A DNA stretch of 42,746 nt from a virus (taxonomy: Duplodnaviria > Caudoviricetes). A program made the position numbers and the translations under genes. Location of the stretch: positions 1 through 42,746 of the IMG/VR virus record IMGVR_UViG_3300033407_000044; one strand, 5' to 3'. Each line of letters begins with the position of its first letter. The stretch's first letter is position 1. The notes below the pieces were generated by a model. The model saw only the letters and a list, made by a program, of their open reading frames with translations, made no database searches and was not told the origin of the DNA. Shown here piece by piece: positions 1 through 42,746 of the stretch.

Positions 1-12
1 GGTAGCGCAGAG
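1..12. repeat. Left copy of 12-nt terminal repeat, probable cohesive end (cosN)
   Basis: GGTAGCGCAGAG is identical at 1-12 and 42735-42746. It is followed by CGCGG as in lambda cos and lies directly upstream of terS/terL. Confidence 0.85.
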
Positions 13-67
13 CGCGGAAAACGACTAGTGTCATCATTTTTTACAGCTTGCACTCGGGGGCGGGTAA

Positions 68-598
68 ATGCCTAAAGGCAAATTCGTCGGGGTTGTTGAA
101 TTCGCAAGATTGATCGGTGTTACACGGGGGGCAGTTGATTACGCAATTAAAAAGGGCCGAATAAAAAGCCAGCAAGTCGGCAACAAAAGAATGCTTGATT
201 TTGAAAAGGCAAAAAAGGAATGGGACGAAAACACTGATAAGGCTGCCTCTAAAAAAGGACACGCTAAAAAGAAAATAAAAAGTAAAGTCGTTAATCAGGA
301 GTATGTGGCAAAAACTTACGACGGTCTAACAACCTCGGACGCTGAAAGGCAAGAGAAAGTTTATAAAGCGAGATTGGCTGAGCTTAAATATAAAGAGCAA
401 GCCGGCGAGCTCGCCGAAGTAAAAAAAATTAAAAAAGAGGCTTTCGAAACAGGCAGAAAAGTAAGGGATGCAATCATGCAAATACCTGCTAGGTTGTCGC
501 ATGAAATTGCGGTTGAAACAGACCCACATAAATGCGAGGTAATGCTCGCAAAAGAATTAAATCAGGCTTTGGTTAAATTAACGAAAGGTGAGTCGTGA
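68..598 (+). CDS. terS: Terminase small subunit (Nu1-like)
   Basis: N-terminal HTH (EFARLIGVTRGAV), KARLAELKY coiled coil, VRDAIMQIPARL typical of lambda-type small terminases; position next to cos. Confidence 0.85.
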   Translation: MPKGKFVGVVEFARLIGVTRGAVDYAIKKGRIKSQQVGNKRMLDFEKAKKEWDENTDKAASKKGHAKKKIKSKVVNQEYVAKTYDGLTTSDAERQEKVYKARLAELKYKEQAGELAEVKKIKKEAFETGRKVRDAIMQIPARLSHEIAVETDPHKCEVMLAKELNQALVKLTKGES

Positions 599-780
599 GA
601 TTTTTTAAAAGAATTAAAAAAGGTTGTTGCCCTGACTGCGATAAAAAATCTCAATCAGAAAATGCATCGATCAAAATAATACAGTTGGCGCAAAAGTTAA
701 CTGACGAGGACTTAATACAGATACAGCAATACATTGTTGTGCTTACTCAAAAGAGGTTGAACGTTGGCCCTAGCAAGTGA
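595..780 (+). CDS. Hypothetical protein (CCPDC motif)
   Basis: GTG start overlapping the terS stop; fills the gap to terL. Confidence 0.5.
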   Translation: MRFFKRIKKGCCPDCDKKSQSENASIKIIQLAQKLTDEDLIQIQQYIVVLTQKRLNVGPSK

Positions 781-2698
781 AAAAATTTACACTGAGGCGC
801 TGTTTCAGGGGCTTGAGCCTGACCCGATTTTAACAGTTAGCGATTGGGCCGACGAGCATCGATACCTATCGCAAGTTTCAAGCGCGGAGGCCGGCAAGTG
901 GAAAACCTCGCGCACTCCTTACCTGCGTGAGATAATGGACTGTTTGAGTGTAACCTCGAATATTCAAGAGATTTATTTTATGAAAGGCACTCAAGTTGGG
1001 GGCACTGAATGCGGCAATAATTGGATTGGATACATTATCGATCAAGCGCCAGGGCCGACGCTTTCAGTTATGCCGAGGCTTGAGGACGCTAAGAAAAATT
1101 CGAAAATAAGAATTAAGCCACTAATCGAGTCAACGCCTCGGCTTAGAGATAAAGTGCAAGATGCTCGCTCTCGTGACTCGGGCAACACAATTTTGCAAAA
1201 GGAGTTCCCTGGCGGTGTTTTTGTAATGGCGGGGGCTAACTCGGCGGCGGGTTTGCGCTCAATGCCTATAAGAAATTTATTTTTTGATGAGGAGTCAGAA
1301 TATCCTGGCGACGTTGACGACGAGGGCGACCCTGTTGAGCTCGCGAAAAAACGTACCGATACTTTTTCAAGTAAGAAGAAAATTTTTCATGTGTCGACGC
1401 CTTTAGTTGAGGGGCGCTGCCGAATTGAGGCGGGCTATAATAAAACTGACCAGCGCAAATTTTTTGTACCATGCCCTACATGCGGGCATATGCAATGGTT
1501 TAAATGGGACTCGTTAAAGTGGGAAAAGTTAGAAAATGGTCGGCCCGATTATAATTCAGTTTATTACGAATGCGAAAATGAGAATTGCAAAGCTCAAATA
1601 AAAAATTGGCAGAAAACAAAAATGCTTGCAAATGGAGAATGGCGTGCAACCTCCGAGAGTACTGACGATCGAGTAAGAGGGTACCATTTAAGCGGGCTTT
1701 ATTCTCCTGTTGGTTGGTTTTCCTGGTCGGATTGTGTGAGGCAATGGTACGAGGCCAACAACCCTAAAAATTTAGATAAGTTAAAATCATTTGTAAATAC
1801 TGTTTTGGGCGAGACGTGGAAAGATAAAGGCGAGGCTCCTGAGTGGGAAAAACTCTATAAACGCCGAGAAAATTACGGGCGAAATGAGCTGCCCAATGGT
1901 GTTTGCTTCTTAACTGCCGGCGTTGACATTCAGGCTGACCGCATTGAGGTTGAGGTTGTTGGCTGGGGCCGCAACAAACGATCGTGGTCAGTTGACTATC
2001 GAGTTTTCGAGGGCAACACGAGTTCAATCGACTCTGCACCTTGGCGCGATTTAACGTCATGTCTTGGCGAGTATTGGGAAACTGAGAGCGGCGTGGAACT
2101 TGACATTAAAGTTATGGCGATCGACTCAGGTTATTCAACGCAAACGGTTTACTCGTATGTGAAACAGTTTTCTATTAGGCGAGTGATCGCGATTAAGGGC
2201 TCCGATACTCAGTCAGTTATTTTAAATCAAGGCACGCCGGTTGATATTCGAAAAGGCAACCGCAAAAGAATACGGCGAGCAACAAAAGTTTTTACTGTTG
2301 GCGTGTCGAAATTAAAGCAAGAGCTGTACGGTTGGCTCAAATTGGAATACGATGATGAGCTAAATGAGCATGAGCCATATGGTTTTTGTCACTTTCCCGA
2401 ATACGATCAAGAGCATTTTAAGCGGCTAACTTCAGAGACTCTCGAAATAAAATGGGTACGAGGTTTTAAAAAACATGAGTGGGTTGCCGACGGGCGCAAC
2501 GAGCAACTCGATTGCCGAGTTTATGCGCGTGCGGCGGCGAGTTATTGCGGCATTGATCGATTTAAAGAGCCTAAATGGGACGCTTTAGAGTCAGAGGCGG
2601 GCGTAACTATAAAAAGACAAACTCAGGAAAATATGGCAAAATCTAAAAATAAAAAGAAAAAAGTTGCAATTAAAAGGCGAAAAAGTACAGTTTTTTAA
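764..2698 (+). CDS. terL: Terminase large subunit, lambda GpA family
   Basis: RTPYLREIMD, Walker A-like KGTQVGGT, Walker B LFFDE, STP motif, CPxC zinc knuckle, nuclease GVDIQ and NEQLDCRVY. Confidence 0.97.
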   Translation: MALASEKIYTEALFQGLEPDPILTVSDWADEHRYLSQVSSAEAGKWKTSRTPYLREIMDCLSVTSNIQEIYFMKGTQVGGTECGNNWIGYIIDQAPGPTLSVMPRLEDAKKNSKIRIKPLIESTPRLRDKVQDARSRDSGNTILQKEFPGGVFVMAGANSAAGLRSMPIRNLFFDEESEYPGDVDDEGDPVELAKKRTDTFSSKKKIFHVSTPLVEGRCRIEAGYNKTDQRKFFVPCPTCGHMQWFKWDSLKWEKLENGRPDYNSVYYECENENCKAQIKNWQKTKMLANGEWRATSESTDDRVRGYHLSGLYSPVGWFSWSDCVRQWYEANNPKNLDKLKSFVNTVLGETWKDKGEAPEWEKLYKRRENYGRNELPNGVCFLTAGVDIQADRIEVEVVGWGRNKRSWSVDYRVFEGNTSSIDSAPWRDLTSCLGEYWETESGVELDIKVMAIDSGYSTQTVYSYVKQFSIRRVIAIKGSDTQSVILNQGTPVDIRKGNRKRIRRATKVFTVGVSKLKQELYGWLKLEYDDELNEHEPYGFCHFPEYDQEHFKRLTSETLEIKWVRGFKKHEWVADGRNEQLDCRVYARAAASYCGIDRFKEPKWDALESEAGVTIKRQTQENMAKSKNKKKKVAIKRRKSTVF

Positions 2699-2711
2699 GG
2701 AAAGTTGAAAT

Positions 2712-2921
2712 ATGGCTACGACTGAATGGACTGCGGACGACTTAGCAAGAATAAATAAAGCAATCGCAAGCGGGGCTTTGCGGGTTGAATATAATGACAG
2801 GACTGTTGTTTATAGGTCGATGAATGAATTACTCAAAGCAAGAGAAGTTATAAAAAGAAATTTAGGCCAAGTAAAACGAGGCTCGCGAATTTTAGCGGAG
2901 CCAGGTAAAGGAATTTGCTAA
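2712..2921 (+). CDS. Head-tail joining protein (gpW-like)
   Basis: AIASG..RVEY.DRTV.YRS..EL pattern; between terL and portal. Confidence 0.85.
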   Translation: MATTEWTADDLARINKAIASGALRVEYNDRTVVYRSMNELLKAREVIKRNLGQVKRGSRILAEPGKGIC

Positions 2922-4496
2922 ATGTCTAACATGCCCGAAATAAGGTTGAATTGGCTCGATCGTACAATTGGTTTTTTCTCGCCTCGCAGTTTACTAAAAC
3001 GCAAACGTGCCAAAATTTATAATGAATTTTTAAAAAGAAAATATGAGGGAGCCGACGGGGGCCGGCGTACGAGCACTTGGAAAACTGCAAGCAATTCGGC
3101 TAATGCTGAAATAACTGCGGCGCTAGTTAAAATGCGTGATCGAGCTCGTGACTTAGTACGCAATAACCCTTACGCGGGTAAAGCCATTGGCGTAATAACT
3201 GACAACGTTGTGGGTAAAGGCGTTCGGACGCAAATTAAAATTGACACTAATAGAAAAATAAGTGTTAAAGAGGCTCGCTTAAATGAAATATGGAAAGCTT
3301 GGGCTGAAACAAAAAACTGCGATTACGAGTCGCAATTAACTTTTTTAGGTTTACAAGACTTAGCTATGCGCGAAGTTGTTGAAAGTGGCGAGGTTTTTGT
3401 ACGCCGCCGATTTACCCGCAGGCGAAAAGTTATTGGTAAAATGGGCAAGCTTGTTGAGATACCGCCGATCGAGTTACAACTATTAGAGGGCGATTTTTTG
3501 TCAGTAAGTCGCACGGGCCGGCTGAATAATGGCAATCGTATCAGGCAGGGCATAGAGTTTAATAAGCAAGGCAAAAGAGTTGCATATCATTTTTACCAAA
3601 ATCATCCAGGGAGCAATGACCTTGATTTTGGCTCGACTTTTAGCACAGTAAGAGTGCCAGCTAGTGAAGTTTTACATTTATATAGACTCGACCGAGCCGG
3701 GCAAATGCGAGGCATGACTTGGTTTGATAAAGTTATTTTGCGATTAAGAAACTTCGACCTATATGAGGACGCGCAGTTAATGAGGCAGCAATGCGCGTCT
3801 ATGTTTACTGCTTTCGTGCATGACCTTGAGGGGATGGACGAGGACGCGGAAACTGCCGAGGAGCAAGCGCTTGGCGAAAAAATGGAGCCGGGTATTATTG
3901 AAATTTTACCGCCGGGTAAGGATGTAAAATTTGCTAGTCCACCGGGGGCCGAAAATTACGGTGAATATACAACTAAAGTTTTGCAAGCTATCGCGTCAGG
4001 GTTGGGTATAACTTACAACCAATTGACCGGCGATTTAAGCGAAGTAAATTTTTCAAGTGGGCGAATGGGGCTAATCGAAGTGCATCGCTCTTTTGATAAA
4101 TGGCAGTCTAATATATTAATCAATCAATTGATCGACCCAACTTTTGAATGGTTTAGAGAGGGTGTCGAACTATTAGGCGAAAATATGTTGGGAGTGTGGG
4201 CGGTTCACACGCCTCCGCGTCGTGAAATGATCGACCCGGTAAAAGAAACTCAAGCAATGAAAACTCAAGTTAGATCGGGCTTTAAAACGCAAAGCCAGGC
4301 AATTCGAGAACTGGGCCGCGACCCTGATTTACACTATGCAGAAATTGAGCAAGACAATAAAACGCTTGACGATAAGAAAATTACACTGGACACTGACCCA
4401 AGAAAAACAACTAACGCAGGCGGCTCAAATGACAGTGCCAGTGCTCAAAGTAATGAAAATGATAACAGCACTAGCAATAGTTCAGAAAATGAGTAA
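2922..4496 (+). CDS. Portal protein, lambda family
   Basis: RARDLVRNN, GQMRG, LTGDLSEVNFSSGR, IDPVKE motifs. Confidence 0.96.
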   Translation: MSNMPEIRLNWLDRTIGFFSPRSLLKRKRAKIYNEFLKRKYEGADGGRRTSTWKTASNSANAEITAALVKMRDRARDLVRNNPYAGKAIGVITDNVVGKGVRTQIKIDTNRKISVKEARLNEIWKAWAETKNCDYESQLTFLGLQDLAMREVVESGEVFVRRRFTRRRKVIGKMGKLVEIPPIELQLLEGDFLSVSRTGRLNNGNRIRQGIEFNKQGKRVAYHFYQNHPGSNDLDFGSTFSTVRVPASEVLHLYRLDRAGQMRGMTWFDKVILRLRNFDLYEDAQLMRQQCASMFTAFVHDLEGMDEDAETAEEQALGEKMEPGIIEILPPGKDVKFASPPGAENYGEYTTKVLQAIASGLGITYNQLTGDLSEVNFSSGRMGLIEVHRSFDKWQSNILINQLIDPTFEWFREGVELLGENMLGVWAVHTPPRREMIDPVKETQAMKTQVRSGFKTQSQAIRELGRDPDLHYAEIEQDNKTLDDKKITLDTDPRKTTNAGGSNDSASAQSNENDNSTSNSSENE

Positions 4497-4536
4497 TAAT
4501 ATTTTTGTACAAAAAAAAATTAAAGGTTTTTAATTT

Positions 4537-6657
4537 ATGCCGAAAAAATTAACTCAGCGAAAAGTATCTTTGCCGACAATGCAGCGAGCGGCATCATTAG
4601 AGCCAAAAACAATTAACGAGGAAAATAGAACGGTCGACGTTGTTTGGACTAAAGGTAGTCGGGTACGTCGAGGTTTTTTCAATACATATTATGAGGAGCT
4701 CGGACTCGAAAAGAAAAACGTTCGAATGGGCCGACTAAAAAGCGGCAGTGCTCCTGTTTTAGACTCTCATGGGTATGATAGCCGAGGCGGTTTAAACTCA
4801 GTTTTAGGAGTTGTTATTAGCGCGGAGTTAATACCTGGCAAAGAGGGTCGTGCAACTTTAAAATTTTCAAGTCGTGATGAGGTTGAGCCTTTATTTCGGG
4901 ACATAAAAGACGGTATTTTGCGCAACATATCTGTTGGTTACAATGTTTACAAAATGGAAAAAGTTGAGGAGACCGACGACGTTGCTGTTTACCGAGCGAT
5001 CGATTGGGAGCCCGTTGAGATTTCAGTTGTTGCGGCGGGGGCTGACCCCGAGGCGCGCATTCGCAGCGAAGAAAAAGACGAGCGAAAAAATGATTGTGTT
5101 TTTGTTGACCCGTCGAGCGACGACGAGCAAGAAAACGAAACTCGATCAAACGACGAAAATTTAGAAAATGAAAATTTAGAAAATGAAAATGGGGTTGCAA
5201 AACCCAATGAGTCAAGAGATACTCAAGACATCGGAGGCAATGAAATGACACCTGAAGAAAAAAGAGAGTTAGAAGAAAAAGCGCGAAAAGAGGGAATCGA
5301 GGCCGAGAAAAAACGAGCGGCTGAAATTCGTTTGATTGTTCGTAAGCTGAAATTAGGTGACGATGTTGCTGAAAAATTTATTGATGACGGCACTCCTGCC
5401 GATGAGGTGCGCACTAAAGCGATTGACCTAGTTGCTGAGCGTGACGAAAAAGAGGAAAATCAAATTGAGTCGCAAAACGAGTCAGTGTCGGTTGGTACTG
5501 ATCTTGCTCGTAAAGGGCGTATTGAGGGAATGACTTCGGCGTTATTGCATAAATATCGCCCTCAAGCCGAAGAAAAACGCAGCGATAGCGGGCAGCTTTA
5601 CACTATGCCTGGCTATAAACTTAGCGACTCAGGCAGAAACTTTGCGTATTTTAGCTTACTCGATATGGCTCGGGCGTGCCTTGAGGCAAACAATGTACGC
5701 ACTGGCATGATGCCTAAGCATGCAATTGTCGATGCAGTTTTAAATAATTATAATGTACGCGGCGGGTACCACTCGACTAGCGATTTTACCGAAATTTTAG
5801 CAAACGTTGCTAACAAAACATTGAGAGATGGATACCAAGCGGCTCCACAAACTTTCATGCCTTTTGTTAACGAAGTTTTTGTTACGGACTTTAAACAAAT
5901 TTCGCGCACTAACTTAGGAGATGCTCCAAAGCTTGAAAAATTAGCTGAGGGCTCTGAGGTAAAACGCGGCTCGATCAGCGAAGCGGCTGAAAAATATCAA
6001 GTCGAGGAGTATGCAAAAGTAATCGCGCTTACTCGTAAAACAATTATTAATGATGACTTGGGAGCGTTTACTCGCTTACCTGAGCGCATGGGCCGACGGG
6101 CAAAAGATTTAGAGTCTGACACTGTTTGGGATATCATTAAAGCAAACGCAGCGCTTGCGGATACTTTCGCGCTATTCAGTGCTCAGCATAGCAACCTTTC
6201 AACTGCGGCAGCGGCTCCGAGTGAGGCCGGTTTAAATGAGGCACGCGCAGCGATGCGACGCCAAGTTGGGTTAGACGGCGCAGAGATTTCGTTGATACCG
6301 GCATTTACAATTGTACCGCCAGCGCATGAAACTGCGATGGAAAAATTGCTAGCGACAACTCGCCCCAATAATGCCTCGGACGTTAATCCGTTTGGGCCGC
6401 AAGGGCGCACAACTTTACGTATGGACGTTGAGCCTCGCTTGGAAACAGGCACTGGCGGCTCACTAACTGCGTGGTTTGTTTTTGCTGACAAACGTCAATC
6501 TGACATGGTTGAGCTTGCCCGATTAGAGGGCACTAACGGCCCTCAAATGCAATCGCGTGACGGTTTTGATGTAAACGGTATGGAACTAAAAATCATGCAC
6601 GACATCGGCGCTAAAGCGATTGATTTTAGAGGTATGTTTAAAAACGCAGGTGCATAA
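4537..6657 (+). CDS. Prohead protease-scaffold-major capsid fusion
   Basis: N-terminal HK97-type protease (LDSH, ISVGY, WEPVEISVV..GAD), acidic linker, charged helical scaffold, then capsid domain (STSDF..IL, IINDDLGAF, DFRG). Confidence 0.92.
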   Translation: MPKKLTQRKVSLPTMQRAASLEPKTINEENRTVDVVWTKGSRVRRGFFNTYYEELGLEKKNVRMGRLKSGSAPVLDSHGYDSRGGLNSVLGVVISAELIPGKEGRATLKFSSRDEVEPLFRDIKDGILRNISVGYNVYKMEKVEETDDVAVYRAIDWEPVEISVVAAGADPEARIRSEEKDERKNDCVFVDPSSDDEQENETRSNDENLENENLENENGVAKPNESRDTQDIGGNEMTPEEKRELEEKARKEGIEAEKKRAAEIRLIVRKLKLGDDVAEKFIDDGTPADEVRTKAIDLVAERDEKEENQIESQNESVSVGTDLARKGRIEGMTSALLHKYRPQAEEKRSDSGQLYTMPGYKLSDSGRNFAYFSLLDMARACLEANNVRTGMMPKHAIVDAVLNNYNVRGGYHSTSDFTEILANVANKTLRDGYQAAPQTFMPFVNEVFVTDFKQISRTNLGDAPKLEKLAEGSEVKRGSISEAAEKYQVEEYAKVIALTRKTIINDDLGAFTRLPERMGRRAKDLESDTVWDIIKANAALADTFALFSAQHSNLSTAAAAPSEAGLNEARAAMRRQVGLDGAEISLIPAFTIVPPAHETAMEKLLATTRPNNASDVNPFGPQGRTTLRMDVEPRLETGTGGSLTAWFVFADKRQSDMVELARLEGTNGPQMQSRDGFDVNGMELKIMHDIGAKAIDFRGMFKNAGA
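5152..5190 (+). repeat. Short in-frame tandem repeat (ENLENENLENEN) in capsid linker
   Basis: GAAAATTTAGAAAAT duplicated, plus GAAAAT. Confidence 0.8.
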
Positions 6658-6682
6658 CCTTAGCGTAAAAGGACTTTAAAAA

Positions 6683-6707
6683 TAGCGGAGTGTAAAAACC
6701 TCCGCTA
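6683..6707 (+). terminator. Stem-loop after capsid gene (weak terminator or mRNA stabiliser)
   Basis: TAGCGGAG-N9-CTCCGCTA; no immediate U-tract. Confidence 0.5.
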
Positions 6708-6736
6708 AAAAGTTGAAATTTTTTGGAGGCTAGAAA

Positions 6737-7066
6737 ATGAAAAACTATTTGCAACCCGGTAACATTTTAGACTTAATCGCGCCGTCAGGCGGTGTTGTTA
6801 GCGGAGCGCCGCTAATATTAGGAAATATTTTTGCGGTACCTCAGTCAAGTGAAGCAGAGAATGACACTTTCGCCGGTGTTGTTGAGGGAGTTGTCGAAGT
6901 TGACAAGCTTTCAACTGACAATATGACAATCGGGCTAAAAGTTAATTGGAACGACACCACTAAAGAGGTGCAGTTAGCAACTAGTGACCTTGACGGTGTT
7001 GGCACTGTTGTTGAGGCTGCCGGTGCATCCACAACCTCAGTAAAAATTAAACTTACACCATTATAA
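6737..7066 (+). CDS. DUF2190-like capsid cement/decoration protein
   Basis: MKNYLQPG start and VKIKL end are typical of DUF2190; follows the capsid gene; strong GGAGG SD. Confidence 0.88.
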   Translation: MKNYLQPGNILDLIAPSGGVVSGAPLILGNIFAVPQSSEAENDTFAGVVEGVVEVDKLSTDNMTIGLKVNWNDTTKEVQLATSDLDGVGTVVEAAGASTTSVKIKLTPL

Positions 7067-7081
7067 TAGAGGGGAGGGCGA

Positions 7082-7423
7082 ATGCCTCCCGTTGAATTTG
7101 ATGAGATAGCAGGCGACGCCTTTGACGAAATAAAAGAGGCATTTCGCACAACATTTACTTACCAACCAAAAGCTGGCGGCATTTATGATAATCTCGTCGG
7201 CATTTTCGACAATCGAGCCCAAGAGGTCGACCCCGATACTGAGCAACCTGTTTCATCTAATGTATATACTTTAGGAGTTAAATTAGAGGACTTGCCTTTT
7301 TCGCCCGCAAAAGGCGATAAAACAATAATTGGCTCATTCAGTTATAGAGTTATTGACGTACTTGAGGACGGCGTTGAGGGAGTCAGCGTGGTTTTAGTTT
7401 TACATAGGGTGAAAGCAGCATGA
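7082..7423 (+). CDS. Head-tail joining/closure protein (FII-like)
   Basis: Synteny; GIFD, P.KGD, YRVIDV..DG pattern. Confidence 0.75.
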   Translation: MPPVEFDEIAGDAFDEIKEAFRTTFTYQPKAGGIYDNLVGIFDNRAQEVDPDTEQPVSSNVYTLGVKLEDLPFSPAKGDKTIIGSFSYRVIDVLEDGVEGVSVVLVLHRVKAA

Positions 7424-8037
7424 TTCAAGATAACGGTGCGCCTCCTGAGGACAAAGGGCGAACGCGCAAAGCAATTCGCAAAAAAGTTGTTGAGCTTTTA
7501 AAAGCCGCTGATATTTCTGACGTTTCTGGAAAAGTTTATCCGAACGCCTCAGTGCCATCTTGGCAAGAGGAGCTCCCCGTTGTTTTAGTTTATCAGCGCA
7601 ATGAAAGCGCCAGCGAATATGCGCAAGCTCCCCGGGAGTATCAGCGCACTTTTAATTTAGCAATTGAAATTGTTGCTGAGGGAGAAGAAGAAAACGACCA
7701 ATTGGAAACGCCGGGCAGCGGGTTAAAATCTTTAGAGGATATCCTAGACGATATCGCTGAGGAGATTGAGTGCGCTCTCAGTATCGACGATACACTAGAT
7801 AATGTATGTAGCGAGTCAATGTATCAAAGTACTGAATTCGAATTTGATAGCGCAGGCGGGCGACCGATTGGCTCAGCACGATTAAATTACGCGGTAACTT
7901 ATTACACCATGAGCCCGAGAGATATTGAAAAGCAGGGCGTCGTCGATGACTTTAGCAAAGCAAATATTGACTATCAATTAACTGACGATGAAAATATTAA
8001 CGAGGCAACTGACGAGCTTGATATACCGATCGTTTAG
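7420..8037 (+). CDS. Tail terminator/completion protein
   Basis: IR..VV..L, ELP.VLVY, LDDIAEEIE.AL pattern; synteny. Confidence 0.7.
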   Translation: MIQDNGAPPEDKGRTRKAIRKKVVELLKAADISDVSGKVYPNASVPSWQEELPVVLVYQRNESASEYAQAPREYQRTFNLAIEIVAEGEEENDQLETPGSGLKSLEDILDDIAEEIECALSIDDTLDNVCSESMYQSTEFEFDSAGGRPIGSARLNYAVTYYTMSPRDIEKQGVVDDFSKANIDYQLTDDENINEATDELDIPIV

Positions 8038-8052
8038 GAGTAACATTTTAGT

Positions 8053-8304
8053 ATGCAAAAAACTGAGCCCAAAGCAATTCGAATTAAAATTTTAAAAAGT
8101 TTTCACAGTCCTTTATCAAATAAAGCTTTGAAAGTTGGCCAAGAGCTTAACATTTCTCCTAACCGTTTTTGGTTTAAGCGACTAAACGATAAAGACTGCG
8201 AGCAAATTAGTTTAAAATCGCGTAAGATCGCAAAAAAAGAAAATGAAGTTTTAGAAAATAAACCGGGAAAAGCAACCGGGGCTAATAAAAAAGGGAGCAA
8301 CTAA
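8053..8304 (+). CDS. DUF2635-like small tail protein
   Basis: FWFKRLNDKD resembles the YW.RRL.DGD motif; precedes the sheath as in Mu-like tails. Confidence 0.6.
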   Translation: MQKTEPKAIRIKILKSFHSPLSNKALKVGQELNISPNRFWFKRLNDKDCEQISLKSRKIAKKENEVLENKPGKATGANKKGSN

Positions 8305-8307
8305 GTT

Positions 8308-9792
8308 ATGAGCATTTCGTTTTTACAGATACCTTTAGGTGGCAAAGTACCCGGTGCATTTGTTGAATTTGATACTAGTCGCGCGCAGCAAGGTACCTCC
8401 ATAAAACCCTACAATGCTTTAGTTATTGGGCAACGTTTAACTGCGGGCACTAAAGCTGAGAAACAAATTGATAAAGTTACTAGTGAGGCTCAAGCCGAAA
8501 ATTATTATGGGCGCGGTTCGATGTTATATCACATGATTAAAGCTTTTATAAAAGAAAACCAAAATTTAAACGAGCTAAACGCAATATCTCTCAATGACGA
8601 CGGCGGTTCCACAAAATCGGCGGGCAGTCTTGAAATTTTAACGCCTCCTACGGCTGACGGCTCGCTTGCTGTTATGATCGGCGGGCGCAATTACACGATT
8701 GCCGTTGTTGACGCTGACACCGAGGAGGATATTGTTGACAACTTAGTTGCCGAAATTAATGCCGATGATTATAGACATGTTGACGTTGCAAAAGACGGGG
8801 TCAATGCCGACTTAATGAATATCGTTGCAAGGCATGGAGGCGTTGTTGGCGATGATTTAGACATTAGAGTTAATTATTTCGACGGTGAGGTTTTACCGGC
8901 GGGCGTGACTGTTTCAATTACAGCTATGGGCGCAGTAACCGCAGGCGCAACTAACCCGGCTATTACTGACGTGATTACAGCTATGGGCGAAAAACAATAT
9001 GACATTATTGTCATGCCTTACTCTGACGCCGCAAATTTATTATTGATGAAAACTGAGCTCGACGATCGTTGGGGGCCAATTAGACAAAATGACGGGCACT
9101 TAATTTTCTGCCGAAAAGAGGCGTTCGCAGCACACTCGACTTTTTTAGATGGCCGAAATAGCGAGCAAGAGTCAGTGCTGGATATTGCCGGCCCAACTCC
9201 GCAATTTGAATGGGCAGCTAATCTTGGGGCAGTTATTGCAGCTAATGCGCAAATTGACCCGGCAAGACCGTTTCAGACGCTACCATTGACTCAAGTTTTA
9301 GCGCCAGCTGATAGCGAGCTTTTCGACTATGGCGAGCGCGATCAAATTTTAAAAGCTGGCGGGTCAAGCTATAATGTTGATGCGGCAGGCACTGTTAGAG
9401 TTGAGCGTATACGCACAACTCGAATTGAAAACGAGCTCGCAGCTCCTGACGAGGCGCTTGCCGACTTAAATTCAAAACTTACTTTAAGTTATATTCGTTA
9501 TGACTTTAGAGTTTTAATGCTTACCAAATATCCCAGGCATAAGCTTGCCGACGACGGTACTCGTTTCGGTCCCGGCCAGGCGGTTATCACTCCGTTAATT
9601 GGGCGCGCGGAGGCAGTCGCACGCTTTGAGCTTTGGGCAGAGCAAGGGCTCGTTGAGGGACTTGACCAATTTAAACGCGATTTAATTGTCGAGCGTAGTA
9701 GCTCTGACGTTAATCGTTTAGACTTTTTGCTACCGCCTGACTTGATCAACCAATTGAGAGTTGTTGGCGCGCAAATTGGGTTTTTACTTTAA
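8308..9792 (+). CDS. Tail sheath protein (Mu gpL-like)
   Basis: VPGAFVEFD, DPARPFQTL, KYPRHKLADDG, DLINQLRV. Confidence 0.96.
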   Translation: MSISFLQIPLGGKVPGAFVEFDTSRAQQGTSIKPYNALVIGQRLTAGTKAEKQIDKVTSEAQAENYYGRGSMLYHMIKAFIKENQNLNELNAISLNDDGGSTKSAGSLEILTPPTADGSLAVMIGGRNYTIAVVDADTEEDIVDNLVAEINADDYRHVDVAKDGVNADLMNIVARHGGVVGDDLDIRVNYFDGEVLPAGVTVSITAMGAVTAGATNPAITDVITAMGEKQYDIIVMPYSDAANLLLMKTELDDRWGPIRQNDGHLIFCRKEAFAAHSTFLDGRNSEQESVLDIAGPTPQFEWAANLGAVIAANAQIDPARPFQTLPLTQVLAPADSELFDYGERDQILKAGGSSYNVDAAGTVRVERIRTTRIENELAAPDEALADLNSKLTLSYIRYDFRVLMLTKYPRHKLADDGTRFGPGQAVITPLIGRAEAVARFELWAEQGLVEGLDQFKRDLIVERSSSDVNRLDFLLPPDLINQLRVVGAQIGFLL

Positions 9793-9819
9793 TAGGCTTT
9801 ATTAGGAGGGTTTAATTAA

Positions 9820-10185
9820 ATGGCAGATAGACGAGTCGGTGGAATAATTTTTCTAAAAGTTGACGGCGAATTATTCCAAGCTAAAGGTGAATTTACATAC
9901 AATATCAACCCTACTAAGCGCGAGAGTGTTGTCGGCCAAGACCGTATTCATGGTTTTAAAGAAGAGCCGAAAATTATTTTTATTGAGGGCGCGATAACTG
10001 ACTCTGACGAGTTGGACTTAGAAGGCTTTCAAGCTATTCGAGACGCAACAATTACTTTGGAGCTTGCCAACGGCAAAGTCATTCAATTGGCTGAGGCATT
10101 TTATGCGGCTGACGGTGACGTTTCAACGTCTGAGGGAGAAATACAAGTGCGTTTTGAGGGTATCCGAGGCCGCGAAATACGCTAG
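9820..10185 (+). CDS. Tail tube protein (Mu gpM-like)
   Basis: RESVVGQD..HGFKE, ELANGK, VRFEG. Confidence 0.93.
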   Translation: MADRRVGGIIFLKVDGELFQAKGEFTYNINPTKRESVVGQDRIHGFKEEPKIIFIEGAITDSDELDLEGFQAIRDATITLELANGKVIQLAEAFYAADGDVSTSEGEIQVRFEGIRGREIR

Positions 10186-10219
10186 TATTTAATTAAAAAT
10201 ATAATTAGGAGGGAGCCAC

Positions 10220-10549
10220 ATGTCTAATGAAGAAAAAGACGATCATAGAATTAGTCCAGAAAAATTAAAAAAGGTGCATGAAATTGTTGTGCCGTTGGCA
10301 TATCCAATTGATTGGGGCGACGAAACAATTAGCGAGCTACGCTTGCGAAGGCCCAAAGGTAAAGACCTTGAGCACATGTCGGCTGAGCCAACGATGAAAG
10401 AGCTAATGATGGTTGCGCAAAAATGTGCAAAGGTACCAAGGCGAGTTATTGAAGAGCTAGACTCCGAGGATGTAATGGAGTTAGTTGAGGCGGTTGCTGA
10501 TTTTTTGGAGAGTGGTCAGAGGACTGGCAGGAAGCGCTTGTACTCATAG
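10220..10549 (+). CDS. Tail assembly chaperone (gpE/TAC_7-like)
   Basis: L.YPI, LRRPKGKDL, IEELDSED..EL...V.DFL; between tube and tape measure. Confidence 0.9.
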   Translation: MSNEEKDDHRISPEKLKKVHEIVVPLAYPIDWGDETISELRLRRPKGKDLEHMSAEPTMKELMMVAQKCAKVPRRVIEELDSEDVMELVEAVADFLESGQRTGRKRLYS

Positions 10550-10656
10550 CATTTGTTTTCCGCTGGCCGCCTTCTGAATTATATAACTTAACAGCTCCGC
10601 AAATTCGTTTTTGGGAAAAGCGAGCGGAAAAGCTGCAAGATAAAATGATCATGTAA
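10501..10656 (+). CDS. -1 frameshift extension of tail chaperone (P2 E+E' type)
   Basis: Slippery TTTTTTG at 10501-10507. The -1 frame reads FFGEWSEDWQEALVLIAFVFRWPPSELYNLTAPQIRFWEKRAEKLQDKMIM* and carries the GpE' WPPSE motif. Not in the ORF track. Confidence 0.88.
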   Translation, partial: FFGEWSEDWQEALVLIAFVFRWPPSELYNLTAPQIRFWEKRAEKLQDKMIM

Positions 10657-10667
10657 CGGGAGGGCAC

Positions 10668-12461
10668 ATGGCAAAAACAAGAGACTTAGTTTTACGTTTT
10701 CGCGCTCTTGATCGTGTGTCAAAAACTCTCGATAAAGTTAGAAAACGTTTTCCGAAATTAGCAAGGGCAGCCCGGCGAGCAAGCCAAGCTTTTCAAATTT
10801 TCAGTGCTCGCACTAAAGTTTTCAGAGATGCAATGAATAAAGTTGGCCGAGGTATGCGAAACGTCGGCACGACAATGACAACGAGAGTTTCGGCTCCGAT
10901 CGGGCTCGCAGGGGCGGCCATACTCCGCACGGGTGTAATGTTTGAAAAATCAATAAATAAAGTTGCAGCGATAACCGACACAATCATTAAAGGAAAAATT
11001 ACGCCTGAATTTGAAGCGCTTGAAAAACAAGCATTGATGCTTGGCTCGTCAACTGAATTTTCTAGCACGCAAGCCGCCGATGCAATGGCTCTTTTAGGGC
11101 GAGCTGGTTTTAAAGTTAATGAAATTTTAGAGAGTACTGACGACGTGCTTGCGCTCGCAAGTGCTAGTGGTATGGACTTAGCTTTTTCTGCCGATGTAAT
11201 GGCGAAAACAATTAGAGCTTTCGGTTTATCTGCAAAAGACGCAACCCGAGTTTCTGACGTATTGTCTGACGTTTCAAGGCGAACCAATGTAGACTTAGAA
11301 ACAATTTCGGAAACGTTTAAGGATGCGGCCCCAATTGCGAAAGCATACGGTTTGAGTTTAGAGCAAACTGCGGCGATTACTGGTTTGCTAGGTGACGTTG
11401 GCATTCAAGGCTCGAAAGCAGGTACAACTTTGAAGTCGATAATGCTAAAACTTGCAGCGCCGTCAGATAAAGCCAGGAAATTTATGGAGGCTATGGGCAT
11501 TTCTGTTACTGACGCTAGCGGAAAAATGCGAAGCGCCGGGAAAATATTAACTGAAATAGGCCCGAAATTAGCAGGGCTAAACAAAGACAAACAGCTTTTA
11601 GTTATCAATGAGCTTTTTGGCTTACGAGGCATCGCGGGTGCGGCGGCGTTAATGGAGCGCGCCATTGCCGAGGGGAAAAACCCAATTGCTGAATTATCAA
11701 AAGCATTAGAGGGGTCAACTGGCGCAGCTAAAGAGATGCAAGCAACAATGTTGCGCGGGTCGGTCGGAGTGCTTGCTCGTTTCCAAAGTGCGCTTGAGGG
11801 AGTGGGTCTCGCATTTGCAAAGTCGGGCCTATTAGAGTCGTTTGCTAGCATCTTAGAGGACTTGGCTAAAATGCTCTCAAGTTTATCAAAATTAAACCCG
11901 CAAGTTTTAAAAACAATAACCATAATCGCCGGGCTTGTGGCTATTCTAGGGCCTGCGCTTGCAGCAATTGGTTTTATGGTACAGGGTATCGCGCAATTAA
12001 CAATTGTTTTTGCGGCATTAAAAGCTGCGACGGTTTTTGTCGCAGGCGTTTTAGGGGCAGTAACTTTGCCTATGTGGGGCATTGTCGCTGCGGTTGTGGC
12101 AGTTGTTGCAATTGTTGGGCGCTTAATTCAAAAATGGAGCTCGTTAGTTTCAGCTTGGAAAAAAGGCAAAGGCGTGCTCGATAGTATATCGCGCGCGGGT
12201 AAAGTATTTTTTGGTTTTGGTGATGAGCAGTCTGACGGCAAGAAAAAAGGCGTTAAAACAAAGTCAATGTTTGGCCCTGCAACAGGAGCCGCAGCGAAAC
12301 AGCAAAATATGCCTGGACGAGTTGACGTCAACAGTAATCAAAATTTTAATGGGCAGCTTGATATTAATTTTAAAAATGCGCCTAAGGGCACTAATGCAAA
12401 AGCCCGCACTGAGGGGCCGCTAACTTTGAGTCTCGGCTCGATTAATGGAGTTACGTCGTAA
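10668..12461 (+). CDS. Tail tape measure protein (TP901 core)
   Basis: TEFS..QAA.AM..L.RAG, GIQGSKAGT.L, Ala-rich helices, hydrophobic C-terminal segments. Confidence 0.95.
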   Translation: MAKTRDLVLRFRALDRVSKTLDKVRKRFPKLARAARRASQAFQIFSARTKVFRDAMNKVGRGMRNVGTTMTTRVSAPIGLAGAAILRTGVMFEKSINKVAAITDTIIKGKITPEFEALEKQALMLGSSTEFSSTQAADAMALLGRAGFKVNEILESTDDVLALASASGMDLAFSADVMAKTIRAFGLSAKDATRVSDVLSDVSRRTNVDLETISETFKDAAPIAKAYGLSLEQTAAITGLLGDVGIQGSKAGTTLKSIMLKLAAPSDKARKFMEAMGISVTDASGKMRSAGKILTEIGPKLAGLNKDKQLLVINELFGLRGIAGAAALMERAIAEGKNPIAELSKALEGSTGAAKEMQATMLRGSVGVLARFQSALEGVGLAFAKSGLLESFASILEDLAKMLSSLSKLNPQVLKTITIIAGLVAILGPALAAIGFMVQGIAQLTIVFAALKAATVFVAGVLGAVTLPMWGIVAAVVAVVAIVGRLIQKWSSLVSAWKKGKGVLDSISRAGKVFFGFGDEQSDGKKKGVKTKSMFGPATGAAAKQQNMPGRVDVNSNQNFNGQLDINFKNAPKGTNAKARTEGPLTLSLGSINGVTS

Positions 12462-13648
12462 TGGCTTGGCTAGATAATTTCAGGCAGGGCAGTTTTAGAG
12501 GAGTGCCTTTTAAAACTGATAGTTCGCAAGTCGTTGGCGGGCGTCGTAAACAGGATAGAGAATTTGCGAATCGTGATGAGGGCAACTCCGAGGACTTAGG
12601 CAAAAAATTAAAAACTTTTTCTCTTGAGCTTTTAGTTATTGGCGATGATTATTTTACTCAGCGTGATGCGCTTGAGGAGGCTTTAGATACTGAGGGGCCT
12701 GGCGAATTAGTGCATCCTTACCGAGGCACTTTGCAAGTGCAAGCGGGTAGCTACACCTTAGTTGAAACTGTTCAAGAGGGCAGGCTTGCAAGATTTACTG
12801 TTGAGTTTACTTTAGCAGGAAAATTAAAATATCCCGAGCAAGTAACCGACGACGTTGAGAATGCTAAAGATAACGCAGGTAAAGTTATTGATGATTCAAA
12901 AACTTTTTTCGAAACAGTTTTCGATATAGCTAATCAACCGGCTTTTGTATTGGATAGCGCAGCCGATAAGATAGGCGCGGTTACTGATTTTGCCGAGAGC
13001 GCTGTTGCGAAAGTAACAGCGCCGGTTACAAATTTTGCATTTGCTATGCGAAATATTAAAACCTCGGTTGCTGATTTAATCAAAGCCCCTGGCGAATTAT
13101 TCCAACGCCTGCGAGATGCTTTTCAACTTTTACTTGATGAGTTTAGCGACGACCCGGAAACTAGTAATACTATTTTTGGCAACTTAAGAGGTGTTGGCAA
13201 TGAGCCCGCTTTTGGCCCTGTTTCGGGCAACACGCCGTCAAGGCAGCAAGAGCAAATAAATCAAGATGCTGTTTTAAATGCTGTCCGTGAAATTGTTTTA
13301 GGAATGCAAGCGCAAGCGGCGCTCGATATTCCATACACCTCGGTAAACGATGCATTAAATAATAGGCGTGATATTGTTGAGGGGCTCGACGAGCAATTGT
13401 TTTTAACTGACGACGATGAGCTTTTCCAATCAATAAGAGATTTACAAGCGTCGCTTACGCGCGCGCTACCTGCTCCCGATCAAGCTGAATTGATTAGCTA
13501 CGTACCGAGGCGAACTATACCGGTAATTGTAATCGCGCATACTCTTTTTGGGGACCTAGAAAAAGAGCAAGAGATTATCGACCAAAATGATATTGAGCAC
13601 CCTGGTTTTGCCCCTGGCGGGCAAACGTTGCAGGTGGGCGCAAGCTAA
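12461..13648 (+). CDS. DNA circularisation / tail protein (Mu gpN-like)
   Basis: SFRGVPF, EDLG, GPGELVHPY.G, I.HPGF.P. Confidence 0.93.
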   Translation: MAWLDNFRQGSFRGVPFKTDSSQVVGGRRKQDREFANRDEGNSEDLGKKLKTFSLELLVIGDDYFTQRDALEEALDTEGPGELVHPYRGTLQVQAGSYTLVETVQEGRLARFTVEFTLAGKLKYPEQVTDDVENAKDNAGKVIDDSKTFFETVFDIANQPAFVLDSAADKIGAVTDFAESAVAKVTAPVTNFAFAMRNIKTSVADLIKAPGELFQRLRDAFQLLLDEFSDDPETSNTIFGNLRGVGNEPAFGPVSGNTPSRQQEQINQDAVLNAVREIVLGMQAQAALDIPYTSVNDALNNRRDIVEGLDEQLFLTDDDELFQSIRDLQASLTRALPAPDQAELISYVPRRTIPVIVIAHTLFGDLEKEQEIIDQNDIEHPGFAPGGQTLQVGAS

Positions 13649-14757
13649 TGGCTAACGAACGGGTACCCTTGCAAAAAGGCAAGGTTGTTGATAATGCCGT
13701 GAGTGTTTTTGTTGGCGGCAAGGCTTTCAATGGCTGGGAGCAAGTAACAATTACGAAAAGCATTGAGTCGATTGCATATAGTTTTAAAATTGATTTATTT
13801 GATAAGTTTACAGGGCTAAGTCAAGATTGGCCTTTGCGCCCTGGACTTGAGGCAAAAGTTAGAATTGGAAAAGAAACAGTTATTACGGGGCGAATTGAGA
13901 GCCTTGACGTTAGCTATAGCGACGAGGAGCGTGGGAGCTATTCAGTTTCAGGGCGATCAAAAGCGGGCGACTTAGTTGATTGTATGTGGACAGGCGATAA
14001 TGAATACCAAAACATTTCACTAACTAAATTTGCCAAAACTTTAACAGCTCCCTTTGGTATTCAAGTTTTTGAGTCAGTAGTTCCAAGCAATATTGATAAA
14101 GTTTCAGTAAAGCCGGGCGAGACTATTTTTGAAGTTTTAAACCGGCAAGCTAGATTGCAGGGTTTGTTATTCATATCAACTCGCGAGGGCAACATTCGCC
14201 TCACCCGCGCAGCGCGCGCACGCGCGAGCTCAAGTCTTGAGCAAGGCGTAAATATTTTAGATGCATCGGCAACTTACGATAATAGTGAAAGGCACAACCG
14301 TTATATCGTAAAAGGGCAAAGCAAAGGCACTGACGAATTTTTCGGGGCAAACGTATCTGAGCCTGAGGGAGAGGCAACTGACAACGGAATAACTAGGCAT
14401 AGACCTTTAGTCATAATTGCTGACGGCAACGTTGACGATAAGATTGCGAAAACTCGCGCACAATGGGAGGCGAGCTCTCGCTTGGCAAGAGCAATTCGAG
14501 TGAACGTAGCAGTCCAGGGTTGGGCTCAAGCTAGCGGCGATTTATGGGACATTAATCAAATAATTGCTTTCAAGTCGTCTTTTTTAGGAGTTAATAGAAA
14601 ATTTTTAATTAGCGAGGTTACACACTCTTTAGGAAAAGACGAGGGAAAAACAACTTCGTTAGTTTTAGTTGACCCGCAATCATACGACCCTCAGCCCGTT
14701 GTCAATAAAGACCCTGCGGAGGACGACATTATTTCGCAGTTAAAGGCGACACGATGA
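13648..14757 (+). CDS. Baseplate hub protein (Mu gp44/gpP-like)
   Basis: GW..V.I..SIE, GRSKAGDLVDC, PGET.FE.L, RHRPLVI, W.IN. Confidence 0.93.
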   Translation: MANERVPLQKGKVVDNAVSVFVGGKAFNGWEQVTITKSIESIAYSFKIDLFDKFTGLSQDWPLRPGLEAKVRIGKETVITGRIESLDVSYSDEERGSYSVSGRSKAGDLVDCMWTGDNEYQNISLTKFAKTLTAPFGIQVFESVVPSNIDKVSVKPGETIFEVLNRQARLQGLLFISTREGNIRLTRAARARASSSLEQGVNILDASATYDNSERHNRYIVKGQSKGTDEFFGANVSEPEGEATDNGITRHRPLVIIADGNVDDKIAKTRAQWEASSRLARAIRVNVAVQGWAQASGDLWDINQIIAFKSSFLGVNRKFLISEVTHSLGKDEGKTTSLVLVDPQSYDPQPVVNKDPAEDDIISQLKATR

Positions 14758-15374
14758 ATGCTGACAAATTAAGAAAATTTATAGTCCAGGTTGTGAGTCC
14801 TTTTAAAATTTTAATAAATACAATGGTAACTCGCGCGGTTATTGCCGCAGTTAATGACTCTAAAAAAATGCAAGTTGTAAAAGTAAAAATGCTTGCAGGC
14901 GAAACTCGCGCTGACGTTGAACGTTTTCAAAATTTTGGTTTTTCTAGCAATCCTCCTGTTGGCTCCGAATGCATAGCTTTAGCAATTGGCGCTAACCGCG
15001 ACCACTTAGTTATTATAAATACGGATGATAGAAACACTCGGCAAAAAGAGATTGACGCTGGCGATGCTATTGTATACGACGCCGGCGGCAACAAATTACA
15101 TTTTAAAAACGGAGGCAATGTTGAGATCACTGCTTTGACAGGTTTAGTTAAAACTATAACAGGCGACGAAACAATTACGGCTGAAAATATAAAAGCCACG
15201 CTTGCGGAAAATTTTGAATTAGAATTGTCGAAAGTAAAAATCGAAAATGACACGGCAGAGTTAATTGACGAGCTTCAAAAAGCATTTGCAGCTTTGTCCG
15301 TTGAGCCCATGCTAGTAAACAAGGCACTTTATGCCGATGCGGCAACAAAAATTTTAAGTTTTAAGGTAACATAA
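14754..15374 (+). CDS. Baseplate spike (Mu gp45/gpV-like)
   Basis: VERFQNFGFSS.PP.G, G.NR.H.V, D.R.R. Confidence 0.92.
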   Translation: MNADKLRKFIVQVVSPFKILINTMVTRAVIAAVNDSKKMQVVKVKMLAGETRADVERFQNFGFSSNPPVGSECIALAIGANRDHLVIINTDDRNTRQKEIDAGDAIVYDAGGNKLHFKNGGNVEITALTGLVKTITGDETITAENIKATLAENFELELSKVKIENDTAELIDELQKAFAALSVEPMLVNKALYADAATKILSFKVT

Positions 15375-15378
15375 AAAT

Positions 15379-15615
15379 ATGGCAATGAACGCGGCACGAT
15401 TAGGGAATGCAAGAGCGGCGGCGCTAATTGCGCTTTTACCGGCTGAATTTGCGCCCAGCGTTTCGGATGAAATGGAGTTTCGAACGGCAATTATTGCCGA
15501 CTCGCAAGAGATAATCGACGAAATTGTTGGTTTTGCTGAGGTAACCACGACAGTTACTGGTACTTTGCCAACTGGCCCCGAAGCGGCTAGCGGGTCGGGG
15601 AGTGTTACATCATGA
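15379..15615 (+). CDS. Hypothetical protein, possible spike-associated
   Basis: Tightly packed between spike and gp46; Gly/Thr-rich C-terminus. Confidence 0.6.
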   Translation: MAMNAARLGNARAAALIALLPAEFAPSVSDEMEFRTAIIADSQEIIDEIVGFAEVTTTVTGTLPTGPEAASGSGSVTS

Positions 15616-16091
15616 GTGGCCAAGACGTGGGCTTTTTTTGGGCTAACACTGCGAGCCCCTGTCCTGACTTAGTAATTGAGAATGGTGATTTAAAAGCTGA
15701 CGAGGGCTTAGAAACTGCTGTTTTAATATCGCTGTTTTCTGATAAACGAGTGACTTTAGAGCAGTTACCTCGCGGCTTGACTGATCGCCGGGGCTGGTGG
15801 GCTGATTTAATTTCAGAGCCTCAAGACGATGAGATTGGCTCGCAGCTTTGGAGGCTTGAGCCTGGTAAAATTTTGGCCTCGACACCTAACGAGGTTGAGA
15901 GCATCATTAAAGACGCGCTAGACTGGCTCATTGAGGACGGTGTTGCTGCGGAGATTACCGTTGCTGCAGTAAGAGCAGGGCTCACGCAAGTCGAGGCTGA
16001 GGTTGTAATTAGTCGCCCAAGTGGTGACGACATTCCTTTTCGATTTTTGTGGGACGGGCAGCGGCTTAAAATACTTGAGAGTGAGGTTTAA
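15612..16091 (+). CDS. Baseplate protein (Mu gp46-like)
   Basis: LETAVLISLFSD.R, RRGWWAD, IGS.LW.L, AL.WLIEDG.A. Confidence 0.94.
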   Translation: MSGQDVGFFWANTASPCPDLVIENGDLKADEGLETAVLISLFSDKRVTLEQLPRGLTDRRGWWADLISEPQDDEIGSQLWRLEPGKILASTPNEVESIIKDALDWLIEDGVAAEITVAAVRAGLTQVEAEVVISRPSGDDIPFRFLWDGQRLKILESEV

Positions 16092-16093
16092 AA

Positions 16094-17218
16094 ATGGCAT
16101 TTACGCGACCTAGTTTAACAACAATTATTGACCGAATTAAAGGAGACTTTAAAAGCGGGTTAGGTTTATCGACAATTTTACGCCGATCTTTTTTAGACGT
16201 TTTTGCTAAAGCTTTTGGCGGTGCAAGCCACACAATGCACGGGCATGTTGACTATGCAATATTAAAAAAGTTTTTTCCTGATACTGGCGACATTGAAACA
16301 GTTACTAAGTGGGGCACAATTTTTAGTACTCCTCGAAATGAGGCGCAAAGGGCTGAGCTAACTATCGAGGTAACTGGTACAACCGGGGGCAGTCTTACCG
16401 CAGGCACAATTTTTACTCGATCGGACGGCGTAACTTATTCAGTTAAAACAACCGTTGCAGTGCCCGCCGCAGATACGGCGAGCGCGACTATTGTCGAAAA
16501 CGAGGACGAAACAGTCGGAGCCGATGGCAACTTAGATAATGGCAGCACTGTTACTTTGCAGAGTCCGGTTGCCGGCATTGATTCCGACGCTACGGTTACC
16601 GCAACCGAGATTGAGGGCGAGGATATTGAGGACGCTGAGGACTATCGCACGCGAGTTTTAGAACGTTTAGGTTTTCCACCTGCCGGCGGCACGGTTGCTG
16701 ACTATATTGCTTTCGCCAAAAAAATTACAGGCGTTACTCGTGTATGGGTTTTGCCTAATCACCTAGGCGAGGGCACTGTTGGCGTTGCTTTTGTTGAGGA
16801 CGGCAATGCGCCCGCATCGATAATACCTAGCGAGGCGAAAGTTGCTGAGGTACAAGAGCAGTTATTGGAGGACGAGCCACAAGGTACTGGGGGTTCAACA
16901 GCTTTCGCGCCAAGTGAAACAGTTTTAACTCCTGAAATACGATTAAAACCTTTCAACGACGACGTAAAAGCGGCAGTTATCGAGGAGCTTGAGGACTTGC
17001 TTTCTCGTGAGGCGCAAGTACGAGGAGCTGTTGACCCTGATCAAGTAGGCCAGGGTGTAACTTTCGATGGCAGAATTAAACTTTCGCAAATTAATGAGGC
17101 AATCTCGCTGGCTGCCGGCGAAACTGATCACATTTTAGTGTCGCCTACGGCTGACGTAAAGCCTGCGGTTGGCGGCTTAGTAACTTTAGGTACTCCAATA
17201 TTTACGCCTTTATTGTAA
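16094..17218 (+). CDS. Baseplate wedge J/gp47
   Basis: F.RPSL, G.DIE..EDYR.R.L.R, GG...DY..A, GVTRVWV, G.GTV.V. Confidence 0.95.
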   Translation: MAFTRPSLTTIIDRIKGDFKSGLGLSTILRRSFLDVFAKAFGGASHTMHGHVDYAILKKFFPDTGDIETVTKWGTIFSTPRNEAQRAELTIEVTGTTGGSLTAGTIFTRSDGVTYSVKTTVAVPAADTASATIVENEDETVGADGNLDNGSTVTLQSPVAGIDSDATVTATEIEGEDIEDAEDYRTRVLERLGFPPAGGTVADYIAFAKKITGVTRVWVLPNHLGEGTVGVAFVEDGNAPASIIPSEAKVAEVQEQLLEDEPQGTGGSTAFAPSETVLTPEIRLKPFNDDVKAAVIEELEDLLSREAQVRGAVDPDQVGQGVTFDGRIKLSQINEAISLAAGETDHILVSPTADVKPAVGGLVTLGTPIFTPLL

Positions 17219-17233
17219 AGGGATGAGGTAAAA

Positions 17234-17875
17234 ATGGCGGGCTCGAAAATAGCTCAGTATGTAAATTTGTTAATAAATCTTTTGCCAAGAGGCAAGCTAT
17301 GGCAGCCTCGCGAGCAACCTGTTTTAACAAGTCTATTGACTGCTACGGCGCAGGAAATTTGCCGCGTTGGCGATCGAGTCGACCAGTTATTGATTGAAGT
17401 CGACCCTCGAATTACTGACGAGGCTCTCGATCAATGGGAGGCGGCGTGGGAGCTGCCTGACGAGTGTACTCCTGAGGGCCAAAGTGCCGACGAACGTCGC
17501 ACTGATTTACTGCGGAAAATTACAAATCTTGGCGGGTTGAGTAAAAGCTATTATGAGGAGCAAATTGAGCAACTTGGGTACACTGCAACAGTTTTTAATT
17601 GGGTTAATTTTGTTGCCGGGCGCGCCCGCGCAGGCGACCCACTAACAAACTATTTTAATCGGCATTTTATTGCGGGCTCAACAGCCGGCACGCCGTTAAC
17701 TGAAATAGGTTGGCGTTACTATTTTAATGTTGACTTACCTGCCACTGCGGTGACTCATTTTGTTGCAGGTAGCTTAGCCGGTGAGGCTTTACAAACTTTT
17801 TCTAACCCGCGCGTTGAGTGCGTAATTAGAAAATTGAAACCTGCGCATGCGGGTGTTACATTTACATTTAATTAA
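17234..17875 (+). CDS. Baseplate wedge gp48 / YmfQ (DUF2313)
   Basis: LLPRG..W, L..WE....LPD.C, EC.I..LKPAH. Confidence 0.93.
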   Translation: MAGSKIAQYVNLLINLLPRGKLWQPREQPVLTSLLTATAQEICRVGDRVDQLLIEVDPRITDEALDQWEAAWELPDECTPEGQSADERRTDLLRKITNLGGLSKSYYEEQIEQLGYTATVFNWVNFVAGRARAGDPLTNYFNRHFIAGSTAGTPLTEIGWRYYFNVDLPATAVTHFVAGSLAGEALQTFSNPRVECVIRKLKPAHAGVTFTFN

Positions 17876-17888
17876 TAAGGAGTGAACT

Positions 17889-18443
17889 ATGCATAAAATC
17901 GACGCGCCAGGGGCAACAGTTGATAATCTTTTTACCGAGGGAAACCCGTCGCTAGGGATACCCGCAACCGAAGTAAGCGACGACTGGCTAAATGACGTAC
18001 AAGGCGAAATAGTAAACGTTATTGAGGGGCAAAGTATTGCTCTTGTAAAAGGCGACGACACTCAGCTAAATACTGCAATTTTAAATATGATTGGCGCAGG
18101 AGGCACTGGCTTTAAATTAGACCCTCTCGCCAATAATACTGCTAGCCAGGATATTACTGGGCTCATTTTTGATAAAACTTTATTTACTGGCGCAGTACTT
18201 TTTTATGAAGTACACCGGCGCACTGATAGCTCAAACGAGCAGGAAAGTGGTTTGGCACTTTGTAAGTACGACCCTGAAGATGACGTTTGGCGAATTACAA
18301 AATTAGTTTCTGGCTTTGATGACGCTGGAGTTACTTTTGACATACAATCGACGGGCCAAGTGAGAGCTAGTACCGACGACTTAGCAGGGTCTAGTTATGA
18401 CGGGCAAATTCGTTTTACTAGTGTTGTCCGTTTTGCGATTTAA
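17889..18443 (+). CDS. Short tail fibre anchor/adaptor protein
   Basis: MHKID..., FTEGNP..G.PAT.V..DWLN.VQ.EI..VIE, QL..AI is the N-terminal baseplate-anchor motif of Mu-like fibres; only 184 aa long. Confidence 0.8.
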   Translation: MHKIDAPGATVDNLFTEGNPSLGIPATEVSDDWLNDVQGEIVNVIEGQSIALVKGDDTQLNTAILNMIGAGGTGFKLDPLANNTASQDITGLIFDKTLFTGAVLFYEVHRRTDSSNEQESGLALCKYDPEDDVWRITKLVSGFDDAGVTFDIQSTGQVRASTDDLAGSSYDGQIRFTSVVRFAI

Positions 18444-18461
18444 TAAAAGGAGATTGAACTA

Positions 18462-19475
18462 ATGAAAAACTTTTTTCAAAAATATGGAATAACAACAGCA
18501 ATACTTTTGCTTTTTAGCTTAATTGCTTACGGGGCAATTATCGGCGAAAACTCGCTTCGACTTGGCGATTTAACTGGCTCTGACGTTGAGATTCAAATGG
18601 GCGACGGCCGCTTAAAATGGGATACCGGCACTAGTAAAATGCAATTTTCGGAGGATGGAGGCAGCGGGTACAGCGATATCGGCGCAGCAGGCTCGGCAAC
18701 TCCTGCGCTTGACGTAGCAAGTGTCAGCCTTTTAGATAACGCACTTTTCGAAAGTGACGTTGCAAGTTGGACTGCTTCGGCGGGCACCTTGGCCCAAGAA
18801 ACGGCGGGCGCGCAAGTCGGTATTGGCGCGGGCTCAATGTCTTGGACACCGGCGGCGGGCGCGGATACATTAACAGCGGACTTGGTAGCGATACCTAATG
18901 CGCTTTTAAGTTATGTCGATTGTGATCTTGATTTTTATTATAAAGGAAAAGGGCACACAGTCGAAGTATGGGACGGCTCAAGTGCGGTTGCCTCGTTATC
19001 ATCTTTAGACGACGTTGCAGTTTGGACTCGGGCGCAAGTAACTTTTGATTGCCCCGCTAGTGGCTCTTTAAGCGTTCGAATTGTTGCCGCTGATAATTCG
19101 ATTGTTAGATATGACAATATGATGCTTGGGCTTTCGTCAGTTGGTAAAGACCAATTGAAAAAAGCGACAACTTATTTCGCCCGAGTTGGTAGCACGGCAG
19201 GCACTTGCGCAGGCGACGAGGAGGGGCCAATTGATTGGATTGATAACGTTTCAACCGGAGGCACTGGCAACTGCGTAATGAATTTTACTGCCGGTTTTTG
19301 GGAAAGTGTTAATGACTTTAATTGTACATGCACGGGAGCTGAATCGCAAACTTATTGCTTCTTGCAAAATAAAAGTACTTCTAGCATAAGAGTGCTTGCT
19401 TACGACAATACCTTTGGGTCAACTGTTGATCAGCTAGTCTATATCCAATGCGCACATTCAAGAGGAGATTATTAA
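18462..19475 (+). CDS. Signal-peptide-bearing fibre-like / carbohydrate-binding protein
   Basis: N-terminus MKNFFQKYGITTAILLLFSLIAYGA; LLDNALFE..W jelly-roll-like domain; Cys-rich beta C-terminal domain; 8 Cys. Confidence 0.6.
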   Translation: MKNFFQKYGITTAILLLFSLIAYGAIIGENSLRLGDLTGSDVEIQMGDGRLKWDTGTSKMQFSEDGGSGYSDIGAAGSATPALDVASVSLLDNALFESDVASWTASAGTLAQETAGAQVGIGAGSMSWTPAAGADTLTADLVAIPNALLSYVDCDLDFYYKGKGHTVEVWDGSSAVASLSSLDDVAVWTRAQVTFDCPASGSLSVRIVAADNSIVRYDNMMLGLSSVGKDQLKKATTYFARVGSTAGTCAGDEEGPIDWIDNVSTGGTGNCVMNFTAGFWESVNDFNCTCTGAESQTYCFLQNKSTSSIRVLAYDNTFGSTVDQLVYIQCAHSRGDY

Positions 19476-19476
19476 A

Positions 19477-19935
19477 ATGAGAAAACTTATATTACTTACA
19501 TTTGTTTTACTGTTTGATATATATAGCTGCCAAAAGGCTTTGGGAGCTATGCGATCAGTATGGGCAACAAAAGCGAATATCGAGGCATCCCAAGCAGAAA
19601 CCGAAAACTTAAAAGGCTATAAAAATAAGGCATATTGCGAGCATAGAACTAAGGCAATTTGCTATGAAGTTGACGGCGAAAAAATGAAAACACACGTTTT
19701 TTCAGGAATACTTTTTATCGAAAATTCAGTGAAAAAAGCGGATTATGACCAATCCGTGGCCGATAAAGTTGCCGAAAAAACTGCGCGAGAAGTCAAGTTG
19801 GCGGCCAGAAAAGATGCCTTAAAAAATTGTGCTTCGGTTTTGCGAGACTCGCCAACTAACGAAGAAATTAAAACGTGTGTCAGGCTAGTACTTGTGCACG
19901 TGATATCGAGACAATTAACAGCCGACGAGATGTAA
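19477..19935 (+). CDS. Exported hypothetical protein, possible fibre chaperone
   Basis: MRKLILLTFVLLF signal-like start; two Cys pairs in the mature part; coiled C-terminus. Confidence 0.6.
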   Translation: MRKLILLTFVLLFDIYSCQKALGAMRSVWATKANIEASQAETENLKGYKNKAYCEHRTKAICYEVDGEKMKTHVFSGILFIENSVKKADYDQSVADKVAEKTAREVKLAARKDALKNCASVLRDSPTNEEIKTCVRLVLVHVISRQLTADEM

Positions 19936-19974
19936 GGGCTTTCGCTCATGCTCAAATTTCTATATAATAAAGGC

Positions 19975-20277
19975 ATGGGCGTATTTGCTTTATTCGAAAT
20001 TGCGATAAAACTCCTTAAATATATTAAAACTCCTTATGGTGTTTTAATCGCCGCTTTAGCAGTAGTTGTTAGCATTGGGGCGTACGCAGCTTACGACGAT
20101 ATCGCAAAAAAGCACCAGTCAGCCATTGAAAAAATAGAGTCCAACACCGGCGAAATAAATGCACTACAATTACAAAATGCAGTTATTCTATCGACATTAG
20201 AGCAAATAAGTAAGACTGTTAATAAAACCGACGATCGTATCTGGCAAATGGTGCAAGAATTAAAAAGTAAGAAATAA
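19975..20277 (+). CDS. Membrane protein, holin- or i-spanin-like
   Basis: One TM helix (GVLIAALAVVVSIGAYAAY) plus coiled coil. Start moved to ATG 19975, 6 nt after TATAAT. Confidence 0.5.
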   Translation: MGVFALFEIAIKLLKYIKTPYGVLIAALAVVVSIGAYAAYDDIAKKHQSAIEKIESNTGEINALQLQNAVILSTLEQISKTVNKTDDRIWQMVQELKSKK

Positions 20278-20295
20278 GAAAAGGGAGGCATTTTC

Positions 20296-21021
20296 GTGAC
20301 AACTTTTCGTCAAGCTTGCGAGCCTTATTTTATGTTTTCGCCGATAATGAGCAACAGGCCATACCAAGAGCCTGACGGCAACGGCCCTGTTTACAACGCC
20401 CACTATTTCTCAATTTTAAAAATGCGCGGTGAGCTTGACCCCGTAAAAGATAGAGAGCATTTTCTTAAATCAATAGGCGAGCGAACTATTAGCCCCGGCG
20501 TTTATAACCGCTCATTTACGAAATTAGAGCACAACTCCCACGATAATTATATCGGCGACGCTCGATGCGCTCAACTCTTGGCCCCAGAAATTGCCGACGA
20601 TATTTACAGGCACGGGCTCTGCAATGATTGGGTTTACAACAATACCGGAAAAACCGATTTTGTTACTTTATTTAGAGCTTGGCACTGGCGGCTGACTGGC
20701 GTTGCGCAACACTATAAATTGTGTGCCAATCATCCGGTTACGCCTTTCGATGAATGGGCTTTTTGCATTGACAAAATATACACTAATTTCAAGCCTTTCA
20801 ATGCCACTAGCGGGCGACTTTTAGATTTATTAAAAATAGAGGCTTACGTTGACGGTCTGTATCAAAGCGACAAACTCGATAGCGCCGTCAATGCATTTGC
20901 AAACACAATTGAGAGCAAGTATCCTAGTAAACTAAGCGGGGTATATGGCGGGTATTTTGGCGACGAGCATCCGTTTGCCACTCATACTAAAAATTTTAAC
21001 GTTAGGAGAAAACAAAAATGA
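20296..21021 (+). CDS. Hypothetical protein, possibly an enzyme
   Basis: GGAGG SD, GTG start; His/Asp/Tyr-rich motifs DGNG, PGVYNR, SHDNYIG. Confidence 0.65.
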   Translation: MTTFRQACEPYFMFSPIMSNRPYQEPDGNGPVYNAHYFSILKMRGELDPVKDREHFLKSIGERTISPGVYNRSFTKLEHNSHDNYIGDARCAQLLAPEIADDIYRHGLCNDWVYNNTGKTDFVTLFRAWHWRLTGVAQHYKLCANHPVTPFDEWAFCIDKIYTNFKPFNATSGRLLDLLKIEAYVDGLYQSDKLDSAVNAFANTIESKYPSKLSGVYGGYFGDEHPFATHTKNFNVRRKQK

Positions 21022-21317
21022 TAGAAAAACAAGAAATTGAATGGGCAAAAGAAACTGGCGACCATGGCGAAATTTTAAAAGAAATATCTCGCGGCATCGC
21101 TGAGAAAAAATCATTAATAGAGATTGCGTCTAGCTTACCCGACGAGGTTATGGAGGCCATAAACGGAGCCGATCAAACTGACGACGAGTTTCGCGAAAAC
21201 TTGCCTGTTGTTGCTGCAACAATTGGTTACCAACTTGGTTACTCACTTGGCCTAATTTTACAAAAGCGTGCTGAGCCTAAAGATGAGGCTCCTGTTGAGG
21301 GCGACGCGCAAGCTTAA
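21018..21317 (+). CDS. Hypothetical acidic helical protein
   Basis: AGGAG SD; overlapping operon packing. Confidence 0.65.
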   Translation: MIEKQEIEWAKETGDHGEILKEISRGIAEKKSLIEIASSLPDEVMEAINGADQTDDEFRENLPVVAATIGYQLGYSLGLILQKRAEPKDEAPVEGDAQA

Positions 21318-22054
21318 TGAAAAAGCGCCTAATAAAAAAAATTATCTTCGCAGCCTTGGGCGCGCTTCTCCTATTATTAGGAGGGTGCGCTCAATTTCAA
21401 GCTGCGCCTGAGTTAAACCCTGAAATTGAGTATCAACCAGATATATACTTACGAGCTGATGGGCGCGAGGGCCGGGGCTTTTTAGTTTTACCTAATAAGT
21501 CTTATTTAGATATTGAGGTAAAATCGCCTGGTAAAATTTCAATGCTTTTAGCAACCTCTTGCCATAGGCAAGAATCTAATTACGATATAAAATCGGGTTG
21601 GTTTAGGTCAGGTAAAGAATTTACTTATCGGCATACGCCAAACGGTGACGTTGAAAATTGCCTTTTACGTTTTGAAAGTTTCGATCAATCTAGCAAAAAG
21701 CGCCATGCTTGGGGCTTGATTGCAATGGCTAGCCCAATTGATAGCTTGCCCGCCGAATTGTATTGCGACGGCTCTCATGCTTTCCCTCGTGGCAACTCTA
21801 AAGCTATGCTTGGCGGCACTTCGCTTTGCATTGCCTGGCACGGACTCGATCAGAGAATTATTTTTAAAAGCCCTGTTGACGTTGTTTTTGACGACCCTAA
21901 TTGCGCGATACCCGTATCTGCGGACGGTAAAACTTGGGACTTTAAAATAAAAAAACATTTATGCGTTTATATTTTTGCCGATAAAAAAGCCCCATATGAC
22001 ACTCACAATTTAACAACTTTTGGCTACGACGAGGTACCTGTACGGATAAAATGA
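21317..22054 (+). CDS. Lipoprotein, Cys-rich
   Basis: Basic N-region, hydrophobic core, lipobox LGGC; 6 further Cys. Confidence 0.75.
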   Translation: MKKRLIKKIIFAALGALLLLLGGCAQFQAAPELNPEIEYQPDIYLRADGREGRGFLVLPNKSYLDIEVKSPGKISMLLATSCHRQESNYDIKSGWFRSGKEFTYRHTPNGDVENCLLRFESFDQSSKKRHAWGLIAMASPIDSLPAELYCDGSHAFPRGNSKAMLGGTSLCIAWHGLDQRIIFKSPVDVVFDDPNCAIPVSADGKTWDFKIKKHLCVYIFADKKAPYDTHNLTTFGYDEVPVRIK

Positions 22055-22278
22055 TTAAGCTGTTAACTGTTTTCGCGCCTATTATTTTGAAAGTTATTGA
22101 GATGTTTAGCTCAAGCAAAAGTGCTGCCTCAGAAAATAAGAAATCATTTATTGAATATATTGAGAAAAGTATTGATAAACAAAAAATGTCTATTGATGCA
22201 AAAGACTCAGCTAAAAGGCAACGAATTGAATTGCAAAAATTAAGACTTGAGAGATTGAAAAAAGAGGCAGAAAAATGA
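22051..22278 (+). CDS. Small protein with hydrophobic N-terminus and basic coiled coil
   Basis: ATGA overlap; MIKLLTVFAPIILKVIEMF start. Confidence 0.6.
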   Translation: MIKLLTVFAPIILKVIEMFSSSKSAASENKKSFIEYIEKSIDKQKMSIDAKDSAKRQRIELQKLRLERLKKEAEK

Positions 22279-24146
22279 GTGTAATTACAACTTTTCCATT
22301 CACAACGCCGGCAAACTATACAGGCATAAACGCTGAGGTATCAGGAGGCGTTGGCAAACTTGGGCTCGTAGACAATCCAGGGCAGATATTTTCTAATGCT
22401 TTTACGAATGATACAGGTTTTACATATGATAATACTATGGCCGAATTTACAGGCGGCTTAGTAAGGTCTAAAGATCAAAGGCCCGCCAATGCAATACTTG
22501 CGGCAACTTATACTAGCTCAGTAGATTTAAGTTGGGCTAGTTTTTCCCCATTAACAGGAACGCTGAGCGGTACTCCGATCATTTCGGGTACTAAGCTAGT
22601 TTGCACGGGAGCGCAAGGCGTTTACTACTCAAACGCCGCAATCGGAGCGATACAAAATATAGGTACTATGCGGGCGAAATACACTCCCAATTACACAACT
22701 TCGCCGCCGACAAATGTGAATATACTGACGCTTTGGAACGGCTCGAATAGCGATGACAGAATCGTTTTAACCAACTCGCCGTCGGGCAACAATTTGAGGC
22801 TAACTGTCAGCGATTCAACCGGGACGTCAATAGTTGGAACCGCTGCAATCGGAGGGGCTTGGGCACCTACCGCAGGCCAAGAATATGAGTTTTTATTAAC
22901 TTGGGATACCTCAACAGGCACTTTCAGGCTTTTCATTGACGGTGTTTTACATGGCACAATAACCGTCGGTGCTTACACTCGCAGCACTAGTGCTATTCGT
23001 TTTGCCGTTGGGGCGAACGCTAGCGTTTATAATGTTGCCGAGGGCTCTTTTGCCGATGCGGTTTTGTACAGCACTGTTTTATTTACTTCGGGATACACTC
23101 CCGGATACACCTTAACTGAAACTGCTTACCTTGAATCAAAAATCGATGGCCCCAATTTTAGTTACACTGGAATAGGCACGGTCGTTTCGGTTGACGACGC
23201 GACTTTTACTGAGTCCGGGGCACCTCGATACTTAGTCGGCGGTTTATATTGGAATGGTTCGGCTTGGGTTGCTTCTGACGGCTCATACGCACAAGCAAAT
23301 GATTCGACAACTTTAGTGGCAAACTTAGGAGCTCTTGATCTTGGCGGCGGCGTTTTGCCCTGGTCTGTAATTTTTCCTAGTAGCAACACACAAGCGTCGA
23401 TTGATGATTTTAGTATTGAAGTTACTGGCCAACAATATGCAGCCGAGGGCTCGCTCGAAACAAATAACGCTTTCGTTGCTCGTGAGTTTACTGACTTTCA
23501 AGCTGAGGAGTCGGCCCCTGGTTCGACGGCAATTAAATATATATTTGTTATAAATGGCATCGAGTATTATCACAATGGCACGGATTGGGTTATTAGCGAT
23601 GGCTCGGCTACGCAAGCAAATACGTTGGCCGAAGTACAAGCAAACGTGGCAACATTATTGAGTTTAAACTCTAATTGCAAAATAAAAGTTGTAATGACTG
23701 GCGACCAAACCGAAACACCTGAAATTGACTCAGTTACAGTTACCTATGACTTTGGGGCTATCGAGCCCGCGGCACCCACACAATGCCAAGTTTATGGCTT
23801 TTTAAAGGACTCTGAAAACAACCCGATCGCCAACGCCGTAGTTACCGCGCAACCTAATCGCGAAATTGACGAATATGTTGAGGCCGCCGATCGCGTTATT
23901 ACAAAAATAATTTCAAAAACAACCGATGCAAATGGCTTTTTCAGCTTTAACTTAATTATCTCTGACGACTTCGAAGTTGACGTTGGCGCGGACCCTATGC
24001 AATATGTGCTCGCGATTACACCTGAAAATGCAACAACACCTATATTTAAAAACGGGTTAGATACTGCCAACGTTGCCAAGAAAATACTTTTTGAAGTGCC
24101 AAACCAAGCTTCGGTAAATATCACTGATCAAATAGGAGCCGTGTAA
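22275..24146 (+). CDS. Virion-type protein with LamG/concanavalin domain and C-terminal Ig-like domain
   Basis: GQEYEF.LTWD...FRLFIDGV, G.F.DA.LY (LamG); VYGFLKD...PI.NA.V..TDANGFF (carboxypeptidase regulatory-like); Thr/Gly rich. Confidence 0.75.
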   Translation: MSVITTFPFTTPANYTGINAEVSGGVGKLGLVDNPGQIFSNAFTNDTGFTYDNTMAEFTGGLVRSKDQRPANAILAATYTSSVDLSWASFSPLTGTLSGTPIISGTKLVCTGAQGVYYSNAAIGAIQNIGTMRAKYTPNYTTSPPTNVNILTLWNGSNSDDRIVLTNSPSGNNLRLTVSDSTGTSIVGTAAIGGAWAPTAGQEYEFLLTWDTSTGTFRLFIDGVLHGTITVGAYTRSTSAIRFAVGANASVYNVAEGSFADAVLYSTVLFTSGYTPGYTLTETAYLESKIDGPNFSYTGIGTVVSVDDATFTESGAPRYLVGGLYWNGSAWVASDGSYAQANDSTTLVANLGALDLGGGVLPWSVIFPSSNTQASIDDFSIEVTGQQYAAEGSLETNNAFVAREFTDFQAEESAPGSTAIKYIFVINGIEYYHNGTDWVISDGSATQANTLAEVQANVATLLSLNSNCKIKVVMTGDQTETPEIDSVTVTYDFGAIEPAAPTQCQVYGFLKDSENNPIANAVVTAQPNREIDEYVEAADRVITKIISKTTDANGFFSFNLIISDDFEVDVGADPMQYVLAITPENATTPIFKNGLDTANVAKKILFEVPNQASVNITDQIGAV

Positions 24147-24455
24147 ATGCAAGCTGATAAAATTTTAAATAGAACGACTCGAATTATCTCGCGTATAGAG
24201 GGAGCTAAGCAACTAATTTTAAGCGAAAAGATTGGCTTTGATATGGAAAAAATAAAGCCTCTTTTCGGTAAGTTAACTAGCGAAATTAAAGATCAATCCG
24301 ACAACCTTTATAAAGAAGCTAGCAAGCCGAAACCTCCTAGAAAAGCAGGCGATTTACTGCAAGAGATAGCCGACAAAAAACAAATTACGCCTGAATTATT
24401 AAAAGAGATTGAGCAGTTAATAAACGCTAAAGATGTAAAAGTAAAAACACGCTAA
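24147..24455 (+). CDS. Hypothetical protein
   Basis: Abuts the previous stop; helical, charged. Confidence 0.6.
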   Translation: MQADKILNRTTRIISRIEGAKQLILSEKIGFDMEKIKPLFGKLTSEIKDQSDNLYKEASKPKPPRKAGDLLQEIADKKQITPELLKEIEQLINAKDVKVKTR

Positions 24456-24501
24456 AATTTACTGATACATTTCGTCATTTTAATGTGGCAAAATTAACTT
24501 A

Positions 24502-25302
24502 GTGGGCTCTAAAAAATTTATTCCAAAAATAATTTTATTCGATATCGAGACACTGCCTAACTGGTTTGAAATTCTGCGAGTTTGGCCAAGGCTTAGCGCC
24601 TACCCAGGGCTGACTTTAAAAGCTACAATCACAACTATTATTTGCGCGGGTTGGAAAGTTTTCGGCGAGAAAAAAGTACATTGCATAAATGCTTGGGACT
24701 TTTCACGTTGGAAAAGAAACATTAACGACGACTATACTGTTGTTAAAAAAATCAGTAAAATTTTATCGACTGCCGACGCTGTTGTCACTCACAACGGCAA
24801 AAGTTTTGATTGGCGGTTTTTACAAACTCGGCTTGCTTATCATAAATTGCCGCTACTAACTAACTTGCACCATATTGATACAAAAGAAGTAGCAAAAAAG
24901 CACTTTTTTGCTTTCAATAATAAATTAGAAACAATTGGCCGGTTATTGGCAAATGACAAAAAGCTCGAAAATGGAGGTTGGGACTTGTGGGTCAAAGTCG
25001 CTGGCAACAATGCGAGGGCTAAGAAGCTAATGAGCGACTATTGCAAACAAGACGTTTTACTTTTAGAAAAATGCTATAAAGAGATGCGCCCGTTAATTTC
25101 AAATATCCCCAATCACAATTTATTTATTAACGACGGGCTGATAGATAAAGAAAGCCGCGTTTGTCCAAATTGTGGCGGCTCTCGATTGTATGCTCACGGT
25201 TTGCGAATTACAAAAACAACTAAGTACCGGCGGTATCGTTGTCGCGATTGCCGCAGTTTTTGCCGTACCGACAAAAAAGATGCAAAACCGAGAAGCATAT
25301 GA
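24502..25302 (+). CDS. RNase H-like DEDD 3'-5' exonuclease with C-terminal zinc ribbon
   Basis: FDIET, HNGKSFD, HIDT, YCKQDV; CPNC...CRDC. Confidence 0.88.
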   Translation: MGSKKFIPKIILFDIETLPNWFEILRVWPRLSAYPGLTLKATITTIICAGWKVFGEKKVHCINAWDFSRWKRNINDDYTVVKKISKILSTADAVVTHNGKSFDWRFLQTRLAYHKLPLLTNLHHIDTKEVAKKHFFAFNNKLETIGRLLANDKKLENGGWDLWVKVAGNNARAKKLMSDYCKQDVLLLEKCYKEMRPLISNIPNHNLFINDGLIDKESRVCPNCGGSRLYAHGLRITKTTKYRRYRCRDCRSFCRTDKKDAKPRSI

Positions 25303-25658
25303 GAGGGCGAGTCAAGATACTTGGCTTTCATTGGACTTATAAAATGATGACTCTTGCCGAGTTTCTACAATTACACCCTGAATGCGAGGATAGCGGCGCG
25401 CTTTGCTTGATAAAAAAGAGGCAAATTCATTTTATAGATGAGGAGCTTTCCCTTGGCATAGTAAGACACGAAGTCAGGCATGCTTTTCTATCTTGCCTTT
25501 GCCTTGAGTCTACAAAAATAAGCATTGAGGACTTTGAAGAAATCAACTGTACTTTAGACGAAACTCGTTGGGATCAAATGGACGAAACGAGTAAAAAAAT
25601 TTATAAACGATTAAAAAGTGCCAAAAAAAGCCACAAAAATATTGTGGCTCAGTTGTAA
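25299..25658 (+). CDS. HExxH metallopeptidase-like protein
   Basis: IVRHEVRHA plus downstream EE; true start probably ATG 25299 overlapping the exonuclease stop. Confidence 0.65.
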   Translation: MRGRVKILGFHWTYKMMTLAEFLQLHPECEDSGALCLIKKRQIHFIDEELSLGIVRHEVRHAFLSCLCLESTKISIEDFEEINCTLDETRWDQMDETSKKIYKRLKSAKKSHKNIVAQL

Positions 25659-25676
25659 AATTGCGCAACTTTACAA
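25623..25676. terminator. Hairpins at the convergence of the two arms
   Basis: AGCCACAA-N5-TTGTGGCT with A-run (U-tract on - strand), then imperfect palindrome TTGTAAAATTGCGCAACTTTACAA. Confidence 0.65.
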
Positions 25677-25681
25677 AATTA

Positions 25682-25864
25682 CTATTTATCACCTAAGCTT
25701 TTAGCACGATCAGCGTAAGCCAATAACTGCGTGATTGAGTGTTGCTCACCGCTTTGTAATTTATAGCACTCCTCAAGCATTAATTTTTCTAAAGCTTCTT
25801 TTGATTTTGCATTACCAGCGTTCGCTTTCGCTTCTTTTCTAGTTACTTCTTTTCTACTTGCCAT
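25682..25864 (-). CDS. Hypothetical protein
   Basis: AGGAG SD with good spacing. Confidence 0.65.
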   Translation of the reverse strand: MASRKEVTRKEAKANAGNAKSKEALEKLMLEECYKLQSGEQHSITQLLAYADRAKSLGDK

Positions 25865-25935
25865 TTTATTAGCTCCTTTTTTTTTGATTGTTTTATTGAT
25901 TTTGTTTTATCAATTTACTGTAAACATTAGTACAA

Positions 25936-26454
25936 TTACTTAATTTTCTCAATGTGAGGTGCATTTTTCGCCAGTGCTAGCATTAAAATAAATGCTTTAG
26001 CCGGCGGTAAGTCCTCTTGCTCGCCCAATAGGACGCCCGCCGCGCTGAGTAAAACGCGTCCATATTCTGAGCAATAAGTTTCCTCTTTATTTTCGAACGG
26101 GTTTTTTGAGAGCCCAAAAACTGCCATGACTCCGCAGCCAAGCATTTCGCGAGTACCATATTTTTGGCCAACAGTACTAAATGCTTTTAGCAAAAAATCG
26201 TTAAATTGTTGAGGTAGTAAACGAATTAAAAATTCGTGCATTGGCGTGCGACGCTTTTTAAATTCGCTAAAAAGTTGCACAACGACGCCTTTGCCTATCG
26301 CGTGGGCAACTAGCTTGACGCCTCCCAATTCAAAGCAAACATACATATGCGAAAAATCAATTCTAAAAACTCGCATTTGTAATTTTGAAATAAGTCCAGG
26401 ACTGTGGCTTTTTGAAAACCCAACATAAATATGTCGTGTTTGAGCTATTTCCAT
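25936..26454 (-). CDS. Permuted papain-like amidase (YiiX/YaeF, NlpC/P60 clan)
   Basis: FSH, HA.G.GV, G.KY and C-terminal CSE in His-before-Cys order. Confidence 0.8.
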   Translation of the reverse strand: MEIAQTRHIYVGFSKSHSPGLISKLQMRVFRIDFSHMYVCFELGGVKLVAHAIGKGVVVQLFSEFKKRRTPMHEFLIRLLPQQFNDFLLKAFSTVGQKYGTREMLGCGVMAVFGLSKNPFENKEETYCSEYGRVLLSAAGVLLGEQEDLPPAKAFILMLALAKNAPHIEKIK

Positions 26455-26481
26455 TTTTTTTTCTCCTGTTATTGTTTTTTC

Positions 26482-28716
26482 TTACTTAAAAATATCACAA
26501 TCCAAGTCAATGTCATCGTCTATTTTTTCCCAGATAATTTTATGGCCGATAAACTCCTCGAATAAATCTCGGCATTCGGCTAATTTTGGGAAAACATAAA
26601 CTCGTTGCCTTTCGCCGTTTATAGTTACTCTTTTAGTTTTGATTTTAGGAATACACTTTAAAATATCTTTACCAAAAGCGGAGGCATCCGGCAGCCACGA
26701 GCGAACGTTTCTATATTTAGCAAACGAAATGCAAGCATCACGTAGGTCATTACGGTTGACGTTTGTCATCCATTCTTTATCATTGAAAGGCAGGTTTATA
26801 AACACGCCCTCTTGCAAACAAGAATAAAGCCACGATTGCACAACGTTGAGCGTTTGTAGTTTTTGATCTAATAGCCCCTCAGTAATCGGCGCAACGTTAA
26901 CGTCAACAGTTTTTAAATCAAAGTCTAAAAACTCGCGCATTAAAAGCCTGTTGCCTCCTTTTTCATCTAGTAAAATTCGCATTTTTTTAAAGTAACTATT
27001 CTGCCCGCGTCTATCACTGCTGACATTAAAAACAGCAAAGCGTCGCTCGTCGCGGGTTGCAGGCACAACCCAGTCCTCGTTTGATAGCAAAACAATTCTC
27101 GTTAAATTTTTAGTTGAATAAACCTCGTTACCTTTGGGCTCAATTAAGTGCTCGTTGCCTGTAATAATATCTTTTAAAGCGCCCTCAGCCTGTTTGTCGC
27201 CACTCCAAACTGCCTCGTCTAAAACAAATAATAAAAGATTGGCCATGTGAGCGTTAAAGTTACTAACTAAATAGCGCTTGTTAGGCGCAGTTTTATAGTG
27301 CGCTCCGATCAATTTGCCGACACGATCAATTAAAGCGTTTTTGCCTACTCCTTTTTCACCTTTAAAAACTAAAGCAGTTAGCGGCTTTTCATAGGGCTTT
27401 TGAATTAAATGAGCAAAATAGCCCATTAGCCAGCTAAATAATTCAGCACTGCCTTTGCAAACATTATCTAGCGCGTGCTCTTTAAAAATTCGCACACCCT
27501 CGACCATTTCGGGCGTTGGCTTTTCATTCTTTTCTAAGGGCTCGACCATAAAACCCTGCCATAAATTGAAAACGTTCGGCGGCGCTTTTTGGCAAGGCAT
27601 TAAGTTTACATAGTCGTAATTTGCTCGCTCAGGAGACTTGAACCATACCTCGCTTAACTGTTTCCAACTTTTGCCCATTTGAATTTGCTGAGCTTTGAGT
27701 GAATCGTGAAAGGCTTGCACTCGCATGTATTCGATACTTCTATCTGATCGCCGTCGTAGAATACGCGACTGCCCGCCTAACACGATAAAACCGTAAGTTT
27801 TATTTAATTCTTTTACAGGGCTCAAAATTTCGTTTTCGACATCCTCTTTTTCAACAGGCGTGAAATCGGCCTCAGGCGAGTCGGCCCCAATTGTGTTTTG
27901 CCCGTAAGAATATGCATTTTCTATCTTACGTCGTAACTCGTCTAAGTCCCAAGGTGGCTGGCATTTTGTATTCCAATTATCAGCCAATAAATCAAAAGCA
28001 TTGTCAATAGAAACACCAAAATCTTTTAACTTAGCTGAAACTTGAAATGTTGTGTGGTCGCCACCGTCGCCCTGAATTGCAAGCGGCGCTTTTTTCAAAT
28101 AATCAAGAGTTCGTTTTTTCGCAGTCTCTTGGCTCACTTCGATTTTTGCCTCGATAGTTCGTTTTTCGACTTTTTCGTTTGCTTTTAATTTTTTAACTAG
28201 CCAGGAGGGAGCGTCAGCAATCGGATTATCGATAAAAGTATATTGCCCGGCGGGCACAACTGAGCCAGGGGCAACAACATAACCGCCGCGCGAGCGGATA
28301 TCGAGCCCTGGGCCTAAAACGTCAGTGCCTTGTTTCAAGGGCTCATTGTGTTTATAAATTAAATGCAGGCCTCCTGTTGGCGTTTTTGTTGTAAAAGTTT
28401 TTGGAAAATTAAAACCAGCGAGCTCCAAATTTAGCATTGTTTCGCTGCCTTTTTTGCTATCCTTATTATCAACGTCGACAACGATCAGCCCACAAATGCC
28501 TGTTTTTCTAGTTTGAAATTTTGAGGTTGCAATGCCAACATTATATTGATGCTCAACGCCCATTATAGGCTCAAGCCAAAAGCGACCCAAGTCGCTTGAA
28601 TCATCGGTTGCGCATTCAGTGTAATTACTTATTGCCGGTGTTTTCTTGCGCTCAATGAGAGGAAAAACAAAAAAGCCCATTGATGCGAGATTTTTCGCAG
28701 CTTTATAAAAGCTCAT
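26482..28716 (-). CDS. Prim-Pol primase fused to SF3-type (DUF5906) helicase
   Basis: VFPL, NVGIAT, VDVD, TPTGGLH, DIR..GGYVV; Walker A GEKGVGKN, VLDEA, DERRF. Confidence 0.93.
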   Translation of the reverse strand: MSFYKAAKNLASMGFFVFPLIERKKTPAISNYTECATDDSSDLGRFWLEPIMGVEHQYNVGIATSKFQTRKTGICGLIVVDVDNKDSKKGSETMLNLELAGFNFPKTFTTKTPTGGLHLIYKHNEPLKQGTDVLGPGLDIRSRGGYVVAPGSVVPAGQYTFIDNPIADAPSWLVKKLKANEKVEKRTIEAKIEVSQETAKKRTLDYLKKAPLAIQGDGGDHTTFQVSAKLKDFGVSIDNAFDLLADNWNTKCQPPWDLDELRRKIENAYSYGQNTIGADSPEADFTPVEKEDVENEILSPVKELNKTYGFIVLGGQSRILRRRSDRSIEYMRVQAFHDSLKAQQIQMGKSWKQLSEVWFKSPERANYDYVNLMPCQKAPPNVFNLWQGFMVEPLEKNEKPTPEMVEGVRIFKEHALDNVCKGSAELFSWLMGYFAHLIQKPYEKPLTALVFKGEKGVGKNALIDRVGKLIGAHYKTAPNKRYLVSNFNAHMANLLLFVLDEAVWSGDKQAEGALKDIITGNEHLIEPKGNEVYSTKNLTRIVLLSNEDWVVPATRDERRFAVFNVSSDRRGQNSYFKKMRILLDEKGGNRLLMREFLDFDLKTVDVNVAPITEGLLDQKLQTLNVVQSWLYSCLQEGVFINLPFNDKEWMTNVNRNDLRDACISFAKYRNVRSWLPDASAFGKDILKCIPKIKTKRVTINGERQRVYVFPKLAECRDLFEEFIGHKIIWEKIDDDIDLDCDIFK

Positions 28717-29069
28717 TAATCCCGCCCTTTCGATTTTTTCAAATTTCGCTTAACGCGATTTAATTTATAAAATGGTTTTGAGTTTTCTCTATGACTAAGT
28801 ATGCGTAAATTTTCTCGGCGATTGTCTAAACTATCGCCGTTAACATGATCAACAACGAAACCCGCAGGAATATCAGTAATACGACTTAAAATAAATCTAT
28901 GCATATAAATTTTCTGGCCGCTGGCGCAACGTAAAGCGTAGTACTTTTTATTTTTTCTTTTAGATTGAGTTTCGTTTGCGCGCCATTTATATTGATTAAC
29001 TTGCTCAAAGTCCTCAATAGATATAAGAGCAATTTTATTTTTAGTAAGTTTAATTTTTTTATAATTCAT
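28716..29069 (-). CDS. HNH endonuclease (free-standing, homing type)
   Basis: YMHRFI, VDHVNGDSLDNRRENLR; start likely ATG 29069 overlapping the pol stop. Confidence 0.9.
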   Translation of the reverse strand: MNYKKIKLTKNKIALISIEDFEQVNQYKWRANETQSKRKNKKYYALRCASGQKIYMHRFILSRITDIPAGFVVDHVNGDSLDNRRENLRILSHRENSKPFYKLNRVKRNLKKSKGRD

Positions 29070-31075
29070 TTTCGATAGCGCTCCCCTTGCCAACCCTCAG
29101 CCGAAATTGGTAAGTCAGTAACCCATTCAGGCAATTCGCACATTATATTTTCAAGTTCTTTTACACTGCCAAAATTTTTACTAACCTCCGTAACAATTTC
29201 GTCGTGAACGTGTAAAATTACAGGATACCCTCGCGACTCAACTCGAACTAATGCCTCAGCTAACAAATCACGAGCAGTCGCTTGAGTTACGTTTTCAGCG
29301 ATCAAGCCGCCATACGCAACACGAGTGCAAAAATTATTGTAAACCATACCTTTATAAGTAAGGGCAATTTTTTGCTCGCCCCAAGGTGTCTTTACCTCTT
29401 GGAGTTTAGGATATGGGTAACAAATTGTACGCCCTGAGGGCAGCCTGCAAAATAAAAAAGAGCCCTTACGCAGGAACGTTATTAGCCTACCCTGAACACC
29501 GCAAGCAAATTTTTTATTAGGGTTTTGGGTGGCCGCTTGAGCGGCATTTTCTAAGTCATACCAAAACCTGACTATGCGTTGATTGGCATTTCGCCAGCGC
29601 ACTTTAATTTCGTCAGCTTGCGCGTCGGGTACTTTAATAAAATAAACTTTTGCCATTGATTGAAATGCGCCGACGCCTCCCTGAAAGCCTAAAGCCAAGT
29701 TGGCAACTTTGCCAATTAATCGTTGGGCCTTATTCACTTTATCAATAGCAACGCCATAAATTTCGCCCGCTGTATGCTCGTACATTTTGCCGTGAGTGCG
29801 ATAGACATTGAGCGCTGACTCTTGGCCTGCGAGCCAAGCTAAAACGCGGCCCTCAATTGCGCTAAAATCGCAAGCAACCAATTTTTTACCAGGGGCAGAT
29901 CGGAGCATAGCTCGAATACAACTAGTAATTGGGTCGATCGCTGAACCATGAAAAATATTTAAATACTCACTTGCCTCGTCGGGGGGCACTTTAGCTAGCC
30001 TCTCCATTATGTCCTCAATTTCATTTTGTGAAATTGTAGGCCGTTTTAAATTTTGCAACTGTATGCGCCGGCCTGCCCAACGGCCAGTCGAGGCCGCGCC
30101 ATAATATTGGAAACAGCCGCGCACTCGCCCGTCACTGCTTTTGCTAGTTATCATCGCTTGCAATTTAGAAGTTGACGATTTACTTGCCTCTTGCCTCAAT
30201 AAAAGGGCTGATCTAACTTTATCTGGTAAGCTATCAAGCGCGAGTAAGTCCATAACCTCGGCTTTTTGGACTGTTTCGCAGTCAAAGCCTTGCAATTGTA
30301 TCCAATCTCGCAAGGCAACGCTGGCGTTGCAGGTTGAAACCATGCCGCCAGTTAAATTATTGATTGCCTCGTTGGCTTTTTCTTTTTCTTTTTTAACGAC
30401 AATGATTGCTTTTCTTGCGGCATTTTCGTCAAGATATACTCCGCGATAATTAATTTTTTGATCTAAAAGCCAAATATTTCGCTCTGAATTTGATAAGTGT
30501 AAAAGCCTTTTATCTAGTTCCCGCTCGACTATTATATCCTGTATGCAATACCTATAGAGCGCTTTATATTTTTCTTTTATGTCTAGTTTTGGCGTCGAGT
30601 CCTCGGCATTCCACCATGTAATTTTGCCAGTTTTCAGGCATATTTTCCTTGGCTTACAAAGCTGCAACATTACTCTATGGCCTTTCATATCTTTTTTATA
30701 TGGCATACCAGTTGCGTTTGATGCGGCCTCAAGTGTACCAGGCAGCCCCATAGAGTAAGCTCTAACCATTGTGCAGTCGAATTTCGAAATTGGCATTTGT
30801 GGCCATCCATAACGTCGACAAACACCATTCCATATTAAAAATTCAAATGCGGCGTTATGAGCTATAAAAATCGAGTTTGGGTTTTGGACGATTTGCTTCA
30901 ATTCATACGGGAAAGCTTGGCCGGGCCTCCAAAGTTTAACGTCGTTGTCGTTAATGGCGTATGCCATGCAAAGCGCATCGGTTGTTTTATCTAAGGCGTA
31001 AACATGAGCGCCGGCTTTTCTTAAATCGACAGTGCTCCTAGTTTCAAAATCAATGTGGACATTAATTTTTGCCAA
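29066..31075 (-). CDS. DNA polymerase family A (APSE-type) with 3'-5' exonuclease
   Basis: ExoI DFET, ExoII HNAAFE, ExoIII YCIQD; TGRW, motif A DFSAIEGRV, motif B R..GK..NLALGF, motif C HVHDE. Confidence 0.96.
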   Translation of the reverse strand: MAKINVHIDFETRSTVDLRKAGAHVYALDKTTDALCMAYAINDNDVKLWRPGQAFPYELKQIVQNPNSIFIAHNAAFEFLIWNGVCRRYGWPQMPISKFDCTMVRAYSMGLPGTLEAASNATGMPYKKDMKGHRVMLQLCKPRKICLKTGKITWWNAEDSTPKLDIKEKYKALYRYCIQDIIVERELDKRLLHLSNSERNIWLLDQKINYRGVYLDENAARKAIIVVKKEKEKANEAINNLTGGMVSTCNASVALRDWIQLQGFDCETVQKAEVMDLLALDSLPDKVRSALLLRQEASKSSTSKLQAMITSKSSDGRVRGCFQYYGAASTGRWAGRRIQLQNLKRPTISQNEIEDIMERLAKVPPDEASEYLNIFHGSAIDPITSCIRAMLRSAPGKKLVACDFSAIEGRVLAWLAGQESALNVYRTHGKMYEHTAGEIYGVAIDKVNKAQRLIGKVANLALGFQGGVGAFQSMAKVYFIKVPDAQADEIKVRWRNANQRIVRFWYDLENAAQAATQNPNKKFACGVQGRLITFLRKGSFLFCRLPSGRTICYPYPKLQEVKTPWGEQKIALTYKGMVYNNFCTRVAYGGLIAENVTQATARDLLAEALVRVESRGYPVILHVHDEIVTEVSKNFGSVKELENIMCELPEWVTDLPISAEGWQGERYRK

Positions 31076-31084
31076 GATAAAGCT

Positions 31085-31237
31085 CCCTCTTTTATTTAAA
31101 TTGTCTTGATTTACTCAAGACCCTCTTTTATTTAAATTGTCTTGATTTACTCAAGACCCTCTTTTATTTAAATTGTCTTGATTTACTCAAGACCCTCTTT
31201 TATTTAAATTGTCTTGATTTACTCAAGACCCTCTTTT
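31085..31237. repeat. Perfect tandem repeat, 36 bp x4 plus 9 bp
   Basis: CCCTCTTTTATTTAAATTGTCTTGATTTACTCAAGA repeated without spacers. Confidence 0.97.
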
Positions 31238-31419
31238 TCGCAGAACCAAGTTTCAATACTCAGCTCGACCATGCCGGTATCTTTAAACTCGCTCAATTCG
31301 TAACCGTTTTCTATGCACGACCTTGGTATCCATGTTTCATCAAAGCCGGTTGCAAGGCAAATTGCTTTCGGCGTTGTGCTAATGATTTCGCCGTAAATTT
31401 CGCTATATATTTTGTCCAT
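31219..31419 (-). CDS. Small hypothetical protein (T.KAI...WIP.S motif)
   Basis: Common small phage beta-protein motif; start moved to ATG 31419 because the upstream part is a hairpin. Confidence 0.7.
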   Translation of the reverse strand: MDKIYSEIYGEIISTTPKAICLATGFDETWIPRSCIENGYELSEFKDTGMVELSIETWFCEKEGLE

Positions 31420-31435
31420 AAATTCTACTTTCCAT

Positions 31436-31507
31436 AAAAAAAAACTGCTCGGCAAATGAGCCAATTGCTTGGGTGGAAACGATTTAACAATCACTTGCCG
31501 GGCAGTT
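31436..31507 (-). terminator. Long stem-loop with U-tract after ssb
   Basis: AACUGCCCGGCAAGUGA pairs with UCAUUUGCCGAGCAGUU, followed by a U-run. Confidence 0.75.
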
Positions 31508-31524
31508 AACTTCAATTTTTATAA

Positions 31525-32121
31525 TTAACTAAATAAATCAGCCGAGCTGCCAGCGCTTTCGCCCGCGTCCGAATTTTCAACAGCTTGAAAGTCGTCTTGC
31601 GGTTTGCTACGAGCGCCGAAACTTTCGCCGTCGCGAAGTTTTTGCACGTTATTTAATCCAAAAGCAATGCCTCGATTGCCTTTATTGTCGTATGCATAAG
31701 CGTTTATCATTGCTCGTGCATAGCATCCACCATAAAACTCGGCAGTATCAATTATCTCATTAACGTCCTGGTCAACAACGCCGGGGCGTTGGTTTGATCG
31801 CAAATTAAGATAAAAAGCGCCTGCCTCATAACCTTGCGGCAATTCTTTTTCGCCTGTTGCAGTATTTACTTTTGCTCGGTCACCTTGATCGCGAAACGGT
31901 GATCGCATTTGATTCGGTTGGCACGGCCATTTTGAATTGTCCTTGCCAAACTTTTTTATCAAAGCCTCTTGCGCCGCTTTCTTCAATGCCGTTAAATCAT
32001 CGCCTTTTTTGAAAAGCGCGATTAAAGAATATTCGTCTTTGCCGTTTAAATCGTTTCGCTTTGGTTGAAATACGGCCGGGAACGCAACTCTAAACTCGGG
32101 TGTTAATACTTTTGTACTCAT
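31525..32121 (-). CDS. ssb: Single-stranded DNA-binding protein (DUF2815)
   Basis: R..FP.VF.P, PFRD, FYGGCYARA, GNRGIAFGLNNVQK.RDGE, acidic tail. Confidence 0.92.
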   Translation of the reverse strand: MSTKVLTPEFRVAFPAVFQPKRNDLNGKDEYSLIALFKKGDDLTALKKAAQEALIKKFGKDNSKWPCQPNQMRSPFRDQGDRAKVNTATGEKELPQGYEAGAFYLNLRSNQRPGVVDQDVNEIIDTAEFYGGCYARAMINAYAYDNKGNRGIAFGLNNVQKLRDGESFGARSKPQDDFQAVENSDAGESAGSSADLFS

Positions 32122-32301
32122 TTTTATTTTCTCCTATTAGTTTTCTAGTTTTTTAGTTTTCATTTTTAAAGTGCTAGCGGGGCGCTCATAACACCTCGCC
32201 AGCAATAACCTCAGAGCGTTGGTTTTTTCTCCTCGATTAAAGACAAGATTATTTAGAGGCACAAGCGAATAAACTTTTTTAACTATAACGCTCATTACAA
32301 T

Positions 32302-33114
32302 TCAGCCTTCAACCGGCTCAAAATCAAGCTTAGGGTCGCGGTAAAAACCAAACTGTTTTTTCGCATCGGCAACATTTACTTTCTGCTTTTGCGGGCACTT
32401 AATTTTAGCAGGGCAAAAAATGCAATGATCGCCTGCAACTAAAGCGGCGTTTTCTTTTATAGTCTCTTTAGCTGCGGCAATTAAATCAGCCTCAAAATCA
32501 ATAAAATATGTATTGGGTACCGTCCAACTTCTTATAGGCCCGTCAGGGTGATAAGCTCTTGGTTGGACGATTGTCATTGTTATATATTTAGGTCTATATG
32601 GTAAAGTTGATAGCGCCCCGAGTGCATAGTAAGAAGTTTGCAGATTGTTTTCAACATTTACAACAATGCCTTCGCCGTGTTTATAATCAGCCACGTGTAA
32701 TGTCTGTTTCGAGCCCTCGTAGGCAACACAATCACTCGTGCCGTAAAGATCAGGGAAAATCTCAGTCATATCAAAAGCGTGCTCAATATGCACAACACCG
32801 CAACGCTTTTTTAGCTCAGCAACATATTCTAGGTAAACGCCCACTTGTCTGTTGAAAGTTTCTATGACATCGCCGACAGTTATTTGTTTCGAAAACGACT
32901 CCTCCAAAATAAAAGCTGAATACTCATGCGCCATTGTGCCAATTTGAGCGGCAGCCCCTGCTTTGTGGGGCACGCCCTCGCTCTCCCTAATTGAGCCAGG
33001 GCATTTAGCCCAACGATGCATTGAACTCGCCCCAATCTTGCTATGTACCGGCCTGTCATCTTTTAGCTCGAATTTTGGCGCAATTATTGTTTTTTCAAAC
33101 GTGTTGTTTACCAA
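32302..33114 (-). CDS. DUF2800 PD-(D/E)xK (Cas4-like) nuclease
   Basis: HS..GAS..HRW..CPGS, GT.AH, GTSD, DYKHG.G, Q..YYALG, C.FC..K..C; TTG 33114 follows GGAGG. Confidence 0.9.
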   Translation of the reverse strand: MVNNTFEKTIIAPKFELKDDRPVHSKIGASSMHRWAKCPGSIRESEGVPHKAGAAAQIGTMAHEYSAFILEESFSKQITVGDVIETFNRQVGVYLEYVAELKKRCGVVHIEHAFDMTEIFPDLYGTSDCVAYEGSKQTLHVADYKHGEGIVVNVENNLQTSYYALGALSTLPYRPKYITMTIVQPRAYHPDGPIRSWTVPNTYFIDFEADLIAAAKETIKENAALVAGDHCIFCPAKIKCPQKQKVNVADAKKQFGFYRDPKLDFEPVEG

Positions 33115-33157
33115 TGGGGCTCCCTCCAAACGAGATCGTTGCAAAGTTTTTTATGTT

Positions 33158-33715
33158 TTATTGCAAAAGTTTTTTGCAAGCGTCAGTAATGGTCCCGTAT
33201 TTCGCGGGGTCGATATCAGATATCCGCTCAGCGCCAACATTTGTTATTAGCTCTCTCACTTTATTCATCCCGCATTTAGTGCCTACCTCTTGCAATTTTT
33301 GAGTGAGTTGCTCTTTTGTAATTTCAGGTGTTGAAATGGGAGCCGGCGAGGCATCGTCGAAAAGGCTCATTCCCTCACTCGGCTCCGCGATTGCATTTTC
33401 GGGTGTGGCACCACTTTCGGGTTTTGTATCATTATTAAAAGTAAACTGTTTTGAGCTCATAAAATCAGCAATCGTGTCAAGAGCCTTTGCTAACTGCGTG
33501 TGCATATTTGCAATTAAATCTAGTTTATATACTATTTCTTTTAAGAGGCGATCGTTTGATTTTGGTTTTGTTGCTGCATTTGATTTTGGGTTTGTTGTGG
33601 CCGCAGAGGACGCAGGCTTTTTTATCGTTGCTGTTTTTTTAGTTGTGAGCTTTCTTTTTGCTTTTTTGGCGATTTTCTTTTTGCTCGCTTTGCGAGTGAC
33701 TTTTTTCTTGCTCAT
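33158..33715 (-). CDS. Hypothetical protein: Lys-rich N-terminus, C-terminal helical domain common upstream of DUF2800
   Basis: Histone H1-like K/A tract; ITKEQL...VRELI...GA.RISDI.P.KY. Confidence 0.75.
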   Translation of the reverse strand: MSKKKVTRKASKKKIAKKAKRKLTTKKTATIKKPASSAATTNPKSNAATKPKSNDRLLKEIVYKLDLIANMHTQLAKALDTIADFMSSKQFTFNNDTKPESGATPENAIAEPSEGMSLFDDASPAPISTPEITKEQLTQKLQEVGTKCGMNKVRELITNVGAERISDIDPAKYGTITDACKKLLQ

Positions 33716-33848
33716 TTTACCAACCTTTCGTTTTTAAGTTTTAGTTTTTTAAATTTTCAATCGCAAATTTTTATGAGTTTTTGCGATATCCAACGAACGT
33801 AAAACGAAAACCAACCGATTAGCAAATATTTTTTATTGAGTGAGCGCG

Positions 33849-34031
33849 TTATCGCTTTTTGGCGCGTGGCGCTTTTTTCATTGCTCGGCCACAAGTCGGG
33901 CACTTAGCTAAATTCAGCGCATCGAGCATTGCTTTTTCAAAAATGCCAGCGAAGTCGATACCTTTGCGTCTTGCTTTTTTAAATAATTCAGGGTCAACCC
34001 GGACACTGGTTACTGTTTTTGGCTTGCTCAT
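33849..34031 (-). CDS. Ribbon-helix-helix regulator with CxxC
   Basis: VTSVRVDPEL..KA...GI beta-helix-helix pattern; CPTCG. Confidence 0.7.
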   Translation of the reverse strand: MSKPKTVTSVRVDPELFKKARRKGIDFAGIFEKAMLDALNLAKCPTCGRAMKKAPRAKKR

Positions 34032-34072
34032 TTTAATTTTTCCTTTTTTATTTTTTTTTATTTATTTCTTTT

Positions 34073-34348
34073 TTATTTATTTGCCCCGCAAATAAAACAA
34101 TACAAAACCTTGTCGTCTTTATAATCTCGGGCCCAAACATGATTGCAAACTTTTTGCATTTCAGATTGGCGAATTTGCAACTCCAAAGTTATATTTTTTA
34201 GACTTAAGATTGCTCGCGATAACTCACTCGGCGACATTAAGTAATTAATTTCAATAATAGGCGGCGCAGGGCTTTTGCCTTTTAATCGTATTATTGTTTC
34301 GGTTGAACCGTCAGTTTTTTGAATAAAATCAAAAAGTTCTTTTTTCAT
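34073..34348 (-). CDS. Hypothetical protein with C-terminal zinc finger
   Basis: CNH.W...CFICG; GGAG SD. Confidence 0.65.
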   Translation of the reverse strand: MKKELFDFIQKTDGSTETIIRLKGKSPAPPIIEINYLMSPSELSRAILSLKNITLELQIRQSEMQKVCNHVWARDYKDDKVLYCFICGANK

Positions 34349-34733
34349 TTCGTCTCCGCTGTTTTATGCAATTTATAAAAATTTCTGAATCTTTATCGTT
34401 TACTTTTAATTTTCCATTTTCGCGCACAATATGAGAAAAATGTTTGGGGGCCCCTAAACGTTGGCCGTCAAGATCGACAAATTCTCCATATAAACAAATA
34501 TCATCAAATGAACTATTAATTATTCCGCAAGAGCATTTACCCTCAAAAGTATTTTTTACCATACCTTTTATTTTTATAGTTTCGATTTTAATTTTTTGGC
34601 TTGAGGTATCGTCTAGCGCCAACGTTTCTGCCGTTTTTTGGCTCTGCTCTATTGGCTTATTATCTACTAAAATAAAACAAACTCCAACGAGAAAAATAGC
34701 ATAAAATATAATTATTAATGGCATTGCCCGCAC
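34329..34733 (-). CDS. Membrane-anchored hypothetical protein
   Basis: N-terminal TM helix; several Cys. Confidence 0.6.
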   Translation of the reverse strand: MRAMPLIIIFYAIFLVGVCFILVDNKPIEQSQKTAETLALDDTSSQKIKIETIKIKGMVKNTFEGKCSCGIINSSFDDICLYGEFVDLDGQRLGAPKHFSHIVRENGKLKVNDKDSEIFINCIKQRRRNEKRTF

Positions 34734-34736
34734 TCC

Positions 34737-35033
34737 TTATTTTCCGTGGTAACGCATGTTACGTTTTTTATTTTTAAAGATTTCAGGGTTTGAGTCAACG
34801 GCATACTCAACAAGGCCAACCCAAAAAGGAGTTACTGCCGATTTAACATATCTGCCCGCGGTTTGAGAGGCGCTTTTAGCAGCTTTCGCCACCGTAACTT
34901 TTTTGCAATTTTTCTTATTAGCTTTGCAACGAATTTCGCTAAGCTCATCATTGCTGATTGTTTGCCTGCTTGCATTGCAATTATTTGCGCCTACATATAA
35001 AAAAGTAATAATTGTAATGGCTAAAAGTTTCAT
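34737..35033 (-). CDS. Secreted/lipoprotein-like hypothetical protein
   Basis: MKLLAITIITFLYVGA signal-like start. Confidence 0.6.
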   Translation of the reverse strand: MKLLAITIITFLYVGANNCNASRQTISNDELSEIRCKANKKNCKKVTVAKAAKSASQTAGRYVKSAVTPFWVGLVEYAVDSNPEIFKNKKRNMRYHGK

Positions 35034-35221
35034 TGTTTTTGCTCCAATTTATCGATTTCTTTTTGTAAGCGGTTTAATACACGTTGTATCTCAGTTGCTA
35101 CGTTACCCACTCGGCGAACGTCAAGCTCGTTTGAAAGGTTTTGCAGCGAGTACCAAGTATTCGCGGCTTTTTCAATTATCTCTAAAGCCTGTTTTTTAGT
35201 GTTTATTTTTGTCTTGCTCAT
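35030..35221 (-). CDS. Small coiled-coil protein, probably leaderless
   Basis: ATG 35221 lies 6 nt after a TACAAT -10 box. Confidence 0.6.
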   Translation of the reverse strand: MSKTKINTKKQALEIIEKAANTWYSLQNLSNELDVRRVGNVATEIQRVLNRLQKEIDKLEQKQ

Positions 35222-35227
35222 ACTATT

Positions 35228-35257
35228 ATTGTAGTACATTCGTACTACCTTTTTCAA
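35228..35257 (-). promoter_or_regulatory. Sigma70-type promoter with overlapping palindromic operator
   Basis: TTGAAA-N18-TACAAT; perfect inverted repeat GTAGTAC-N4-GTACTAC over the spacer and -10. Confidence 0.75.
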
Positions 35258-35274
35258 GTGTCTCATTTTCGAAA

Positions 35275-35674
35275 CTATTTTATATTTGAGCTCATAAACA
35301 AACTAGCCAGCTCTGAGTAAATTTCTGCTTTTTTATCATCTTCGTAAAATATATCAGCCAGTTGGGTAAATTGCTTTGATATGAGCCCCGCTCTATTTTG
35401 AGATGAGTTGCTTTGATATGAGCCCCGCTCTATTTTGAGATGAGTTGCTTTCCCAATGAGGCGCGAGCTCATAGAGGCGCATTTTGATATTCTCGACCTT
35501 TTTTTCAGTCTGGGCAAGTAATATCTCAAGGCATACATGACACGTAATTTTTTTGTAAGTTGTTGAGTATGTATGGCCTTTGATTTTATTGTGGTTACTA
35601 GGTAGGCCGCAAGGATATTTTTTGCCGTACCAGGTTGGCCCTAAATGTACTGTAATATTTTCTTTTTTACGCAT
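35275..35674 (-). pseudogene. Zn-finger-like gene frameshifted by a 37-bp duplication
   Basis: Both track ORFs share SNSSQNRAGLISKQ; removing one unit restores a single 120-aa ORF. Confidence 0.8.
35371..35451. repeat. Tandem duplication, 37 bp x2 plus 7 bp
   Basis: TTGCTTTGATATGAGCCCCGCTCTATTTTGAGATGAG twice, then TTGCTTT. Confidence 0.95.
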
Positions 35675-35682
35675 TCTGCTCC

Positions 35683-37017
35683 CTATATAAACGTTGATAA
35701 TTCTTGAGTTTTTCGCATTAAAGTGCCTGTAATTTTCGCATCTAATGAATCAGCAATGCATACGTGCCTTACTGTTACAGGACGCTCTTGGCCTATTCTA
35801 TGGCACCTCATAGCGGCTTGGGCGTTGCTCCCCGGTACCCAGTCTTGCTCGATGAATAAAACGTTGTGAGATGCCGTCAGCGTTACCGCGGTACCCGCCG
35901 CCTGAATATTGCCATAAAACAATTTACACTCAGGGTCGTTTTGGAAACGATCAACTGCCTCTTGCCTTTGCTTTGGTGGTGTCGCGCCGGTGATCACTAC
36001 GCTCTTATATCGCGAATTTAAGCGCCTCATGAGCCCCTCAATAACGTCAGTGTGTACACCAAAGACCACGAGCTTGTCATACTGCTCGTTTTTAAGCTCC
36101 CCGTCTATTAACTCGGCTGTTTGGTCAACTTTAGTTATCCCGTGATATCTCCTCAAGCTCGATAGAGATTGACTGGCCGCCTGCAAAGCGCTCAATAGTT
36201 TGTCGTCATTAGGTATGTGGTCAAAATCAATTTGCTGGCTTAATTTCGCCCACTCCTGAGTCAATTTCGTTTTCAAATCGCCGTCAATTTCATTATATCT
36301 TGGTTTTATGTAGTGGACTTGATGCCATATAGGCGGCAATTGTTTTAAAACGTCCTTTTTTAATCGCCTTAAAACAAACTTTTTTAATATCGTTTTTAAT
36401 TCAGGCGTGTGCTTAGTATTCGAGCCTGTAATTTGCACGCGAGAATATCGATTGCCGCCAATATGATGCGCGTTACAATATCGAGCGATAAAGCCCTCAT
36501 AACTCAATTTTGTATATCCGAAAGTAAAAAGCCAAGTCCAAAGCTCACCGGCATGGTTAGGCGCAGGCGTGCCGGTTAGCGCCCACATTCTTTTCGTATA
36601 GTGCAAAACTCCTAACTTTCCTAAAATAGCAAGCGTGCGTTTCGCTGTTGGCGTTTTTAAAAAATGAGCCTCGTCAACAATGACAACGTCCCAACTTCGA
36701 CGTGTAAACTTATCTAAGTATAGACTGAGCCGATCAAAAGAAGTAATTAAAACTTGATTGTGGTAATCAGTGCGCCTCGGTACTGAGCCAGGCTCAAAAA
36801 CTTCGCTATCAATATTACCAAAGCTCCTAAACTCTTTTTGCCAATTGTAAAGTGCAACTGCGGGGCAAATAACCAAGATTCGTTTTGATTTAAGAGACAA
36901 GGCCGCGTGAATTGTTTGAGCTGTTTTACCCAAGCCCATTTCGTCGGCCAACATTGCGAATCGTTTCGATTCTAAAAATTTAACGCCCTCGATTTGATAA
37001 TTGAAAAGCTTAATCAT
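35683..37017 (-). CDS. SNF2-family helicase
   Basis: LADEMGLGKT, DEAH, LTGTP, GTAVTLT, QA..RCHRIGQ; ATG 37017 follows GGAG. Confidence 0.95.
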   Translation of the reverse strand: MIKLFNYQIEGVKFLESKRFAMLADEMGLGKTAQTIHAALSLKSKRILVICPAVALYNWQKEFRSFGNIDSEVFEPGSVPRRTDYHNQVLITSFDRLSLYLDKFTRRSWDVVIVDEAHFLKTPTAKRTLAILGKLGVLHYTKRMWALTGTPAPNHAGELWTWLFTFGYTKLSYEGFIARYCNAHHIGGNRYSRVQITGSNTKHTPELKTILKKFVLRRLKKDVLKQLPPIWHQVHYIKPRYNEIDGDLKTKLTQEWAKLSQQIDFDHIPNDDKLLSALQAASQSLSSLRRYHGITKVDQTAELIDGELKNEQYDKLVVFGVHTDVIEGLMRRLNSRYKSVVITGATPPKQRQEAVDRFQNDPECKLFYGNIQAAGTAVTLTASHNVLFIEQDWVPGSNAQAAMRCHRIGQERPVTVRHVCIADSLDAKITGTLMRKTQELSTFI

Positions 37018-37090
37018 TCTCCGCACTTTCTATAACTTTCTCCAAGTATTTTTAGAATCACTGAAAATTATCGATATAGATGCAGTACTG

Positions 37091-37163
37091 AAAATTACTA
37101 GATTTTAATGCTAAAAATTACTAGATTTTAATGCTAAAAATTACTAGATTTTAATGCTAAAAA
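37091..37163. repeat. Tandem repeat, 23 bp x3
   Basis: AAAATTACTAGATTTTAATGCTA three times, intergenic. Confidence 0.95.
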
Positions 37164-37208
37164 CCACTCTATTTCAATTGTTTTCAATCGATTTAATATT
37201 CTCGATAT

Positions 37209-37673
37209 CTAAGTACCTTTATAGGCATCCACCAATCCATTTATTACTAAATATGGCTCAGAATCGCAATCGTGTCGCCTTGGTGTCCTTTCAATATCGA
37301 AGTACATTCTATAAAACCCCGTCGGCTTAGATACTTGTCTGTAATCAGCAACTAAGTTATCGAGCATTTCAGTTAGTCCCTCATGCGCCCCATCGTCGGT
37401 AAACTTTTCGCAAAGAACCCATGCGCCAGCCAAGCCAACAAATACTTTTAAGGGCCTCAGTATTTTCCCTTTTTCGATAGTAACGGAGGGCACAAGTCTC
37501 TCATATATGACCGCACTTAAAATTGATATTAGTTCCCGAGGCACAAGGCTATCATATCGGTGCAATTCAAGTTTAGAAGTAGCAATTCTTTTGGCAGCAT
37601 TAAGCCCTTTAGCCCAAGCAAGCGCATATCGCGCTTGCTCTATGTATGTTTTTTTATCTAGTGTTAGTACCAT
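37209..37673 (-). CDS. Hypothetical protein
   Basis: Start overlaps the amidase stop; 154 aa. Confidence 0.6.
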   Translation of the reverse strand: MVLTLDKKTYIEQARYALAWAKGLNAAKRIATSKLELHRYDSLVPRELISILSAVIYERLVPSVTIEKGKILRPLKVFVGLAGAWVLCEKFTDDGAHEGLTEMLDNLVADYRQVSKPTGFYRMYFDIERTPRRHDCDSEPYLVINGLVDAYKGT

Positions 37674-38467
37674 TACGATTTCGCCTCATTCATCCAAGCG
37701 ATAAAAGCTTCGATCATAGCCTTAGCAACTTTGTTTTTGTTATCATCAAAAGCTTTTGAATCGTCGGGATTAGACCCAAAAAATGGTTCAGTAAGTATCG
37801 ACGGCGTTTTTATTGTTTGCATTAGATTATAATAACCGCGCTCGCCTTTTTTCGCGATCGTCTTGAGCCCTTGCACTCGTTTGCCGTTCACGGTTGCTGA
37901 ATGGCGCATGGGCAGCCCGGTTATATCAGCCATAGCTTTAGATATCATAGACGCAAAAACAATTTCGTTTAAGCCTTTTTCATCAAAGTGGTTACAATAC
38001 AAAACTTCGGTACCTGTTGCTTTTGGGCTTTTGAAGCTATTGAAATGTAATTCGATGAAAGCATCGGGCTTGTGTTTTTTAAGTCGTAAGTAAGCGCCTT
38101 TAATACCGCCGTCATTTCTTTTTTCAACAACGACTTTCACGCCTAAGCTGTTGCCGTATTTAACTAGGATATCGGCGAACTCGCTCCAATAGTCATATTC
38201 CCTAACGCCATTTAAATAATCACTATGAGCTCCTCGGCTATTTTTAGTATGACCGACAACAACACCTAAAGTGCAGTCGCCTATTGGTTTTAATTTTGTT
38301 TTTGGCTTTGTTGCGTTCGATATAATTTCATCGCCAAGAGCGACACTTAAATGCTCGATGAGCTCCCTAGCGGCTTTCATTGCAATTTTATCGTCAGTCT
38401 TTTGCGCTCTTAGTAGTAGCTGTTTTGCGTACCAGCGAAAAGTATATAGACTACTTCTTTTAATCAT
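37673..38467 (-). CDS. N-acetylmuramoyl-L-alanine amidase (Amidase_3), probable endolysin
   Basis: VGH...E, FIELHFNS, GTEV, SILTEPFF Zn-amidase motifs; extra ~60-aa helical N-terminus. Confidence 0.9.
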   Translation of the reverse strand: MIKRSSLYTFRWYAKQLLLRAQKTDDKIAMKAARELIEHLSVALGDEIISNATKPKTKLKPIGDCTLGVVVGHTKNSRGAHSDYLNGVREYDYWSEFADILVKYGNSLGVKVVVEKRNDGGIKGAYLRLKKHKPDAFIELHFNSFKSPKATGTEVLYCNHFDEKGLNEIVFASMISKAMADITGLPMRHSATVNGKRVQGLKTIAKKGERGYYNLMQTIKTPSILTEPFFGSNPDDSKAFDDNKNKVAKAMIEAFIAWMNEAKS

Positions 38468-38742
38468 TGTTTTTGCTCCTTTGTTTGTTTTGGATATAAA
38501 AATTTATCAAGCTCCATGTGTAATTTAAAAAATTCACTAGCGTCTAACTGATCAACCTCTTGCTTTGTTAAGCTTGACAACCTAGCTATAAGGACGGCAA
38601 GGGACTCCATATGCTGAGGGCCATTAAAAATCAGTCCATATAAATCTATGGCTATCGGTCGACGAAATTTAACTAAAACAGACTCGCATTCAAAGCTGTC
38701 CTGTTTTACCATTTTTACTTTAATGGCTATTGATGAACTCAT
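38464..38742 (-). CDS. Second tail assembly chaperone-like protein
   Basis: FRRP.A.DL, LIARLS.L....VDQLDA.EF..L....KFL aligns by eye with 10220..10549. Confidence 0.7.
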   Translation of the reverse strand: MSSSIAIKVKMVKQDSFECESVLVKFRRPIAIDLYGLIFNGPQHMESLAVLIARLSSLTKQEVDQLDASEFFKLHMELDKFLYPKQTKEQKQ

Positions 38743-38761
38743 ATATAAATATCGCTATCTT

Positions 38762-39232
38762 TTAGCCGAATGATTGTTTTGCATAGTAAGCAAGCAACGC
38801 CGCTTCGGCTCTGCCATCGTCTTTTGCTCGGTTAAAATACGTTTTGTAATACGGGAAAATCTTTTTTGCAAGCATTAAACTCTCAGACTTTTTACGAGAA
38901 AGCCCAAGGGCGCTTTTCCATACAGTGGGCCTTACTCTTAAAACTTTAATATCATTTGATTTTAGTATCCCGAGCAATATGCCCGCATTGTACCCAAAAC
39001 GAAAAGTCGAAGCGACGCCTTGGCCGGGCATTGAATGGACGTCCTCAATCGCAGCAAAATTAAAATTTTTAGAATTTATTTTGGCGGTTTTAATCAACTC
39101 ATTTATTTTGTCGCAGTCAACTTGTTTTCTATTATTGATTTTTACTAAAGGCATGTCGTTGACTATTAGTTTATTGTTGTTATGGAGAAACGCGATTGCG
39201 CCAGAAAAGCCGGGGTCGATTCCAATGATCAA
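38762..39232 (-). CDS. ruvC: RuvC-like Holliday junction resolvase
   Basis: IGIDPG.SGAIA, IEDV, F.FG...G, P..WK, DGRAEA.L.A. Confidence 0.92.
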   Translation of the reverse strand: MIIGIDPGFSGAIAFLHNNNKLIVNDMPLVKINNRKQVDCDKINELIKTAKINSKNFNFAAIEDVHSMPGQGVASTFRFGYNAGILLGILKSNDIKVLRVRPTVWKSALGLSRKKSESLMLAKKIFPYYKTYFNRAKDDGRAEAALLAYYAKQSFG

Positions 39233-39299
39233 AATTTAATCTCCTCTTTTTTATTACGCCATTTAAGAAAACTAGCAGAAAAAGGCCAAAAACAGGCAA

Positions 39300-39630
39300 A
39301 AAACAGGCGTCCAACTGGCGTCCAACCGCCAAAACGCCAGTTGGCCAGGTTAAAACCTTACAAGCTGTTGTTTTTATTAAGAAAGTCGAAAAGTGGCCAC
39401 GTTGGCCACCCAAAACGGGGGTTTTCAGTTGGGGAGAATATATTTGCAGTACGTATATCTGCTTACTTCATATTTTTATTCACAACTGGTAGTATTTGCC
39501 TGGACACCCTGGACACTTATTTATAATATTATATAAATATATATAATTATTAAAGAATTACTAGTAAACAAATGGACACCGAGGCGTGTCATCCAGTTGG
39601 ACGCCAGTTGGCCACCCTGGACACCTCAGC
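39300..39630. other. Probable replication origin
   Basis: About ten TGG(A/C)C(A/G)C heptamers in both orientations, a 16-bp inverted repeat and an AT-rich core, between divergent arms. Confidence 0.65.
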
Positions 39631-39770
39631 GATAATTATTCGCCCGTTGGCGTATTTTTCGTAAATTTGTTGTTGAGCTGACTTGTTTTTAGAAAATTTG
39701 TTGTAGATTGGCATATTTTTCAAAAATTAAGTATGTTGTTTTTAAATATTAACGGGCAAAGGGGCAAAAA

Positions 39771-40043
39771 ATGTTTTTTAATAAAAAGAAAAAAGAAACT
39801 GATACTGTTTTACAAAAAGACGCGCGAATACTTAGAGAGGCGTTAGCGGGTTTATATAGAAAAGTACCCGCTGTTACTCAAAAACAAATTCACCTAGCGC
39901 TATTAAGATATGCGGGCCAAGTAAAAGAATATTGTAGGTGCCCTGAGCGTTCTTTTGTTGATAGCCAAGGCGGGTTTGTTTGCCTTGATTGCGGCCAAGT
40001 ACATAAAAAAGCAAAAGGCGTCGAGCCTAAATTGGTTAAGTAA
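39771..40043 (+). CDS. Hypothetical protein with zinc finger
   Basis: CRC...CLDCG..H. Confidence 0.65.
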   Translation: MFFNKKKKETDTVLQKDARILREALAGLYRKVPAVTQKQIHLALLRYAGQVKEYCRCPERSFVDSQGGFVCLDCGQVHKKAKGVEPKLVK

Positions 40044-40069
40044 TGAATAAGAAATCAGGGCAATAAAAA

Positions 40070-40351
40070 ATGCAAACTGTTACTAATAATAGGGCGATAA
40101 TTAATGATAGATATTCGACTATGACAGTTAACCAGCTTAAAATGTTTTTTCAAAATATTCCGTTACGAGACATAGGCGGGCAAGAGCTAAGAGCGTTTTT
40201 CCAGTATGAGGCCGATGAGCTCGGCATACCTAAAGGTAAACTAAAAAAATTAGTTAATGACGGCTTTCTTGAAAGTAAATATTTTAATCCAAGTAAAGAG
40301 TCAGGTTTGAACGGTGGCAGCCGTAAAATTTATATTGTTGCTTTACGATAG
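40070..40351 (+). CDS. Possible winged-helix DNA-binding protein
   Basis: ADELGIP...LKKLV.DGFL...RKIY pattern. Confidence 0.55.
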   Translation: MQTVTNNRAIINDRYSTMTVNQLKMFFQNIPLRDIGGQELRAFFQYEADELGIPKGKLKKLVNDGFLESKYFNPSKESGLNGGSRKIYIVALR

Positions 40352-40358
40352 CAAAAGG

Positions 40359-40420
40359 CGAGCCTACTTTCCTGTTAAGGAAAACTTACCTCCTTGTAAG
40401 CTAGTTGCCTAATAGGCTCA
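40359..40420 (-). ncRNA. Candidate four-way-junction structured RNA
   Basis: Closing stem GAGCCUA/UAGGCUC encloses three hairpins with loops GCAA, AAGGAG and UAAC. Confidence 0.55.
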
Positions 40421-40445
40421 TTGTGAAATTTATATGCAAGGGCGC

Positions 40446-40599
40446 ATTGTTTATTGTTTATTGTTTATTGTTTATTGTTTGTTGTTTATTGTTTATTGTT
40501 TATTGTTTATTGTTTATTGTTTATTGTTTATTGTTTATTGTTTATTGTTTATTGTTTATTGTTTATTGTTTATTGTTTATTGTTTATTGTTTATTGTTT
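40446..40599. repeat. Heptamer array (ATTGTTT)x22
   Basis: 22 units, one variant GTTGTTT at 40481. Confidence 0.97.
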
Positions 40600-40839
40600 T
40601 AAAAAGCTTTTAAAGTGATGCTTTTTTAGTATTTTATTGGCTCGACGGTTAGCCGCGCGTCTAACCGCATTTATTATTGATAGCCCAAAATTCAATCGCC
40701 ACTCCTCTTGTATGATATCGCCAAAATGCCGAATAGTTCTTTTGGCGTCAGTTATATTTATTTCTCGGCCCTCAGACTTTTCGCGGTGGCATATCTCAGC
40801 AGCTAATTTATTTAAATAGCTAAATTTATGATTTTGCAT
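40591..40839 (-). CDS. HU/IHF-like helical protein lacking beta arms
   Basis: LNKLAAEI....I...DAKRTI..F.DII.E resembles HU helices 1-2; basic C-terminal helix. Confidence 0.5.
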   Translation of the reverse strand: MQNHKFSYLNKLAAEICHREKSEGREINITDAKRTIRHFGDIIQEEWRLNFGLSIINAVRRAANRRANKILKKHHFKSFLKQ

Positions 40840-40893
40840 AAAAGGCCCTTTCCGTTATATTTAAATCATAACTGAGGAGAGGAGTTATTAGAA

Positions 40894-41265
40894 ATGAATA
40901 TTCTTGTAATCGATGACTGTAAGTATCACATTGAGGCACTGGGCGGGATTCTATTAAGAAGAGGGCATGCTGTGCTGGCGGCGCGTGACGGTGAACACGG
41001 GCTCGATGTATTGGAGCGAAATGCTGAGTCTATAAATTTTATAATAACTGATTCACAAATGCCTAAAATGGACGGTTATACTTTTTCACGAAAAGCAAAA
41101 TTGAATTTTCCTAATATTCCAATTGTTATGCATACGGCGAGCATCTTAGTGACAAAAAATGATGACTTGATTGCTGTTGTTGATAAAGGCGAGTATGAGC
41201 AATTGATTAAATTGATAAATGACTATGATAATGACTGGCCTATTGATCGGAGTTGTGATGCGTAA
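40894..41265 (+). CDS. Single-domain response regulator (CheY-like receiver)
   Basis: ILVIDD, IITDSQMPKMDG (phospho-Asp), IPIVMHT, K; strong SD. Confidence 0.92.
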   Translation: MNILVIDDCKYHIEALGGILLRRGHAVLAARDGEHGLDVLERNAESINFIITDSQMPKMDGYTFSRKAKLNFPNIPIVMHTASILVTKNDDLIAVVDKGEYEQLIKLINDYDNDWPIDRSCDA

Positions 41266-41392
41266 AAATAAAAAAGTAATATTTAAGCCAAGAGTTGAGT
41301 TTTCAATGAAAAACGAAATGCTTGTTTTATCTTTTTTCTCAATGTTGTTTATGGCGCTCGTGCTCTTATTCATTTTTGTAATAAGCTTTTGA
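41258..41392 (+). CDS. 44-aa single-pass membrane peptide
   Basis: MRKNKKVIFKPRVEFSMKNEMLVLSFFSMLFMALVLLFIFVISF*; overlaps the receiver stop; below the track cutoff. Confidence 0.6.
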   Translation: MRKNKKVIFKPRVEFSMKNEMLVLSFFSMLFMALVLLFIFVISF

Positions 41393-41454
41393 TTTGCTCG
41401 TTTTTGTAATAAGTTTATAATTCGCCATACCTTTGCTCGGTTAGGCGATATCTT

Positions 41455-41501
41455 GGGGCAACTTGCTTTTATTCACGATTTTAGCGAGTTGCTCCTTTTT
41501 T
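41455..41501 (+). terminator. Intrinsic terminator
   Basis: GGGGCAACTTGCT / AGCGAGTTGCTCC stem, then T6. Confidence 0.75.
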
Positions 41502-41531
41502 ATTTTACGTGTATTGCGTTAAACTATCTAA

Positions 41532-41762
41532 ATGACAGGCCCCAACGGCATTATCGCGAAAGTCAGTACATTATCGGATGAGGAGAAAGAGATTAGCGTG
41601 CTTTTTCTTGACCCGTTATTAGTTAATGAGCCAGTATGGGATATTATAGGCCGTGTTGCTATAATTAACATGACAAAACAAAAATGCAGCTACGAGCAAG
41701 CAATTGTCATGGCGTATATTGAAATTTACAATGCGGCAAAAGACAATATAACTGTGCAATGA
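41532..41762 (+). CDS. Hypothetical protein
   Basis: ATG 6 nt after TAAACT; no SD. Confidence 0.55.
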   Translation: MTGPNGIIAKVSTLSDEEKEISVLFLDPLLVNEPVWDIIGRVAIINMTKQKCSYEQAIVMAYIEIYNAAKDNITVQ

Positions 41763-41772
41763 GGGAGCAGGC

Positions 41773-41955
41773 ATGGGATATTTAGTTATTGGTAGACGAA
41801 TAAACGAGCGAATTTTGCTAACTAACGGCGCTGATAAGATTGAAATATTAATTTCAGATATTCGAAACGAAAGCGGGCAGCTAATTGCTGACGTAGCCAC
41901 TAAAGCTCCTAAAAAATACAATATTAAGAAAATAAAAAAGCATATCGAGGAGTAG
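41773..41955 (+). CDS. csrA: CsrA/RsmA-like translational regulator
   Basis: LVIGRRINERI.L...IEI.I....V...APK.Y.I matches the CsrA beta pattern; 60 aa. Confidence 0.78.
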   Translation: MGYLVIGRRINERILLTNGADKIEILISDIRNESGQLIADVATKAPKKYNIKKIKKHIEE

Positions 41956-41960
41956 AAAAA

Positions 41961-42572
41961 GTGACTATTAAAATCGAGCTATCTTTAGAAAAAGACATTA
42001 AAAATTTAGACGAGTTTTTTAGCGACGTTAAGTTTAAGGCGATAACACTTGCGACTAGGCAAGCGCTGAATAGGACGGCCCGAGACGTAAAAGTTAGCGC
42101 TGTAAAAGAGTTAAGAAAACGCCAAAAGCTAAAATTAAAAGAAGTAAATCAACGAGTAAAACAGCAAAAGGCTAGGGGCTCAAATATCGCGACTTTAGAG
42201 TCGAGTATTGAGTTTAGTGGCATACCATTGCCTTTAATTCTTTTTATTGTTGGGCGTAAAGAGCCTATAAAGCATACACGTCCTAATCGAAGTCGTAAGT
42301 CTCGTAAATTCGAATTGCGTAAGGGCAATAAGAAAAGCAAGCCGGGGTTATTTGTTGAAAAGGCTAAGAGAGGGCGATTGCGATATCAAGTATTCAGGAG
42401 GCGTGGCCCGAATGATAAGAGCAAAGGTTTTGTAAAGCAGAGTGCGCCTAGTATCGCGCATTTTTTGCAGTCTAAGAGAAATATATTAACTAAGATAGAA
42501 AACAACGGTATTGCGATCATGCAACAAGAGTTTGATCGTGCTATTAAATTGCAATTGGATAAGTTGAAATAG
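41961..42572 (+). CDS. Minor tail protein Z-like (neck/tail completion)
   Basis: A..QALNRTA, VF.R.G, APSI, F.R.I pattern of the lambda gpZ family; very basic. Confidence 0.72.
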   Translation: MTIKIELSLEKDIKNLDEFFSDVKFKAITLATRQALNRTARDVKVSAVKELRKRQKLKLKEVNQRVKQQKARGSNIATLESSIEFSGIPLPLILFIVGRKEPIKHTRPNRSRKSRKFELRKGNKKSKPGLFVEKAKRGRLRYQVFRRRGPNDKSKGFVKQSAPSIAHFLQSKRNILTKIENNGIAIMQQEFDRAIKLQLDKLK

Positions 42573-42706
42573 AAAAAGAATAACGTTTGGCGTTTGGAGG
42601 GAGCCTGTTAAATGTTTTTACAGCACACGTATCACAATAGAATCGATCGTATTACTAACGTAAACCGTAAACGATTGTATTACGCTTATAACCCATTGAT
42701 ATGTCT

Positions 42707-42717
42707 AGGTTCTTCCC
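42707..42717 (+). promoter_or_regulatory. cosQ-like element
   Basis: AGGTTCTTCCC about 21 nt before the terminal 12-mer; resembles lambda cosQ GGGTCCT. Confidence 0.6.
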
Positions 42718-42734
42718 TTGCCTCTTGCACTGCA

Positions 42735-42746
42735 GGTAGCGCAGAG
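42735..42746. repeat. Right copy of 12-nt terminal repeat (cosN)
   Basis: Identical to 1-12. Confidence 0.85.

Follow-up and report, generated by a model that had tools for sequence, protein, structure and literature searches.

CsrA ligands obtained by SELEX share the consensus RUACARGGAUGU, most of them with AC/GU pairing around a six-base loop (PMC7652899), and for RsmE an ANGGAX hexaloop placed directly on a stem represents the high-affinity form, with Thr5, Gln29 and Arg44 of the protein contacting the RNA (PMC4005645). The first of these sources also describes autorepression of csrA in E. coli, where the csrA leader contains four CsrA sites, including one that overlaps the Shine-Dalgarno sequence of the gene itself (PMC7652899). 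In base-pairing RNAs with an antagonistic action on CsrA, two or more GGA motifs are present. RsmW, a CsrA/RsmA-binding RNA of Pseudomonas aeruginosa, is suggested to arise by processing of the 3' UTR of a small gene upstream of it (PMC4950607).

csrA genes are also present in phages and were reported from 30 of 2517 phage genomes (PMC7366521). Knockdown of a phage csrA, PTXU04_00028, resulted in smaller plaques, its role being called untested in that report (PMC11879866), and Bci is likewise described as a phage-encoded CsrA homologue (PMC7546807). The csrA-tldR loci are chromosomal and not phage-borne (bioRxiv 10.1101/2025.07.22.666180), and sRNAs are the targets of the prophage RNA sponges treated in a 2026 review (PMC13501541). 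Our literature search, which covered few subscription papers, found no phage-encoded CsrA decoy RNA. Here we describe a csrA-like phage gene together with a predicted four-way-junction RNA that is a candidate for such a ligand.

Results

A divergent csrA-like gene in an uncultured tailed phage

The window, by which we mean the whole stretch of 42,746 bases that was analysed, is the ~98% complete genome of an uncultured tailed phage. It encodes a terminase small subunit, tail proteins, DNA polymerase, primase, exonuclease, resolvase and amidase, and its capsid and sheath proteins have matches in cultured phages of at best 36% and 44%, respectively. A csrA-like gene of 60 aa is located at 41773..41955 (+) and is directly followed by a gpZ-type tail completion gene at 41961..42572 (+; PF06763, E 1.9e-7; phrog_27, E 5.3e-18). 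The window protein alone scores below the curated cut-offs of the family (14.6 vs 27 bits for PF02599 and 16.5 vs 70.1 for TIGR00202). Its relatives match the family well: all 16 relatives in alignment A1 match PF02599 at E <=0.1 (best 4.5e-15), PF02599 was found in 82 of 83 proteins from a wider search, and 11 of the 12 PDB matches of the relatives' profile are CsrA/Rsm proteins (best 2.1e-12). In addition, the structure model of the window protein (pLDDT 85.8) found CsrA/Rsm proteins as its top six PDB matches (probability 0.97-1.0, TM 0.57-0.64, none at E <=0.001) and phage CsrA as its top five matches among viral structures. A CsrA fold of the 60-aa protein is thus supported by the relatives' profiles and the model, in agreement with the csrA-like label that the first-pass annotation had given to this gene.

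The protein is a divergent member of a clade of ~84 metagenomic proteins, a number that excludes P0086-P0088, which look like ordinary bacterial CsrA and were left out. When canonical columns were numbered from profile-to-PDB alignments, the Arg44 column contained Arg in 72, Lys in 11 and Asn in one of the 84 proteins, and the window protein has Lys53 at this position, so that the canonical arginine, noted as apparently missing in the first-pass annotation, is indeed replaced. Likewise, the Thr5 column is occupied by Ser in 67 and Gly in 10 proteins (Gly in the window protein), the Gln29 column by Lys in 53, Arg in 24 and Ile in two (Ile in the window protein), and the Lys31 column, with Lys in two solved CsrAs, by Asp in 77 of 84, including the window protein. 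By these residues, the window protein is an eroded member of a clade that has itself shifted. Since it is without equivalents of the RNA-contacting Thr5, Gln29 and Arg44, the description of protein and RNA as a 'cognate' pair is weakened, and in a B. subtilis screen, non-repressors were enriched in divergent CsrAs (PMC13443453). A CsrA-like working of the protein would be assigned by homology, at a score under the curated cut-off and with Lys for Arg44. A resemblance of the csrA tails to the frame overlapping gpZ, seen in 46 of 84 members, was a loose pattern without a control and was set aside.

Predicted four-way-junction RNA on the - strand

At 40360..40419, 1.4 kb from csrA and on the opposite strand (RNA -, csrA +), RNAfold predicts a perfect four-way junction of 60 nt. 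The sequence at 40419-40360 (-) reads as quoted in the first-pass annotation, which had drawn it as a compact cloverleaf with a GNRA and an AAGGAG loop. The same four helices were obtained here in a shifted register, with a predicted energy of -21.1 kcal/mol vs -18.2 kcal/mol for the earlier drawing. P1 (40419-40412/40367-40360) comprises 8 bp, P2 (40411-40402) 3 bp with a GCAA loop of the GNRA type, P3 (40401-40384) 6 bp with the AAGGAG loop and P4 (40383-40368) 6 bp with a UAAC loop; two G-U pairs are located at the junction, and the number of unpaired junction bases is zero. The + strand of the element also folds into four helices, at -17.3 kcal/mol and without the two G-U pairs and the GNRA loop, and its centroid loses P2. 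The G-U pairs, the GNRA loop and the energy difference therefore favour the - strand. With DNA parameters the same junction was predicted at -11.0 kcal/mol (2/200 shuffles as good), the junction G-T pair being lost in the centroid. Rfam, to which the first-pass annotation had pointed, returned nothing over the element at gathering score and only a weak match to Xist_exon1 (E 0.28), and a tRNA search found none.

Taken alone, the stability of the element is modest and varies with the boundaries chosen. Shuffled sequences folded as stably in 0/300 and 2/200 cases in separate runs on the exact 60 nt, in 8/200 on 81 nt, in 137/2000 on the 94-nt intergenic piece and in 52/300 on 106 nt, and the 14 loci of the genome that rank as most stable after GC correction do not include the element. 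The folding energy is thus a weak argument, and the topology is the stronger one. A perfect junction was found in none of 2000 shuffles, a junction with <=2 unpaired bases in six, an ANGGAN hexaloop in one, and a tight junction together with the hexaloop in none. When 12,194 windows of the genome were scanned, 85 contained any four-way junction, five (representing three loci) had <=2 unpaired junction bases, and only two overlapping ones, both at this element, had a perfect junction. These topology criteria were chosen after the element had been seen.

The AAGGAG loop of P3 (40390..40395, -), closed by a C-G and then an A-U pair, is predicted to form a hexaloop with a probability of 0.97, and with at least 0.86 in six of eight window sizes. 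Of the 12 positions of the SELEX consensus RUACARGGAUGU, the tip of P3 agrees with 10, among them the invariant ACA and GGA, and it combines AC/GU pairing with a hexaloop as in the SELEX ligands. In the predicted fold, the loop also has the form of an ANGGAX hexaloop on a C-G-closed stem, so that its earlier description as a CsrA-type site agrees with the high-affinity form by consensus and predicted geometry. Its GGA is unpaired with a probability of 0.97-0.99, while the element's second GGA is base-paired (0.02-0.03 unpaired); four GGA occur in 600 nt. With a single exposed GGA the element is not a CsrB/RsmZ-type sponge, and the term 'sponge' used in the first-pass annotation does not hold in its multivalent sense. 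The loop is in addition a perfect Shine-Dalgarno sequence with no start codon downstream, and no complement of >=8 nt to it was found elsewhere in the genome. The motif ACARGGANGT occurred four times in 619,534 background bases, corresponding to ~0.3 expected per genome, and a hexaloop was formed at none of these four sites.

Leader hairpin and operator-like sites

Upstream of csrA, a long hairpin followed by a T run (41455..41495, +; z -7.1, 0/200 shuffles) is likely a terminator that separates the unit of an upstream receiver-domain gene from csrA, and was not listed by the terminator scan. A sigma-70-like promoter candidate for csrA-gpZ at 41704..41732 (+) matches at 10/12 positions and is weak, since the 17 sites found by the promoter scan are near the background of 11.9 +/- 3.6 in shuffles. 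The csrA leader itself is predicted to form a hairpin (41742..41787, +), in which the Shine-Dalgarno sequence constitutes a G-C-closed AGGGAG hexaloop (41762-41767) and the start codon lies in the stem, making it a candidate operator. The hexaloop has a probability of 0.85 and reached 0.81-0.88 in 8/8 window sizes; the hairpin as a whole has a z of only -1.35. In L045, a metagenomic locus with a related csrA, the same 11 nt of the leader are kept and the hexaloop is not predicted (0.0). Of the seven N-terminally extended homologues listed, one has a compatible reading.

The genome contains 147 ANGGAN sites, and the hexaloop probability exceeds 0.5 at only two of them, the junction loop (0.97) and the csrA Shine-Dalgarno sequence (0.85). 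In unrelated viral loci, 13 of 3230 such sites exceeded 0.8 and none was located in a tight junction. Two stable hexaloops in 147 sites (~0.6 expected) are no excess by count, and only their places are notable; for the csrA leader this is so because E. coli autoregulation would predict a site there. The predicted hexaloop over the Shine-Dalgarno sequence suggests autorepression of csrA and may be taken as an independent hint that the window protein reads ANGGAN hexaloops.

Four further operator-like sites of the form G[AGGGAG]C, whose hexaloops are unstable unaided, are located before a short putative ORF at 42612 (42596..42605, +), at a tail-chaperone-like gene at 10220 (10208..10217, +), at the exonuclease gene at 33114 (33118..33127, -; hexaloop not predicted unaided) and at the DNA polymerase gene at 31075 (31079..31092, -; four flanking pairs). 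An ANGGAN motif falls within the ribosome-binding site of 19 genes in a hand-picked set of 62 gene starts; the five among these with at least two flanking Watson-Crick pairs are all G[AGGGAG]C. Such pairs flank five of the eight AGGGAG ribosome-binding sites (three types of pairs) vs 10 of 126 control-locus sites. Post hoc permutation gave p values of 0.018 over the 19 ANGGAN sites and 0.003 within the eight AGGGAG sites, and Fisher's test against the other sites a p value of 0.035. The closing pairs differ, being C-G in the RNA loop vs G-C in all five mRNA sites. In two cultured phages with csrA, no ANGGAN hexaloop above 0.3 was found within 4 kb of the gene.

Surroundings of the junction

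The element is positioned between two converging ORFs, a 93-aa ORF at 40070..40351 (+), whose stop lies 8 nt before P1, and an 82-aa orphan ORF at 40591..40839 (-) with a weakly positive codon score. No homologue of the latter was found. The first-pass annotation had considered it HU-like, and this could not be sustained: Pfam, PHROGs, NCBIfam and PDB gave no HU/IHF match, the Foldseek search (best E 1.9) returned no HU, and the model, built without an alignment and of low confidence (pLDDT 68), is all-helical and lacks beta-ribbon arms. The 82-aa ORF is likely the source of the junction transcript. A stand-alone response-regulator receiver domain (40894..41265, +; PF00072, E 1.3e-13) is divergently oriented to it. 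A promoter and terminator scan, the promoters being restricted to the sigma-70 type, listed none on the - strand flanking the element.

Between the 82-aa ORF and the junction lies the (TAAACAA) x22 tract (40446..40599, -), which starts inside the stop codon of the ORF and was confirmed as 22.0 copies of the 7-mer with 98% match over 154 bases. On the - strand it is G-free and predicted to be unpaired (0.95), and it holds 11 non-overlapping copies of AAnAAnAA, a motif bound by Hfq/Crc in Pseudomonas (PMC5113210). A search with 35 nt of the tract found the same array in 32 unrelated viral stretches, which counts against a function of the tract. LFIVYCL-repeat ORFs across the tract were rejected as genes, their codon scores being negative. 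Other near-perfect tandem arrays exist in the genome, the second one with a length of 153 bases. Because 154 and 153 bases are both close to the usual read length, the copy number of the tract may have been set by the assembly. In two DNA sequencing runs with the tract, contigs cover repeat units only.

Searches for relatives

Cultured phages gave no match to the window csrA, to the clade member P0002 or to gpZ, and a tblastn search of 50,697 phage records with the window CsrA-like protein found none. No relative with flanking DNA was confirmed in scans of viral contigs with csrA, gpZ and the ORF at the terminase position, nor was a relative confirmed in genome scans with the csrA and gpZ alignments. 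A metagenome scan reduced 598 pattern matches to the single locus L045 of 1553 bases. This one relative with flanks has the csrA-gpZ order in common with the window; its 1080 bases upstream contain no junction, and the genes differ there. The 16-mer of P3 was found in 12 other viral stretches, none of them with this junction; by eye, these copies are mostly located ahead of a start codon. A pattern search for the P1 stem, for which 120 of ~700 stretches were examined, resulted in two matches among 240 strand-wise comparisons with three hairpins and a GGA loop, both of them loose. Since no second copy of the junction RNA was found, a covariation signal is absent. Among the listed runs that hold the window sequence, none is an RNA sequencing run. 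Nearly all sampled words of the window occur in a single run, a soil metagenome from which the phage may derive.

Discussion

We propose, with a probability of roughly one in three, a CsrA circuit of the phage in which the junction RNA serves as a decoy with a single site. In such a circuit, the CsrA-fold protein of the phage would repress its own gene by binding the predicted hexaloop over its Shine-Dalgarno sequence. A - strand transcript would start upstream of the 82-aa ORF, cross the unstructured tract and be trimmed back to P1, the junction forming the structured 3' part of a transcript separate from that of csrA. By keeping its AAGGAG loop pre-formed, the junction could outcompete the weaker mRNA sites, and the decoy might in this way set the threshold or timing for translation of csrA, of gpZ behind it and perhaps of four other genes. 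The AAGGAG loop would probably be bound by any canonical CsrA of the host as well.

The decoy reading is favoured by the rarity of the perfect junction among shuffles and at one genome locus, by the match of its loop to both the SELEX consensus and the ANGGAX-on-stem form, and by a Shine-Dalgarno sequence that, unlike most other copies of the 16-mer, has no start codon. It is further favoured by the observation that only the junction loop and the csrA Shine-Dalgarno sequence exceed 0.5 among the 147 sites, and by the autorepression known from E. coli CsrA, the flanking pairs of the AGGGAG sites and the predicted CsrA fold of the protein. On the other hand, it is weakened by the unremarkable stability of the RNA in its context (137/2000), by the Gly, Ile and Lys that replace Thr5, Gln29 and Arg44, by the mismatch of the closing pairs and by the L045 csrA without a predicted hexaloop. 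The instability of the four extra sites and the post hoc nature of their test weigh in the same direction, as do the at least two GGA of known antagonist RNAs, the lack of a listed - strand promoter or terminator and the two cultured csrA phages without such a hexaloop within 4 kb. Above all, the support is limited by the single copy of the RNA. In summary, the element is real as a predicted structure and unproven as part of an RNA-protein pair.

The location of the junction 8 nt past the stop of the + gene and ~170 nt past that of the - gene would also fit a 3'-end, stability or termination structure between converging genes with an incidental GGA loop, an alternative that we consider possible and doubtful. 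Both strands fold, the + strand continues with a small hairpin and a U-rich stretch, and ~0.3 ACARGGANGT motifs per genome would arise by chance; however, the terminator scan lists nothing at the element, and four helices with a SELEX-type hexaloop, which none of the four background sites formed, are superfluous for a terminator. The coincidence of a perfect junction, a GNRA loop and a consensus hexaloop on one strand, with 0/2000 shuffles and 0/3230 background sites combining a tight junction with the hexaloop, likewise argues against a functionless chance fold in AT-rich intergenic DNA next to a microsatellite prone to slippage, with csrA as an unrelated gene. We regard such a chance product as unlikely, although it would be consistent with the single instance of modest energy in context, with the occurrence of the 7-mer array in 32 unrelated viral stretches and of other tandem arrays in the genome, and with tests that were picked post hoc. 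The two remaining alternatives that dispense with CsrA are both very unlikely. If the + strand were functional, its loop could pair as an anti-Shine-Dalgarno CUCCUU with ribosome-binding sites, and indeed this strand folds into four helices and the nearby genes are mostly on it; the fold is weaker, however, with P2 lost in the centroid and no GNRA loop, and no complement of >=8 nt to the loop exists elsewhere in the genome. An action as single-stranded DNA, either as a replication signal or as a substrate or decoy of the RuvC-like resolvase, whose gene is 1.1 kb away, would agree with the junction obtained under DNA parameters (2/200 shuffles), but duplex DNA would not form a cruciform from this imperfect inverted repeat, the centroid under these parameters lacks the junction G-T pair, and the loops are RNA-type motifs.

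The different closing pairs raise the quite unlikely alternative that the RNA is a decoy for the host CsrA and that the phage protein, its specificity shifted, is confined to AGGGAG operators closed by G-C and would have taken the place of the host regulator. The C-G closure of the RNA loop is canonical, all five phage mRNA sites are closed by G-C, and the closure G is read by Thr5 in RsmE (PMC4005645), a column in which the clade has Ser or Gly, in addition to Lys or Arg at Gln29 and Asp in 77/84 at Lys31. Yet the host may lack CsrA, an RNA with one site would sequester little of a host protein that is abundant, and as recognition of the core loop bases is by the protein backbone (PMC4005645), cross-binding would be expected. 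A decidedly improbable extension is an orthogonal Csr circuit, in which one transcript would soak up host CsrA via the junction, and perhaps Hfq via the A-rich array, and a phage CsrA with shifted specificity would read operators with G-C closure, which belong to csrA itself and to the polymerase, exonuclease and tail genes. If true, this would represent a phage-encoded anti-CsrA RNA of new architecture. For the decoy in the phage's own CsrA circuit, the analysis provides a short list of candidate CsrA ligands, namely the csrA leader, the four ribosome-binding sites and the compact decoy candidate. If binding is true, the latter would be a phage-encoded CsrA-antagonist RNA with a single-site four-way-junction build unlike CsrB/RsmZ, and a CsrA with a shifted closing-pair preference, if true, would be a useful orthogonal repressor.

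Compared with CsrA/RsmA/RsmE (PF02599; PDB 1vpz, 2jpp, 5dmb), the window protein is similar in its sequence profile and predicted fold, in an N-terminal strand of the Leu2/Leu4/Arg6/Arg7 type, in the Ala-Pro turn and in a basic residue at 44. It differs in its scores below the Pfam and NCBIfam cut-offs when taken alone, in a Met-Gly N-terminal extension, in Gly, Ile, Asp and Lys at positions 5, 29, 31 and 44, and in a monomer model without the C-terminal helix. The candidate site over the Shine-Dalgarno sequence of csrA, as predicted here, resembles E. coli csrA autoregulation, the window leader having one G-C-closed hexaloop in contrast to four sites. With CsrB/CsrC and RsmX/Y/Z, the junction RNA shares a GGA in a hairpin loop with consensus closure and resembles one arm of RsmZ; unlike these RNAs it exposes one GGA instead of many, forms a predicted perfect four-way junction, has no Rfam match, is phage-borne and has no terminator found. 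The nearest precedent for a ligand derived from a 3' UTR is RsmW, which has seven GGA with three in loops and follows an RsmA-like gene in the same transcript (PMC4950607), whereas the junction RNA and csrA are on different strands. The 11 AAnAAnAA in predicted unstructured RNA are reminiscent of a CrcZ-type Hfq sponge (PMC5113210), which is no more than a resemblance, and in contrast to CrcZ the tract is a simple microsatellite of 7-mers, an array that unrelated viruses have acquired too. Finally, similar to the described phage CsrA homologues, whose function is tied to infection fitness (PMC7366521, PMC11879866, PMC7546807), the window csrA belongs to a tailed phage. It differs from them in representing a separate clade with csrA before gpZ, while csrA is located near a repressor gene in L166 and L167, and in sharing its genome with a candidate RNA ligand and candidate operator sites.

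Gene neighbourhood of csrA

In L045, a 1553-base metagenome locus in which csrA is followed by the tail completion gene gpZ, the tail of csrA (1082-1300) overlaps the start of gpZ (1251-1553), and because of this overlap the seemingly conserved C-terminal tail in many of the related metagenomic CsrA proteins may be merely the other frame of gpZ. In the phage genome csrA adjoins a gene for a stand-alone response-regulator receiver domain (40894-41265), which is a second host-signalling module of the phage. The second tail-assembly-chaperone-like gene of the window (38464-38742, - strand; PF10109 at the cut-off) is located away from the tail cluster, flanked by resolvase and amidase.

Repeats and record ends

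The spacer that separates the divergent gene blocks (39233-39770) contains numerous short direct and inverted repeats, is origin-like in appearance and gave a weak match to the Rfam cloverleaf (E 0.33). In addition to the 7-mer tract, three perfect tandem arrays were found in the window, with units of 36 (31085-31237, 4.2 copies), 37 (35371-35451, 2.2 copies) and 23 bases (37091-37163, 3.2 copies); every unit of the 36-mer array includes a small hairpin, and the array terminates inside the polymerase ribosome-binding site. The 12 bases at both record ends form a direct repeat (1-12 and 42735-42746), just downstream of which lies the small terminase gene, and this repeat could represent a cohesive end.

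Candidate regulatory sites and a stable hairpin

The longest word common to any of the 62 hand-picked leaders was a 15-base word, identical at 42591-42605 (+) and 33118-33132 (-), 5' of two unrelated starts, and possibly a DNA or RNA operator. Genome-wide, the highest GC-corrected hairpin stability was observed at approximately 21349-21406 (+), just within the ORF starting at 21317. Moreover, a viral contig matching the 16-base P3 hairpin of the predicted four-way junction (L042, 2446-2461, - strand) carries the identical AAGGAG hairpin immediately behind another hairpin, with no start codon found close downstream. This contig is unrelated to the window phage, and its AAGGAG hairpin is possibly a second CsrA-type site.
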